From Candidatus Eiseniibacteriota bacterium (lineage in GTDB: Bacteria > Eisenbacteria > RBG-16-71-46 > CAIMUX01 > VGJL01): a stretch of 64,000 nucleotides of DNA. Below the pieces are notes generated by a model, which made no database searches, was not told where the DNA came from, and saw only the letters and a list, made by a program, of their open reading frames with translations. Positions 1 to 64,000 of the stretch are shown one piece after another (position 1 is the stretch's first letter; each line of letters opens with the position of its first letter). The position numbers and the translations under genes were made by a program. The stretch is taken from contig CAWBWI010000001.1 of NCBI GenBank assembly GCA_963792585.1, positions 1,216,001 through 1,280,000 on the forward strand, read 5' to 3'.

Positions 1-114
<114 letters not shown>

Positions 115-194
115 GGGCAACCTCGCCGGTCAGGGTGACGGAGGCGGCGGAGAGTGTCAAGGGATGGAGGGCGGGAACTGCGACCCGGTTGGCC

Positions 195-1442
195 CTACGA
201 CGCCCTCAGCAAGCCCGCAATCGACACCGCCCAGACTTGCTTCGACAGCCGTTCCGTGCGCGCTCCGGTGTGTAGCAGGACGCCATAGGGCGCCCTGCGT
301 CCATACTCCTCCAGAAACACAGTGAGGCCCCTCGTGTCGTCCAGAGTCGGCCGCGCACCGGCCTTCACCTCGATCGGGATCACGCGCCCACCGTGCTCGA
401 CCACGAAATCGACCTCGGTGTTGCTCGTGGTCCTCCACCACAGGATCTCCGGCCGCGGCGATGCACATTCCCGCCATGCGCAGAAGTCGAGAAGGAGCAG
501 ATTCTCCAGCAGAGCGCCGTCGAGCCTCGAGTCCCTCAGGGCGTCAGGACTGCGGACCCCGGCGAGGAATGCGCCGAGACCAGGGTCGCAGAAGTACAGC
601 CGCGGAGACTTGACAAGCCTCTTGGTGCGATTGACGGAGTAAGGAGGTACCCGCATGAGGACGTAGGAGGCCTCGAGGATGTTCAGATACCGGAACGCGG
701 TTGGCGAGGAGAGCCCGGCATCGCGCGCCATCTCTGCCTGATTCTGGGTCGCTCCAGTCCGCAGCGCCGCGATGCGGAGCAGGCGCCTGAAGTCTGAGAG
801 AGCATCAATCCGCGCGAAGTTCCGCAGGTCTCTCTCGAGGTACGTCCGTTCGTAACCCTCGAACCAAGCATCCCGGAAGTCCGAGTCGTCCGAAAGCGAC
901 GCAGGGGGGAATCCACCCCGCAGGGCCCACTCTCTCCAATGCGCCAGGGGGGCGTGGACCCCCTCGAGGGATTCCGGATCGCCAAACAAGTCCCCCCACC
1001 TGCCCGCGTCAGCCGCGCCCTGGCGCTCCGAGATGGTGAATGGATACAGGGTGAGATAGGCGGCCCTTCCGGCGAGGGTCTCGGAGACGGCCGCATGCAG
1101 AGCGAGATTCGCCGAACCCGAAAGAAGGAACCGTCCTGAACGGCGCTCCTTGTCTACCGATCGCTTGATCGCGAGGAGCAGTCCCGGCGACCGCTGAACC
1201 TCGTCGATGGTGATTGGCTCGTCGCCGCCCAGGAGCGCTGCCGGTTCCCGCTCGGCCCGCTCCTGTGTCTCGATCTCATCCAAGCTGACATACCGTCTCC
1301 CCGGTCCACCGAGGAGTTCCCGGATGAGGGTGCTCTTCCCCGTCTGACGCGGACCCGTCAGCACGACCACCGGGAACGAACGCAGCAGAGTTTGGACCCG
1401 CGAGGTCAAGAGCCGCGGAAGCGGTCTATGCAGATCTTTCAT
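195..1442 (-). CDS. AAA_14 ATPase with C-terminal DUF4143 (PD-(D/E)xK-like) domain
   Basis: Walker A GPRQTGKS, Walker B IDEVQ, KSPRLYFCDPG, EVDFVVE...IPIEVK. Confidence 0.9.
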   Translation of the reverse strand: MKDLHRPLPRLLTSRVQTLLRSFPVVVLTGPRQTGKSTLIRELLGGPGRRYVSLDEIETQERAEREPAALLGGDEPITIDEVQRSPGLLLAIKRSVDKERRSGRFLLSGSANLALHAAVSETLAGRAAYLTLYPFTISERQGAADAGRWGDLFGDPESLEGVHAPLAHWREWALRGGFPPASLSDDSDFRDAWFEGYERTYLERDLRNFARIDALSDFRRLLRIAALRTGATQNQAEMARDAGLSSPTAFRYLNILEASYVLMRVPPYSVNRTKRLVKSPRLYFCDPGLGAFLAGVRSPDALRDSRLDGALLENLLLLDFCAWRECASPRPEILWWRTTSNTEVDFVVEHGGRVIPIEVKAGARPTLDDTRGLTVFLEEYGRRAPYGVLLHTGARTERLSKQVWAVSIAGLLRAS

Positions 1443-1583
1443 GTTATGAAAGATATTCTTTCACGGACTGAAACGCAAGCGGCATCTGCCCGAGAAGTGG
1501 AGCCGCACGGGCCCGGCAACGGGAGTCCCAGAAGAATCGCTCTTACGCCGACTTCCCACCACGAAGGCTTTGATCGTCCCGCA

Positions 1584-2120
1584 TCACGCACTCAACCCAT
1601 CAATGTAGGTGCGCGCATACCTCACGTATCGCGCCGCCGACTCGAGGAACCCGGCGCGTTCCTCCTCTGTCAGCGTCCGCGCCACCTTCGCGGGCGTGCC
1701 GAGGACGAGCACGCCCGGCGGGACCTTGGCGCCCGGCGGCACCAGACTTCGCGCGCCGACCAGGCTTCCCTCCCCCACCACCGCTCCGTCCATGACGAGC
1801 GCCCCCATCCCGATCATCGCCCCGGCCCCGATCGTGCAACCGTGCAGGATCACGCCGTGACCGACAGTCACCCGCTCCGCGATGGTCAACGGGTGCTTCC
1901 CTCCGGTCACGTGGAGCACGCAGCCGTCCTGGATGTTGGTCTCGGGTCCGATCCGGATCCGGTGTACATCGCCGCGCACCACGGAGCCGAACCAGACCGA
2001 CGCGCCGGCGCCGAGGACGACGTCGCCGATGATCGTGCAGCCGGGGGCGAGAAAGACATCCTCGCCGACGGTCGGGGCGATGCCGCCGTAGGCGAGGATC
2101 AGAGGTCGCGGGGCGTCCAA
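1584..2120 (-). CDS. Gamma carbonic anhydrase family protein (YrdA/PaaY-like)
   Basis: Hexapeptide repeats, VRGDVHRIRIG, NIQDGCVLH, VGHGVILHGC metal-ligand His. Confidence 0.92.
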   Translation of the reverse strand: MDAPRPLILAYGGIAPTVGEDVFLAPGCTIIGDVVLGAGASVWFGSVVRGDVHRIRIGPETNIQDGCVLHVTGGKHPLTIAERVTVGHGVILHGCTIGAGAMIGMGALVMDGAVVGEGSLVGARSLVPPGAKVPPGVLVLGTPAKVARTLTEEERAGFLESAARYVRYARTYIDGLSA

Positions 2121-2122
2121 GG

Positions 2123-2641
2123 CTAGAACGAGTACTTCCCGAAGTCCTTGGGATTCATGTTCTCGATGAACCGACGAAGCTCCTCGGCACGCTGCTCGTC
2201 CGTCATCTCGGGCGCCTTGGCGGGCCCTTCGGTCTGGATCAGGCGATCGAGTTCGTCGGTGAGCAGCTCCTCGGCCGCGAAGATCTTCGCCTTCGTCTTC
2301 AGCGCGAGGGCGATCGAATCGCTCGGCCGCGCATCGATGCTCAGGAGCTGGCCCTGCGCCTCGACGGTGATCCGCGCGTAGAACGTGTTCTGCTTCAGGT
2401 CGCAGATCTCCACCCTGCGGATGCGCGCCTGCAGGCCCTTGAGGATCGTCACGATCAGGTCGTGCGTCAGGGGACGCTGGAACTTCTTGCCGGCGACCTC
2501 CATGGCGATCGCGCTCGCCTCGGGCGGGCCGATCCAGATCGGCAGCCGGCGTGCGCCATCCAGCGTCTGGAGGATGACAACGGGGTATTGGTTCTTCTCA
2601 TCGATTGCCAGGCTCAGGACTTCAACTTCAACCATGGCCAT
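2123..2641 (-). CDS. Bifunctional nuclease family protein (DUF151)
   Basis: LPIWIGPPEA, RPLTHDL, IDARPSDSIALA motifs. Confidence 0.92.
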   Translation of the reverse strand: MAMVEVEVLSLAIDEKNQYPVVILQTLDGARRLPIWIGPPEASAIAMEVAGKKFQRPLTHDLIVTILKGLQARIRRVEICDLKQNTFYARITVEAQGQLLSIDARPSDSIALALKTKAKIFAAEELLTDELDRLIQTEGPAKAPEMTDEQRAEELRRFIENMNPKDFGKYSF

Positions 2642-2645
2642 GGCC

Positions 2646-3920
2646 TCACGATCCTGACGGGACCGATCCCCCCAGGGCCTGTCGGCGGAGTTGGTCGACC
2701 CTGGTCGGGTCGATGTCGGGCTTGTCCATGTTCAAGAGCATCCAGCGCGCGGAGTCGGCCAGCTCGTCCGCGGGATAGTTCTTGAGGAAAGCTTCTCGAA
2801 TTCGGCTCGCGCACGACCGTAGTCCTTCAGATCGTCGGCGAGAGTGAATGCGAGCATGAACTGCGCCTGGGATGCCCGGGAACTGGCCGGAAAGCGTCGA
2901 ACGATCTCCTCGTACGCGGCGGCCTTCCTCTTCGGGTCCTTCTGGCTCTGCGCGGACGCGAAGAGCTCATCCTCGTCCAAAAGGCTGCGCGCGTACTTCT
3001 CGTAGTTCTCGTCGAAGACCTCCACCCCGTATTCCTTCTTCATGGTGGAGATCAATTCGCTGTAGATCTTGTTGTGCTTCTCCACCTGAGCGCGCTTCTT
3101 GATCGCCTCCTGAAGCGCCGCATCGAACGGCCGGGTTTGCTCTTCATTGCGGTCCAGCGCGACGATGACGCTCCAGCCACCGGGCGATCTGCACCGGCTG
3201 GCTCACGTCCCCCCGCTGCAGCATTCATGGCCGCCGCGTTGAAGGCTCTGGTTGCCGAGGTGCCCGGCCCCTCCGGTTGGGGTGATCCAGCCGACCATTC
3301 CGCCGATCGTTCTTCGTGACGTCGTCGATCGACGTACCGTCGCGCCAGGTCGGCCACCGCCTCGCCCTTCAAGAGCCTCTGGCGCATTGCCCGCGCCTCC
3401 GCCTCGGTCTTCACGAGCACGTGGGCCGTCTGGACTCGGGTCGGCATCCGGTACTCGGCCCTGTGGGCTTCGTAGTACTGTCTTCATCTCCTCCTCCGTC
3501 GGGATCTCCTTGTCGCGCACCTCATTCTCGATCGTGCGGTCGTTCAGGATCCAGCGCCGCGACAGCTTCCAGGTTTGCTTGTAAATCGGGATCCTTCTCG
3601 TATCCCTTCTTCTCCGCCAACGTCGACGAGGCAGAGCTCATCGACGGCATCCGGAAGACCTCGCGGTACTGGTCGACTGCGGCCTTTCCCGTCAGCCCGC
3701 TCGATCGAGCGAAACTGCTACTTGATCTTGAACTCGAGGTCACCGACCGTGAAGTTCTTTCCCGCGACCCGGGCGAGAACGAGCTCGTCGTGCTCGCTCT
3801 CCACCCGATTCTTCGAGCAGGAACCGAGTCCATAGGCGACGACGGCAACGACCAAGGTCGCCAGGACCCACACGCCGCCGCCGAGCGCGCGGCCGGGCAG
3901 CGAGTCTTCCGCTTGAGCAT
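2646..3920 (-). CDS. Exported parvulin-type peptidyl-prolyl isomerase (PrsA/SurA-like) with C-terminal TPR/BamD-like region; several frameshifts
   Basis: Fragments VQTAHVLVKTEAEA..., AYEEIVRRFPASSRASQAQFMLAF..., FLKNYPADELADSARWML in different frames. Confidence 0.7.
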
Positions 3921-3931
3921 ATGCATCGCGG

Positions 3932-4387
3932 TTACGCGAGCCCCTCCTTCTTCACCCAGACGCGGACCTTCGCCTCGACGTCCTGGTGAAGCCTCACGTG
4001 GACGTTGTAGGCCCCAAGCGCCTTGAGCGGCTCCTCGAGGTGGATCTGGCGCTTGTCGAGCTCGAACCCGTCCGCGAGCGAGCTTCTCGGCGATGTCGCC
4101 CGCCGTGACCGACCCGAAGAGCCGATCGTCCTCGCCCGCCTGCATCAGGACGGTGACCGACACCTTGTTCAGCTTCGCCGCGAGCTTCTCGGCGGCCGCG
4201 ACGCTCACGGTCCGTGCCGGGACTTCTTGACCCTCTCGCTCTCCATGAAGACCGCGCTCCGGCGCCCGTCGCCTCGAGGGCGAGCTTGTCGGGGAGCAGG
4301 AAGTTGCGGGCGTATCCGCGCGGAGACGGCGACCTTGTCCCCGCGCCGGCCCAGCCCGTCGATTTCTTCTAGAAGAATGACCTCCAT
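3932..4387 (-). CDS. rplI: 50S ribosomal protein L9 (frameshifted in assembly)
   Basis: MEVILLEEIDGLGRRGDKVAVS and AGEDDRLFGSVTAGDIAE; follows rpsR. Confidence 0.9.
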
Positions 4388-4425
4388 CGGATCCTCCGTT
4401 CAGAATTCCGTTCGCTTCGGGTTGG

Positions 4426-4665
4426 TTACTTGTACGACTCCGCCACGAAGGGAATCATGGCCAGGATCCGGGCCCGCTTCACCGCACGGGTGATTTGCGC
4501 CTGGTGCCGCGCGCAGTTGCCGGACACGCGGCGCGGCACGATCTTACCCCGATCGGTGATCGCCCTCTGCAGGCGCTTCTCGTCTTTGTAGTCCACATAT
4601 ACGACCCGGTCCACGCAGAGCTTGCATACCTTCTTGCGGGTTCCCCGGGAGTCTCCCTCGCCCAT
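4426..4665 (-). CDS. rpsR: 30S ribosomal protein S18
   Basis: RKKVCKLC...VDYKD...TDRGKIVPRRVSGNCARHQ...VKRARILAMIPF. Confidence 0.95.
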   Translation of the reverse strand: MGEGDSRGTRKKVCKLCVDRVVYVDYKDEKRLQRAITDRGKIVPRRVSGNCARHQAQITRAVKRARILAMIPFVAESYK

Positions 4666-4690
4666 ACCCTCATTTCCTCCTGTCGAATGC

Positions 4691-5258
4691 CTAAAGCTGC
4701 AGGGAATCGCCTTCTTCGTTCGTCTCCGGATGGGACGCCGTTTCCTCCGGATGCTCATCGTGATGCACGGGTAGATGGTCCTCGCTCGTTCCTCCCGCGT
4801 CGACCGGCTCGGCAGGTCCCGAGTCTTCCCGGGCCTGGGGCGCTCGACGTCCGCGCCCCCCTCGGGGCGGCGCCTTCGCCGGCCGTCCGATCGGCCGCAC
4901 GGTCTTCCTCGGAGAAAGGCCCGAGAATCTGGAGCTGCTCGGCGTAGATCTCCACCGCGGTGCGCTTCTCGCCCCGGGCGGTGGTGAACGACCGGCTGCT
5001 CACATACCCCTCGACGTAGACCGCCTGGCCCTTCCGAAGCTCACGCGCCATGCGCTGGGCCGCTTCCTGCCAGGCGACAACCGTGAGGTAGGCAGCCACC
5101 TCACGCGCCCCACCGGAGCGATCGCGGAGAATCCGTCCGACCTGTACGCGAAACGAGCAGACCGCCACGCCGGAGGGCGTGAAGCGAAGCTCGGGCTCTT
5201 CTTGGGCAATTCCCGTCAGAAATACCCGGTTCATCCGCGGGTAGGTCGTGCCATCCAT
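4691..5258 (-). CDS. ssb: Single-stranded DNA-binding protein (C-terminal tail probably frameshifted)
   Basis: MNRVFLTG...PELRFTPSGVAVCSF...LRKGQAVYVEG; between rpsF and rpsR; acidic tail lies in the frame ending at 4691. Confidence 0.88.
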
Positions 5259-5291
5259 TGGTGCTCCTCTCAAAAGCAGCCTTGTCAAAGG

Positions 5292-5757
5292 CTACGTCAA
5301 GTTCGATTCAGCCTCCGGCTCGGCCGTAACAGCCGGCGTCTCGGCGGGAATCGGCGCCGCCTCAGTGGCGGCCCCCGGGACCACCCCCGCCGGAGGCGCG
5401 ACACCCGCACCCTCCTGCACAGGCTGAACCCCTTCCATCTCGCGACGCGGCGGCTCCAACGACATTGCCGGACCCTGCGCAACGACGGTCAGGTGACGTA
5501 GAATGTCTTCGCGCAACCGGTACCGACGCTCCAGATCCGTGAGAACGCCCGGGCCGGACCGGAAGCGGATCAGGGTGTAGATACCCTCGTTCACCTTGCC
5601 GGATCCGTAGGCCATCTTCCTGCGGCCCCAACGATCGACGTGAACGATCTCACCGGACCCGGCCAGAATCGATCTGCCGGACCCCTTCGATCTCCTCCTC
5701 GACCCGCGCTTCCTCCGAGCTGGGGTGCAGGATGAAGACCGTTTCGTACTCTCTCAA
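5292..5757 (-). CDS. rpsF: 30S ribosomal protein S6 (frameshift near 5670)
   Basis: TTG start MREYETVFILHP..., then WGRRKMAY...EGIYTLIRF...LERRYRLREDILRHL. Confidence 0.9.
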
Positions 5758-5861
5758 AGGAACCCACCTTTCGGGTCTCATCGGGCGAGACCCTCGCCTG
5801 TGCGGGACCGTTGCGTCACCAGGGACCCTCCCGCTCGGGCGCCCCGGCGCATCCTTCGCTG

Positions 5862-6476
5862 TCAGCTATCGGTCGGGCCCATAGGGGCCCGCGATCCGTT
5901 CTCCTCTGGAACCACGGGATTGACGCGGTTCATCGTCTTCGTGATCCCCTCGCGGAGAATCTGCCGGACCGCCTCGACGGCCCGCGCCGTCACCCCCGCA
6001 AAGAAATCTCTCTCCGCCTCTCTCAGCGGCCGGAGCACGAAATCCGCAAGGTCCTCGTCCTCCGCCGCGCCGCCGACGCCCACCCGCAATCGCGGAAACT
6101 CCCGGGTCTCGAGCGTCTCGATCACCGAAACAAGCCCCCGGTGCCCCCCATCGCTACCCGACGGCCGAAGGCGCAACCGGCCGGCCGGCAGGGCCACGTC
6201 GTCGACGATCAGGAGCGTCTCGGCCGGCGTGAGACTGTGTCTTTCCAGACAACCGAGTACCGCGTCGCCGCTCGCGTTCATGAACGTCTGCGGCTTCAGC
6301 AGGACGACCGTGCGCCCCTCGATCTCGCCCTCGGTCTCACGCGCCTTGCCGACGCTCCGCCAGCGAGCCCTCGCAGCCGTTGCCAGCAGATCCGCCACCC
6401 AGAAACCCGCATTGTGCCGGGTCCATTCGTATCGCGGCCCCGGATTGCCGAGTCCAACACAGCAGCGAATCGACAT
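5862..6476 (-). CDS. pth: Peptidyl-tRNA hydrolase
   Basis: VGLGNPG, TRHNAGF, KPQTFMNASG, GSDGGHRG. Confidence 0.96.
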   Translation of the reverse strand: MSIRCCVGLGNPGPRYEWTRHNAGFWVADLLATAARARWRSVGKARETEGEIEGRTVVLLKPQTFMNASGDAVLGCLERHSLTPAETLLIVDDVALPAGRLRLRPSGSDGGHRGLVSVIETLETREFPRLRVGVGGAAEDEDLADFVLRPLREAERDFFAGVTARAVEAVRQILREGITKTMNRVNPVVPEENGSRAPMGPTDS

Positions 6477-6485
6477 TGGGCGGCG

Positions 6486-7139
6486 CTAGGACTTCGAGGC
6501 GTCTCCGGACTTGGCGCCTTCCTTCGTCTCGGTCTTCTCCTCGACCTTCGCCTCGGCGGCAGGCGCTTCGACCTCGGCCGCCTTGGTGACGATGGAAAAG
6601 ACGACCCGGTCGCCCGCCGTGATGACCGTCACCCCTTCCATCGGGGGAAGGTCGCGCACGTGGAGCGTCTGACCCCGCCCATAGGGGCTGATGTCGACGT
6701 CGATCACCTCGGGAAGCTGCCCAGCCTGGCACTCGACCTCGAGTTCGCGGACGAGATGCTCCAGGACTCCGCCTTCCTTGACACCGATCGCGGTGCCCTT
6801 CAGGTGGATCGGCACGTTGACAGTCACCAACTGGGTCAACGAGACGTGCTGAAGATCGATATGGGTGATCCGGCTCGTCAGCGGGTCGCGCTGCAGGCTC
6901 TTGATGATCGTCTTGAGGTCCTGCCCCTCCCTACCCGCGATCTTCAGATCGAGGATGAAGGTTCCGCCGCCGTGCTTGCGAAGCACCGTGTCGAATTCCC
7001 TCGTGTCGATGCTGATCGGCACGCTGGGCTCGCCGCTCCCGTAGACCACGGCCGGCGTCCGTCCGGCCGCACGGGTCTGCCGGGCGCCTCCCTTTCCCTT
7101 GGCGACGCGGAGCTCGCCGTTGATTACAAACGTCTGCAT
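6486..7139 (-). CDS. rplY: 50S ribosomal protein L25/Ctc
   Basis: GRTPAVVYG, QRDPL..HIDL, GVKEGGVLE, LPEVIDVDIS. Confidence 0.95.
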   Translation of the reverse strand: MQTFVINGELRVAKGKGGARQTRAAGRTPAVVYGSGEPSVPISIDTREFDTVLRKHGGGTFILDLKIAGREGQDLKTIIKSLQRDPLTSRITHIDLQHVSLTQLVTVNVPIHLKGTAIGVKEGGVLEHLVRELEVECQAGQLPEVIDVDISPYGRGQTLHVRDLPPMEGVTVITAGDRVVFSIVTKAAEVEAPAAEAKVEEKTETKEGAKSGDASKS

Positions 7140-7174
7140 CGTTCTCTTCTCCTTCGCTTACTGCCTGCGTCGCC

Positions 7175-8113
7175 CTACACGAACAGGGAACTCAGGGAAC
7201 GCTCTTCGTGAATCCTGCGAATCGCCTCGCCCAGGAGCCCGCTGACGGTCATCGTCCGAACGCTGGCCTGGCCCAGCTTCTGGACCGTCTGGGGGATCGT
7301 GTCGGTGACGACGATCTCCCGGATCGGGGCGTCTCGCATCTGCGCATCGGTGTCCTCGTTGAATGCAGCGTGGGTCGCCCCGACGAAGATCTCCCGGGCG
7401 CCGTGTTTGCGCAGCGCAATCGCCGCCCGCGCAATCGTCTTTCCCGTCGAGATCACGTCGTCGAAGATCACCACGTTCTTGTCCTTCACCTCTCCGATTA
7501 CGTTCATCACCTCCAGATCGTCGATCCGCGTCCTGCGCTTGTCGACCAGCGCCAGGGAAACACCCAGCCGCTTCGCGTACGCGCGGGCCATCTTGATGCT
7601 TCCGACGTCGGGTGCGACGACCAACAGGTCGGGAATCGCCAGATCCCGGAAATACTGGATCAGGACCGGCGCGGCGAAGAGGTGATCGAAGGGGATATCG
7701 AAGAATCCCTGGATCTGCGGAGAGTGCAGATCCATCGTCAGGATCCTGTTCGCGCCCGAGACCGTGATCAGATTCGCCACCAGCTTCGCCGTGATCGGAA
7801 CGCGCGGCTGGTCCTTGCGGTCCTGCCGGGCGTAACCGAAGTAGGGAAGGACGGCCGTCACCCGCAGGGCGCTGGCCCGGCGCGTGGCATCCATCATGAT
7901 CAGCAGTTCAAGGAGATTGTCCGAAGGCGCAAACGTCGGTTGGACGACAAAGACATCGCATCCGCGGATGTTCTCGTTGATGCGGATGTGGATCTCGCCG
8001 TCACTGAAACGGTCAACATCCGCCTCGCCCGGCTCAACGCCGAGATAGGTCGCGATGTCGCGCGCAAGCTTGGGATTCGCGTTTCCAGAAAAAACGCGAA
8101 GCGTATCGAGCAA
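7175..8113 (-). CDS. prs: Ribose-phosphate pyrophosphokinase
   Basis: FSDGEI, PYFGYARQDRK, DLHSPQIQGFF, DDVISTGKT; TTG start after GGAGG RBS. Confidence 0.97.
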   Translation of the reverse strand: MLDTLRVFSGNANPKLARDIATYLGVEPGEADVDRFSDGEIHIRINENIRGCDVFVVQPTFAPSDNLLELLIMMDATRRASALRVTAVLPYFGYARQDRKDQPRVPITAKLVANLITVSGANRILTMDLHSPQIQGFFDIPFDHLFAAPVLIQYFRDLAIPDLLVVAPDVGSIKMARAYAKRLGVSLALVDKRRTRIDDLEVMNVIGEVKDKNVVIFDDVISTGKTIARAAIALRKHGAREIFVGATHAAFNEDTDAQMRDAPIREIVVTDTIPQTVQKLGQASVRTMTVSGLLGEAIRRIHEERSLSSLFV

Positions 8114-8200
8114 TGTTTCCTCCGCTTGGTCGGAACCGCCTTGCGGCGGCCCGCCCATGCAACTCCGGACCCTATCGACTTCGGGTCTCTAAAAGAGCTG

Positions 8201-8271
8201 CTGGGGCGGGAGGATTCGAACCTCCGTAACGGGATCCAAAATCCCGGGTCCTGCCATTGGACGACGCCCCA
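8201..8271 (-). tRNA. tRNA-Gln(TTG)
   Basis: TGGGGCGTCGTCCAATGGCAGGACCCGGGATTTTGGATCCCG...GGTTCGAATCCTCCCGCCCCAG cloverleaf; CCA not encoded. Confidence 0.95.
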
Positions 8272-8364
8272 GTGTACCCGGAAGGGCGATTCACACAAGG
8301 ACCGGCGTCCTGTCCATGGGGGTCATGCACCCTCGGTTGGACACCTGCCGTGGCAGAACTCATC

Positions 8365-8637
8365 TTATTGGACTACGGCACTCCTTTCCACTTCCAGTCG
8401 ATAGGCTTCGAGGATTTCTTCCTCGAACCACCGTCGGGTGGAGTTGTTGATCGGGTGCGCCAGATCCTGGAATGTCCCGTCCGGCTTCTTGCGACTCGGC
8501 ATCGCGACGAACAGTCCCTTGTTGCCGCGGATGATCTTCATACCCCGGATCACGAAGCAGTTGTCCAGCGTAACACTTACGAAGGCTTTGAGTTTCTCAT
8601 CGTCCCGCAGCGAGACCCTGATCTCTGTGATCTTCAT
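8365..8637 (-). CDS. spoVG: Septation regulator SpoVG
   Basis: MKITEIRV...LKAFVSVTLDNCFVI...GLFVAMPSRK...FQDLAHPIN. Confidence 0.95.
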   Translation of the reverse strand: MKITEIRVSLRDDEKLKAFVSVTLDNCFVIRGMKIIRGNKGLFVAMPSRKKPDGTFQDLAHPINNSTRRWFEEEILEAYRLEVERSAVVQ

Positions 8638-8744
8638 AACGGTCACCACCCCTTATGCGGCCCTCTGCCTTCCTGGCGTTGGACCTTATCGATGCGCGCT
8701 GCAACGGTGATGAACCACGAGAGACACTGATGTTTGTCCTTCTG

Positions 8745-9671
8745 CTACAACAAGTTGCTTCTGCCAGCCCCTCGAGGAACGAGGAAGTTCCACCCCCTCC
8801 CTGCAAACTGGGTCAAAATGACCCGGGACGTCTGGACCGTAGCATCCGTCAGGATCTCACGAAGCTTCGCACGATCCTCTCCGAGAACGAAGATGCTCGA
8901 CCCGCTCCCCGAAACCCTCGCAACCGATGGTCCATAAGCCAGAACCCGCCGCAGAGTTTCGTAAACTGGCGGATGATTCCGCACAACCACAGGTTCTAGG
9001 TCATTTCGGAGCCGAACCAGGCAACTCATAACCCCGGAACGAGTTGTCAAGTCGCAAGATCGGAGATTAGACAACGGTCCACGGGGTGTCAACCTCAATT
9101 TTGGGTCCCCGTAGACCGAAGCGGTAGTCACTTCAAGGTTTGGGTAGATCAGGACTACGGGAAACGTGGGGAGTGCCGGAAGGGGCCGCAACCGCTCTCC
9201 CCTTCCCTGCGCGACCTGCGTTCCGCCCCTGATGAAAAATGGAACATCGGAACCGATCGTCGCCCCGATCCTCTCCAGTTCGACCCTCTTCAGCCTGAGA
9301 TTCCATAGCCGGTTGAGTGCGACCAAGGCGGCTGCCGCGTCGCTCGACCCGCCCCCTAGACCCGCCCCGACGGGAATCGCCTTTCGCAGGGTGATCCGGA
9401 CGCCCAAATGGCATCCGGCCCACTCCCGTAGCTGACGGGCCGCCCGAAGGACCAGGTTCTCCTCTCCCTCGGGGAGGTCCGTTCCAGGGCATCGCAGGTG
9501 GAGCGCGCCCCTGGGTTCGAGGAGGAGATCGAGGCGGTCGGCGAGGGCGACCGATTGCATCAGGCTCCGGATGTCGTGATAGCCGTCGGAGCGCTTACGG
9601 ACGACCTCGAGCCCGAGATTGATCTTGGCGCGCGCCTCGATCGAGAGACGGGGCGGTTTACCCCCTGCCAT
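8745..9671 (-). CDS. ispE: 4-diphosphocytidyl-2-C-methyl-D-erythritol kinase
   Basis: AKINLGL, DGYH, KAIPVGAGLGGGSSDAA, GSDVPFF, SGSGS. Confidence 0.95.
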   Translation of the reverse strand: MAGGKPPRLSIEARAKINLGLEVVRKRSDGYHDIRSLMQSVALADRLDLLLEPRGALHLRCPGTDLPEGEENLVLRAARQLREWAGCHLGVRITLRKAIPVGAGLGGGSSDAAAALVALNRLWNLRLKRVELERIGATIGSDVPFFIRGGTQVAQGRGERLRPLPALPTFPVVLIYPNLEVTTASVYGDPKLRLTPRGPLSNLRSCDLTTRSGVMSCLVRLRNDLEPVVVRNHPPVYETLRRVLAYGPSVARVSGSGSSIFVLGEDRAKLREILTDATVQTSRVILTQFAGRGWNFLVPRGAGRSNLL

Positions 9672-10539
9672 AGAGGATCAGCAGGACGGCGCCGAGCCAG
9701 AGGACCACGTTCAGGAGGGTCGGCACGTCCGTCAAGAGGGTGTCGGAAGGAGATCCTCCCTGCAGGCGACGGAAGACCAGAAAGAGGTAGCGAAACACGC
9801 CGTATACGACAAACGGAACCGTGTAGACGAGTTGCGGCCCTCCGACCCGCTCGATGGTCCCGGGCGCAACCGTGTAGATCGAATACGAGATCACCGTCGC
9901 CGCCGTGACGACCGGGATCATCTGATCTACGAGCTCGGGCGGATAGTCCGAGAGCGTTCGCCGGTGCTGCCCCGCCTGATCCTGCAAAAGGACCCGCTCG
10001 TTGCGCCTCTTGCCCACGGCAAGGAACAGGGCGAGGAAGAAAGTGCAGAGCAGCAGCCAGGGCGACAGATCGACCGGGTTCAACAGGACGGCGACCCCCG
10101 CCACCGCACGCAGGACGAACCCGACCGAGATCGAGAGCACATCGACCATCGCGATTCGTTTGAGCAAGAGCGTGTAGAGGATATTGAGGAGCAGGTAGCC
10201 CCCTGCAACCATGGCGAACCGCGTGCCAAGCTGGATCGACAAGACGCCGCCGCCCATCAGGAGCAAGACGAGCATGGCCCACGCGGTGCCCAGGGAGATC
10301 CGTCCGGACGCGAGTGGACGATGGCGCTTCTTCGGGTGGACCCGGTCGCTCTCGACATCGATGATGTCGTTCAAGATGTAGACGACCGAAGCCAGCAGGC
10401 AGAAGGCGAGGAAACCTGCGGCCGCACGCGCGAGCGCCTGGGGATCACGCGACTCGTGGGCGAAAATCACCCCCGCGAAGAGCACGAGGTTCTTGGTCCA
10501 CTGGCGGACCCGCAACTGCTGAATGACCGCGCGGATCAT
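9658..10539 (-). CDS. UbiA-family prenyltransferase (decaprenyl-phosphate phosphoribosyltransferase-like)
   Basis: RVRQWTKN, YILNDIIDVESDRVHPKKRHRPLASG, FVLRAVAG, GKRRNE. Confidence 0.88.
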   Translation of the reverse strand: MIRAVIQQLRVRQWTKNLVLFAGVIFAHESRDPQALARAAAGFLAFCLLASVVYILNDIIDVESDRVHPKKRHRPLASGRISLGTAWAMLVLLLMGGGVLSIQLGTRFAMVAGGYLLLNILYTLLLKRIAMVDVLSISVGFVLRAVAGVAVLLNPVDLSPWLLLCTFFLALFLAVGKRRNERVLLQDQAGQHRRTLSDYPPELVDQMIPVVTAATVISYSIYTVAPGTIERVGGPQLVYTVPFVVYGVFRYLFLVFRRLQGGSPSDTLLTDVPTLLNVVLWLGAVLLILYGRG

Positions 10540-11384
10540 CGGCCCCCCTTCATGTACGCGAGAAGGCCCTCCTGCCACGCCGGCAAGCGGAGACCCAGCA
10601 GGGATTCCGCCAGCGAGCCATCGAGGACGGAATAGGCCGGGCGCGGCGCGGGGCGACCCAACGCCGCGGAAGCCACCGGCTCGCAGGCGCGGACGATGCC
10701 CGCGGCCTCCAGAATCGCGCGGGCGAACTCAATCCACGTGCAGCTTCCGCCCCCGCTCAAGTGGAGGATCCCCTGCGCCCGGGAGAGCGCCGCGCACGCG
10801 ATCGCGGGTGCGAGGTGCCCTGCGAAGGTCGGCGACTGGACCTGATCGTCCACGACACGCAGCGGCGCATCCGAGCGCGCGAGCTTCAGGATCGTGTCGA
10901 CGAAATTCGCTCCCCCCGCTCCGAAGAGACTGGAGGAGCGGATCACCAGGCGATCCGGGAGGATCGCCAGCAGCGCGCGCTCGGCCTCCCGCTTGCTTCG
11001 CCCATAGACGCTCAGGGGATTCGTATTCTCGTATTCGCGGTACGGCGTCCGCGCGGACCCATCGAACACATAGTCGGTGCTCAAAACGATCACGCGGGCG
11101 GACTGCCTGCGCGCGGCGTGCGCCAGGTGGACCGTCCCTTCGGTATTCACCAGGAAGGCGTCGCGAGGGTGTTCCTCACACCGATCGACTCGCGTGTCGG
11201 CCGCGAGGTGGACGATGATCTCCGGGCGCGTTTCGTGGACGACCGCGGCGACCGTTCCCGGCCGCCCGAGATCGAACGCGTCGAGCCCGGGCGCGACGAC
11301 TTCCCCTAGGCGCTCGAGTTCCGGGCGAAGGGCCGTGCCCAGGAGTCCGCTCGCGCCGGTCAGCAGAATTCGCGGCCGCGACAT
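10536..11384 (-). CDS. rfbD: dTDP-4-dehydrorhamnose reductase
   Basis: TGASGLLG, STDYVFDG, YGRSK, VVDDQVQSPT, PRPAYSVLD. Confidence 0.93.
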   Translation of the reverse strand: MSRPRILLTGASGLLGTALRPELERLGEVVAPGLDAFDLGRPGTVAAVVHETRPEIIVHLAADTRVDRCEEHPRDAFLVNTEGTVHLAHAARRQSARVIVLSTDYVFDGSARTPYREYENTNPLSVYGRSKREAERALLAILPDRLVIRSSSLFGAGGANFVDTILKLARSDAPLRVVDDQVQSPTFAGHLAPAIACAALSRAQGILHLSGGGSCTWIEFARAILEAAGIVRACEPVASAALGRPAPRPAYSVLDGSLAESLLGLRLPAWQEGLLAYMKGGR

Positions 11385-11389
11385 CGCGC

Positions 11390-14017
<2,628 letters not shown>

Positions 14018-14054
14018 CGATTCCAGCCCTTGTCTGCCCCTGGTTGCGAAGTCG

Positions 14055-14599
14055 TCATCCAATCCGTCTTCCGATTCCCGATGCCCCGCCGCTCGGCCGG
14101 TCGCTATCTCCTGCGGCTCGGTTCGAGGCGCGAAGGACGTGCGCGAAACCGCGCGACGCGAGACGCCGCGCAGCCGGACGCTCGCAGTCCTCCCCGGGCT
14201 CCGGGAGACAGTCGCTCGAGCACCCGGCGCGCCAGCTCCTCCTCCGGCACCTCGGCGAGGAACGTCGGTGACCGCCTCGCGGGCCGTCTCCGCGTTCGAC
14301 CCCGCTCACCGTGAGTTCCCGATCAGGAGCGGCGCGCGATCGCGGCGACCGCCGGCTGCGTCTCTCGACGTAGAGTCGAGCGTAACGCATGTCGTCGACG
14401 AGACGCTCGGCACTGGAGGCGTTCGATCGCGGGATCGATCTCCTCGCCGGCGAAACCGCTCCGGCGAAGGTAGTCGCGCACCTCTGCCGCGCACCGCTCG
14501 CGCACGGCCAGGTAGCGGCAGGCCTCTCGAAGGGATCGCGCGGCCGCTCCCGGCTCACGCGCGGGCCTGCCGGGGACGCTCAGCGGACCGGTCCTTCAT
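14055..14599 (-). CDS. recX: Regulatory protein RecX (frameshifted; boundaries approximate)
   Basis: [22 protein letters not shown] and [15 protein letters not shown] fragments; between recA and alaS. Confidence 0.7.
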
Positions 14600-15695
14600 C
14601 GTTCGCCGCCGCCTTGCAGCTCCTTCGCGCGTCTGACCCCGACGGCGAGTCGGCCGCCTTGCCGGCCATCCCGCTGCTGGGCGCCTGCACGATCGGCAGC
14701 CCCAGGCGTCGCGGATCTGATTCTCGAGGCGGGTGGCCAGGGCCGCGTTCTCGCGCAGGATCTGCCGCGCGTTCTCGCGTCCCTGCCCGAGCCGCTCCTC
14801 ACCGTACGAGATCCAGGTCCCGCATCTTCTGCAGGATGCCGGCCTCGACCCCGAGGTCGATCAGCTCTCCGGTGCGCGAGATCCCCTCATCGAAGAGGAT
14901 GTCGAACTCGGCGCAACGGAACGGCGCGGCGACCTTGTTCTTCACGACCCGTACGCGGGTGCGGTTGCCGACGACCTCTTCCTTCTCCTTGATCGATGCG
15001 ATCTTGCGGATGTCGAGCCGCACCGAGGAGAAGAACTTCAGCGCGTTGCCGCCCGGCGTCGTCTCCGGATTGCCGAAGAGGATTCCGATCTTCATCCGGA
15101 TCTGGTTGATGAAGATGACGATCGTCTTGCTCTTGGAGATCGATCCCGAGAGCTTCCGCAGCGCCTGCGACATCAGGCGCGCCTGGAGGCCGACGTGCGA
15201 GTCGCCCATCTCTCCCTCGATCTCGGCGCGCGGCACCAGGGCCGCGACCGAGTCGACGACGATGATGTCGACCGCGCCGCTACGGACGAGCTGATCGGCG
15301 ATCTCGAGCGCCTCTTCCCCGGTGTCGGGCTGGCTCACATGGAGGTTGTCGATGTCGACGCCGAGCTTCTTCGCGTAGGAGGGCTGCAGCGCGTGCTCCG
15401 CGTCGATGAAAACGGCGGTCCCGCCGACCCGTTGCGCGCTCGCGATCATCGTGAGCGTCAGGGTCGTCTTGCCCGATGATTCGGGTCCGAAGATCTCCAT
15501 GACGCGGCCGCGCGGAATCCCGCCCGACGCCCAGCGCGAGATCGAGTCCCAGCGATCCGCTCGGGATCACTTCCGTCTCGACGCGGCTTCCTGCGTCCCC
15601 AGGCGCATGATCGAACCCTTGCCGAACTGCTTCTCGATCGAGGTGATCGCCAGTTCGAGGGCCTTCGCCTTCTCCTTCGAGGATTCCTCACCCAT
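14580..15695 (-). CDS. recA: Recombinase RecA (frameshifted)
   Basis: [60 protein letters not shown]. Confidence 0.97.
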
Positions 15696-15765
15696 CCGCG
15701 GGCTCTCCTTCCTTAGACGATGTCGACCCTGCCCGGTGCGCCGGGCGCGTGGAGGCATGCCGTGG

Positions 15766-16376
15766 TCATCCCCGTGCCGGCCCTTCGTCCGTCCGCCGGG
15801 GGTGGGCGATCTCGAGGGGCGTGTAAATCGGCCCTTCCGCGCCGCGCAGATCACTCTTGAAAAGCGTAATGGAGCTGATCGTAAGGTGGCCGCTTGCGGC
15901 GGTGTCAAACCGGAGGTAAGCGTCGCCAAGTCGGAGACTTGCCGTCCCCGGCGCTACGCGGGCCAGCGTCATGTGGCCGACGAACGGCTTGTCCGCCTGT
16001 CCGAAACCGACCAGTCGGATCGCGCGATCGGTCACCGCCGCGAGTTCGGCGAGGCCGCCGCCGGGATCCTCGATCCCCAACCAGAGGACCTGAGGACGTC
16101 GCGGCGTTCGGGAAGGCGCCGATCGCACCGATCGAGATCCCCGGCGGTCGACCACGCCCGATCGAGGTTCTGCACGCGTGCCGCGCCTTCTCGACCTGCT
16201 TGCGGTCCAGGTCGCCGAAGAATCGAACCGTCAGGTGAACGATCTCGGGGCGGACGAAGCGCAGCGCCTCGCTGCCGGGTCGCCCACGCATCGTCTGCGC
16301 GAGTATCGCCGATCATCGCCTTGACCTCGGCAGGAATCGTGAAGGCCACGAAGGACCGCACGCGCTCCCCGTTCAT
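15766..16376 (-). CDS. thpR: RNA 2',3'-cyclic phosphodiesterase / 2'-5' RNA ligase (frameshifted)
   Basis: RSFVAF, two HxT motifs (HLTVRFFG, HMTLAR), VLWLGI, TLFKSDL...GPIY. Confidence 0.88.
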
Positions 16377-17634
16377 CGCTCCCTCCCCGGATCGATCGCC
16401 AGTCCCAGGATCGCGCGGCGCGCGAGGTCGAGCGCGGCGAGGACCGTGCGCCCGATCACCTGCTCGCGCCCCGAGGGGAAGACGCGGCGGATCACGCTGT
16501 GACCTCCCGGCCAGTCGACGCCGATGTAGACCAGCCCGACCGGCTTCTCGGCGCTCCCACCGTCGGGCCCCGCGACCCCCGTCGTCGAGATTCCGACGTC
16601 GGCGCCGAAGCGGCCCCGCACGCCATGCGCCATCGAGTGCGCGACCGCCTCGCTCACGGCTCCGTGGTCACGGATCCAGTTCTCCGGCACGCCGAGTAGC
16701 GCCGTCTTGGCCTCGTTCTCGTAGGCGACGATCCCACCAGCGAAATAGCGCGACGCGCCGGGGACCCGCACGATCTGGGACGCCAGGCTGCCACCGGTCA
16801 GCGACTCGGCGACCGCGATCTTCCAGCCGCGGAGCGCGCACTCGCGCCCGACGAGCTCCTCGATGTCCTCCGTCCCCTCGGCGTAGACCGCTGTCCCGAT
16901 CTTCTCCTTCGCCGCCTGGATCATCCGATCGAGCACCGCCTCCGCGCTGCGCGACTCGGCCTCGACCGCGAAGTGGAGATCGACGGCGCCCAGGCGCGGG
17001 AGGTAGGCCACCGACACCTCGCGCGGAATCACTGGGTCGAGCATCTGCGCGAGGACCGTCTCGCCGATCCCGATCGTTCGCAGCATGCGCGTGTGACGGC
17101 GCGCCGACGGCGCGAGCGACGCGATCTCCGGTAGCACGAATTGTGCCGCCATCCGCTCCATCTCGAACGGCACGCCCGGGAGACAGTAGAGGAACCGGCC
17201 GTCCTCCGCGCGCAGACGCAGGCCCGGCGCGCTCCCGAGGGTATTCTCGATCAGATCCGCGCCCAAGGGCACGAGCGCCTGAGCCTGCAGGTTCGGCGGC
17301 GGTCGGACGGTTCAAGCCGCGCGAAACGCGCTTCGAGCGCACGCACGACGTCCTCGCGCAGAATGAGCTGGCGCTTGAGAACCGCCGCGACCACCTTGCG
17401 GGTGATGTCGTCCGGAGTCGCCCCCAGACCTCCCGTCGTGATGACGACGTCGGCGCGCGCCAGGGCGTGGACGAGCGCCTCGGTCAGAGCCTCGCGCTCG
17501 TCGGGGACCGTCGTGTGCCATTGGCAGGCAAGACCGTGCGCGACGAGGCCGCGCGCGAGAAACGTGAAGTTCGTGTCCTGCGTGCGGCCGCTCAGGATTT
17601 CGCCGCCGATGGTGATGATCTCGACCCAGATCAT
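16373..17634 (-). CDS. cinA: Competence/damage-inducible protein CinA (MoCF + PncC domains; frameshift near 17290)
   Basis: IGGEILSGRTQDTN, TTGGLGATPDDIT, LPGVPFEM, AVAESLTGG, HGAVSE, TGVAGPDGG..KPVGLV. Confidence 0.93.
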
Positions 17635-18098
17635 GAAATTCTCCCTGCGAGGTCGGGCCATGCTACGAGCCCCAGCCTCAGGACGACATTCGCTGCGATC
17701 CCGGCAAGAACGTCATCCACCATGACACCCCAGCCTCCCGGCAGGGCCTGGATCTGGTAGATCGGCGGCGGCTTCACGATGTCGAAGAACCGAAAGAGCA
17801 CGAAGCCCGCGATCCCGATTCCCGGGGAGACTGCGAGACCCGCTACGGCGATCATGGAACCCGCCACCTCGTCGATCACGACCCGGTGGCTGTCATGTCC
17901 GTAGATCGCCTCCGCACGGTGGCATGCCCAGGTCCCGACCACCAACACGACCCCCAGGGCGGCGGCGAATACGCCCCCCGTGGGCCTTATCAAGAACCAG
18001 ATAAGCAGCGTGGCCGCGCTGGCCCATGTCCCGGGCGCCGCCGGCAGGTAGCCGATGTAGGCGAAGGTGGCCACCGCGCGCGCGAGCCGTGCGGTCAT
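17631..18098 (-). CDS. pgpA: Phosphatidylglycerophosphatase A
   Basis: APGTWAS, DSHRVVIDEVAG, FRFFDIVKPPPI, GGWGVMVDDVLAG. Confidence 0.95.
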   Translation of the reverse strand: MTARLARAVATFAYIGYLPAAPGTWASAATLLIWFLIRPTGGVFAAALGVVLVVGTWACHRAEAIYGHDSHRVVIDEVAGSMIAVAGLAVSPGIGIAGFVLFRFFDIVKPPPIYQIQALPGGWGVMVDDVLAGIAANVVLRLGLVAWPDLAGRIS

Positions 18099-18102
18099 CG
18101 TA

Positions 18103-18702
18103 TCAGAGCTGCTTGCGGCCCTCGAGGGCGCGCACGAGGGTCGCCGAGTCGGAGAGTTCGATGTCCGAGCCCATCGGAACCCCGCGCGCGATGCGGGAGA
18201 CGGTGACGCCGAGCCCCGAGAGGAAGTCGGCGAGGAAGTGCGCGGTCGCCTCACCCTGCGCGGTCGGGTTCATGGCGAGGATCACCTCTTGCATCCCTTC
18301 GCGTCGAATGCGCTCGGCCAGTTCCGCGACGCGGAGATCGGCCGGCCCCACACCGTCGAGCGGAGAGAGGGTCCCGCGCAGCACGTGGTAGAGGCCGTGA
18401 AAGGCGGCGGTGCGTTCCAGAGCGACCACATCGCCCGGCTGTTCCACGACGCACAGGACGTGCGGATCGCGCTTGGGATCCGCGCAGAGATAGCACGGCT
18501 GCGTCTCGGCGACGTTTCCGCAGCGCTCGCATGTGCCGACCTCGAGGCGGAGCCGCTCGACCGCGTGGGCGAGGGCAAGGGCCTCCTCCTGATCGACGCG
18601 CAGCAGGTGGAAGGCGAGCCGCTGGGCGGTCTTCTTCCCGATCCCCGGCAGCTTGCCAAGCTGCTCGATCAGTTCCTCGAGGTGGAGCGAGCTGTACTGC
18701 AT
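18103..18702 (-). CDS. recR: Recombination mediator RecR
   Basis: LPGIGKKTAQRLAFH, C4 zinc finger, TOPRIM, IARGVPMG. Confidence 0.97.
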   Translation of the reverse strand: MQYSSLHLEELIEQLGKLPGIGKKTAQRLAFHLLRVDQEEALALAHAVERLRLEVGTCERCGNVAETQPCYLCADPKRDPHVLCVVEQPGDVVALERTAAFHGLYHVLRGTLSPLDGVGPADLRVAELAERIRREGMQEVILAMNPTAQGEATAHFLADFLSGLGVTVSRIARGVPMGSDIELSDSATLVRALEGRKQL

Positions 18703-18708
18703 GGTCGA

Positions 18709-19020
18709 CTAGAAGAGTCCCGGAATCCCGATGCCGCCGGTCAGCTTGCCCATCTCGCTCTGGTTCTTCTCCTGAACCTTCGTGGCCGCGTCGTTCATCG
18801 CCGCGGCGATCAGGTCCTCGAGCATCTCCACGTCGGACGGGTCGACGACCTTGGGATCGATCTTGATCTTCACGATCTCGTGCTTGCCGTTCATCGTGAT
18901 GACAACCATCCCGCCGCCCGCGCTTCCCTCGACTTCCTCCTGGGCGAGTTGCTCCTGCATCTTCGCCATCTGTTCCTGCATCTGCTGCGCCTGCTTCATC
19001 AGTTTGCGCATATCCGGCAT
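18709..19020 (-). CDS. ybaB: YbaB/EbfC nucleoid-associated protein
   Basis: MKQAQQMQ...EGSAGGGMV...DVEMLEDLIAAAMNDA. Confidence 0.95.
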   Translation of the reverse strand: MPDMRKLMKQAQQMQEQMAKMQEQLAQEEVEGSAGGGMVVITMNGKHEIVKIKIDPKVVDPSDVEMLEDLIAAAMNDAATKVQEKNQSEMGKLTGGIGIPGLF

Positions 19021-19052
19021 ATGGTTCTCCTTCGTCGGGATCGTTCGTGTCG

Positions 19053-20915
<1,863 letters not shown>

Positions 20916-20944
20916 CGGTCTCCCTCGGGAATCATGCCCTCAGG

Positions 20945-21220
20945 TCGAGCCGTGCACCCTTCTCTGATCCTCCGGTCGTGTCCCGCATCGGCTGTAGGCT
21001 CAGGCCAGGCGATTCCGCGGCACCCGTGGGTGTCTACTTACCGCTGCTACCTTCCGGTCCTGACGGGGTTCGGCAGTCTCCCGTTGCGCGGGACCTGACC
21101 CTCGAAGCCCCGAGGCTTCCACGTGACGCATCCGGGTGGGACCTCGGAAGGGAGTTCGACCCCGCTATAGCGGATTGCGGGCTACAGGGCACCGCTGACT
21201 CCCCGTCTAGCACGACCCGA
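20945..21220 (-). ncRNA. ffs: Signal recognition particle RNA, large (Alu-domain) bacterial type
   Basis: S-domain CCCCGTCAGGACCGGAAGGTAGCAGCGG; 5' TCGGGTCGTGC pairs with 3' GCACGGCTCGA; Alu-like 5' region; directly upstream of dnaX. Confidence 0.93.
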
Positions 21221-21238
21221 CCCAAGGGCATAAAGATT

Positions 21239-21311
21239 TGGAGATGAACGGGATCGAACCGTCGACCTCCTCGTTGCGAACGAGGCGCTCTCCCAACTGA
21301 GCTACATCCCC
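21239..21311 (-). tRNA. tRNA-Ala(CGC)
   Basis: GGGGATGTAGCTCAGTTGGGAGAGCGCCTCGTTCGCAACGAGG...GGTTCGATCCCGTTCATCTCCA. Confidence 0.96.
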
Positions 21312-21352
21312 AAAAGCGTTCGGGCCTCGCGGCCCATCATCTTTCCGAAAAC

Positions 21353-21443
21353 TGGCGGAGAGACAGGGATTCGAACCCTGGAGGCGTTATTCACGCCTAC
21401 ACGCTCTCCAGGCGTGCTCCTTCAACCACTCGGACATCTCTCC
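21353..21443 (-). tRNA. tRNA-Ser(GGA)
   Basis: GGAGAGATGTCCGAGTGG...CACGCCTGGAGAGCGTG, long variable arm, encoded CCA. Confidence 0.96.
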
Positions 21444-21642
21444 GCGCTGGTTCGAAACAGCAGTATAGGAAAACGCCTGCTTGCGTCTCAACGCCCAAAT
21501 CGGTCTCTGCAATCGAGCCGTTTCGGGACGCTCACCCGTCCCGATGACCCGTGGACGAGGGCGGCGGACATTTGCCGGTCTGTTTCAGCCGGTTTGCTCT
21601 ACCAGCCGACTCGGTTTGCCCCGCACCCGCGATCCAAAGAAC

Positions 21643-21732
21643 TGGCGGAGAGAGAGGGATTCGAACCCCCGGTGGAGTTACCCCCACAGCGGTTTTCGAG
21701 ACCGCCGCCTTCAACCACTCGGCCATCTCTCC
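21643..21732 (-). tRNA. tRNA-Ser(CGA)
   Basis: GGAGAGATGGCCGAGTGG...GCGGTCTCGAAAACCGC, long variable arm, encoded CCA. Confidence 0.96.
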
Positions 21733-22478
21733 GCACGGCAACTGGTTGCCAGAGCGGAAGTTCACCACAGATGGAGGCTGTTGTCAACCTCTCGCCTCTG
21801 CGATCGCCGCGGTCTGGTAGACCGCCGCTCGATCATCTCGTGATCAACCACAACTGCCTGTGAGATCAGTGGGCCGCCGCCAGCGGTGCAGCCAATGATA
21901 CCCGGGGCGGCGGTCGCATCTGCGCTTTGTCCCCCCATCAGCTTGCGCCTTTCGCCCCGCACGGCCTGCACGGGCACCCACGCCTACCGCTGGGTCGTAA
22001 CGACCGACGAATGGCCTACAAGGTCCTGAACCACATTGAGCGCCACCCACAGCCTTCGAGCCACCAGCGGGCGAACGGGTACCTGAGCTGATGGAATTGG
22101 AAGCGCGAGATGTCGGAGAGGTCCCTCGTCTTCCGAGCGGCAATCCTGTCGCCCAATCAAGCGGAACCGCTCAATCCAGGAGGCCCTTCGAGACATTGCC
22201 CCATTCTCCGCGAGCTTCCGGAGCACGGTCCTGTGCAGCCACATGTTCATCTGCGCCGAATCGCCCGTCTTCTCCGCAGGACACCCGAGTACCATCGCAG
22301 GCGCCTTGCGCGCCGCAAGGCTGCTCGCCAGTTCCACCAGTTTCATCATGTCGACAATCGGAACTATCCAGTTGAGCTTGTCGAAGTGGGGGTTCACCAC
22401 GCCTGCCGGCGGCGCGGGGATCCCGTACTTCCCTCACCCGTACTACACGGAAGTCGTCGACGGGGCTGCAACCGCGTC

Positions 22479-24803
22479 CTATCGGGCCACGATCACCTTC
22501 CGCACCAGGCTCACCCCGGATGCCTTCAGCCGGCAGAAGTAGATCCCGGAAGGAAGCGCTCCCCCATCCGGACCCCGCCCGTCCCAATGCACCCGGTGTT
22601 CTCCCGCCTCGAACCGCCCGACGGCGACCGCCGTCACGCGCGAGCCGGCGGCATCGTAGATGTCGACCGAGACGTCTCCCGCCTCGGGCAGGGTAAACGC
22701 GAATGTGGTGCCCGAGCCGAACGGATTCGGGGCGTTCTGCTCGAGCGTCGCGAAGTGACGCCGCGTCGTCCCATCACCCTCCACCCCGGCGGTCGGGGAC
22801 ACGACAACGACCAGCGCGAGCGTGGTGTCGACCGCGCTCCCCGCGACGGAGCGCAGAAAAACCGTGGCGCTGTCTCCCGGAGCCGCCGTCTCCGGGATCA
22901 CAACGTTCACGATCAGCGTCGAGTGCTGCCCGGGCAGGACAGGGAACGGATCATGGTCATGAAGCACCGTCCATGTCTCTGGGCTCCATGCCACTCCGGT
23001 GACGTCCAGCGGCAGGAATCCGTCGTTGAATACCATGAACGGCGCGGCGAGCGTGTCCCCCGGCGCTCCCTCGACATCATGCCCGGCGATCGAGTAGAGG
23101 CGCGGAGCGAAGTTGAGAGACTGCAGGATCTCCCACCCCGCCCCCTGCCCGGCCGTTCGATCCGAGGCGAAGAGGATCCGATCGTTCGATGGCGGAATGT
23201 GCGGCGCGACCTCATTCGCAGGGCTGTTCACACCCGGGCCCAGACTCGTCGCGGGCATCCACCCCGCTTCGGACCGGATCGCCCGGTACACGTCGTACCC
23301 TCCAAGACCGCCCATCCGATTCGACGCGAAGTAGAGATCTGCGTGCTCCCCGTCCCAATCCGCGAGCATCGGATCCTTTTCGGCGAAGGGCGTGTTGATC
23401 CCCGGACCGAGATTGACCGCCGGGTCCCAATACGTGGACTCCGTGACGCGCTTCGGCGCTTCGTAGATGTCCCAGTCCCCGTAACCGCCGGGGCGATTCG
23501 ATGAGAAGAGCATCCGGTTGCTCCAGTCCATCGGGGAGGTCTCGTCCGCGGCGGAGTTGACGGAGACGGGAAGCGCGACCACGGTACCCCACGTCGTCGT
23601 GTCGGTCTTGAAGCCCACGTACAGATCAAAGCCGCCGAGTCCTCCAGGTCGGTTCGATGCGAAAAAGAGCCATGCGTCCCCCGCCGTGGCCTCGGGGGTC
23701 GTCTCGTCAAAGGGGCTGTTCACGGGCGGGCCCAGGTTGCGGATCGAAGTGTATCCGCCCGTGTCGTCATTGTAGCCCGCCGACCAGATGTCGAGCCCTC
23801 CAAGCCCCCCCGGCCGGTTCGACGCGAAGAAGACCCGCGGCGATGGCCCCTCCGCGAACTCCCCGCCGCAATGCGGGCAACAGCAGGTTTCGTCGCTCGG
23901 CCCTTGGGTCCCGGGGATCGGGTTGGGATTGTTGTATACCGGCTCGATGAACTCCGCACCCTTGTGCCAGAAGCAGAACCAGTGCCCCAGCTCATGCTTG
24001 ATGATCTGGTAGTAGTCGAGCGTGTTCTCGGGGCACTTGGCGTCTTCGTTGGTGATCCATCCGTCCTGGTTCGTGTCGGACGGGTAGCACCAGGTCCGCT
24101 GGACGCCGTTCGGATGCTTTCCCGGATCGTTGCGCAACCAGCACGTGGCAGGCCCGTCCTTGGTCTCGCTCGGCTGTCCCGCGAACGTCCCGGTACCGAG
24201 TTTGAAGTCCATGAATCCTGCGACCTTCTTCGTGTACCCCGGGATCTGGTCAACGTGCGCGATCTTCAGAATCGCCTGGTCCGGGTTCTCCGTGAACCAG
24301 GCGTCCGGATTCGTCACGGGGTCCTGGACCTCCTGGCCGGGGGCGTGGAACGGCGACGCGGCGCCGTAACTCAACTTCATCTGGGAGAACTCCCACTCGG
24401 ACATGCTTCGGCTGGAGAGAGTGTGCTTCTTCTCGTCCACGGTGGTCGCGGCGTTGTCAATGTGATGATCGGGGCCGGGAGTCATCACCCCGTCCGCAGT
24501 CTCATTCCTGTTGTGATTCTTCGATGGATGCGAGGTGTGCCCCTGCGCACCGGCCTGGTCATACATCACCCATTGCTTGAGGGCGTACCTGAGGCACCGC
24601 TTCTGGTCATCGGATAGCCCCGTGACGAGAATCTTGAACTGCTCCGGGGGGCGGGCCCCCTTCATCACGGTCGTCCTGGCGTGGGCAATGCCCGTCGCGA
24701 CGAGCAGGCAGGCAAGGAGGACTCCGGCCGGGAACGCGGCTCGCGGGCGTGATCGGCGCATACCAACCGGGTGGAGGATTCCGCGCGTGAGCGAACGGGA
24801 CAT
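22479..24803 (-). CDS. Secreted protein: metzincin-like zinc motif, PD40 beta-propeller repeats, Ig-like domain, FlgD/T9SS-like C-terminal domain
   Basis: Signal peptide ..GIAHA; HELGHWFCFWH; repeated FFASNRPGGxGGxDI/LY; C-terminal NAPNPF...IYDAAG...WDG...SGIYFCRL. Confidence 0.8.
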   Translation of the reverse strand: MSRSLTRGILHPVGMRRSRPRAAFPAGVLLACLLVATGIAHARTTVMKGARPPEQFKILVTGLSDDQKRCLRYALKQWVMYDQAGAQGHTSHPSKNHNRNETADGVMTPGPDHHIDNAATTVDEKKHTLSSRSMSEWEFSQMKLSYGAASPFHAPGQEVQDPVTNPDAWFTENPDQAILKIAHVDQIPGYTKKVAGFMDFKLGTGTFAGQPSETKDGPATCWLRNDPGKHPNGVQRTWCYPSDTNQDGWITNEDAKCPENTLDYYQIIKHELGHWFCFWHKGAEFIEPVYNNPNPIPGTQGPSDETCCCPHCGGEFAEGPSPRVFFASNRPGGLGGLDIWSAGYNDDTGGYTSIRNLGPPVNSPFDETTPEATAGDAWLFFASNRPGGLGGFDLYVGFKTDTTTWGTVVALPVSVNSAADETSPMDWSNRMLFSSNRPGGYGDWDIYEAPKRVTESTYWDPAVNLGPGINTPFAEKDPMLADWDGEHADLYFASNRMGGLGGYDVYRAIRSEAGWMPATSLGPGVNSPANEVAPHIPPSNDRILFASDRTAGQGAGWEILQSLNFAPRLYSIAGHDVEGAPGDTLAAPFMVFNDGFLPLDVTGVAWSPETWTVLHDHDPFPVLPGQHSTLIVNVVIPETAAPGDSATVFLRSVAGSAVDTTLALVVVVSPTAGVEGDGTTRRHFATLEQNAPNPFGSGTTFAFTLPEAGDVSVDIYDAAGSRVTAVAVGRFEAGEHRVHWDGRGPDGGALPSGIYFCRLKASGVSLVRKVIVAR

Positions 24804-25229
24804 GACTCACCTCCGACGTGTCGGGGATCGACGAGGACCGAAGTGGCGCACCTTGCGGCGGGATTGGAACCAACCAGTCTATCACGTGCGGGTCGCCGGA
24901 TCCATCGCCAGTTCAAGGCGACTCGTCATTGGCGACACAAGCCGGGCGGACCTGCCGCCAGGAGCCCGTGTACCGGGGCGGGCCTCGCGCTCCCCGAGGT
25001 CCCATCGCCACCTGGAGATGTATGCTGTACTCCAGGAAGCGCAAGCTGACTGGCGAGAGCGCTCTTACCAGTCTTCAGTCTGCAACTCACGAATCGGAAG
25101 AAGTCCCGGGCGGATCGTGTCTGTCAGTAAGGACAGGCTGGTCGTGTAGGTCGTCCCCGGTGCATCAGTTTCCCTGGATCCGGAGACCACGGGATTGGAG
25201 TCGATGAGGTCCGACTCCTTCAACCTTCG

Positions 25230-25251
25230 AACCACTCGGCCATCTCTCCGC
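25230..25251 (-). repeat. 22-bp copy of the tRNA-Ser(CGA) 5' end (att-like direct repeat / tRNA remnant)
   Basis: aaccactcggccatctctccgc identical at 21713-21734 and 25230-25251. Confidence 0.85.
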
Positions 25252-25343
25252 GCTACGCAACTACCCACAAAAAACGAAGTTCACCATTACCAGGTCGAGG
25301 GACCCCATGGAAAGCTGCCCTTCGCCCCCCTCCTTCGCGCACC

Positions 25344-27923
25344 TCAAGGAAGTCTCGTCACCCGAGCGGCTCGACCCACTCCTCCTGCGTGGACCAATCG
25401 CGCGAAGTAGATTCCCGTGGATGCTTGGATCGCCGCTCCCGCGGGACCGGCAGGCAAGGCGTCCGCTCCCCCGCCGCCTGATGATCCAATCGAGCCGCTC
25501 CACGGCGCCGCGTGCTCGCCTGCGCCGAGCGAGCCGAGCGGCAGCGTCGTCACCTTCCGCCCACCGGCATCGAAGATCTCGATGCGCGCCTCCTCGACCG
25601 CGCGCGCGAGTTCGAAGCGAAACTCGATCCGATCCTGGAATGGATTGGGCGTGGGGGCGAGATCCACGCTCGCGAACTCCGCGGGCCCCTCACCGGATAT
25701 GTCCGATGGGTTGATCTGCTTGTAGAACCGCAAGATCGTGCGGAGCGCCTCCGGAGGATTCGAGGGCGGAGGATTCCCCGCCTGGTCGGTTTCATTGACA
25801 CCGTGGCACGAGCTGCAGGCGCGGATCTCGCCGGGTTGAAACGTCAGCCAGTAACGCTCGCGCACGACCGGCGTCCCCTCCGGATCCGTGGTCTGCCACG
25901 CCAGGGCCCGCCGCGCCGGGACGAATGCGGCGGCCGATCCGTCCGACTCCACCTTGACCGATCCGAGCGGACCGCCCGGATTCTCCGGATTGAGGATGTC
26001 GTGCATCGGCTGCGCAAGGACGCGCCTGCCCGGATTCGGATCGACGGCGCCCCCCATCCCTCGGATCAGATCCGCCTGGAAGAACTGCAGGGAGGCCACA
26101 TCGTAGATAATCCCCGGAGAGCCCTGCGTCAACACCCCTCCGGGCACGCGCAAGTTGTATGGCTGCTGCTCGTCGGCATGATCGCGCGCCGTCACGTTCC
26201 GGCTCACGACGATGGCGAGATCGCGCGCGCGCAGGAACTGCTTGAACTCCTGCAAATCGACCCGTTCCTCGGTGAAGATCTGCGCCTCGGGTTGTCCCAG
26301 CACGACCGGCGCCGCGCTCGGAGCGGAGCGCGGGCGCACCTCGACCGGGTCGAACTCCCACAGGAGACCCGAGTACTGGACCAGGACGTCGGGATCGTAG
26401 TAACTGACCGTCTTGCTGATCCCCGGTGTCAACGGCTGGTCCGCTTCCCAGACCTGACCGATCGGTGCAAGGGTCTTCAAGCGCAGGTCGTATCGTGAGA
26501 TCGGATGCGCGCGCGTCCCTTCGTTCACGTCGTTTCGGGTTTCGGGGGTGTGCACGGTGATCAGGGTCCCGTCCGCGAGCCCAAGCGGATTCCTGTAGTG
26601 GCCCGAATGCTCCGGAGGAGGATTGTCCGTGTACCCCGCGGTCGAGCGGTCGGTGACGTAGGCGATCGACATGGCGTCCGGATTGTCGTCAGGCGCCGCC
26701 GTCAACCGGATCACCTGACCGCAGGAGTGGGTATAGAACTCGGGAGCGTCGATGCCGAGATACTCTCCCGGCGCCGCCGCGCTCTCCGTCACGTGGAGGA
26801 AGTTCTGGATCCCATTGTCGTAGTTTCCCGTGAAGTCGACCAGGTTCGGATCGTCGTTCATGCTGCGCGCGAAGTAGCCGTGCAGCTCGTGCCGGCCGAT
26901 GTGATCCAGCGTCTCCTCCTCGCGTCCATCCTCGCGAATCATCCACGGGAAGAAGTGATTGATCGTGTGGCCGACCAAGTTCGTCCCCTGCAGGAGGTCC
27001 TCGCGCGAGGGGCGCGGCTCAGGGAACAGCTCGTCCCGGGTCGAGAGCGGAACCGCGTCGGCCGCTTCGCTCGACCAGTTGAAGGTCCCGTACCCGCCCC
27101 CTTCCGCGTCCGCGTCCGCCTGTTGATCCCGTTGCAGGTGGTCCCAGCGCGTGAAGACGAGACGCCCGAACGAATCCAGTTCGAGGCTGAAGGACCCCGA
27201 TGGGGAGTGCTGGACGAGGAAGAGATCCCCTGAGGCAGGATCGAGGCTCCAGATCCCGGTGACGGTCGGAGCGGACTCGTACTCGTCGAGCTGCGGATAG
27301 AGGTGCGCTTCGCCCCCCCGCGGCCGATCCGAAGTAAAGAGGATCCGGTCATCGCTTCCGTAGATCGGGCTCACGTTGTTGTACCCCTCGGGCTGATGCG
27401 GAACCTTCGTGATGACGGGCGTGTCCTGGGACCCAAGCCCCACGATCTCGTGAATCTGCCAGTGATATTCCTCCCACTGGTACTGCTGCTCAGGAGCGCC
27501 GATCACCATCGAGAAGAGCGCCTTTTCACCGTTCCAATGCACGCACGGCTCGCGCACCGCGATGCTGGAGTCATCCTGGAAGCCACTCCGCCCATAGCCG
27601 GCAGCGGCGGTGAGATTGCGCAGGGCCCCGTCCGGGTAGCGGATCCAGAGATCGCCTCCCCGCCCAACCTCGGCCATGCCGGGCAGGTGGTTGCCGAACG
27701 TGGATCCGATGGTCGTGAAGTCCCCGGGGATCGGGACCTGCGTGACGAAGAGGATCGGGTTCGGAAGGATCGGACCATCCGCGCGGACGGGAGCCGTGGA
27801 GACGGCGATCAGCGCGGCGACCGTCGCAACGATCTTGACGATTGCGCGGGCGAATCGGATCGCCCCACGCGGGCCGCGTGGTGTATCCGAAAGGGAAATC
27901 GAGGCGGGAACCGAGCTGGACAC
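25344..27923 (-). CDS. Secreted hydrazine-synthase-alpha-like (HzsA-related) beta-propeller protein with one CxxCH and FlgD/T9SS-like CTD
   Basis: GRLVFTRWDH; VESDGSAAAFVPARRALAWQ...ERYWLTFQPGEIRACSSCHG; C-terminal PNPF...IFDAGGRKV...GIYFARL. Confidence 0.72.
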   Translation of the reverse strand: MSSSVPASISLSDTPRGPRGAIRFARAIVKIVATVAALIAVSTAPVRADGPILPNPILFVTQVPIPGDFTTIGSTFGNHLPGMAEVGRGGDLWIRYPDGALRNLTAAAGYGRSGFQDDSSIAVREPCVHWNGEKALFSMVIGAPEQQYQWEEYHWQIHEIVGLGSQDTPVITKVPHQPEGYNNVSPIYGSDDRILFTSDRPRGGEAHLYPQLDEYESAPTVTGIWSLDPASGDLFLVQHSPSGSFSLELDSFGRLVFTRWDHLQRDQQADADAEGGGYGTFNWSSEAADAVPLSTRDELFPEPRPSREDLLQGTNLVGHTINHFFPWMIREDGREEETLDHIGRHELHGYFARSMNDDPNLVDFTGNYDNGIQNFLHVTESAAAPGEYLGIDAPEFYTHSCGQVIRLTAAPDDNPDAMSIAYVTDRSTAGYTDNPPPEHSGHYRNPLGLADGTLITVHTPETRNDVNEGTRAHPISRYDLRLKTLAPIGQVWEADQPLTPGISKTVSYYDPDVLVQYSGLLWEFDPVEVRPRSAPSAAPVVLGQPEAQIFTEERVDLQEFKQFLRARDLAIVVSRNVTARDHADEQQPYNLRVPGGVLTQGSPGIIYDVASLQFFQADLIRGMGGAVDPNPGRRVLAQPMHDILNPENPGGPLGSVKVESDGSAAAFVPARRALAWQTTDPEGTPVVRERYWLTFQPGEIRACSSCHGVNETDQAGNPPPSNPPEALRTILRFYKQINPSDISGEGPAEFASVDLAPTPNPFQDRIEFRFELARAVEEARIEIFDAGGRKVTTLPLGSLGAGEHAAPWSGSIGSSGGGGADALPAGPAGAAIQASTGIYFARLVHAGGVGRAARVTRLP

Positions 27924-28324
27924 GTTGCACCTCCAGTCGTTGGATCTTGTTGCCGTGGTGCCGGGCCCCTCGCCGGTCGCAGAACGTGCGAGCCTAAACC
28001 CCGAACCGAGGCAGCCGCAACATGCACCGTAGCCCGCAATATCGACACGGACGGCGAACTGAGCGGCGCGGGCATCATGAAGTCCAGGCTGTTTGGCGGA
28101 CCTGCCACGATTCTGCGGAAGGACGGTTCTCGCACAGGCGACCGATGCGAACCTGTTGGCCCGCAGGAGTACGGATCTCCAACACCTCCTCCGGGATCAT
28201 CCACGCGGAAGAGGTCGAACACCTCACGTGAGGAATGCACTCATGCGCTTGCGGAGGGGACGCCGGAGCGCGAACGCCGAAGGCCGTCCGACTGTCTTCC
28301 GTAGGCTTGGGTCGTGACGACCCG

Positions 28325-30256
28325 CTATCGGCCCAATAGCTGCCTCACGATCTCCGGACCGTTCTCCCAGAAGACCAGGATGACGCCCATGAGCGCGCCG
28401 CCTGCGACGACCCCCGACGCCACGGGGAAGAGGTACTCCTCGCAGTGCTTCGCGTTCCTCTTCTGCCAGCCCATCCCGATCAGCGCGCCGAGGAAGAAAA
28501 GCAATCCGTAGAACCACTGGAAGACCCAGGCCAAGCCCACGCCCGCGGCCGAGGGAATCCACTTCTGCTGCCTGGGGAACATTCTGGATAGAACGGGGAG
28601 GATGATCCCGACCAGCCCGCCGATCACGATGCACCAGATCTTCACCGGGTGCATCGTGTTCAAGCCCTGCGCCATCGCCTCGGCGACGCCCTTCCAGGTC
28701 TGCGCAGCGGGCGCGGGGAACTGATCCGTCCCGATCGAGGCCGCATTGGGGACCAGCACGCGGAAAGCGAGCACGGTGACGATCGTCCCGATGAAGATCC
28801 CGGCGAACTGGGCGATGAACTGCTTGCGCGGATTCGCCCCGAGAAGGTAGCCGCTCTTGAGATCGGTGAGCAGGTCGGCGGATGAGGTCGCGGCGCCCGC
28901 CGTGATGTTGGCGCTCATCAGGTTCACGGTCGTGTTCCCGGGCGAGAGCGCGCCGAAGGTGAGCTGCGTGATCTTTCCCATCGCCCCGATCGGGGTCGTA
29001 TCCGTCTCCCCCGTCACGCGGCAGGCGACCAGCGCGAGCGCGAAGGTGAGGAGGACCGCGATCAGGCTCTGCCAGTATGGCATCCCGAAGCTCGCGTGGG
29101 CCAGCAGGGCAAGGGCGACGAGGCTCACGAGCTGCCCGAGCATGAACCAGGAGCCCGGCGTTTCGATCGCCGCCATGTCATCGCGCTTGCGCTCGCCCCG
29201 CTTCATCAGCATGTCGCCGAGTCCCTGGAACGCGCGCAACGCGCTCTTCCACTGGAAGAAGACCGCGAGGATGCCGGAAGTGACCATGCAGGCCGTCCCT
29301 GCCCAGAGGGTCCACTGGACCAGCGAGCGGAAGCCGACCAGCCCCGAAGCCTCGGGCACGTTTGTTTGAAGCCAGGGGACGAAGATCATCCAGCAGGTGA
29401 TCGAGCCCACCAGCATGCTGACCCCCACCCGCATGCCGACGAACATCCCCGCCGCGATGAAGATCGGGTCCCAGGCGAACGCGACCGTCCGGCCGGTCCA
29501 GGACGCGCCCAGCGTCGCGGCGTTGAAGCGGGTGACCAGGGAGGAGATCTGAAGCGACTCCAGATGGGGATTGATGAGCCGCAGGCCGTCGGTCAGAAAC
29601 GCGCTCAACGCGGCGAGGACTCCGCCGATCCCGAGGGCGCGCGCGGCGCGGATCCCCTTCTCGCCCTTCGCGTGAAGGGCCCGGAGCGTCTCGGCGGCGG
29701 CGATCCCGCTGGGGAATCGAAGCTGCTCGACGTTGATCATCTGTCGCTTCATCGGGACGGCCATCGTCACGCCGAGGATCGCCACGAAGAAGACCCACGC
29801 GAGCATCAGGGACAGCGGCAGGGTCTGGTTGTTGATCAGGATGTAGGCGGCGAATGCGGAGATCAGGGTCCCGCCCGTCGAGTAGCCCGCTGCGCTCGCC
29901 GTCGACTGCATGCAGTTGTTCTCGAGGATCGTCATCTGGGTCCGGGCGAGTTTCATGCGATAGAAGCCGGTCCAGATGGCATAGGAGAGGATGCATGCGG
30001 TGATGGCGACCCCGAAGGCCCAGCCGGCCTTGAGACCGATGTAGATGTTCGTGAGCGAGAGGACGCCGCCCAATGCCCATCCCATGATGACGGCGCGCCA
30101 TGTGAGCTGCTTTACGGTGTCGCCGCGTCCGACGTAGCACTTCTCGTACCACTGGCGTTCGATCTCGTCCGCGGTTCCCTTGAAACCATCGATCGGAAGC
30201 TCGTATTCCTCGTAGGGATCGTGTGCGGGGAGGGGCGCGCGCTTCTCATCGGGCAT
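28325..30256 (-). CDS. OPT family oligopeptide transporter
   Basis: QLTWRAVI, YIGLKAG, LENNCMQSTASAAG, LRFPSGIAAAETL, DLKSGYLLGANPRKQ, PAPAA. Confidence 0.93.
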   Translation of the reverse strand: MPDEKRAPLPAHDPYEEYELPIDGFKGTADEIERQWYEKCYVGRGDTVKQLTWRAVIMGWALGGVLSLTNIYIGLKAGWAFGVAITACILSYAIWTGFYRMKLARTQMTILENNCMQSTASAAGYSTGGTLISAFAAYILINNQTLPLSLMLAWVFFVAILGVTMAVPMKRQMINVEQLRFPSGIAAAETLRALHAKGEKGIRAARALGIGGVLAALSAFLTDGLRLINPHLESLQISSLVTRFNAATLGASWTGRTVAFAWDPIFIAAGMFVGMRVGVSMLVGSITCWMIFVPWLQTNVPEASGLVGFRSLVQWTLWAGTACMVTSGILAVFFQWKSALRAFQGLGDMLMKRGERKRDDMAAIETPGSWFMLGQLVSLVALALLAHASFGMPYWQSLIAVLLTFALALVACRVTGETDTTPIGAMGKITQLTFGALSPGNTTVNLMSANITAGAATSSADLLTDLKSGYLLGANPRKQFIAQFAGIFIGTIVTVLAFRVLVPNAASIGTDQFPAPAAQTWKGVAEAMAQGLNTMHPVKIWCIVIGGLVGIILPVLSRMFPRQQKWIPSAAGVGLAWVFQWFYGLLFFLGALIGMGWQKRNAKHCEEYLFPVASGVVAGGALMGVILVFWENGPEIVRQLLGR

Positions 30257-30381
30257 GGGACCAACCTCCTCAGACTGCCCCCGCAGGGACAGGACGCAGG
30301 CAACGGGGTCCTCGACGACCGCTGGAATCCTGGCAGGAGTTCGGGACCGGCGCTAGGGGAAAGGCGCGGCACGCGGAGTCC

Positions 30382-31526
30382 CTATGCGTCCGAACCGTCC
30401 TTGCAGGTGACCACGACCGGATCTCTCGAGTAATACCGCCGTCCCAGCCACAGCGCGACGTTGACGAGGCCGATGAGCACCGGCACCTCGACCAGCGGCC
30501 CGATCACCGCGGCGAAGGCGGCGCCGTGGTGGATGCCGAAGGTCGCCACCGCCACGGCGATGGCCAGCTCGAAGTTGTTCGACGCGGCGGTGAACGAGAG
30601 CGTCGCCGCCTGCCCGTAGGTCGCGCCGACCTTCTTGCTCATGAAGAACGAGACGAAGAACATCACCACGAAGTAGATGAGCAGCGGGATGGCGATGCGC
30701 ACCACGTCGAAGCGGCAGCTGGACGATCGTCTCGCCCTTGAGCGAGAACATCACGACGATGGTGAAGAGCAGCGCGATGAGCGTGATCGGGCTGATCTTC
30801 GGGATGAACTTCCGTGTGGTACCACTCCTTGCTCTTCAGCCTTGATGAGCGAGAAGCGGGTGAGCATGCCGGCGAGGAACGGGATGCCCGAGGTAGATGA
30901 AGACGCTCTTGGCGATCTCGCCGATGGTGATGTGCGACCGCCACGCCCTTCAGGCCGAACCAGGTCGGCAGGACGGTGATGAAGACGTAGGCGTAGACCG
31001 AGTAGAAGAGCACCTGGAAGATCGAGTTGAAGGCGACGAGGCCGGCGCAGTACTCGGTGTCGCCCTTGGCCAGGTCGTTCCAGACGATGACCATGGCGAT
31101 GCAGCGGGCCAGGCCGATCATGATCAGGCCGACCATGTACTCGGGCTTGTCGCGCAGGAAGAGGACGGCCAGGCCGAACATCAGGATCGGCCCGACGATC
31201 CAGTTCTGCACGAGCGACAGCCCGAGCACCTTGGCGTTGCGGAAGACCGGCCCCATCTCCTCGTAGCGGACCTTGGCCAGCGGCGGGTACATCATGAGGA
31301 TGAGCCCGATGGCGATGGGGATGGAGGTCGTCCCGACGCTGAACCGGTTGAGAAGCGGCACGACGCCGGGAACGAGGTAGCCGAGCCCGACGCCGACGGC
31401 CATGGCGAGGAAGATCCAGAGGGTCAGGTAGCGGTCGAGGAACGACAGACGCCGCGAGGCTTCCGCTCGCTCAACGCGCGGTCCGCCGCCACCCCCAACA
31501 GCCCCTGTGTCCGCCCTTCCTTCCAT
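30382..31526 (-). CDS. acr3: ACR3 family arsenite efflux transporter (frameshifted)
   Basis: [63 protein letters not shown]. Confidence 0.95.
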
Positions 31527-31551
31527 GGAATGAACCCTCCCGGACTGTGGT

Positions 31552-32089
31552 CTATTGATGGGCCCCAATGATCGGTGCAGGAGCCGTTGAGACCGGCGTG
31601 GCGGAACCGCCCCGCAAGGCCTCGCCTGCGGCCAGGAATCCGGCGCGGACGATGAGGGCGGCCGGAATCGCCTCGTAGGTCTAGCTCCGCCGACCGACAC
31701 CGTGCGGCACTCCGCTCGCCGCACGACGCCGCAGCAGGGACTCGATGCCGTCTTGCGCCCCGAGCCAATCCTCGAGCGGGCGCTCGTTGATCCAGATGCG
31801 GTTCGATTCCAGCGGCGCCTGGAGAAAGGCGGCCTCGTCCAGCGTTCTGTCTGACCAGGGCCACCCGAATACCCGCCGGGGCGAGCGAAACCGTCAGGTG
31901 ATTGAATGCCTTCTGGACTTCCTGCTCGGTCGATGCGCATCGCGGGCACGTCTTGTCGGCCGCGTCGACGAGCCGCTGCCATCGAAGGGTGAGGGTGTGC
32001 GTGGGCGTGTCAGTCGGAAGACCCGAAAAAGGGCTGCGCAGCCCGCCAGGAGAAGCGAGCGAAACGCAGCCAGGCAAGATCACGCGCAT
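31552..32089 (-). CDS. DUF2703 domain thioredoxin-like protein (frameshifted)
   Basis: LRWQRLV...TCPRCASTE...[16 protein letters not shown]...CC...ECRTV...[12 protein letters not shown]. Confidence 0.75.
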
Positions 32090-32151
32090 GGATTCCTCCT
32101 GATCCGGGAACAACAGCGGATGAACGTGCAACCGGGGGGCCGTCGGCCGAG

Positions 32152-32815
<664 letters not shown>

Positions 32816-32817
32816 GG

Positions 32818-34044
32818 CTAGAACTCCTGCAGGATCGACGCCGGATCGAGTCGCGTCGCGCGATAGGTAGGGTACCAGCTGCCGAGCAGTGCGATGCGCC
32901 ACGGCGATCAGAAGCGACCAGACGAAGTAGATCGGAACCGGCTGGACTGCGAGTCCGGCAAGCTCCGGCCCCAGGATCAAGCGCGGAGAGCGTGCCGAGC
33001 AGGTATCCGCCCACGCCCGCCCAGGACTCCCAGGATGATCGACTTCGCGAAGAACAGGCGGTAGACGCTCCCGCGCGTCGCCCCGAGCGTGAGGAGCGTG
33101 CCGATCTCGCGCCTGCGCTCCTCCACGTTCGCCCACATGTAGTTCGCGATCGAGATCGCGCCCACCAAGCGAGATGATCACCAGCAGGATCAACGAGATC
33201 TTGGCCATCAGCCGGTTCGTCTCGATCTGGGTGTTGACGATCTGCCCGATCGTCGTGATCCGGGTGTCGGGGAGGATGTTCCGCAGCTTGCCGAGGAGTC
33301 CGTCGGAGATGGCGGAGCAGCAGCCCATGATCTCGATGGCGCTCACCTGCGGGCCGGTCCCCAGCAGATCTCTGAACGACGTGGAGGTGCGCGAAGACAC
33401 GATCGTCGTCGATCGTGCCCGTCTCCGGCAGACACACGAGCGGTCGTGAACTCCCGCCCTTCGATGGTGACCTTGACGCCATCCTTCAGGTTCAGGCGCT
33501 GCGCAGCGACGCTGCCGACGAGGACCTCGGTCGGCGCGAGCGAGTCGATCGCCTTGCGCTGGAGACGCTCGTCTACGTAGGAAGGCCCATTCTTCACTTC
33601 GGGGCTCACGCCGCAGGCGGCGGCCAGTTCGGCGCCGTCGAGTCCGGCGCTCTGCCAGATCGGTTTGGAGGCGAGTTCGTTCGCCGGCAGGATCCCGGTC
33701 AGAATGACCGGAACAGCGCCGACCTTCACCCGCCGCGTCAGCTTGGGCGAGAGGTTGTCGACGCCCGGGAGCATCGAGGTGGCGACCCGCTCGACGTACT
33801 CTTCCGGAAAGGTCGGCGCGTCGATGTCGGCCGTGTAGTAGTCGTCCACCGAAGCCGCTTGCGGAAGCACCAGGATGTTCGCGCCGAGGTTGTCGAGCTT
33901 GATCGCGACCGCCCGCTCGGAGACCGTGGCCACCGACTGGATGCCGACGATGACCGCGATCCCGACGGTGATCGCGAGCAGCCCTGAGACCATGCGCGAC
34001 TTGCGGAGCCAGAGTTCCTTCCAGAGAATCGTGCGGAGCTTCAT
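32818..34044 (-). CDS. ABC transporter permease (FtsX/MacB-like; frameshifted)
   Basis: [11 protein letters not shown]..., [27 protein letters not shown]. Confidence 0.88.
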
Positions 34045-34057
34045 CGGCCCGGCCCCC

Positions 34058-34826
34058 TCACTTCTTCGCGGGAGCGCAGGAGGCGTTCGGATTCTGGACG
34101 GTCGTCGGGACAGCAACCGCCCGCCTTCATCGTCGCTGCCTGCACCAAGGCGTTGCGACATCCGCCGCGCCGGTGTAGGTGCCGGTGACCTGCCCCTGGG
34201 CGTTGACGACGAGCGTGACGGGCTCGGTGGATGCGAGATTGACCTTCATCTGGGTCAGAAACGCCGCCTCGGCCGGGTCGTCCATGTCGATCTGGACCGT
34301 GACGCACTGTCTGCTGCATCTGCCCGCAGGCAGCGGCACAGGCTGCCGTAGCCCCGGACTGCGCCGCCATGCTCCTTCGGCTCAGCAGAAATGAAGACCG
34401 CTTTGCCCGATCTGAAGCAGCTGAAGGATCTCGGCCTTCTTCGGCGACGGGACCATGGCGACGAGCTTGTCCGCCGTCGCCTGCGCCGCCGGCAGCCCGC
34501 CGGCGATGACGCCGTTGCGCGCCGCGACGATGATGAGCGGCACCGGCGCGCCGGCCAGGCGGATACTTGGCCACAAGCTCGGCGTTCGCCGGATCCGACC
34601 TGATCGAGTTCGACCAGGGTCGGCTTTCTTCACCTGCTTCATCGCCTGCTTGATCATGTCCCTGGCCTGGTCGACACCTGTCGCCCCTTGGTCGGTGACG
34701 AGGATGAAGGCGATCTTCTCGTGCTTTGCCGCAGAATCGAGATCCTTCTGCGCCGAGGCCGCGGCGACCGATCCAAGCAACGCCAAGGAAGAGGATCGCG
34801 AGGGCAAGACTACGGACAGACATCAT
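34058..34826 (-). CDS. Exported Cys-containing protein, probably tandem thioredoxin-like folds (frameshifted)
   Basis: Signal peptide; DPANAELVAKY..LAGAPVPLIIVAARNG; IDMDDPAEAAFLTQMKV...VTLVVNAQG; C-terminal GGCC. Confidence 0.6.
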
Positions 34827-34918
34827 GACCCCCTGTTGTTCGTGTCCCTGTGCGCTGTCGATGGCGAATCTATCTCCGCGATCCGTGGCAGATCGTTCGA
34901 TGAAGTGTCCCGGCGCGC

Positions 34919-35320
34919 TCACTTCCTGCTCCCGCAGGAAAGCCGGTTTCCGCGTGGGCTGCAGGCGTGATCGCCGGCGCTCGCCACTGGGGGCATCATG
35001 GGGCAGCATCCGCCCGAGGCCTTGATCTTGGCCGCACGTTGCCGGTCGGCGGCCAGCCCGGGCACGTCTGTGAAGCACTGCCCGAGACACTCGAGGAGTT
35101 TCTCGTGGAAGACCGTCTCCGCCGGACGAAGGCGGTAGAAGCACCAGAGCCCCTGCTTGCGAACCTCGACGAGTCCCGCCCGGCGCAGGTAGTTGAGGTG
35201 ATGCGATGCCTTGGCCTGCGGCACTCTCAGGATCGTGATGAGGTCGCTGACGCAGAGTTCGCCGTCCTGAAGGAGGTGGAGGATACGGAGGCGGGTCCGG
35301 TCCGCGAAGGCCCGGAACAT
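34919..35320 (-). CDS. arsR: ArsR/SmtB family transcriptional regulator (true start may be about 35372)
   Basis: FRAFADRTRLRILHLL, ELCVSDL, ASHHLNYLRRAGLV; C-terminal GGCCP. Confidence 0.9.
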   Translation of the reverse strand: MFRAFADRTRLRILHLLQDGELCVSDLITILRVPQAKASHHLNYLRRAGLVEVRKQGLWCFYRLRPAETVFHEKLLECLGQCFTDVPGLAADRQRAAKIKASGGCCPMMPPVASAGDHACSPRGNRLSCGSRK

Positions 35321-35370
35321 CTTGTCGACCTGGTTGATCGTCTTCCCGCGATTGGCGACCTTCGTTTCTC

Positions 35371-35396
35371 ACTATACTCATCTGTGTAAGTATAGT
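35371..35396. promoter_or_regulatory. Perfect inverted repeat ACTATACT-N10-AGTATAGT, candidate ArsR operator
   Basis: AT-rich palindrome directly upstream of arsR. Confidence 0.6.
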
Positions 35397-35533
35397 TTTG
35401 GAGCCGCCGGCGACAAGGAGAATCTCTCCTATGACAAGCACCGGAGGCCTTCGCGTCGCGGCCGGACGAGGCCCCGGGAGCGTCCGATCGGTCCCCTTGC
35501 ACCGGGCTCCCTCCCGCGATGCTCCCGCCTCCT

Positions 35534-36229
35534 CTAGAGGTTCACCCCGAAGATGTGGGTGACCGTGAGGTAGAGGCCGGCGAGCACGAAGATCGCGCCG
35601 GTGATCGGCCTAGCCGCCCGCTCGATCTTCGTGAGGGCGTTGAACGCTCGGCCGATCCCCTGCGCGCCGAGGACCAGGAGGACCGCGAAGACCACGACAG
35701 GCAGGCCGGTGCCGATTCCATAGACGGCAGGCAAGAGAACGCGCGAGTGAGCATTCACGGCGAGCGGGATCAGCGCGCCGAAGAAGAGCCCGGCCGAAAC
35801 GGGACAGAACGAGAGCGCGAAGAGCACCCCGAGCAGACCCGGCACCGGCCACTCCGGACCGGGCCGCCCGTTCGCGGATCCTCTGGCCGACATTCCAGGA
35901 CGGCAGACGTAGCCGGAGCAATCCCATGATTCCGACGCCGATGAGGATGAGGAGCGGCCCGAGGATCTGGTTCATCTGCTTCTGCAGGAAGAACGACACG
36001 CTGGGAAGCGAGAGCACGCTCGAGACGACGAGCACGCCCACGAGCACGTAGGTGAGCGCGCGGCCGAGCGAGTAGAGAAGTCCCGCGAGCAAGCACCCGG
36101 CGCGGGCTGCCGACGCTGCGGCCGACGAATGAGATCGCGGCCACGTTCGCGGCGAGCGGGCACGGGCTGATCGAGGTGAGGATCCCGAGCCAGAGGGCCG
36201 TGCCGAGTGCCGACGAGGAATGCGGTCAT
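35534..36229 (-). CDS. arsG: Aromatic aminobenzylarsenical efflux permease ArsG family (DsbD/CcdA-like; frameshifted)
   Basis: LGILTSISPCPLAANVAAISF, YSLGRALTY, FALSFCPVSAGLFFG, YGIGTGLPV. Confidence 0.82.
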
Positions 36230-36765
36230 GACTGCTTGCCGCGACAGGTACGCGCGCGTCTCCTCCTGGATGTAGCGGACGAATCGCTCCTTGTCGCCGA
36301 CGAGCTCCCAGACCTTTGGCAGGTTCTTCCATGCCACCTGTTTTCCTGTTCGCTCATCGACGATGACGACGGACTTCGTGAAGAGCTTGTACTCCTTCAC
36401 GAAGTGCTCGTTGCCCTTCTCATCGACGTTCACGGCCTGGAAGACGAGCCGGCCGTCCTTCAGCTCCTCCGGGAATCCGGCCGTGATCGCCTCGGCCGTG
36501 TACGCCTCGATCTTCCGGCACGTGGCGCATCGCTGGGTGGTGTGGAAGTAGTAGGCGAGCACCCGGTGCGGTCAGGCCGTCGTGTCGACGACCGCCTCGG
36601 CGGTTTCGGCCGGAGTTGCCGGCGCCGGCGGCTGTGCCTGGGCGTTCCCGACGGGACCGCGCCGCTTCCGGCCGCGATCCCGAGCAGACGCCAGAACGAG
36701 GAGACTGCGGCGAGCGGCCGTGCGGCTCGCTGCGACTCCGGTTCGGAGGGAAGTCGGCGCTTCAT
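36226..36765 (-). CDS. arsF: Nitroaromatic reductase subunit ArsF family (frameshifted 5' part)
   Basis: YYFHTTQRCATCRKIEAYT...VNVDEKGNEHF...WKNLPKVWEL. Confidence 0.82.
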
Positions 36766-36997
36766 GCGAGCATCTCCTTCAGCTGCGCGACGGTCGGGAC
36801 GCGACCGCTCATCTTGATCGTGCCGTCGACAATCAGGGCCGGGGTCGAGAGGACCCCGAAGCCGATGATGGCGTTCGATGTCGGTGACCTTCGTCGATCT
36901 CGCACTCGAGGCCGATCTCCTGCGCGGCCTGCTTCGTGCGTTCGTACAGGACCTGGCATTTCTGACAACCGGGACCGAGAACCAGGACGTCGGACAT
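36762..36997 (-). CDS. arsE: Small thioredoxin-like protein, MTH895/ArsE family (frameshifted)
   Basis: VLGPGCQKCQVL...FGVLSTPALIVDGTIKMSGRVP. Confidence 0.8.
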
Positions 36998-37051
36998 GGA
37001 GGTAGCTCTCCTTTCATGAACCATGGCAGCCGGTCTGCCGCGGTCGCTCCC

Positions 37052-38527
37052 CTAAGTTGTGACGTGAATCGCCGCGGCGGTGCGGCGGCGATTGCGACGT
37101 TCCACGAACACCAATGTCAGGGCCAAGAGGCCCAGGAAGGCGATGAGGTAGATCGTGAGGGTCGCAACCCCCGCGCCGTCCGCCCATGCGCCGTAAATAA
37201 GCCCCGCGAGGGTGCTGAAGACCGCCACCCATGCGACGTAGGTCCAGGTCTTCGCCCGTCCGATGATCGCGGAGATGATCAGAATGCTCTGGAGGCTCAG
37301 TTCCGGATCGGCCATCAAGTAGGCGAGAAGCGGACCGCGGTGCATGCCGAGCGATAGGAACATCTTCGCGATCGGCACCTCCACCAGCGTCGGGAAGTAC
37401 ATGAAGACTCCAAACACCACCCCGGCCATGTTACCGAGCAGCGTGTTGCTGCCGGCCAGCGACTCGATCCACTCAGGGCGGATGAGCTGCCTGGCGATGC
37501 CGACGACGAAGACCCCGATGACGAGCAACGGGAAGATCTTCCGCACGAAGCTGTACGATTCGGCTAGCCAGACGCGGGTATCTTCGGCGCCCAGGCGCCG
37601 GCGCGAGAGTCCCGCGACCCCCGCAATCCCCAGGGCTACCCCGACAAAGCGGCCCGTGACGCCGACGGCGAGCCCCTCCGGCCGCGGGGTGATCCGCAGC
37701 GCGGCGATCAGCAGGGTCGCGACGATGAGGGCGAGCGCGGCTTTCGCCCATCTGTTCCATCCTTCATCGATGCGCGCAAGCCCTCGCCAGGCGGTCACCG
37801 CGATGAGCGCGAGCAGCGCGATCAGGGTTGCACCCTGTACGCTCACCCCTTCCTCGCCGCGGGCGGCATCGAAGGGCACGAGCCGGAGGAGCGTTTCCTG
37901 CAGTTGAGCGGCGCCGGAGATGGGAAGCGTCAGCTCCGTATACACGTTGGAGAGGAAGCCCAGCTTCAGCGTCCCGAGCAGCAGCAACGCGACGAGGGCG
38001 GCGAGGAAGAGTAGCGGCGTTCGGGCCGTCTCGGGGACACCCGCGAACATCGCATCCGTTTCGCGATCGTGCGCGGCATCGGCGTGACGGAAGGTCAGCG
38101 CCATGATCATCCCGATCCCGATACCGAAGGCCAGGGAGAGGACCAGGCGGGCGATCGCCAGGTCGGCCCCGATGACCCCACCGGTGTAGATGAGGGCGAG
38201 GATGTTCGCGGCCGGCGCGAAGAAGAGAAACGTGATCGCGGGCCCCAGCCCGGCCCCCTTCTTGTAGATGCCCGCGAAGATCGGGACGATCGTGCAGGAG
38301 CAGACCGCCAGGACCGATCCGGCGAGGGCGGCGGCAGGATAGGATACGGCGCGCGGGCTGTTGCGTCCGAGGAGTCGCGTGATCGTCGCTTTGGGAACGA
38401 GCGCGGTCATTGCCCCCGCGATGAAGAAGGCGGGGACGAGACAAAGCAGGACGTGCGCCGCGAGGTAGGCGGCGAGATTCCCGAGTCCCCCCTGCAGCAG
38501 CTTGAGGATGAGCCCCCCGACATCCAC
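37052..38527 (-). CDS. arsP: ArsP/DUF318 permease
   Basis: HVLLCLVPAFFIAGA, LAVCSCTIVPIF, GAGLGPAITFLF, FMYFPTLVEVP, ADPELSL. Confidence 0.85.
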   Translation of the reverse strand: MDVGGLILKLLQGGLGNLAAYLAAHVLLCLVPAFFIAGAMTALVPKATITRLLGRNSPRAVSYPAAALAGSVLAVCSCTIVPIFAGIYKKGAGLGPAITFLFFAPAANILALIYTGGVIGADLAIARLVLSLAFGIGIGMIMALTFRHADAAHDRETDAMFAGVPETARTPLLFLAALVALLLLGTLKLGFLSNVYTELTLPISGAAQLQETLLRLVPFDAARGEEGVSVQGATLIALLALIAVTAWRGLARIDEGWNRWAKAALALIVATLLIAALRITPRPEGLAVGVTGRFVGVALGIAGVAGLSRRRLGAEDTRVWLAESYSFVRKIFPLLVIGVFVVGIARQLIRPEWIESLAGSNTLLGNMAGVVFGVFMYFPTLVEVPIAKMFLSLGMHRGPLLAYLMADPELSLQSILIISAIIGRAKTWTYVAWVAVFSTLAGLIYGAWADGAGVATLTIYLIAFLGLLALTLVFVERRNRRRTAAAIHVTT

Positions 38528-38569
38528 CTATCTCCCCTCCCTCAGGCCCCCGACAGAGGCCTCGCATGC

Positions 38570-38585
38570 ATGGCGACTTGGCCAT
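38570..38585. promoter_or_regulatory. Palindrome ATGGC-N6-GCCAT upstream of arsP (candidate ArsR operator, copy 2)
   Basis: ATGGCGACTTGGCCAT; TTGACA on the minus strand at 38599-38604. Confidence 0.6.
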
Positions 38586-38620
38586 ACCAGCAACCCATTG
38601 TCAAATAAAGAGGTCGCCTG

Positions 38621-38926
38621 TTATCGCGACTCTTTCAACACCTGCGTCGCACAGGAAAAGAAGTTCGTTACGCAGGGCGTGAGCAGACGGTAGATCACCA
38701 CGCTTCCCTCTCGGCGGTCCTCGACGATGCCATGCGCCCTCAGGACGGCGAGATGCTTCGAAACCGTCGTCTGGTCGGAGCCGATCAGCCGGGTTAGATC
38801 GCCCGCGCTGCACTCCCCACGACTCAGGCGATCGACGATCATCAGCCGCGACTCGTTCGCCAAGGCCTTCAGCACTCGGGCCTGACTTCGGAACACCTCT
38901 CTACCTTTCTCTTTCGGCAAACTCAT
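38621..38926 (-). CDS. arsR: ArsR/SmtB family transcriptional regulator
   Basis: LKALANESRLMIVDRL, TVSKHLAVLRAHGIV, LTPCVTNFFSC. Confidence 0.9.
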   Translation of the reverse strand: MSLPKEKGREVFRSQARVLKALANESRLMIVDRLSRGECSAGDLTRLIGSDQTTVSKHLAVLRAHGIVEDRREGSVVIYRLLTPCVTNFFSCATQVLKESR

Positions 38927-38932
38927 GCGCCT

Positions 38933-38961
38933 ACTTTATGGCCATGTTGCCATGCTGTCAA
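38933..38961 (-). promoter_or_regulatory. Sigma70 promoter TTGACA-17-TAAAGT with ATGGC-N6-GCCAT operator in the spacer; probably leaderless arsR mRNA
   Basis: TTGACAGCATGGCAACATGGCCATAAAGTAGGCGCATG. Confidence 0.75.
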
Positions 38962-39030
38962 GAGCAACAATTGGGTGTTCACCCGCGTCGAGGCGATTGG
39001 CGCGGTGGCTCGTCTCAAGCGGGAGATCGA

Positions 39031-39789
39031 CTACTTCAGCCTCCCGACGAGGCGGAGCAGACCGTCGAGAATCGTCAGAGGATGGGGCGGACAGCCCGGA
39101 ACGAACAGGTCGACGGGGACAACGGAGGCGGCGCCGTTGTGCTGCTCGGGGTGGTCGATGTAGGGCCCGCCGCTGATGGCGCAGGCTCCGACCGCGATCA
39201 CGATCTTCGGGTCCGGAACGGCGTCGTAGGTCTTCTTCAACGCAGTGCGCATGTTCTCCGTCACGGGACCCGTGATCAGCAGCCCGTCGGCGTGGCGCGG
39301 CGAGGCGACATACTGGATTCCGAACCGGCCGACGTCCCAGCCGATCGTCGTGAGCACGTTGGTGTCGGCCTCGCAGGCGTTGCACCCGCCCGCGCTCACC
39401 ACCCGCAACTTCAGGGAACGACCCAGGAGCCGTTGCAGACGACCGCCGAGCGCCGCAGCCAGACGCAGTTCGTCCCGGCCGACCCACAGATCCTCGCGCT
39501 TGCTCACCGCGAGCCGATGATCGCCCGTGTAGGCGATCGCGCCTTCCGGGCAGGCGGTTTCGCACTCCGTGCAGAACAGGCACTTTCCGAGATCGATCGT
39601 CACGCGTCCGGTCAGCCCGATGGCGCCCGTGGGACAGACCGCCGCGCACTCCGCGCACCCTTCCCGGCACACGGCTTCACGGATCCTCGGCAGCCCGCGG
39701 TATCGATCGGGCAACGCGGGGGCCGGCCCCTTCGGATACGGGGTCGTGCGATACCCCTGCCGCAGCCTTGCGAGAATGAGCTTGATCAT
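39031..39789 (-). CDS. Ehr/hydrogenase-4 small subunit (NuoB-like) fused to a 2x[4Fe-4S] ferredoxin
   Basis: CAECAAVCP, CLFCTECETACP, SAGGCNAC, SPRHADGL, GACAISGG, PGCPP. Confidence 0.9.
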   Translation of the reverse strand: MIKLILARLRQGYRTTPYPKGPAPALPDRYRGLPRIREAVCREGCAECAAVCPTGAIGLTGRVTIDLGKCLFCTECETACPEGAIAYTGDHRLAVSKREDLWVGRDELRLAAALGGRLQRLLGRSLKLRVVSAGGCNACEADTNVLTTIGWDVGRFGIQYVASPRHADGLLITGPVTENMRTALKKTYDAVPDPKIVIAVGACAISGGPYIDHPEQHNGAASVVPVDLFVPGCPPHPLTILDGLLRLVGRLK

Positions 39790-41291
39790 AGGTCGTGCCC
39801 GCAATACGAGAGGTTGAAGCTCTTGTTGCAGAGGGGGAAGTCCGAGATCGGCTGCCCCCGCATCGCGTACGCCAAGCCGAACCAGTTGTGGAATGACGGA
39901 TCGACGATCTTGTACGAGGCGAACCGCCCCTCACCGTTGGTGATCGCCACATGGCAGATCTCGCCACGCCACCCCTCGACCAGCGAGACCGCGAGCCTGT
40001 CCGGCGCGAGCGCCGGGATGCGTTCGGCCCGCGCATCGTCCCGACGGCAGCGCATCGAGTTGCTCGTGGACGAAGGAAAATGCGCGTTGGATCTCGATCG
40101 AGCGGATGTGCGCCCGTCCGAATACGTCCCCCGTCTTCCAGGTGCAGGATGGGATGTGCGCGTACCTGTAGATACCGAAGGGATGATCCTTGCGGACGTC
40201 ACGATCGATCCCGCACGCCCTGGCCGCGGGACCGACCAGCCCGATTTCTTCGCAGACTTCCTTTGAAACGAGTCCGGTTCCCTCGAAGCGAGCCATCACC
40301 GATGGGCTGTCCCAGAGCAGCGCATCCGCGATCGCCGTGTCCTTCGCGGCCGCTTCCAGGCGCGGCGCCATCTGACGGAGAAGGTCCACGTTCAAATCGA
40401 ACGCCACGCCTCCCGGACGAAGCAGGGAGCGGCCGAAACGACTCCCGCAGGCGGTCGCGGTCAGGTTCAGGACATCCCCTCGGATCCGCCCGCAGTAGGA
40501 GGCGGTCGGCAGATAGCCGACGTCCCCGGACAGCGCCCCCAGATCACCGATGTGATTCGCGATCCGCTCGAGTTCCAGGGCGACTCCGCGAATCGCCATC
40601 CCTCGGGGCGGCACGTTGACTCCGGCGATCGCCTCGACCGCCTGGCAATAGGCGTGCGCGTGTCCGACCGTTGTGTCGCCGGCCAGGGTTTCGATGTAGG
40701 GAATCGTCCGCTTGTCGGGCCCGCCCCGGAGCGCACGCTCCACGCCGCGGTGCTGGTACCCCAGGGAGATCTCGAGGTGGAGCACTTCCTCCCCGTAGCA
40801 CTGAAAGCGGAAGTGGCCGGGCTCGATCACCCCGGCATGGACCGGACCGACGGCGACCTCATGGACTTCCTCGCCCTCGACCTTGAAGTAATCCATCACA
40901 CCGCACGGAGTCTGGCCTTTGGACTTCCCCGCCGGGGGCTGAAACCGAATCGGCTTGAGCCACGGGTGTCCGCGCGGCTCGATCCCCCATTGCTCCGCCA
41001 GCTCGCGCTCGAACCAATGCGCCTGGGGGCAGTCCGGGGTGAGAGCGTCGAACCCTTCCGTGACGTCCGTCGCGCAGACGGCGAGATCTCCGGTCGTCGT
41101 CGTTTGCGATGACCGCGAACATCCGCACGCCCGTGGGCGCCGTGCGGCACGGCGAAGAGCGCGGAGATCCTCCCCCCGCGGATCGTCGCCTCGATGACGG
41201 CGCTCCGGAACGCGCCAGGGCCTAGAACCGGGACATCGGCCATCCCGATCGACTCGGCGTTGCCCAGCATGGCGAAGAGATCACGCGGCAT
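39786..41291 (-). CDS. Ehr/HyfG-like large subunit (NuoC+D), lacking NiFe Cys motifs (frameshifted)
   Basis: VGPVHAGVIEPGHFRF, LGYQHRG, ELERIANHIGDLG, VEGWRGE, DPSFHNW, DFPLCNKSFNLSYCGHDL. Confidence 0.9.
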
Positions 41292-42778
41292 CAGAACAGC
41301 CTCATGCCGGCGATCGCCTGGTCGATCGCGGTCCGGAGAGCCCCGGGGACGTAGAGGCCGAGCACGAGGACGGCGAGACCCAACACCGCCGGAGGAACGA
41401 TCGCCGAGAATCGTTCCCGCGCAGGCGTGTCTTCTCGTGAGGCTACTGACCCCGTGCCGTGAGCCATCCGGAGAAAGACCATCGCCATTCCGACAAAGAC
41501 GGTCAGAAGGAGCGCAAGGTAGGCCGCGGCGATGATGAAGCGGCGTGCGTCAAGGGTACCCTTGAGGATCGTCAGCTCGCTCACGAAAAGGCCGAAAGGA
41601 GGCGATCCGGTGATGGCGAAGAACCCCGCCAGCCAAAGGGCGCCCGAGACGGGCAGCACGCGGAGCACACCGGTGACCTGGCTCGGCGGTCTTCGTCCGG
41701 TAGGCTCCGAGGATGTTCCCCGCCAAGCAGGAACAGCATCGCTTTCGTCAGGGAATGGTTCACGACGTGCAGGAGCGCGCCGAATGCGGCGATTCCCCCC
41801 ACGCCCACGCCAAGCATCGCAATCCCCATGTGCTCGACGCTCGAGTAGGCCAGCATCCGTCTTGTAGTCGGACTGCCCGACGATGAAGACCGCGGCGACC
41901 GCCATCGACACGACCCCGAAGAGGACGAACAGCCCCTTGCTGAACTCGGCCAGACCCGCCGCCACGCATACGCCGTGCATGCGGAGGATCGCGAGGAAGG
42001 CGCAGTTCAGGAGCGCGCCGGAGAGCAGCGCCGAGACCACCGATGGCGCCTCGCTGTGCGCGTCGGGCAGCCAGGTGTGAAGCGGCGCCAGTCCCATCTT
42101 GGTCCCGTAGCCGACCAGCAGGAGGAGGAAGGCCGCCTTGAGCCATCTTCGGGTCGAGCTCCGTGGCATGGGCCATCAACTCGGGAATCCGTCATCGAGG
42201 AGATCCGCTCGCCGGCCGGATCTGCGGCGACGACCAGGAAGAAGTTCCCGAGCAGGGCGATGGCGATACCGACGGAGCAGATGACGAGGTACTTCCACGC
42301 CGCCTCCAGCGAGCGGTGATGGCGGTGGAAGTGGATGAGCGGCGCGCTCGCCAGCGTCGTTCCCTCGACTGCGACCCACATCAATCCGACGTGTTGCGCC
42401 GACGATCGACGAGGGTCATCGAGGCGAGGAAGAGCAGGAGACAGCCGATGAAGGTGGCCTCCGGGGCGTTGGGGAAGAGGAATCCCTCCTCGATGTCGGC
42501 GCGCCTTCCCTGACCCTCCCGATTGAGGTAGCCGATGGCGTAGACGGCGATCGCCAGGAACAGCGCGCTCGTGGTGCCCAGGAAGAGCATCTCGGCCGCG
42601 TCGCAGCGCCACCCATCCGCCGAGCTGCGATAGCGGCCGCATGGCCCACGCGACTGCGGTCAATCCTGCGTGCACGATCGCCGCCGCACAGCAGGAGAGC
42701 ATGACGAAGCCGATTGCCGCGCATGAAGAACGCGCCCGCGCCCGCGATGAGCGGCAGCAGAATGAGCGCCAGAATCAT
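41291..42778 (-). CDS. hyfF: Hydrogenase-4 subunit F-like antiporter-type membrane subunit (frameshifted)
   Basis: WVAVEGTTLAS, LEAAWKY, GYGTKMGLAPLHTWLPDAHSEAP, LAYSSVEHMG, GSPPFGLFVSE. Confidence 0.85.
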
Positions 42779-42803
42779 CCGATCCGGCGCTTTCCTGAGT
42801 CGT

Positions 42804-43449
42804 TCATCCTCTCAGCTCCGACAGTCGATCCGTGTCGATGTGATCGAACTCCCGATTGATGTGGTAGATCATGATCCCCATGACGAAGACGGCCACGAAG
42901 ACGTCCAGCAGGATTCCCATCTCGACGAGGAGCGGCTCCTTCTCCGCAAAGGCAAGACCGAAGGTGTAGATCCCGTTCTCCATCGCGAGATAGCCGAGCA
43001 CCTGCGTGATCGCCATCCGCCGCGCGACGATCATGAAGAGGCCGACCATGATCGTGAACAGCGAGACAGCGATCATGAACTGAGAACCGGCCGGGACCGG
43101 GAGCGGCAGCCGCCACCCCAGCCAGAGCGCAACGCCGAGAAGCGCGCCGCCCACGAGGAGCGACGGCGTGTAGCCGACGATCGGATCGATCTCGCGCCGC
43201 ACGTCCGCTCCACGCACGGCCCGCGTCGAGAAGCCACGGGAAGACGACCCCCTTCGTGATCATGCTGGCGGTGGCCTGGAGGGCGACGCGGAGGGTGAGG
43301 TCGCCCGCGTGAAAGAAGATCGGGAGCAGCCCGAGGATGATCCCCTGGACCGCAACGATCCGGATGCAGGCCGCCAGGCGGCTCGTTCCCAGCAGACGCA
43401 GGTTGCTCAGGACGACCAAGGCGATCGCGGCGTCGATCCAGTCTGTCAT
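42804..43449 (-). CDS. hyfE: Hydrogenase-4 subunit E-like membrane protein (frameshifted)
   Basis: TQVLGYLAMENGI, PLLVEMGILLDVFV, INREFDHID. Confidence 0.85.
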
Positions 43450-43485
43450 CGATTCCCTTCCGTTCCTCTTCGTCCTATCGCCGAC

Positions 43486-44400
43486 TCACCGCAGGACCAA
43501 CATCAGGGCCAGCCCGGAGAGGACCGTGGCAGCTACGAGAAGTTGGGGCACACGATTCAGCCGCTGCCTCGCCATCACGGACTCCACGCAGCCCGTGGCG
43601 ATCGCCAGGATGACCATCCCGGCCAGGCCGACGGCGAGATCCAGCGCGACATGACCCGTGCGGATCGGAAGCAGGATGCCGGTGACGAGCGCCCCAAGGA
43701 CCCAGAGCTTGAGCGCCGCGGCGTACTGCACGAACGCCAGATCGGGTCCCCCATGATCCAAGACCATCACCTCGTGGATCATCGTCAACTCGAGGTGGGT
43801 GTTGGGATCGTCGAAAGGGATGCGGGCATTCTCGGCCAGGTAGACCACGAAGAAGGCCGCGCCGATCAGGAGCAGGGGCAGGCCCCCGCTGGGACCGAAA
43901 TCGAAGAGCCGCACGGAGGCGTAGCCGTCGGAGAGGGAGAGACCGCCTCCCCGCCGGGCCAGGGTCGCGAGCCCGAGCAGCAGGGCCGGCTCGGCCAGCG
44001 CCGAGAAGGTGACCTCTCGACTCGCCCCCATCCCCTCGAAGCTCGAGCCGGTGTCGAGCGCCGCGAGGACCATGAAGAAGCGCATGAGGGCGAGGAGGTA
44101 CGCGAAGAGCACCAGATCCCCCGGAAACGCGGCGAGAGCCCGCACCCCGGCGAACGGCACCAGGAGCAAGGAAATGCTCACCGCGGCGAGACCGACGATC
44201 GGTCCGGCACGAAAGACCCAGGTCGTCGTGTCGCTGTAGACCGCGCCCTTCCGAAGGAGCTTCGCCAAGTCGTGGTAGCCCTGGAGGAGCGGCTGGCCCC
44301 GGCGGCCGGCGAAGAGCGCCTTCGTCCGGTTGACGATCCCGAGGAGAAGCGGCGCCAGGAAGATCGCAAAGGCGACGGGTACGATCGCGACGACGTTCAT
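43486..44400 (-). CDS. hyfC: HyfC/HycD (NuoH-like) membrane subunit
   Basis: GRRGQPLLQGYHDLAKL, DTGSSFEGMGASRE, AENARIPFDDPNTHLELTMIHE. Confidence 0.9.
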   Translation of the reverse strand: MNVVAIVPVAFAIFLAPLLLGIVNRTKALFAGRRGQPLLQGYHDLAKLLRKGAVYSDTTTWVFRAGPIVGLAAVSISLLLVPFAGVRALAAFPGDLVLFAYLLALMRFFMVLAALDTGSSFEGMGASREVTFSALAEPALLLGLATLARRGGGLSLSDGYASVRLFDFGPSGGLPLLLIGAAFFVVYLAENARIPFDDPNTHLELTMIHEVMVLDHGGPDLAFVQYAAALKLWVLGALVTGILLPIRTGHVALDLAVGLAGMVILAIATGCVESVMARQRLNRVPQLLVAATVLSGLALMLVLR

Positions 44401-44403
44401 GGG

Positions 44404-46387
44404 CTAGGCCAGTTTCCAGACGAGAAGGAGCAGAAGGGTGAGGGCGATGTACAGCACGTAGAGCTGCATCTGTCCGCTCTGCAGCCAGCGCTGCTTCGCG
44501 AGCACGCGGCCCCAGCCCGCGAAGACCGGTTCGTAGACGCTCTTGTACATCGGATCCGCGGTGTGCGTCGTCAGCGAGGATTCCTCCGGGAAGAGACCGC
44601 CTGGGGGCGCGTACCGGCGGCGTGTCCGGAGCACGAAGTAGAACAGACCCGTGAGCGGCTGGGCGAACCCCGAAGCCGTGTACTGCATCCGCGGGTTCGG
44701 GGCCGCGTAACCGCAATCCCAGGTCGTGGCCGTCGTGACGGACCGGCCGGCCAGGAGCCTCCAGCGCAGGAAGGCGAGCGCGCCGACGCATGCGAGAAGT
44801 GCGGCCGCGCCTAGGACGATCCAGCGCATCGAGTCCGTAGCCATCGCCGGGACGGTGACATCAGCAAGAGGCAGATCGGCTGCGGCCGCCACGACACCCC
44901 TCATTCCACCAATCAGGATCGGGCCCAGCAGGCCGATTCCAACGCAACCCGCCGCGAGCACGATCATCGGAATGCGCATCGCCCATGCCGCCTCGGTCGC
45001 GCCGGCTGCTTGGTCGCAACGCGGTTCTCCGAGAAAGACGAACCCCGAAGGCCTTCGTGAAGCACGCTGCGGCGAGACCGCCGATGAGCGCGAGGGCTCC
45101 GATGGCGACGGCGCACGCGGCGGCGCCCACCGCGCCGAGACCGACGATCCCCTTCAGAGCGCCGAGGTAGATGAGGAGCTCGCTCACGAATCCGTTGAGC
45201 GGGGGCAATCCGCAGATGGCGACCGAGCCGACGAGGAAGAGCCCGCCCGTCCACGGCATTCTCTTCAGGAGCCCCCCCATGCGATCGATCTCGAGGCTGT
45301 GCGCAGCGTGGCCGACGGCGCCGGCGCCGAGGAAGAGCAGCCCCTTGAAGATGGCGTGATTCACGACGTGCAACATCGCGCCGGCGAATCCCAGGTAGGC
45401 CATCGCCGGCAGGCCATAGCTCTTGCCCAAGAGGCCCACGCCGAGGCCGAGGGCGATGATGCCGATGTTCTCGACGCTGTGGTAGGCGAGAAGCCGCTTG
45501 AGGTCGTGCTGCGCGAGAGCGAAGACCACGCCCAGCACCCCGGAACTCACGCCGATCGCGAGAATCGTCCAGCCCCACCACGGAGGCGGGATTCCAAGGA
45601 AGGTGATCGTGCGGACGAGGCCGTAGATGCCCGTCTTGATCATCACCCCGGACATCACGGCCGAGACATGACTCGGGGAAGCCGGGTGCGCCTCGGGTAG
45701 CCAGACGTGGAACGGCATGAATCCCGCCTTCGTGCCGAAGCCGATCACGGCCAGCAGAAAGGCGACGCTCGCGGCGCCGCGAGAGCCGGGCGCGATCCTC
45801 ATGGCGTCGAAATCGAGGGATCCGGAGGACTGACCGAGCATCAGGAAGAGGATCAACAATCCGGCCGTGCCCAGGTGCGTGGCAACGAGGTACGTCCGGC
45901 CCGCCTGGCGTACTTCCTCCTTTTCGTCCTCGAAGACGACGAGGAAGTACGAGGCCAGGGCCATGACCTCCCATGCGATCAGGAAGAGAACGCCGTTTCT
46001 CGCAACGAATACGAGGACCATGCTGGCGATCAGGGCATTGAAGAAGAACCAGCAGGCGCCCAGGTTCTTCTTCCCGCTCCAGGCCTTGAGGTAGGAGGCG
46101 CCGTAGATGCCGGTCAGGGCGGAGAGCGCCAGGACCGGCAGAATGAAGAACGCCGAAATCGGATCGACCCCGATGGAGAACGATCCCATCGGCATGCTCC
46201 AGGGAATCCGCAGCGCGAGACTCCCCCCGCGCACCAGCACCCCGATGGCCGTGACGAGCCCGAGAATCGATCCGGCAAGTAGCCCGGTCAGGGCCATCCC
46301 CGTCGAGATGCGTTCGTTGCGATGGGTCACGGCCGCGAGAACACCACCGGCGAGGATGATGCCGAGCGATGCCAGGAGGAGGGTCAC
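44404..46387 (-). CDS. hyfB: HyfB-like (NuoL/MrpD) proton-translocating subunit (frameshift near 45000)
   Basis: GFGTKAGFMPFHVWLPEAHP, KRLLAYHSVENIG, NHAIFKGLLF, PPLNGFVSE, TWDCGY...RMQYT. Confidence 0.9.
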
Positions 46388-46415
46388 CGCGCGGCGCTCT
46401 TGGGCCCCTGGGGGG

Positions 46416-47132
46416 TCATTCGGTCGCGCTCCCCGACCCGCGGAGCCGCTCTCCCTGGATCTCCAAGTCGTCCGCGCGTCTCACGGCGTTCAGGATCTCC
46501 TCGCGCGACGCCTGCCGGGAGAGGAGGGAACGGAACTCCTCGTCGCGAAGCGTGAAGGCGAGTCGCGAGAGCACGTGAAGATGGGCGCGCACGCCGGGGC
46601 TCACGATGGTGAACAGCGTGTTGACGGGCTTGCCATCGATCGCGGCGAAGTCGATCTCGTGCTCGAGGAAACACAAGGTCACGGTCGGCTTCGGGATGTG
46701 CATCACGATCGGATTGCGGACATGCGGGATTGCGATACCGTCGCCGACCCCCGTCGAGCCGAGCGATTCGCGGGCGAGGAGCACCTGGTGAAGGAACTGC
46801 CGATTGACTTCGTCCGGAAGCCTCATCAGGTCCACCACGGCCCGCAACACGGATGCTTTGTCCGTCCCGCCGACCCGATAGTGGATTCCCCCCGCTTCGA
46901 GCGCGTCCCCGACGGTGGGAAGGGGCATCCGGGCTGAATCCTCCGGTTCCTCGAAGATCTCCGGAGAGACGTTGATCCTGCGCGATGTCGCCCACTCAAG
47001 GAGTTCGGCCCGGTTGAACCGGTGCTGCTCGTTGATGCGATAGGCCGGAAGTCGCCCCTCTTTGATCCAGCGGTAGATGGTCTTCTCGGAGACCCCCAAG
47101 AGACGCGCGGCTTCCCTAACCCCGAGTTGCAT
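46416..47132 (-). CDS. Excisionase-type HTH (HTH_17) fused to PTS EIIA (PtsN-like) domain
   Basis: LGVREAARLLGVSEKTIYRWIKEGRLPA; RESLGSTGVGDGIAIPH with phospho-acceptor His. Confidence 0.9.
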   Translation of the reverse strand: MQLGVREAARLLGVSEKTIYRWIKEGRLPAYRINEQHRFNRAELLEWATSRRINVSPEIFEEPEDSARMPLPTVGDALEAGGIHYRVGGTDKASVLRAVVDLMRLPDEVNRQFLHQVLLARESLGSTGVGDGIAIPHVRNPIVMHIPKPTVTLCFLEHEIDFAAIDGKPVNTLFTIVSPGVRAHLHVLSRLAFTLRDEEFRSLLSRQASREEILNAVRRADDLEIQGERLRGSGSATE

Positions 47133-47353
47133 CCGCCCCGCCTCCTGTCAAATCCGAATGGATTGGAACAAGTTGAGACATGGGGCGAATCTTGTCCTAA
47201 GACGTCCGTTGCGTCAAGGGTTCGCGCACCTGCCCGGCTCTCCGCCGGGGGGCGTTCCCTTCGATCCCCGAGCGTGACCGGTCCCAAACGCCCGACCGCG
47301 CACGGCCCATCTTCGACGAGCCGTGCGCGGTGGTCCAACCGGGGTGGATTGGG

Positions 47354-49117
47354 TCAGTTCGTGATCACGACATTTTGCGTCGCGCGATCCCTCCCGGACT
47401 CGAGCTTCAGCCAGTAGATGCCGGCGGGGAGGACGCGGCCGGAGCCGTCCTCGAGCGCGCATATGCGCCGGCCGGGTCCCGCATTCACCTCGCCCTCGAA
47501 GAGCGTCGACAGCTTGCGCCCCGCCGCGTCCCAGATCGTGAGGCTCACGAAACCGCGATTGGGGAGCGTCCAGGAGATCTCGACCTCGCCCGTGGTCGGG
47601 GTCGGTGACGGCGTGTTCAAGATCAATGCGCGCGATCCGTCGCCCATCGACTCAACGTCGGCGGTCACGCAGGGATTGGGATCGCAGACGGTGCGGTTCC
47701 CCATATAGGTGTCGCCGCAGTCGACTTCGAGCGTGACCTGGCAAGCGCCGTTGTTGTGGCAACAGGCGCCAACGATCGCCTCACACGGATTCGGGTCGCA
47801 CGTCGTGCCGACGCCCAGGAACACGTCACCACAGTGGGCCATGGTCTGGAGCTCGCAAACTGCTGCATCTGCGCAGCAGGCACCCATCAGGTCGCCGCAC
47901 GGATTGGGATCACATGTGGTCCAGTCTCCCATGTACACGCCGACACAACCGAACGGATCCGTGAGCTCGCAAAGTCCGTCGCCGAAGCAGCAGGCTCCGA
48001 TCGCCGCGCCGCACGGGTTCGGCATGCAGATCGTGCCGTCGCCCTGGTAGGAGCCGCCGTTCGCCGCGCACATGTCGGGATCCTCGACCTCGCATGATTG
48101 ATCGGCGAAGCAGCAGGCGCCGAATCCCGTACCGCACAGATTCGGCACGCAGGGAGCATAGTCTCCGTGATAGGTCCCTCCGTTGGCCGCGCAGTCGGCG
48201 GGCGTGAGCGTGACGCACTGTCCGGAGGGGAGACAACAAGCGCCGGTGACCGGCGCCGAGCCGCACGTGAAACTCTGGCAGCGAATCATCACGTCGGAGT
48301 CCAAGACCGCGTCGCCTGCGTCGGCGATCGCGATCTTGATGTGGTTCGTGCCCGGGAGAATCGTGCCGGTCGCATAGAAGACCTGGGTCAATCCATCCAA
48401 CTCCGTGTTGATGGAACCGCCGCCGTCATCGAGGTCGTTGTTCCGGTAGCAATCGCAGTTCGGTCCGACACCCACATATGGATTCCCGCAGTTCACGTTG
48501 TTGATCGAGACCGGAGATCCCGCGCCGCTGCAACCCATCGGTGCCACCGCGATATTCGTGCCGTTCAGGAAGAACCCGAAGACGTCGTTGAAGGGAGTGT
48601 TCACGTACTCGTTGTATTCCTCGGACCCGAATGTGTACTGGAACACGACCTCCTGCGCCGTCGAGCAGGTGAAATCGAACTCCAGGATGGCTGCGTCAAA
48701 GGTCGTGTATCCGGGGATCAGCCCTTCGAGGTCGAGGTCCCCCACGGCCATGTTGTCGGTCGTGGTGGCGTCGCCTAGATTCGGACCATTGAGGGTGTTC
48801 ACGTCGCCGGAGCTCAGGATGATCCCCTGATCGAAACCGACGACACCCAAGCCGCCGATGAAGGTGCCCGCCGCTTGCGGCGCGGCGATCAGGACGGCGT
48901 TCGTCACAGTGACATCCGGGCCGAGAAGACACTGCAGGAGTTCCCCGACACTGACCGCAGGCTGGACGAGCTTCGGCCCGCCCCCCCGTTCCGCGATGTA
49001 GTTGGTGCCTGTCGGTCGACTGCCGACGCCTCCAGCGACATGGACGACGGCCAGCGACATGAGGAGCGCGAGCACCACTTTGCCTGCGCGCCATTTGGCA
49101 ACATGAGTGATTCGCAC
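47354..49117 (-). CDS. Secreted choice-of-anchor L domain protein with five Cys-rich GACC repeats and FlgD/T9SS-like CTD
   Basis: GIILSSG...LEFDF...FGSEEYNEY...FNDVFGFF...IAIADAGD; GACC repeats; IWDAAGRK...AGIYWLKL; GTG start after purine-rich RBS. Confidence 0.8.
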   Translation of the reverse strand: MRITHVAKWRAGKVVLALLMSLAVVHVAGGVGSRPTGTNYIAERGGGPKLVQPAVSVGELLQCLLGPDVTVTNAVLIAAPQAAGTFIGGLGVVGFDQGIILSSGDVNTLNGPNLGDATTTDNMAVGDLDLEGLIPGYTTFDAAILEFDFTCSTAQEVVFQYTFGSEEYNEYVNTPFNDVFGFFLNGTNIAVAPMGCSGAGSPVSINNVNCGNPYVGVGPNCDCYRNNDLDDGGGSINTELDGLTQVFYATGTILPGTNHIKIAIADAGDAVLDSDVMIRCQSFTCGSAPVTGACCLPSGQCVTLTPADCAANGGTYHGDYAPCVPNLCGTGFGACCFADQSCEVEDPDMCAANGGSYQGDGTICMPNPCGAAIGACCFGDGLCELTDPFGCVGVYMGDWTTCDPNPCGDLMGACCADAAVCELQTMAHCGDVFLGVGTTCDPNPCEAIVGACCHNNGACQVTLEVDCGDTYMGNRTVCDPNPCVTADVESMGDGSRALILNTPSPTPTTGEVEISWTLPNRGFVSLTIWDAAGRKLSTLFEGEVNAGPGRRICALEDGSGRVLPAGIYWLKLESGRDRATQNVVITN

Positions 49118-49496
49118 GATTCCCCCCTCTCGATGGCTCCGCTCCGCGTGCCCTTGACCATTCCGGCTTTGGAGCGCAACCCAGCGAGGAAATTCCGAGG
49201 ACCTTGTTGTTACATCCCTTCGACGGACCGGCCGCGCGACCCGGCTTCGCACGATCTGTAACAGCTCGGGTCGCCGTCTTCACAACTCGGGTCCTGGGCA
49301 CCGCGCGCGGCCGTTGCCAACAGGGGCCAATATTCTATCCCATGACGCTCGGAGGCGTCTACTTGACATTGCGTCGAGAGGCTCGGAAATGGCCCGGGAC
49401 TCCTCGGGCGGGTCCGCGCGCGCCCTCCCCCCGGGTCAGCGCCGGGGCAGCAAGCACCCTGTGCTTTGGGAGGTGATCGGCGGGAGGCCGATGCCG

Positions 49497-50165
49497 TCAG
49501 GACCCCTCCGGGTTACGTCCGGCCAGCGCGGCCGCCGCGGCCGCGGCGCGCTCTTCGAGTGCTGCCACGCGGGCGGTGAGTGGACCCAACGCCGCATCGT
49601 CCGTGGCAGCTCCGGCCGGTGCCGGGGCCATCCCCTGCTGCTGGCGGCCACGGACGAACTTCAAGTATCCGAGGCCGATCGCCACGATCAGGGCAAAGAG
49701 GATGACCCAAAACCTCGCCACGGAGTTGCCCGAGAAGACCACCCAGCCGACGCCGTAGACCATGGTGAACAGGCCGCCGAGGAGGAGCCCGTTCGAGATC
49801 ACTCGAATCCGCTCGTTCTGGGTGAGGGAGACGACCAGCACGAGCGTGGCGAAGAGGACGAGGATGATGCTCGTCACCCGAGCCCAGTCCTTCAGCTCCG
49901 CTTGGTGTTTCTCGTTGAGGGCGTCCTGCTCGGCCCTCAGGCTGTCGAGTTGCGCCTGCTCGGCCGCCGTGAAGCTGCCGGGGGCCGCCTTGGCGTTCAA
50001 CGACTCCTGCCGCCGCGAGGTCTCCTGCATCCGTTTCGTGTACTTCTCGGCCGGCGACGGATAGAAGGTGTTCACGCCGACACCGACGAATGCCAGCACC
50101 ATGAGTCCGAGGAAGAACGAGAAGATGGTCTGCAGCGCATAGTGCTGCCGATCCGTTGCGATCAT
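49497..50165 (-). CDS. Hypothetical membrane protein (about 4 TM segments plus a coiled-coil loop)
   Basis: Hydrophobic segments, GGGAGG RBS, coding-like sequence. Confidence 0.7.
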   Translation of the reverse strand: MIATDRQHYALQTIFSFFLGLMVLAFVGVGVNTFYPSPAEKYTKRMQETSRRQESLNAKAAPGSFTAAEQAQLDSLRAEQDALNEKHQAELKDWARVTSIILVLFATLVLVVSLTQNERIRVISNGLLLGGLFTMVYGVGWVVFSGNSVARFWVILFALIVAIGLGYLKFVRGRQQQGMAPAPAGAATDDAALGPLTARVAALEERAAAAAAALAGRNPEGS

Positions 50166-50394
50166 GGTCCCTCCCGTGCGGTTCCGGCGAGTTGCCGGAG
50201 ACGTGCGAATCGCCTCGACTCACACCGGCCCTCCTGCCCGCCTCCACCGCCGAATCTCAGGAAGTCTACCGGAACTGCACCCCTGTTTCCGCGAATCGAT
50301 TGCGGGGCGGGTGACTCCACGCCGACGCAAGTGCTACGATTCTGAGTTTGCTTCGACCGCGGCGCGCGAGACCTTCGGCAAGGAGAAGGGCACT

Positions 50395-52189
50395 ATGAGA
50401 ATCCTCTATCACTATCTCAAGAGATACCGCGGCCGGGTGCTCCTGGCGCTGTTCCTTGCGACCGTGAATCAGTGCTTCTCCCTGCTCGATCCCCAGATCT
50501 TCCGCCACATCGTCGACGAGTACGTATCGAAGTTCAAGCAGTACACCGGCACGGAGTTCTTCCGCGGCGTCTCGATGCTCCTGCTCGCCGCGGTCGGGGT
50601 GGCATTCGTCTCCCGTGTGGCGAAGAACTTCCAGGACTACTTCATCAACGTCATCACGCAGCGGCTCGGCGCGGAAATGTACGCCGACGGCCTGAAGCAC
50701 TCGCTGGAACTGCCGTATCAGGTATTCGAGGACCAGAGAAGCGGCGAGACGCTGGGCAAGTTGCAGAAGATGCGGACCGACGTCGAGCGGCTGATCTCCG
50801 TGGGAATCAACTTCGCCTTCACGACCTTCGTCGGGGTCGTCTTCGTGACCGTCTACGCGATCACCGTTCACTGGCTGATCGCCCCGATCTACTTCTCCAC
50901 GATTCCCATCATCGGCGGGCTGAGCGCCATCCTCAGCCGCAAGATCAAGAAGGTGCAGAAGGTCATCGTGGCCGAGACGACGGCCCTCGCGGGGTCGACC
51001 ACGGAATCGCTCCGAAACATCGAGCTGGTCAAGAGTCTGGGGCTCGCCCAGCAGGAGATCAGCCGCCTGAACGCGACGACGGACAAGATCCTCCAGCTCG
51101 AACTGAAGAAGGTGCGCTACCTGCGGAGCCTGAGCTTCATCCAGGGAACCTGCGTCAACGCCCTGCGCACGGGGATTCTCGGCCTGATGCTCTACCTCAT
51201 CTTCGCGCAGCAGATCACGTTCGGGCAGTTCTTCGCGCTATGGATCTACTCGTTCTTCATCTTCGGACCGCTGCAGGAGCTGGGAAACATCATCAACGTC
51301 TACCGGGAGTCGGAGGTGTCGTCTGAACAACTTCGAGGAGATCCTGCGCATGCCCGCCCGAGCCCCGGCCCGCGTCGCCGGTTCGTCCTCGAGCACATCG
51401 ACAGCCTCGACTTCGACCACATCAGCTTCCGGCACTTGAGCGGCACGACGGACGCAGTCACCGATGTCACGTTCCGGGCCACGAGGGGCGAGACGATCGC
51501 CCTGGTCGGTCCGTCGGGCTCGGGCAAGACCACGCTCGTCAAGCTTCTCGTCGGCCTCTACCGCCCGCACACCGGGCGCGTCTGCTACAACGGGGTGGCG
51601 GCGGACGCCGTCGACCTCGATCGACTGCGCGAGCGGATCGGCTTCGTCACGCAGGACACCCAGCTCTTCTCCGGCACGATTCGGCGAGAACCTCGTCTTC
51701 GTCAACCCGACGGCGACCGACGAGGAGTGCCTGGACGTCCTGCACAAGGCGGCCTGCCAGAGCTTGCTGGCCCGGGCGCCCAATGGGCTCGATACCGTGA
51801 TCGGGGAGGCGGGGGTGAAGGTGTCGGGGGGCGAGAAGCAACGGCTGTCGATCGCCCGTGCGCTCCTGCGTCATCCCGACCTTCTCGTCTTCGACGAGGC
51901 GACCTCCGCGCTCGACTCCCTGACGGAGGAGGAGATCTCGGCCACGATTCGTGAGATCTCTCTGTGGAAGTCGCTCATCACCATTCTCATCGCGCACCGG
52001 CTCTCGACCGTGATGCACGCCGACACGATCTACGTCCTGGAGCGCGGCCGGATCGTGGAGTCGGGGAAGCATGCCGAGTTGCTTGCGATGAAGGGTCTGT
52101 ACTTCGCAATGTGGCGTCAGCAGATCGGGGAACGGGGCGATCCCCCCGCGGTCGAAGATCTGGAGCGTGCGGTGATCTCCGGGCGCTGA
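50395..52189 (+). CDS. ABC transporter, fused permease/ATP-binding (frameshifts near 51320 and 51680)
   Basis: TM domain; [41 protein letters not shown]. Confidence 0.92.
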
Positions 52190-52211
52190 AGGACGCGGAG
52201 GAATAGACAGA

Positions 52212-52237
52212 GGGAAGGCCGCTTGCGCGGCCTTCCC
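52212..52237 (-). terminator. Rho-independent terminator hairpin between convergent genes
   Basis: GGGAAGGCCGC-N4-GCGGCCTTCCC 11-bp stem; GCAA loop and TCTGTCTATT tail on minus strand. Confidence 0.75.
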
Positions 52238-52293
52238 GGATGGTTACTCGTCACCTTAGAGGGACAAGCAGATTGGCTGCTGCCCGAAGGGGA

Positions 52294-52602
52294 CTAGTAC
52301 CGGCGCGAGGAGCTTCCGCCGGCGTTGCCGAAACTCCGGTCGCCACCGCGGTCTTCGCGGGGCTTGGCCTCGTTGACGGTGAGGGCGCGGCCCTTGTGGT
52401 CGCGGCCGTTCAGCGCCGAGATCGCCGCCGTCGCCTCGCTATCGGAACTCATCTCGACGAACCCGAAGCCCTTGCTGCGTCCGGTGTCGCGGTCCATGAT
52501 GACCTGCGCGCTCCTGACGGAACCGTGGGGAGTGAACATCTGCTCCAGGTCGGAATTCTCGACATCGAAGCTAAGATTACCTACGTACAACTTGGCACCC
52601 AT
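52294..52602 (-). CDS. RRM RNA-binding protein
   Basis: KLYVGNLS (RNP2), RSKGFGFVEM (RNP1), LTVNEAKPRE. Confidence 0.95.
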   Translation of the reverse strand: MGAKLYVGNLSFDVENSDLEQMFTPHGSVRSAQVIMDRDTGRSKGFGFVEMSSDSEATAAISALNGRDHKGRALTVNEAKPREDRGGDRSFGNAGGSSSRRY

Positions 52603-52990
52603 CGTTGTTCTCCTTTGAACTCGGATAGCGGATCCATTTTTGTCTCTCCGGATCCATTGGAAAGGGACCCTGTGTGGGTCCAGAAGGAAGGACGAACGAG
52701 GCCAAGCAGCGTGGACAGATACAGAACCGCACAGACCAGACTCTTTCGGCAAACCAACTAGTCGGACCGTACGCTGCGCCGCGCGTCGAGAGCAAGGTAA
52801 TTCGAAGCGGCGATTCCCGCGCATGTGTCGCTGCAGACGGGTCCGATCACGGCTGCAGCGCGCTAACCGACTGCCGGCCGTGATCATACAGGATCTTCGA
52901 GAGTCGCTGCAGAAATGCTAAACGTGTGATACCATCGGATTCGCCAAGGGTCACGTCAAATTACATGCACTAACCCAAGGTGGTGTTCCG

Positions 52991-54562
52991 ATGTCCAGCA
53001 AGACAAAAGCCCAGCTGACCGCTGAGAATCTCGCCCTGCAGGCGCGTCTGACACACCTGGAAGCAGAACTGCTCAAGCCTGGCCTAGGGATCGAGCCGCC
53101 GCCTGAGACCTTCGCGACCGAACGCGAGAGAGTCGAGGAAGCCCTCAAGATCTCGGAAGTCCGCTACCGCCGTCTCTTCGAGTCCGCAAAGGACGGAATC
53201 CTCATCCTGGACGCGGAGACAGGCACGATTTCGGACAGCAACCCATTCCTGGAGCAGTTGCTCGGCTACTCCCACGACGAACTCCTGGGCAAGAAGCTCT
53301 GGGAGATCGGTCCGTTCAAGGACGCTGCCGCCAGCCAGGTTTCCTTCCGGCAACTGCAGGGCAATGAGTACATCCGCTATGAAGATCTTCCGTTGCAGAC
53401 CAAGACCGGAGAGCACCGCCAGGTGGAGTTCATCAGCAACCTCTACCTGGTCGACCACACGAAGGTGATCCAGTGCAACGTTCGCGACATCACCGCGCGA
53501 AAGTTGGCCGAAGCGAACATCAAGAAAGCGAACGAGAGACTCCAGTCTCTGGTGACGGCATTGCAGATGCGCGACCGGGAGCTGACCCTGCTCAGCCACA
53601 TGAACGATCTCCTTCAGACCTGCGAGACACAGGAGGAGGCCTATCGGGTCGTCACCCTGACGGCCATGGAGATGTTCATCGGCCAGAGGGGCTGCCTCGC
53701 GGTCGTCCATCCCTCCGGTCACTACCTGGAGACGGTCGCCCAGTGGGGCGACGGATCCCTTGTCGAGGATGTCTTTTCCACCCAGGATTGTTGGGCGCTG
53801 CGGCGGGGACGTCCTCATGAAGTTGCCAATCCGCGGACGGAACCTCTTTGTGGCCATTTCGTTCGGCCGCCGGATCACAGCTATCGTTGCTTGCCATTGA
53901 CGGTTCACGGGGAGACTGTGGGCGTCTTCCACCTGGACGCAGCCTCGAACCTTGGAGAAGTCCATCACAACAGCCAGCATCAACTGGCCGTCGCGGTCGG
54001 CGAGACGATCAAGCTCGCCCTGGCAAACCTGCGATTGCGGAGGAAGCTGCACGATCAAGCAACGCGCGACCCGCTGACGGGCCTGTTCAATCGGCGATAC
54101 CTTGACGACACTCTCCCCCGCGAATTGCATCGCATCGTGCGCAAGGGCGCCCCGCTCTGCGTCGCAATGCTCGATCTGGATCACTTCAAGCGCTTCAACG
54201 ACACGTTTGGGCACGACGCGGGCGATCTTGCGCTCAGGGAATCGAGCCGCCTACTGCGCGAGAACTTGCGCAAGAGCGACATCGCCTGCCGCTATGGTGG
54301 AGAAGAGTTTCTGCTCGTCCTTCCGGATTCCGCGCTCGAGGACGCGAGCCAACGACTCGAGCAGATCCGGTCCCGGTTCGAGCGCATGGAGATTCGTCGC
54401 GAAGGGCAACTGCTGGCCACGATCACATTCTCGGCGGGCATCGCGACAGCCCCGGAGCACGGCTCCACGCCGGAGGAACTCCTGCGGGCGGCGGACGCCG
54501 CCCTCTATGCCGCCAAGCAGGCGGGACGCAACCGGGTCCTTGCCTATCAGCCGCCGGCATAG
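52991..54562 (+). CDS. Diguanylate cyclase with PAS and GAF domains
   Basis: YRRLFESAKDGILILD (PAS); CWALRRG (GAF); DPLTGLFNRRY, DLDHFK, RYGGEEF with RxxD (RKSD). Confidence 0.93.
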   Translation: MSSKTKAQLTAENLALQARLTHLEAELLKPGLGIEPPPETFATERERVEEALKISEVRYRRLFESAKDGILILDAETGTISDSNPFLEQLLGYSHDELLGKKLWEIGPFKDAAASQVSFRQLQGNEYIRYEDLPLQTKTGEHRQVEFISNLYLVDHTKVIQCNVRDITARKLAEANIKKANERLQSLVTALQMRDRELTLLSHMNDLLQTCETQEEAYRVVTLTAMEMFIGQRGCLAVVHPSGHYLETVAQWGDGSLVEDVFSTQDCWALRRGRPHEVANPRTEPLCGHFVRPPDHSYRCLPLTVHGETVGVFHLDAASNLGEVHHNSQHQLAVAVGETIKLALANLRLRRKLHDQATRDPLTGLFNRRYLDDTLPRELHRIVRKGAPLCVAMLDLDHFKRFNDTFGHDAGDLALRESSRLLRENLRKSDIACRYGGEEFLLVLPDSALEDASQRLEQIRSRFERMEIRREGQLLATITFSAGIATAPEHGSTPEELLRAADAALYAAKQAGRNRVLAYQPPA

Positions 54563-54749
54563 TGGCTCTTGCATCCGACATTGAGAGCCTCTTGGTTCTG
54601 CGCCCACGGCTTCAACGTGCGCGCGTTCGCTCGATTGTGTTCGAAAGGTCTCCGGGCCCCGCCACACTTTGAGGGGCGCGGGCCCGGCCCGATCGATGGA
54701 AACGTGGACCCAAACACGGCTGCGACATTCAAGTCGTCCCAGCGGGGCC

Positions 54750-55778
54750 CTATAGCTTGGTCTCGCGCTCCAGAATGATCTCGACGCGACGGTTGTTGGC
54801 GCGTCCTTCAGCGGTGGCGTTATCGGCGATCGGGCTTCCTTCGCCGATCCCCCGAGCCTGGATGCGACCGGAAGGGTAGCCCTTGTGCAGCAGGTAGTCG
54901 CGGACGGCGTCGGCCCGGTGTTGCGACAGGTTACGGTTGTAGTCCTCCGCACCCTGGGAATCGGTGTATCCCTCCACCAAGACGTTGCGGCCGGGACTCG
55001 CGAGCAGCGCATCCGCGACCTGATCCAGCCGCGACTGCGCGCCCGTGAGCAGGATCGCTTCGTCGGATCGAAAGAGGACGCTGCCCGAGAGCGTGATGAC
55101 CATGCCCCGCTCATCCTCCTTGACGGCGGCGAGTTTGGCGAGCGCGGCCTGAGCTTCGGTCGCCTTCTGCTCGGCCTCGATGCGGGCCTTCTGCTCTGCG
55201 GCGAGCTGCTCGGCGGTCGCCTGGCTGCCCCGTTCCGACACGGCCAGTGCGGTACGCGTCTGGTTCAAGGCCTCGGTCTTCTGCTGCATGAGTGTGGCCT
55301 GCTCTGCCGTCCGCTTCTCGGCCTCCACACGTGTTTGTTGCTCGGAGGCCAACCGCTCGGCCGTTTCCTCGCCCCTGCGTTGCGAGATCGCCAGCGCCGC
55401 CCGGGTCACACTTAGATCCTCCGTCTTTTCCTGCAGGATACTGCCCTGCGTCTTCTGGTAATCGCTGTCCGCCCGAGCCTTGCTCTGTTGCTCCGTGACG
55501 ATCGACGCCTGCCCATCCGCCATCTCGGCCTTCCGCTGTGCCACATATGCGAGGTCGCGCGAATGGTACGTGCTGCCGTCCTTGGAGAACGACTTCTCGG
55601 CCTGGGCGAGCGCCTCCTGCGCCTTGTGGAGATCCGCCGGCGCGAGTTGCGCCGCAGGCCCCGCGCTCGCGTGCTGGTAGGCCAATCGGGCGTTGGAGAG
55701 CTCACTCGGTACGGTGGCGGCGCAGCCAACCATGAGCGCTGCACACGCGACCACAATCAACATTCCGGTCGTCTTCAT
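54750..55778 (-). CDS. OmpA-family lipoprotein (DUF4398 + coiled coil + OmpA C-terminal domain)
   Basis: Lipobox LMVGC; VEGYTDSQG..YNRNLSQHRADAVRDYL; GRANNRRVEI. Confidence 0.92.
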   Translation of the reverse strand: MKTTGMLIVVACAALMVGCAATVPSELSNARLAYQHASAGPAAQLAPADLHKAQEALAQAEKSFSKDGSTYHSRDLAYVAQRKAEMADGQASIVTEQQSKARADSDYQKTQGSILQEKTEDLSVTRAALAISQRRGEETAERLASEQQTRVEAEKRTAEQATLMQQKTEALNQTRTALAVSERGSQATAEQLAAEQKARIEAEQKATEAQAALAKLAAVKEDERGMVITLSGSVLFRSDEAILLTGAQSRLDQVADALLASPGRNVLVEGYTDSQGAEDYNRNLSQHRADAVRDYLLHKGYPSGRIQARGIGEGSPIADNATAEGRANNRRVEIILERETKL

Positions 55779-55798
55779 AGAGGGCTCCTTCCAACCGG

Positions 55799-56149
55799 TC
55801 ATCGGTTGTCACTTCGGAGTTGGCGTACCCGCTCCATCGCCTGCGCGGCTTCCAGCTTTTCGCCCTGCTCACGGGAGAGGACGACGGCCAGCTCGGCGTC
55901 GGCCTCAGCCCGCAGCAGTTGCGACGCGGCCTCATCCTTCTTGCCCTTATCCGACAGGACCCTTGCGCGATCCAGCTCCTCCTTCGCCAACTGCAGATGG
56001 TACGAAGCGCGCGGGACCCCGCTTGCCCCGACCTCCTCCGCGGCGCGGATGGCCGAGGTGGAGGACTCGGTCCGCAGTGCGGGACGGCTTGCACAGCCTG
56101 CGCCGACCACGACGATAAGCAGACTCCCCAACATCAATACACGTCTCAT
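55799..56149 (-). CDS. DUF4398 lipoprotein
   Basis: Lipobox GAGC; AIRAAEEVGA...LQLAKEEL...AEADAELA. Confidence 0.85.
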   Translation of the reverse strand: MRRVLMLGSLLIVVVGAGCASRPALRTESSTSAIRAAEEVGASGVPRASYHLQLAKEELDRARVLSDKGKKDEAASQLLRAEADAELAVVLSREQGEKLEAAQAMERVRQLRSDNR

Positions 56150-56181
56150 GATGACCCCCTCACATGCGACGCGACCCGGCC

Positions 56182-56838
56182 TCAGAAGCTGAAGCCCAAA
56201 GCCAACGTCGTGGTGAATCCGTTCAACTTGAATCCGTTCAGGGCGTACTCGGTCTCGTTCAGCTTGATCTTCTGTTCACCGAAGGACGGATTGGCCCAAA
56301 CGTACCGGCCCTCGACCCCGATGAAAGCATTCCGCGAGATGTTCACGTTCAACCCGCCTCCGGTGTGGATCCCGAAGGTCGTGGTCCCATTGAAGGTGTT
56401 GAGATTGTCACTCACGTTGAACTTGGTGAAGTAGGCGCCGATTCCCAGCTCACCGTACGGATCGACCGGCCCGACGGGGATGAGGGCCTTGGCGGACGCG
56501 ATGATCGGGATCACGTTGAAGTCCACCTGACGGCGGGCTGCGATCCCGTTGGCTGCCGCGAATGAGCCGGTACCCTTGAAGTACCCCGCGCCAAGTTCGA
56601 GGGCAAGCGTGGGAAGGAAGTAGTGGCCGATTGCGAGCTCGCCGTTCACACCCGTCTTCGTGTCGCCTTCGAAGGTCGTCTCGAGGTCGACATTGCCGAT
56701 GTTGAACGAAGAGCTGGGCGAGTAGACCCCGCCCTTGAGGGCGACGTAGCTTCCCAGCATCCCCGCTCCGTAAGCCTGCGTTGCGAGACCAGCCACGCCA
56801 AGCATGGTGAGTAGAAACAGCACACGTGTCGTTTTCAC
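56182..56838 (-). CDS. Outer-membrane beta-barrel protein (OmpW/porin-like)
   Basis: Signal peptide, amphipathic beta strands, C-terminal LGFSF; GTG start after GAAGGAG. Confidence 0.85.
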   Translation of the reverse strand: MKTTRVLFLLTMLGVAGLATQAYGAGMLGSYVALKGGVYSPSSSFNIGNVDLETTFEGDTKTGVNGELAIGHYFLPTLALELGAGYFKGTGSFAAANGIAARRQVDFNVIPIIASAKALIPVGPVDPYGELGIGAYFTKFNVSDNLNTFNGTTTFGIHTGGGLNVNISRNAFIGVEGRYVWANPSFGEQKIKLNETEYALNGFKLNGFTTTLALGFSF

Positions 56839-56959
56839 AATTGCTCCTTCGCGATCATCGATTCCGTGTCGCATGAGATTCCCCTTGTCCGAGGCTGCTG
56901 AGATGCACGGCGCACCCGTGCGGCGCCCAGCGCTGTCTTCCGGTACAGCTGTTCGATAG

Positions 56960-56975
56960 AGCAACTCGCGTGCCG
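56960..56975 (-). promoter_or_regulatory. Sigma-54 promoter (-24/-12) CGGCACGCGAGTTGCT
   Basis: Near-consensus YGGCACG-N4-TTGCW upstream of the barrel-DUF4398-ompA operon. Confidence 0.8.
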
Positions 56976-57039
56976 ACACTTCGATGTCGTAACCAGTTGA
57001 CCCTGCACAAGTTAACAAAAAGTTACTCGTCCGAAGTCG

Positions 57040-57070
57040 ATCAGAATGATGGGGTGCGCGTCATTGCGAT
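57040..57070. promoter_or_regulatory. Candidate enhancer pair (TCA-N3-YGAT boxes, 20-bp period)
   Basis: ATCAGAATGAT (57040) and GTCATTGCGAT (57060), about 65-95 bp upstream of the leftward sigma-54 site. Confidence 0.5.
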
Positions 57071-57209
57071 GGAGGAAGGGTCATGTCCCGGTCACCTTGA
57101 CGACGCGGCCCTCGGGTCTATGAGGAGACCGTCTTGGCGGGACTCGGGGATGGCGAGTCGGGCGATTCTCACGACGCCTTCGATCGCGGACAGACTCGGA
57201 CAATTCTAC

Positions 57210-57240
57210 ATCAATGTGATGACTCAGAACTCAATGTGAT
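57210..57240. promoter_or_regulatory. Candidate enhancer pair: TCAATGTGAT x2 at 20-bp period
   Basis: Exact repeat at 57211-57220 and 57231-57240; first copy lies in palindrome CATCA-ATG-TGATG. Confidence 0.6.
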
Positions 57241-57307
57241 CGAGAGCCCCGCTGTGTCCCGTGCCGCCAGGTGATTGCCTGTAAGAGGTTACGAGAGAAC
57301 TCGCCGG

Positions 57308-57323
57308 CGGCACGTTGGTTGCT
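57308..57323 (+). promoter_or_regulatory. Sigma-54 promoter (-24/-12) CGGCACGTTGGTTGCT
   Basis: Near-consensus match upstream of the PA2779-like gene. Confidence 0.8.
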
Positions 57324-57447
57324 CCAGTTGCAGCGGACAACCACGCGGGGCGGCGTCTCCATGCGGACCCGGTCGCACGCCCCGATGAGATCCCGAGAGA
57401 GACTGCTCGGGTGAAAACACGGTCCGTGACAGGAATAGGAGCATGTC

Positions 57448-57849
57448 ATGAAGACTTACCGGAGATTCTCCCTGGCTGTGTTCACCGTGATCATGATCGC
57501 TGTTTGCGCTGCGGGAGTCAGCCTGGCCGTCGAGACCCCACGTCACGTGGTCGGAGAAAGTGAAATCCAGGCCAGGATCGATCAGCAGATCGACCAGGCC
57601 GGCGCCGATCGACAGGCGATTCAGACCATGCTGCAGCGCGAGGAAGTCCGGCAGATCGCCGGGTCAGCCGGTCTGGATCTCGAGCGGGCCAGCGCCGCCG
57701 CCGCGGTCCTGTCCGGCCCCTCACTCGAGAGTCTGGCTGCGCAGGCCAGAGCGGTTAACGCCGATCTCGCGGGCGGGGACAGCACCATCGTCATTTCGGC
57801 GACCGCGCTCATCATCATCCTCTTGCTCATCATCCTCATCGCCAATTAG
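57448..57849 (+). CDS. PA2779-family-like exported protein with AGG motif and hydrophobic C-terminal tail
   Basis: Signal peptide; DRQAIQTMLQREEVRQ...GLDLERA...LS..L..LA; LAGG-DSTIVISATALIIILLLIILIAN. Confidence 0.78.
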   Translation: MKTYRRFSLAVFTVIMIAVCAAGVSLAVETPRHVVGESEIQARIDQQIDQAGADRQAIQTMLQREEVRQIAGSAGLDLERASAAAAVLSGPSLESLAAQARAVNADLAGGDSTIVISATALIIILLLIILIAN

Positions 57850-57861
57850 GAGCGCTCATTC

Positions 57862-59938
57862 GTGAGAGCTCGGCGTGGGATCGGGGTCTGCTTGGCGGTG
57901 GCGGCTCTTTCTTGGTCCGCCTCCGTCGACGCCCGTATGCCCTCGCGTGACGGGGGCTCTACGGAAAAGGTGCAGGTCCTCGACGTTCCCTTCGTCCCCC
58001 AGAGCGGAGAACTGTGCGGCGGGGCCGCGCTCGCCATGGTTTTGCGCTACTGGGGGATGCCCGGCGTCCTCGCCGAGGACTTCACTGCACTGTTGGAGCC
58101 AGGACTGGCGGGCATACGAACCGGCGCCCTCGTGAACGCCGTCGAGTCCTACGGATGGACCGCGCTTCCCTTGCCGGGGACTGCGGCTGAGGCTCGGAAC
58201 CACCTCGCTCAAGGGCGCCCTGTCATCGCGCTGATCCGGGCCGGTTCAGGCTCCAATCACTACGTAGTGGTCCTGGCCCGAGCCAACGGGTGGGTGGTTC
58301 TCCATGACCCGAACGTGGGGCCGTTCCGGGCCGTTCGCGAAAGCGTGTTCGACGCCGCCTGGTCCGAAACTGGACGGTGGGCGCTTCTGGTACTGCCTCC
58401 GCCCAAGACCGATGAGCAGAACGCGCCGTATCTCGCGACAGCCGACTCCACGACGTTCGAGGCTCCGGAGGCGTGCGATTCGATGGTGGAGGCGGGGATT
58501 CTCTTGGCGCAGCAAGGAGACACGGCGGCAGCGGAACTCCAGTTCCTGGCGGCCCAGTCGCCTGTCGCCCGCCTCCGCCGCGCCGCTGCGCGAACGCGCG
58601 GGACTGCGATTTCGCGCCGAGGACTGGGCGGGCGCGGGTCGACTGGCGGAGCGCGCCCTCGCCCTCGATCCGCGCGATGCATCCACCTGGCGGTTCCTCG
58701 CAGGCGCCCGCTTCCTGGCCGATGACGTCGACGGCGCGCTCTCCGCGTGGAACCATGTGTCCGAACCGCGGACCGACCTGACACGTATCGATGGTCTGAC
58801 GCGCATCCGCTTCTCGGCCGTGGCCCGCCAGCTCAACCTGCCGCCGGGGCGGCTTCTCACACCGAGCGCCTTCCGCCAGGCCCGCCGTCGTCTGGCCGAA
58901 GTGCCGGCCCAGTCGGAGTTCCTGTTGAGCTTGAGACCCCTTCCGGGCGGCAACGCTCAAGTGAACGTGACACTCCTGGAACGCCCGCCCGTGTTCGATG
59001 GTCCCTTGGATGTCGGGAGCGCAGGCATCAAGGCTCTCACCGGACGTGAGATCGCTCTGGATGTCGCAAGCCCCACCGGGAATGGCGAGTTGTGGACTGC
59101 CGGGTGGAGGTGGTGGAAAGACCGGCCCCGCGTCTCGCTGGCGCTGACGATTCCGGCGGCTGGAGGCCGCCCCGGGATCTGGCGACTGGACGGATTCTGG
59201 GAGCGACAGGCCTACGGAGCTCCGGTCGGATTTGGTTCGGGCGACACGACTCGTGCGTCGGTGAGCCGAGAGCAACGCCGACGTACGGCGCTCTCCTTCG
59301 CGGACTGGCTTGGCCCGGATGTGCGTATGGAGGTCGGCGCGGCATTGGATGAATGGGTCGGAAGGGGCGCCCACCTCTCGCTGGAGGGAAGCGTTGAAAC
59401 GCGATGGGCGCGCGACCGTCTGGCGCTGGTAGCAGGGGCGGCACGGTGGGTGAACCTGAAACACGGCGCTCCGTTCGGCACCGGCGTCATGTCCCTCCGA
59501 TGGAGCTCGAACGTTCTGGATGGCAGCGACGCGTGGCAAATCCGCATGGGCGTATCCAGCACGACAGCGGATGCCCCTCTTGCGCTCTGGTCCGGAGCGG
59601 GAACAGGTTACGGGCGCGCGCCGCTCCTCCGTGCTCACCCCCTGCTGGACGGAGGCGTGTTACGCGGCCGGATCTTCGGACGCACGCTCGCCCACGGAAC
59701 GATCGAAAGGCAGGCCTGGCCATGGAGACTCGGGATCGTGCAGATCGGCTGGGCCCTCTTCGTCGACGGCGCCAAACCATGGGACACGGGGCAGACTGCT
59801 CCAATCTCGTGGCAGGTGGATGGCGGGACGGGCCTCCGCCTGCGGGGTTTGGGCATGAAGGGTCAGCTTCGGATCGACGCTGCCCGCGGACTCGAGGATG
59901 GGAGCTCGGCGGTATCCGTCGGCTGGCAGATTCCCTGA
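57862..59938 (+). CDS. C39-like cysteine peptidase (PA2778-like) + TPR + POTRA + Omp85-like beta-barrel (frameshift near 58560)
   Basis: DVPFVPQSGELCGGAALAMVLRYWG, NHYVVV, HDP; TPR AERALALDP; POTRA-like IDGLTRIR...VNVTLLER; barrel end DGGTGLRL...LRIDAARGL...VSVGWQIP. Confidence 0.75.
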
Positions 59939-59950
59939 ATCGGATCGACC

Positions 59951-61627
<1,677 letters not shown>

Positions 61628-61632
61628 CTCCT

Positions 61633-61663
61633 TCAGTTTTGATCGATCCTACTCAGTTCTGAT
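61633..61663. promoter_or_regulatory. Candidate enhancer/autoregulatory pair TCAGTTYTGAT x2, 20-bp period
   Basis: TCAGTTTTGAT (61633) and TCAGTTCTGAT (61653). Confidence 0.55.
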
Positions 61664-61717
61664 GGAACTTACAATCGCCAGTTTCGTTGATGCCCATAAA
61701 CAGCAAGGAGTTAGGCG

Positions 61718-61733
61718 GGGCACGAAAGTGGCT
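61718..61733 (+). promoter_or_regulatory. Sigma-54 promoter (-24/-12) GGGCACGAAAGTGGCT
   Basis: GG and GC at the correct spacing, divergent from the activator gene. Confidence 0.65.
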
Positions 61734-61812
61734 CTTCGGGTTGTCGAGACTCGTGAGCCCCCGGGCGTTCCGCTGGGGGCCAGGCAAATGTCGGCATGTG
61801 AAGGAGACCAGG

Positions 61813-62146
61813 ATGGACGCGGCCCTGGAGACAGATCGAGACGCGGCTCAAGCTCTGGCGCATCCGGATTGATGAGCTCGCATCCGAGATCCAGCGACCC
61901 GGCGCTCAGGCTCGATTCGACTCCCTCATGCACGTCGACGAACTCAAGGCCCTGCTCGCGATTGCACAGTCGAGGTTCGACGCGTACAGGGCGGCTGGAG
62001 ACACGGAGCGGGGACACCTCAAGGTCGAGTTGAAACGCGCCTGGGACGAGATCGATGCCGCCTTCAAGGCTCCGAAGCCTCGTATCATGCGGCGCAAGAC
62101 GGATAGTGAACCGGAGAGCAGGACGAAGGGCAAGACGGATTGCTGA
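61813..62146 (+). CDS. Small coiled-coil stress protein, sll1863-like (frameshift near 61830)
   Basis: AAGGAGA RBS + ATG; QIETRLKLWRIRIDELA...DELKA...RAAGD...LKVELKRAWDEIDAAF. Confidence 0.65.
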
Positions 62147-62234
62147 ATCCGTCGGTTCAAGAGTCGAACAGAGTCAGGGACCTTGACCAAGGGTGACTCC
62201 CCTCGGTCGGTTTCGAACAAAGAGGTACATTCCA

Positions 62235-62898
62235 TGAAACGACATTCCAGCCAGCATTGGCATCCTCGTCTTGATCGCGGCGGCAATCACCGCCGGTTGC
62301 GCACAGGAACGGGACGGCGTTCGAGCCGCCGCGTCGGCGCAGGAGCGGGCCCCGCAGAAGCCCCGCGTCGAGACACTCGTCATTCCGAGCGGGACCAGCG
62401 TCATCGCGTCCCTCGATACGCGACTCTCATCCGAAACGAACCATGCAGGTGACGCGTTCGGCGCCACGACGACCGAACCCGTTATCGTTGCCGGGAAAAC
62501 GGCCATCCCGGCGGGCGCGCGGATCCACGGAGTGCTGCGCGACGTCCAAGCCTCCGGCCGGATCAAGGGCCGCGCCCGTATGACGCTCGCCTACGAGTCG
62601 ATCGTCGACTCGCAGGGCAAGACACACCCAATCTCGGCGCAATCCCTCACGCTTGCAGGCGGCATCCACCACCCATAGCGACGTCGAGAAGATCGCTGCC
62701 GGAGGAATCCTCGGCGCGATCATCGGTGGGGTCACCAAGGGGGGTAAGGGCGCTGCGATCGGCGCAGGCGCGGGGGCGGGCGCCGGAACCATCCTCATGC
62801 TCGCGACGAAGGGCGACGACGTGGAACTCGAAGCGGGTCAGCGACTGAACGTGCAGATGATGTCTCCTACGAGCATTCAGGTGCTGGCGCAGCGATGA
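62235..62898 (+). CDS. Lipoprotein with beta-rich domain and glycine-zipper C-terminus (frameshifted)
   Basis: Lipobox ITAGC; IPSGTSVIASLDTRLSSET..GDAF; IAAGGILGAIIGG..GGKGAAIGAGAGAGAG. Confidence 0.75.
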
Positions 62899-63029
62899 TC
62901 CTGAACCCATCAACGGCCGGCGCCGTCCGATCGATTTCCCATCGGAGATCGAACACGGCGCCCCAATGATGTCACCACTGCGGGCCCGGCAGTTCACGCC
63001 GCAGTCAGAGACAATGAGAGGAGACCGCG

Positions 63030-63530
63030 ATGAAGAGCACTCGAATGATTCTGCTGGCGGCCACGCTGGCCGCTATCTTGGGCCCTGCCCTTGCTTTGGC
63101 GGGTCCCGATACCGATGTCGGTTTCCGGGGATGGGGTCCACGGATCGGGCTGTCGCTCAACCCCGACCAGGTCCACTTCGGAGCCCACCTCGATTTCGGT
63201 AACTTCGCGAAGCACGTTCGCTTTCAACCCAACCTGGAGTTGGGTTTCGGCGACGACGTGAAGCTCTTCACCGCCAACGCCGAGGCGTCGTATCGCTTCA
63301 GCTCCCGCTGGGACGTCTGGTCGCCATACCTCGGCGGCGGGATCGGCGCAAACGTCAAGAGCGTCGATATCGGTAAGGACAGCACCTCACAGACTGACCT
63401 GGGCGTCAACCTGCTGGGCGGGGTCGAGAAAGGACTCTCGGACGGGGATCGGTTCTTCATCGAGGGCAAGTTCAGTCTGAACGACGTCCCCGACGCCAAG
63501 GTCACGGTCGGATGGACGTTCTATCACTAG
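63030..63530 (+). CDS. Small outer-membrane beta-barrel protein
   Basis: Signal peptide ALA; PYLGGGIG, GVNLLGG, FFIEGKF, C-terminal VGWTFYH. Confidence 0.8.
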   Translation: MKSTRMILLAATLAAILGPALALAGPDTDVGFRGWGPRIGLSLNPDQVHFGAHLDFGNFAKHVRFQPNLELGFGDDVKLFTANAEASYRFSSRWDVWSPYLGGGIGANVKSVDIGKDSTSQTDLGVNLLGGVEKGLSDGDRFFIEGKFSLNDVPDAKVTVGWTFYH

Positions 63531-63603
63531 TCGCAAAGCAGCAGGGGCGCCGTCGGTTGGCGTCGCCCTTCCTGCCCCTCGGCGGCATGACAGGAGGTTT
63601 CCC

Positions 63604-63753
63604 ATGTTGTGGACCATTGCAGTCGTACTCGTCGTGCTTTGGCTGCTCGGCCTTCTTACATCTTTCACCATGAACGGGCTCATTCACGTTCTGCTCGTCA
63701 TCGCGATCATCGTCGTGCTTCTTCGCATCATTCAGGGCCGACGGCCGATCTAG
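63604..63753 (+). CDS. lmo0937-family (DUF5670) small membrane protein
   Basis: Not in ORF track; MLWTIAVVLVVLWLLGLLTSFTMNGLIHVLLVIAIIVVLLRIIQGRRPI after AGGAGG RBS. Confidence 0.9.
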   Translation: MLWTIAVVLVVLWLLGLLTSFTMNGLIHVLLVIAIIVVLLRIIQGRRPI

Positions 63754-63902
63754 ACAGCGTGGCGGCGCAGACGCCGCCCGACACGAAGTGCATTGGGGTC
63801 GCTCTCGATGGTCACGGCACTTCCGCCTTGGCAGGTCGAGGACAACAGGGGTTCCGTCGGACATCTGCGGCCCGTCGACGGACTCATCCAGGAGGACTTG
63901 AT

Positions 63903-64000
63903 ATGCGATTCACCCGAAGTCTACTCACCGCGGCGCTGGGTCTCTGTTTCGCGCTGCCGGCCGCGGCTCAGTACATCGGTGTCCTGCAGTCCGCCGAGAC
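63903..64000 (+). CDS. Exported protein, 5' end only
   Basis: GGAGGA RBS; MRFTRSLLTAALGLCFALPAAA-QYIGVLQSAET signal peptide. Confidence 0.7.
   Translation, partial: MRFTRSLLTAALGLCFALPAAAQYIGVLQSAE

Follow-up and report, generated by a model that had tools for sequence, protein, structure and literature searches.

A conserved Gly-Gly precursor paired with a C39 peptidase-TPR-POTRA-Omp85-like barrel protein: a possible outer-membrane peptide maturation module

A window of 64,000 nucleotides (the whole stretch of DNA that was analysed) from Candidatus Eiseniibacteriota bacterium contains a conserved gene pair, in which a precursor with a conserved Gly-Gly motif is followed by a fusion protein that joins an intact C39 catalytic set to TPR, POTRA and barrel domains, the barrel being homologous to Omp85 proteins. 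We consider it fairly probable that the body of the precursor guides a cut near the outer membrane in the manner of a leader, and that the hydrophobic tail is the product.

The gene pair and its reading frame

The features of the pair are listed below by their positions in the window.

57307..57323, + strand, candidate sigma-54-type -24/-12 site GGCAC-N5-TTGC, about 125-140 nt before gene 1 (motif)
57448..57849, + strand, gene 1, PA2779-like precursor of 133 aa (NF033919 near its cut-off; DUF6627 weak)
57448..57528, + strand, putative Sec-type signal peptide of gene 1, residues 1-27 (reading of the sequence)
57541..57591, + strand, gene 1 residues 32-48, main predicted docking segment on TPR/POTRA (complex model)
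57685..57714, + strand, gene 1 residues 80-89, second predicted docking segment (complex model)
57772..57777, + strand, Gly109-Gly110 of LAGG, putative cleavage site after Gly110 (conservation)
57778..57846, + strand, 23-residue hydrophobic tail, putative product (conservation, hydropathy)
57862..59938, + strand, gene 2, signal peptide-C39-TPR-POTRA-Omp85-like barrel, 691 aa in relatives
57970..58401, + strand, C39 peptidase domain, residues 37-180 (Pfam, LahT fold match, conservation)
58471..58753, + strand, TPR domain, residues 204-297, predicted receptor for the partner body (fold, complex model)
58766..58981, + strand, single POTRA domain, residues 302-373 (fold, alignment)
59003..59044, + strand, predicted helix, residues 381-394, at the place of Omp85 strand 1 (two AlphaFold models, BamA profile alignment)
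59048..59929, + strand, Omp85-like barrel of 15 predicted strands, residues 396-689 (TamA match, Foldseek, Atlas 0.97)
59627..59638, + strand, loop-6 motif LRAH, at the position of the VRGF motif of Omp85 proteins (conservation)

The preliminary description of this DNA had given gene 1 a signal peptide, a helical body, LAGG at 57772-57777 and a 23-residue hydrophobic tail, and all of these were found there, the N-terminus being signal-peptide-like. Gene 1 scored 38.9 bits against NF033919, and 40.1 bits in the genome search (cut-off 40), and two of its relatives are annotated as PA2779 family. No match to gene 1 was found in the plasmids searched. The Gly-Gly is conserved in the partner homologs: Gly110 was present in 49/49 and Gly109, hence Gly-Gly, in 48/49, while the flanking residues were variable. 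The homologs are kin and not independent, so the counts given here and below are not usable as statistics. Hydrophobic positions before the Gly-Gly were -4, -8, -15 and -18; in classic double-glycine leaders they are spaced at -4, -7 and -12. Val34, Val35, Ile40 and Ile44 were conserved in 39-44 of the 49 homologs.

The tail was 22-26 aa long across the homologs, with an invariant Thr119 (49/49), a best 19-residue Kyte-Doolittle mean of 2.9-3.5 and, in 42/49 tails, no basic residue in the last four positions. The tail of the fused systems opens in a strand-like manner (T-V-V-I-S-x-T), and every lineage has a tail motif of its own. As many as five paralogs were found whose bodies are nearly the same and whose tails differ. 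In paralog pairs within one genome the body was 61-76% identical and the tail 8-20% in 5/6 pairs, the sixth pair being a recent duplicate. Judged from their sequences, the paralogs appear to keep the body and vary the tail, a leader-and-core pattern. The sigma-54-type promoter claimed before was located as a candidate site, its GGCAC-N5-TTGC letters lying at 57309-57322, and a motif of this type lay within 300 nt upstream of gene 1 in 25/46 loci, compared with 1/46 on the reverse strand and 4/270 coding windows.

Gene 2 starts with GTG at 57862 and stops with TGA at 59936-59938, and in this assembly its frame is broken by one extra base at 58559. The preliminary description had joined the gene across one frameshift near 58560, and this joining was borne out: an intact homolog (P0004) of 691 aa shared 90% identity across the first 232 residues and 95% across the last 456, and the fusion formed a single open frame in 45/54 genome loci, five others being cut by contig ends and four broken at other places. 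The extra base is likely an assembly error. It was absent from the contigs of 4/4 runs, the source of which was relatives about 92-97% identical and not this strain. Contigs of one RNA run overlapped parts of both genes and their flanks, which is not evidence of expression. Gene 2 might be a true pseudogene in this particular strain, whatever its relatives do, as the frame is broken at 58559 and no reads of this strain were found among the sequencing runs searched (best word share 0.14). However, we regard this as improbable: apart from 58559 neither half of gene 2 shows another stop or decay, the extra base is missing in relatives, and two neighbouring genes are likewise broken by single bases in comparison with relatives, as checked in the window only.

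Domains of gene 2 and the predicted docking

The intact C39-like catalytic set that had been read from the sequence was supported. Gene 2 scored 39.7 bits against Pfam Peptidase_C39_2 (cut-off 24), and its C39 domain matched LahT (6mpz) with Z 18.6 and rmsd 2.1 over 133 aligned residues, the matches to peptidase-containing ABC transporters (ComA, PCAT1, LahT) ranging from Z 17.5 to 18.6. The catalytic residues are Gln47 (58000), Cys52 (58015), His133 (58258) and Asp149 (58306). His and Asp were present in 196/196 homologs and Gln and Cys in 185/196, with gaps in the other 11 and zero substitutions. Cleavage after Gly110 by this domain is likely, as far as can be read from the sequence. Among 181 fusions there were only three lipobox matches, all weak.

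The TPR and POTRA segments were confirmed by fold, and the POTRA domain aligned with the last POTRA of 30 BamA/TamA-like proteins. A search of solved structures by sequence gave only TPR and C39 matches, with no barrel and no like complex. In the complex model the partner body is predicted to dock on TPR and POTRA with a score of 0.73, whereas the best of three controls scored 0.01; the mark used was reached by 116/157 solved complexes and by 2/215 mismatched pairs. The predicted contacts join partner residues 32-48 and 80-89 with TPR residues 210-285 and POTRA/linker residues 310-379; they agreed by at least 63% between runs, and partner pLDDT was at least 69. The LAGG segment, which was expected in the active site, was not confidently placed there. 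Confident contacts were not found in the complex model for the Gly-Gly, the tail, the C39 domain or the barrel, and the model is therefore silent on cutting and insertion.

That the C-terminal part is an Omp85 barrel was upheld by a match to TamA (8us1; Z 25.5, rmsd 5.0, 344 aligned), by Foldseek and by an Atlas score of 0.97, with 10/10 best hits in one clan. The Pfam Omp85 profile PF01103 was passed by homolog P0252 (26.2 bits, cut-off 24) and gave no match for the window's own protein. Omp85 proteins carry a VRGF-type motif in loop 6 and FxDxG in strand 13; here the motifs are the variants LRAH and FxDxA, and the loop-6 residues Arg590 and His592 as well as Asp635 were present in 196/196 homologs. 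However, where 16 strands had been expected, both AlphaFold models (pLDDT 85.0 and 89.6, from overlapping alignments) gave 15 strands after the POTRA domain and a helix where strand 1 aligns. The region of this helix, 381-394, was aligned by profile to BamA strand 1, and prolines were frequent at 375, 378, 381 and 383. A hydrophobic-moment test on 381-394 did not separate helix from strand (0.30 vs 0.26), and mutual-information contacts were noise at the available alignment depth. The barrel is predicted to be Omp85-derived and not a canonical 16-strand member. The source genome holds other Omp85 proteins (five matches).

Relatives and known systems

The partner proved to be fixed across genomes. 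It lay directly upstream of the fusion in 50/54 loci, so that C39-TPR directly follows a PA2779-type gene as in the PA2778 family, and the remaining four loci begin at a contig end; in a phylum sample the fusion followed 29 of the 30 best partner hits. The claim of one fused C39-TPR-POTRA-Omp85-like protein held for most loci, but in some Acidobacteriota the peptidase and the barrel are encoded by separate adjacent genes. In this split three-gene form a stand-alone TPR-POTRA-barrel gene was found in 17/301 Acidobacteriota genomes, with the C39 gene directly upstream in 16/17 and elsewhere in the 17th, and its profile match to the fusion was 99.9% over 480 columns. Because the two genes are separate yet adjacent, the link between peptidase and barrel is strengthened, not refuted. 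The split barrels are closer to the Omp85 motif consensus (LRGH, LRAH or MRAH in most). The split-class tails are without the strand-like start, yet these barrels have the same helix-like segment at strand 1. A constant extra gene was sought among 50 chosen neighbours (of 122 called ORFs) at 14 Acidobacteriota loci, and none was found.

Barrel-less relatives also occur, so a dedicated barrel is not required everywhere. Their sites were GG in 21, GS in 5 and GA in 2 (n = 28), and the TPR protein carried a lipobox in 7/7 systems listed, as does canonical PA2778. Since a lipid anchor replaces the barrel in these lineages, the barrel may be a mere tether. A YjbH-type barrel as a parallel partner of the barrel-less operons was rejected, being present at only 7/28 loci, four of which were seeds. 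The C39 enzyme is encoded as a protein of its own in the split and barrel-less forms, and in all four architectures the peptidase adjoins the precursor. One genome of the same family (L025/G005, 94% complete) kept the precursor and the barrel, and a C39 domain was not found in it with two queries. Its site reads HG-A and may be a GA variant, which makes a joint loss of peptidase and GG ambiguous.

The PA2779/PA2778 pair has the same gene order, with a precursor made of signal peptide, helical body, GG and hydrophobic tail, followed by C39-TPR. However, canonical PA2778 is a 321-aa lipoprotein without a barrel, whereas here POTRA and barrel are fused and the lipobox is absent; the tail motif also differs. 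Against NF033920 (PA2778 family; cut-off 150), three fusions scored 59-72 bits and a canonical member 303. A literature search found no functional study of the pair. According to PMC7685553, PA2779 and PA2778 of P. aeruginosa were up 5-7-fold on LolCDE inhibition, and PA3691 and lptF 17-31-fold. A DUF4398-OmpA gene neighbours the module in 26/55 loci, and the module may have a role in envelope stress.

Like TamA, BamA and FhaC of the Omp85 superfamily, gene 2 joins POTRA to a homologous barrel, which carries variants of the loop-6 and strand-13 motifs; it differs from them in its 15 predicted strands, the helix predicted for strand 1 and the N-terminal C39-TPR part. Omp85 proteins are defined by a 16-strand barrel, and BamA strand 1 binds incoming substrates (PMC11116518). 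The text of a ten-subfamily Omp85 survey (PMC4104836) nowhere uses the words peptidase, C39 or TPR. PlpD, a patatin-Omp85 protein formerly called type Vd, likewise combines an enzyme domain with a single POTRA and an Omp85 barrel in the same chain, and the enzyme is likely periplasmic in both. However, PlpD is a patatin lipase with 16 strands that forms a homodimer and has no partner gene (PMC11116518), while the N-terminal domain of gene 2 is C39. The type Vd analogy of the preliminary description is outdated, because the enzyme domain of PlpD has been shown to remain periplasmic and is not secreted (PMC11116518).

In Fap export, the C39 peptidase FapD is sent to the periplasm by Sec, and an outer-membrane barrel pathway depends on its catalytic Cys (PMC5557850). 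However, FapF is a trimeric 12-strand barrel and not Omp85, the substrates are Asn/Gln-rich amyloid subunits, and enzyme and barrel are separate without a TPR receptor, whereas here they are fused, with TPR. No Asn/Gln-rich amyloid subunit was found among the recurrent neighbours here. ComA, PCAT1 and LahT share the C39 fold, the catalytic set and a conserved leader with a variable core. Their cut is made in the cytoplasm and their export route is an ABC transporter, whereas both proteins here have signal peptides and would be exported by Sec; no ABC domain was found in gene 2 by Pfam/NCBIfam profiles or in the fold model. In the GlyGly-CTERM/rhombosortase system, a GG, a membrane helix and a basic C-terminal cluster are found on diverse bodies, and the protease is a rhomboid. 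The precursor shares the GG and the helix, but 42/49 tails have no basic residue among their last four positions, the protease is C39 and the body is conserved. No paper describing a C39-TPR-POTRA-Omp85 module was found in a search of mostly open-access literature. New here are the predicted 15-strand-plus-helix barrel, the controlled docking prediction, the split and lipid-anchored forms, and the paralogs that keep the body and vary the tail.

Possible mechanism and alternatives

In the proposed mechanism, the helical body of the exported precursor would bind the TPR and POTRA domains of the barrel protein, and the C39 domain would then cut after the Gly-Gly. The freed 23-residue helical tail would pass into the outer membrane at the barrel seam, where the model has a helix and not strand 1. 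Insertion or release of the peptide by the barrel itself, in addition to the leader-guided cut with the tail as product, is a serious possibility that falls somewhat short of an even chance. The most specific version, an outer-membrane maturase-insertase for alpha-helical peptides, in which strand 1 was traded for a membrane helix and the opened seam inserts or releases helices after leader removal, is tentative and rather doubtful.

Several observations stand against the leader-guided reading. Very hydrophobic segments stop in the inner membrane during Sec export, and the same would be expected of the tail, given its hydrophobicity; we know of no carrier of such a tail to the outer membrane. 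The free C39 enzyme of the split and barrel-less forms could reach the inner membrane, variable tails would equally fit unconstrained membrane anchors, and L025/G005 keeps precursor and barrel where a C39 domain was not found. The strong hydrophobicity and the free enzymes would also suit an inner-membrane anchor as the role of the tail, with the body as product; the precursor would act as a link or signal by binding the TPR at the outer membrane, and cleavage at Gly-Gly would set the body free. The body is the conserved part and the predicted binding part, and the precursor is like Gly-Gly C-terminal anchors. We nevertheless hold this to be unlikely. Judging from domain sizes, a site that lies 3-8 residues above the inner membrane would be difficult for a barrel-fused peptidase to reach; the tails have lineage-specific invariant residues (Thr119 in 49/49) and mostly (42/49) end without a basic residue in the final four positions, and a role as anchors does not readily account for as many as five paralogs that have nearly the same body but differ in the tail.

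A similarly low probability is given to the barrel being a tether only, which would hold TPR and peptidase at the outer membrane while the tail enters unaided or via BamA. The lipoboxes on the TPR proteins of barrel-less systems agree with this, as a lipid anchor likely does the same job in PA2778, and so do the five matches to other Omp85 proteins in the genome and a model without confident tail-barrel contact. PlpD is a precedent, since an enzyme-POTRA-Omp85 protein need not translocate anything (PMC11116518), which also speaks against insertion by the barrel here. However, a barrel of 300 residues, some of them invariant in loop 6 and strand 13, would be a costly anchor, the altered seam runs family-wide, and the split form keeps its barrel though the peptidase is not tethered by it. 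Finally, the Gly-Gly might be a hinge and not be cut; the partner would then stay on as a stable subunit, with its tail filling the open barrel seam, while the peptidase acts elsewhere. The barrel predicted one strand short, the strand-like T-V-V-I-S-x-T tail start of the fused systems, the precursor, tail and barrel of L025 with no C39 domain found, and a complex model that did not confidently place the Gly-Gly in the active site would fit. However, we judge a hinge very improbable, because the peptidase lies beside the precursor in all four architectures and the split-class tails are without the strand-like start despite the same barrel segment. Donation of the missing strand by the tail is weakened by these tails and is retained as a minor alternative. 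GS is also accepted by double-glycine peptidases. With GG and GA accepted as well (PMC5557850), the GG/GS/GA spectrum fits such enzymes and argues against a hinge.

The route of helical peptides to the bacterial outer membrane is poorly understood. If the leader-guided reading with insertion by the barrel is true, a maturase-insertase would add a third activity to those of the Omp85 scaffold, the module would parallel the double-glycine peptide pathways in a Sec-dependent, periplasmic form, and some Acidobacteriota would make several variable peptides per genome. A widespread Omp85 lineage with a helix at strand 1, if true, would amount to a natural experiment on the lateral gate. The module also offers a handle on the unstudied, envelope-stress-induced PA2779/PA2778 pair of Pseudomonas, for which it predicts the part that is recognised, the domain that recognises it, the membrane and the position of the cut.

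The precursor and the fused peptidase-barrel gene

57448-57849, plus strand: gene 1, the precursor (partner), 133 residues, with a signal-peptide-like N-terminus, a helical body, LAGG and a 23-residue hydrophobic tail
57772-57777, plus strand: GG of LAGG, Gly109-Gly110 of gene 1
57862-59938, plus strand: gene 2, in two frames in this assembly

The preliminary description of gene 1, LAGG followed by a hydrophobic tail, agreed with the sequence, and the conservation of GG that it had called for was found among 49 partners: Gly110 was kept in every one and Gly109 in 48/49, with variable flanks. The tail of these partners was 22-26 residues long, and Thr119 was invariant. By NCBIfam score, gene 1 is borderline for the PA2779 family, and gene 2 falls far short of the PA2778 cut-off. 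The first part of gene 2 exceeded the cut-off of the Pfam C39 families, and the catalytic residues (Gln47, Cys52 at 58015, His133 and Asp149) sit where they had been placed earlier. In structural comparison the C39 domain matched LahT, a protease of double-glycine sites, with Z 18.6 and rmsd 2.1 over 133 aligned residues. His133 and Asp149 were invariant in 196 pooled homologs of 630-760 residues; Gln47 and Cys52 were present in 185, with no substitutions and gaps in 11 entries, which look start-truncated.

With the second part of gene 2 as query, 527 relatives were found among 8000 candidates. The top match, P0004, is a single 691-residue protein, 95% identical to the second part and 90% over the first 232 residues. 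The base at 58559 was missing from the contigs of 4/4 runs, which come from relatives (another strain than this one), and two neighbours (the gene for the sigma-54 activator and the one at 62271-62895) were likewise broken in comparison with relatives. Because the relatives lack this base and neighbouring genes are broken too, the frame break is likely an assembly error; a truly broken copy in this strain is quite improbable. The intact P0004 and the absence of the extra base from relatives' contigs agree with the earlier proposal of one ORF across the frameshift near 58560.

The sigma-54 promoter proposed for the unit corresponds to a putative site, GGCAC-N5-TTGC at 57309. The motif was found upstream in 25/46 loci, against 1/46 on the reverse strand, 4/270 coding windows and a genome-wide rate of 0.008 per 300 nt. 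Scanning species genomes gave 285 related stretches, of which 80 were retained, forming 54 loci that are by title mostly Eisenbacteria, Krumholzibacteria, Acidobacteriota and Gemmatimonadota. The fusion was a single frame in 45/54 loci. The expected co-occurrence of the pair across genomes was seen, in counts that express linkage rather than significance because the loci include kin and are not independent: the partner lay directly upstream of the fusion in 50/54 loci (the remaining loci begin at a contig end), and in the window's phylum, where the partner profile matched 44/206 genomes, the fusion came after 29 of the 30 best partner matches. The module is patchy in distribution and single-copy in the window's genome, which has five other Omp85 matches. 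One Krumholzibacteriota genome carries three fusion copies on different contigs (loci L051, L052 and L049). At another locus, L079:5332-7965, precursor and fusion form one 878-residue frame in which the precursor tail is lost, probably a frame error of that assembly.

Predicted capture of the partner and the barrel

The predicted complex of P0004 (35-691) with gene 1 (28-133) scored 0.73, and the best of three controls 0.01; the mark for this score was passed by 116/157 solved complexes versus 2/215 mismatched pairs, counts that apply approximately with our own alignments. The runs shared at least 63% of contacts, with a partner pLDDT of at least 69. Confident contacts joined partner residues 32-48 and 80-89 to TPR 210-285 and to POTRA or linker 310-379, and many positions of predicted contact were conserved. 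None of the confident contacts involved GG, tail, peptidase or barrel, so what the model supports is the capture of the body, and it is silent on cutting and insertion; the GG segment expected in the active site had no confidently placed contact. A sequence search found no like complex among solved structures.

The model of P0004 (130 sequences, pLDDT 85.0, pTM 0.82) contained C39, TPR, one POTRA and a barrel, whose best Foldseek matches were TamA and BamA. VIA-align against TamA gave Z 25.5 and rmsd 5.0 over 344 aligned residues, and an Atlas search agreed with a barrel of this type. After the POTRA, only 15 strands and a helix at 381-394 were predicted, and this was repeated when a 42% identical homolog from Acidobacteriota was modelled (144 sequences, pLDDT 89.6, pTM 0.88); the two models rest on overlapping alignments. 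In these models the POTRA-Omp85 barrel proposed earlier stood in its TamA/BamA fold but not in its 16 strands.

The helix segment aligned with strand 1 of 30 BamA/TamA-like proteins at a probability of only 66% by profile alignment, and of 93% when the split forms served as the link. The stretch from Glu373 to Glu409 was 35-36 residues long in 141/144 sequences, with frequent prolines and a small/hydrophobic run, and a hydrophobic-moment test did not decide between helix and strand. In several structural alignments residue 395, mid-helix in the second model, was the first aligned, on BamA 426-427, and the complex model had residues 375 and 379 in contact with the soluble body of the partner. 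From these placements we infer that the helix may span the membrane where strand 1 would run; the overlap of the two alignments and the undecided hydrophobic-moment test weigh against this. A predicted helix for strand 1 is a feature that a specialist would not expect.

Four architectures and the proposed mechanism

Besides the fused C39-TPR-POTRA-barrel of the window, a split form with a separate TPR-POTRA-barrel gene and a C39 gene was present in 17/301 genomes of an Acidobacteriota sample; in 16 of these the C39 gene lies directly upstream, and in the remaining one it is found at another place in the genome. The split TPR-POTRA-barrel is homologous to the fusion over 480 columns and also has the helix-like segment; the precursor body ended in Ala-Gly in 8/9 examined and in Gly-Gly in one. 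The third architecture, barrel-less and found in a single family of the phylum to which the window belongs, comprises genes for precursor, C39 and lipobox-bearing TPR, with GG (21), GS (5) or GA (2) at the site in 28 precursors. A YjbH-family barrel gene adjoins these operons in divergent orientation in 7/28 loci (L148, L151-L154, L166, L182), and roughly one locus in three has a gene for an FKBP-type isomerase nearby. The fourth is the canonical PA2779/PA2778 pair, with a lipobox on C39-TPR (one example). At locus L223:4509-6670 (minus strand), two tandem precursors precede a C39-TPR gene with a lipobox-like segment and without a barrel match. Judged by sequence, the core shared by the four architectures is a putatively membrane-tethered TPR beside a C39 enzyme and a precursor. 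In enterobacteria, lipoproteins without Asp at +2 usually reach the outer membrane.

The most likely course, held tentatively as a whole, is that both proteins would be exported by Sec, TPR and POTRA would grip the body of the precursor at the base of the seam in the barrel, the peptidase would cleave after Gly110, and the tail, as product, would pass into the outer membrane through the helix-lined seam. That the barrel is an insertase for helical peptides is doubtful when taken as a claim of its own. The barrel may serve only as a tether, as a lipobox might in the barrel-less forms, but this is unlikely; the helix-like segment is kept in fused and split barrels.

The main gap in the preferred mechanism is the escape of so hydrophobic a tail from the inner membrane. 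A tail acting as inner-membrane anchor, with the body as product, is about as unlikely as a mere tether. Some Acidobacteriota have up to five unlinked precursors; bodies were 61-76% and tails 8-20% identical in 5/6 paralog pairs of one genome, and bodies 52-69% versus tails 24-41% in 3/3 pairs of another. Shared-body, different-tail precursors, with C39 and barrel genes together elsewhere, occur at Acidobacteriota loci L192-L196, L207-L210, L212 and L259. Absence of cleavage of the partner is the least probable of these readings. At L025:6460-9340 (same family), the signal peptide joins TPR-POTRA-barrel directly, a natural C39 deletion with divergent barrel motifs and HG-A at the precursor site; the C39 domain was absent from this locus and was not found in its genome with two queries.

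Known systems and the neighbourhood

The module would work in the manner of Fap, in which a periplasmic C39 enzyme serves a barrel (excerpt of PMC5557850), and lies outside Fap; it resembles double-glycine peptide pathways but does not belong to them, and it is derived from Omp85 but departs, in the models, from the 16-strand criterion. The excerpted main text of a ten-subfamily Omp85 survey has no such architecture (PMC4104836). The type Vd (PlpD) model of the preliminary description is outdated, since the PlpD enzyme remains in the periplasm (excerpt of PMC11116518). PA2778 and PA2779 are mentioned only in passing in an excerpt of PMC3985676, and PA2778 is named a possible type VI toxin in one of bioRxiv 10.1101/733030. 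No description of the module was found in the literature searched.

54750-56149, minus strand: DUF4398 gene, then DUF4398-OmpA gene, the latter recurrent near the module
56182-56838 (minus), 63030-63530 (plus) and 63609 onward (plus): small outer-membrane barrel-like genes
61627-59951, minus strand: sigma-54 activator of the XylR_N/V4R type, transcribed towards gene 2, a recurrent neighbour
62271-62895, plus strand: exported protein with a TrbI-like segment, Gly-zipper in relatives, one frame break here

The DUF4398-OmpA gene, of the kind that we take PA3691-lptF to represent as a pair, neighbours the module in 26/55 loci. Other recurrent neighbours are small barrels (those at 56182-56838 and 63030-63530 in 16/55 loci each), the Gly-zipper protein and the sigma-54 activator. 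A separate sigma-54-type site, near 56974, belongs to the gene at 56182. In comparison with intact relatives the activator gene is interrupted by two or three changes of frame; its product is a candidate for regulating the sigma-54 site. An ABC transporter gene (50164-52189, plus strand) seems to be divided between two frames in the region of 51460-51650.

LolCDE inhibition in P. aeruginosa raised PA2779 7.3- and 6.5-fold, PA2778 6.4- and 5.2-fold, and PA3691 and lptF 17-31-fold (excerpt of PMC7685553). By analogy, the rise of PA2779/PA2778 in this distant organism points to a link between the module and envelope stress. The module is real, conserved and unstudied, a new variant assembled from known parts.
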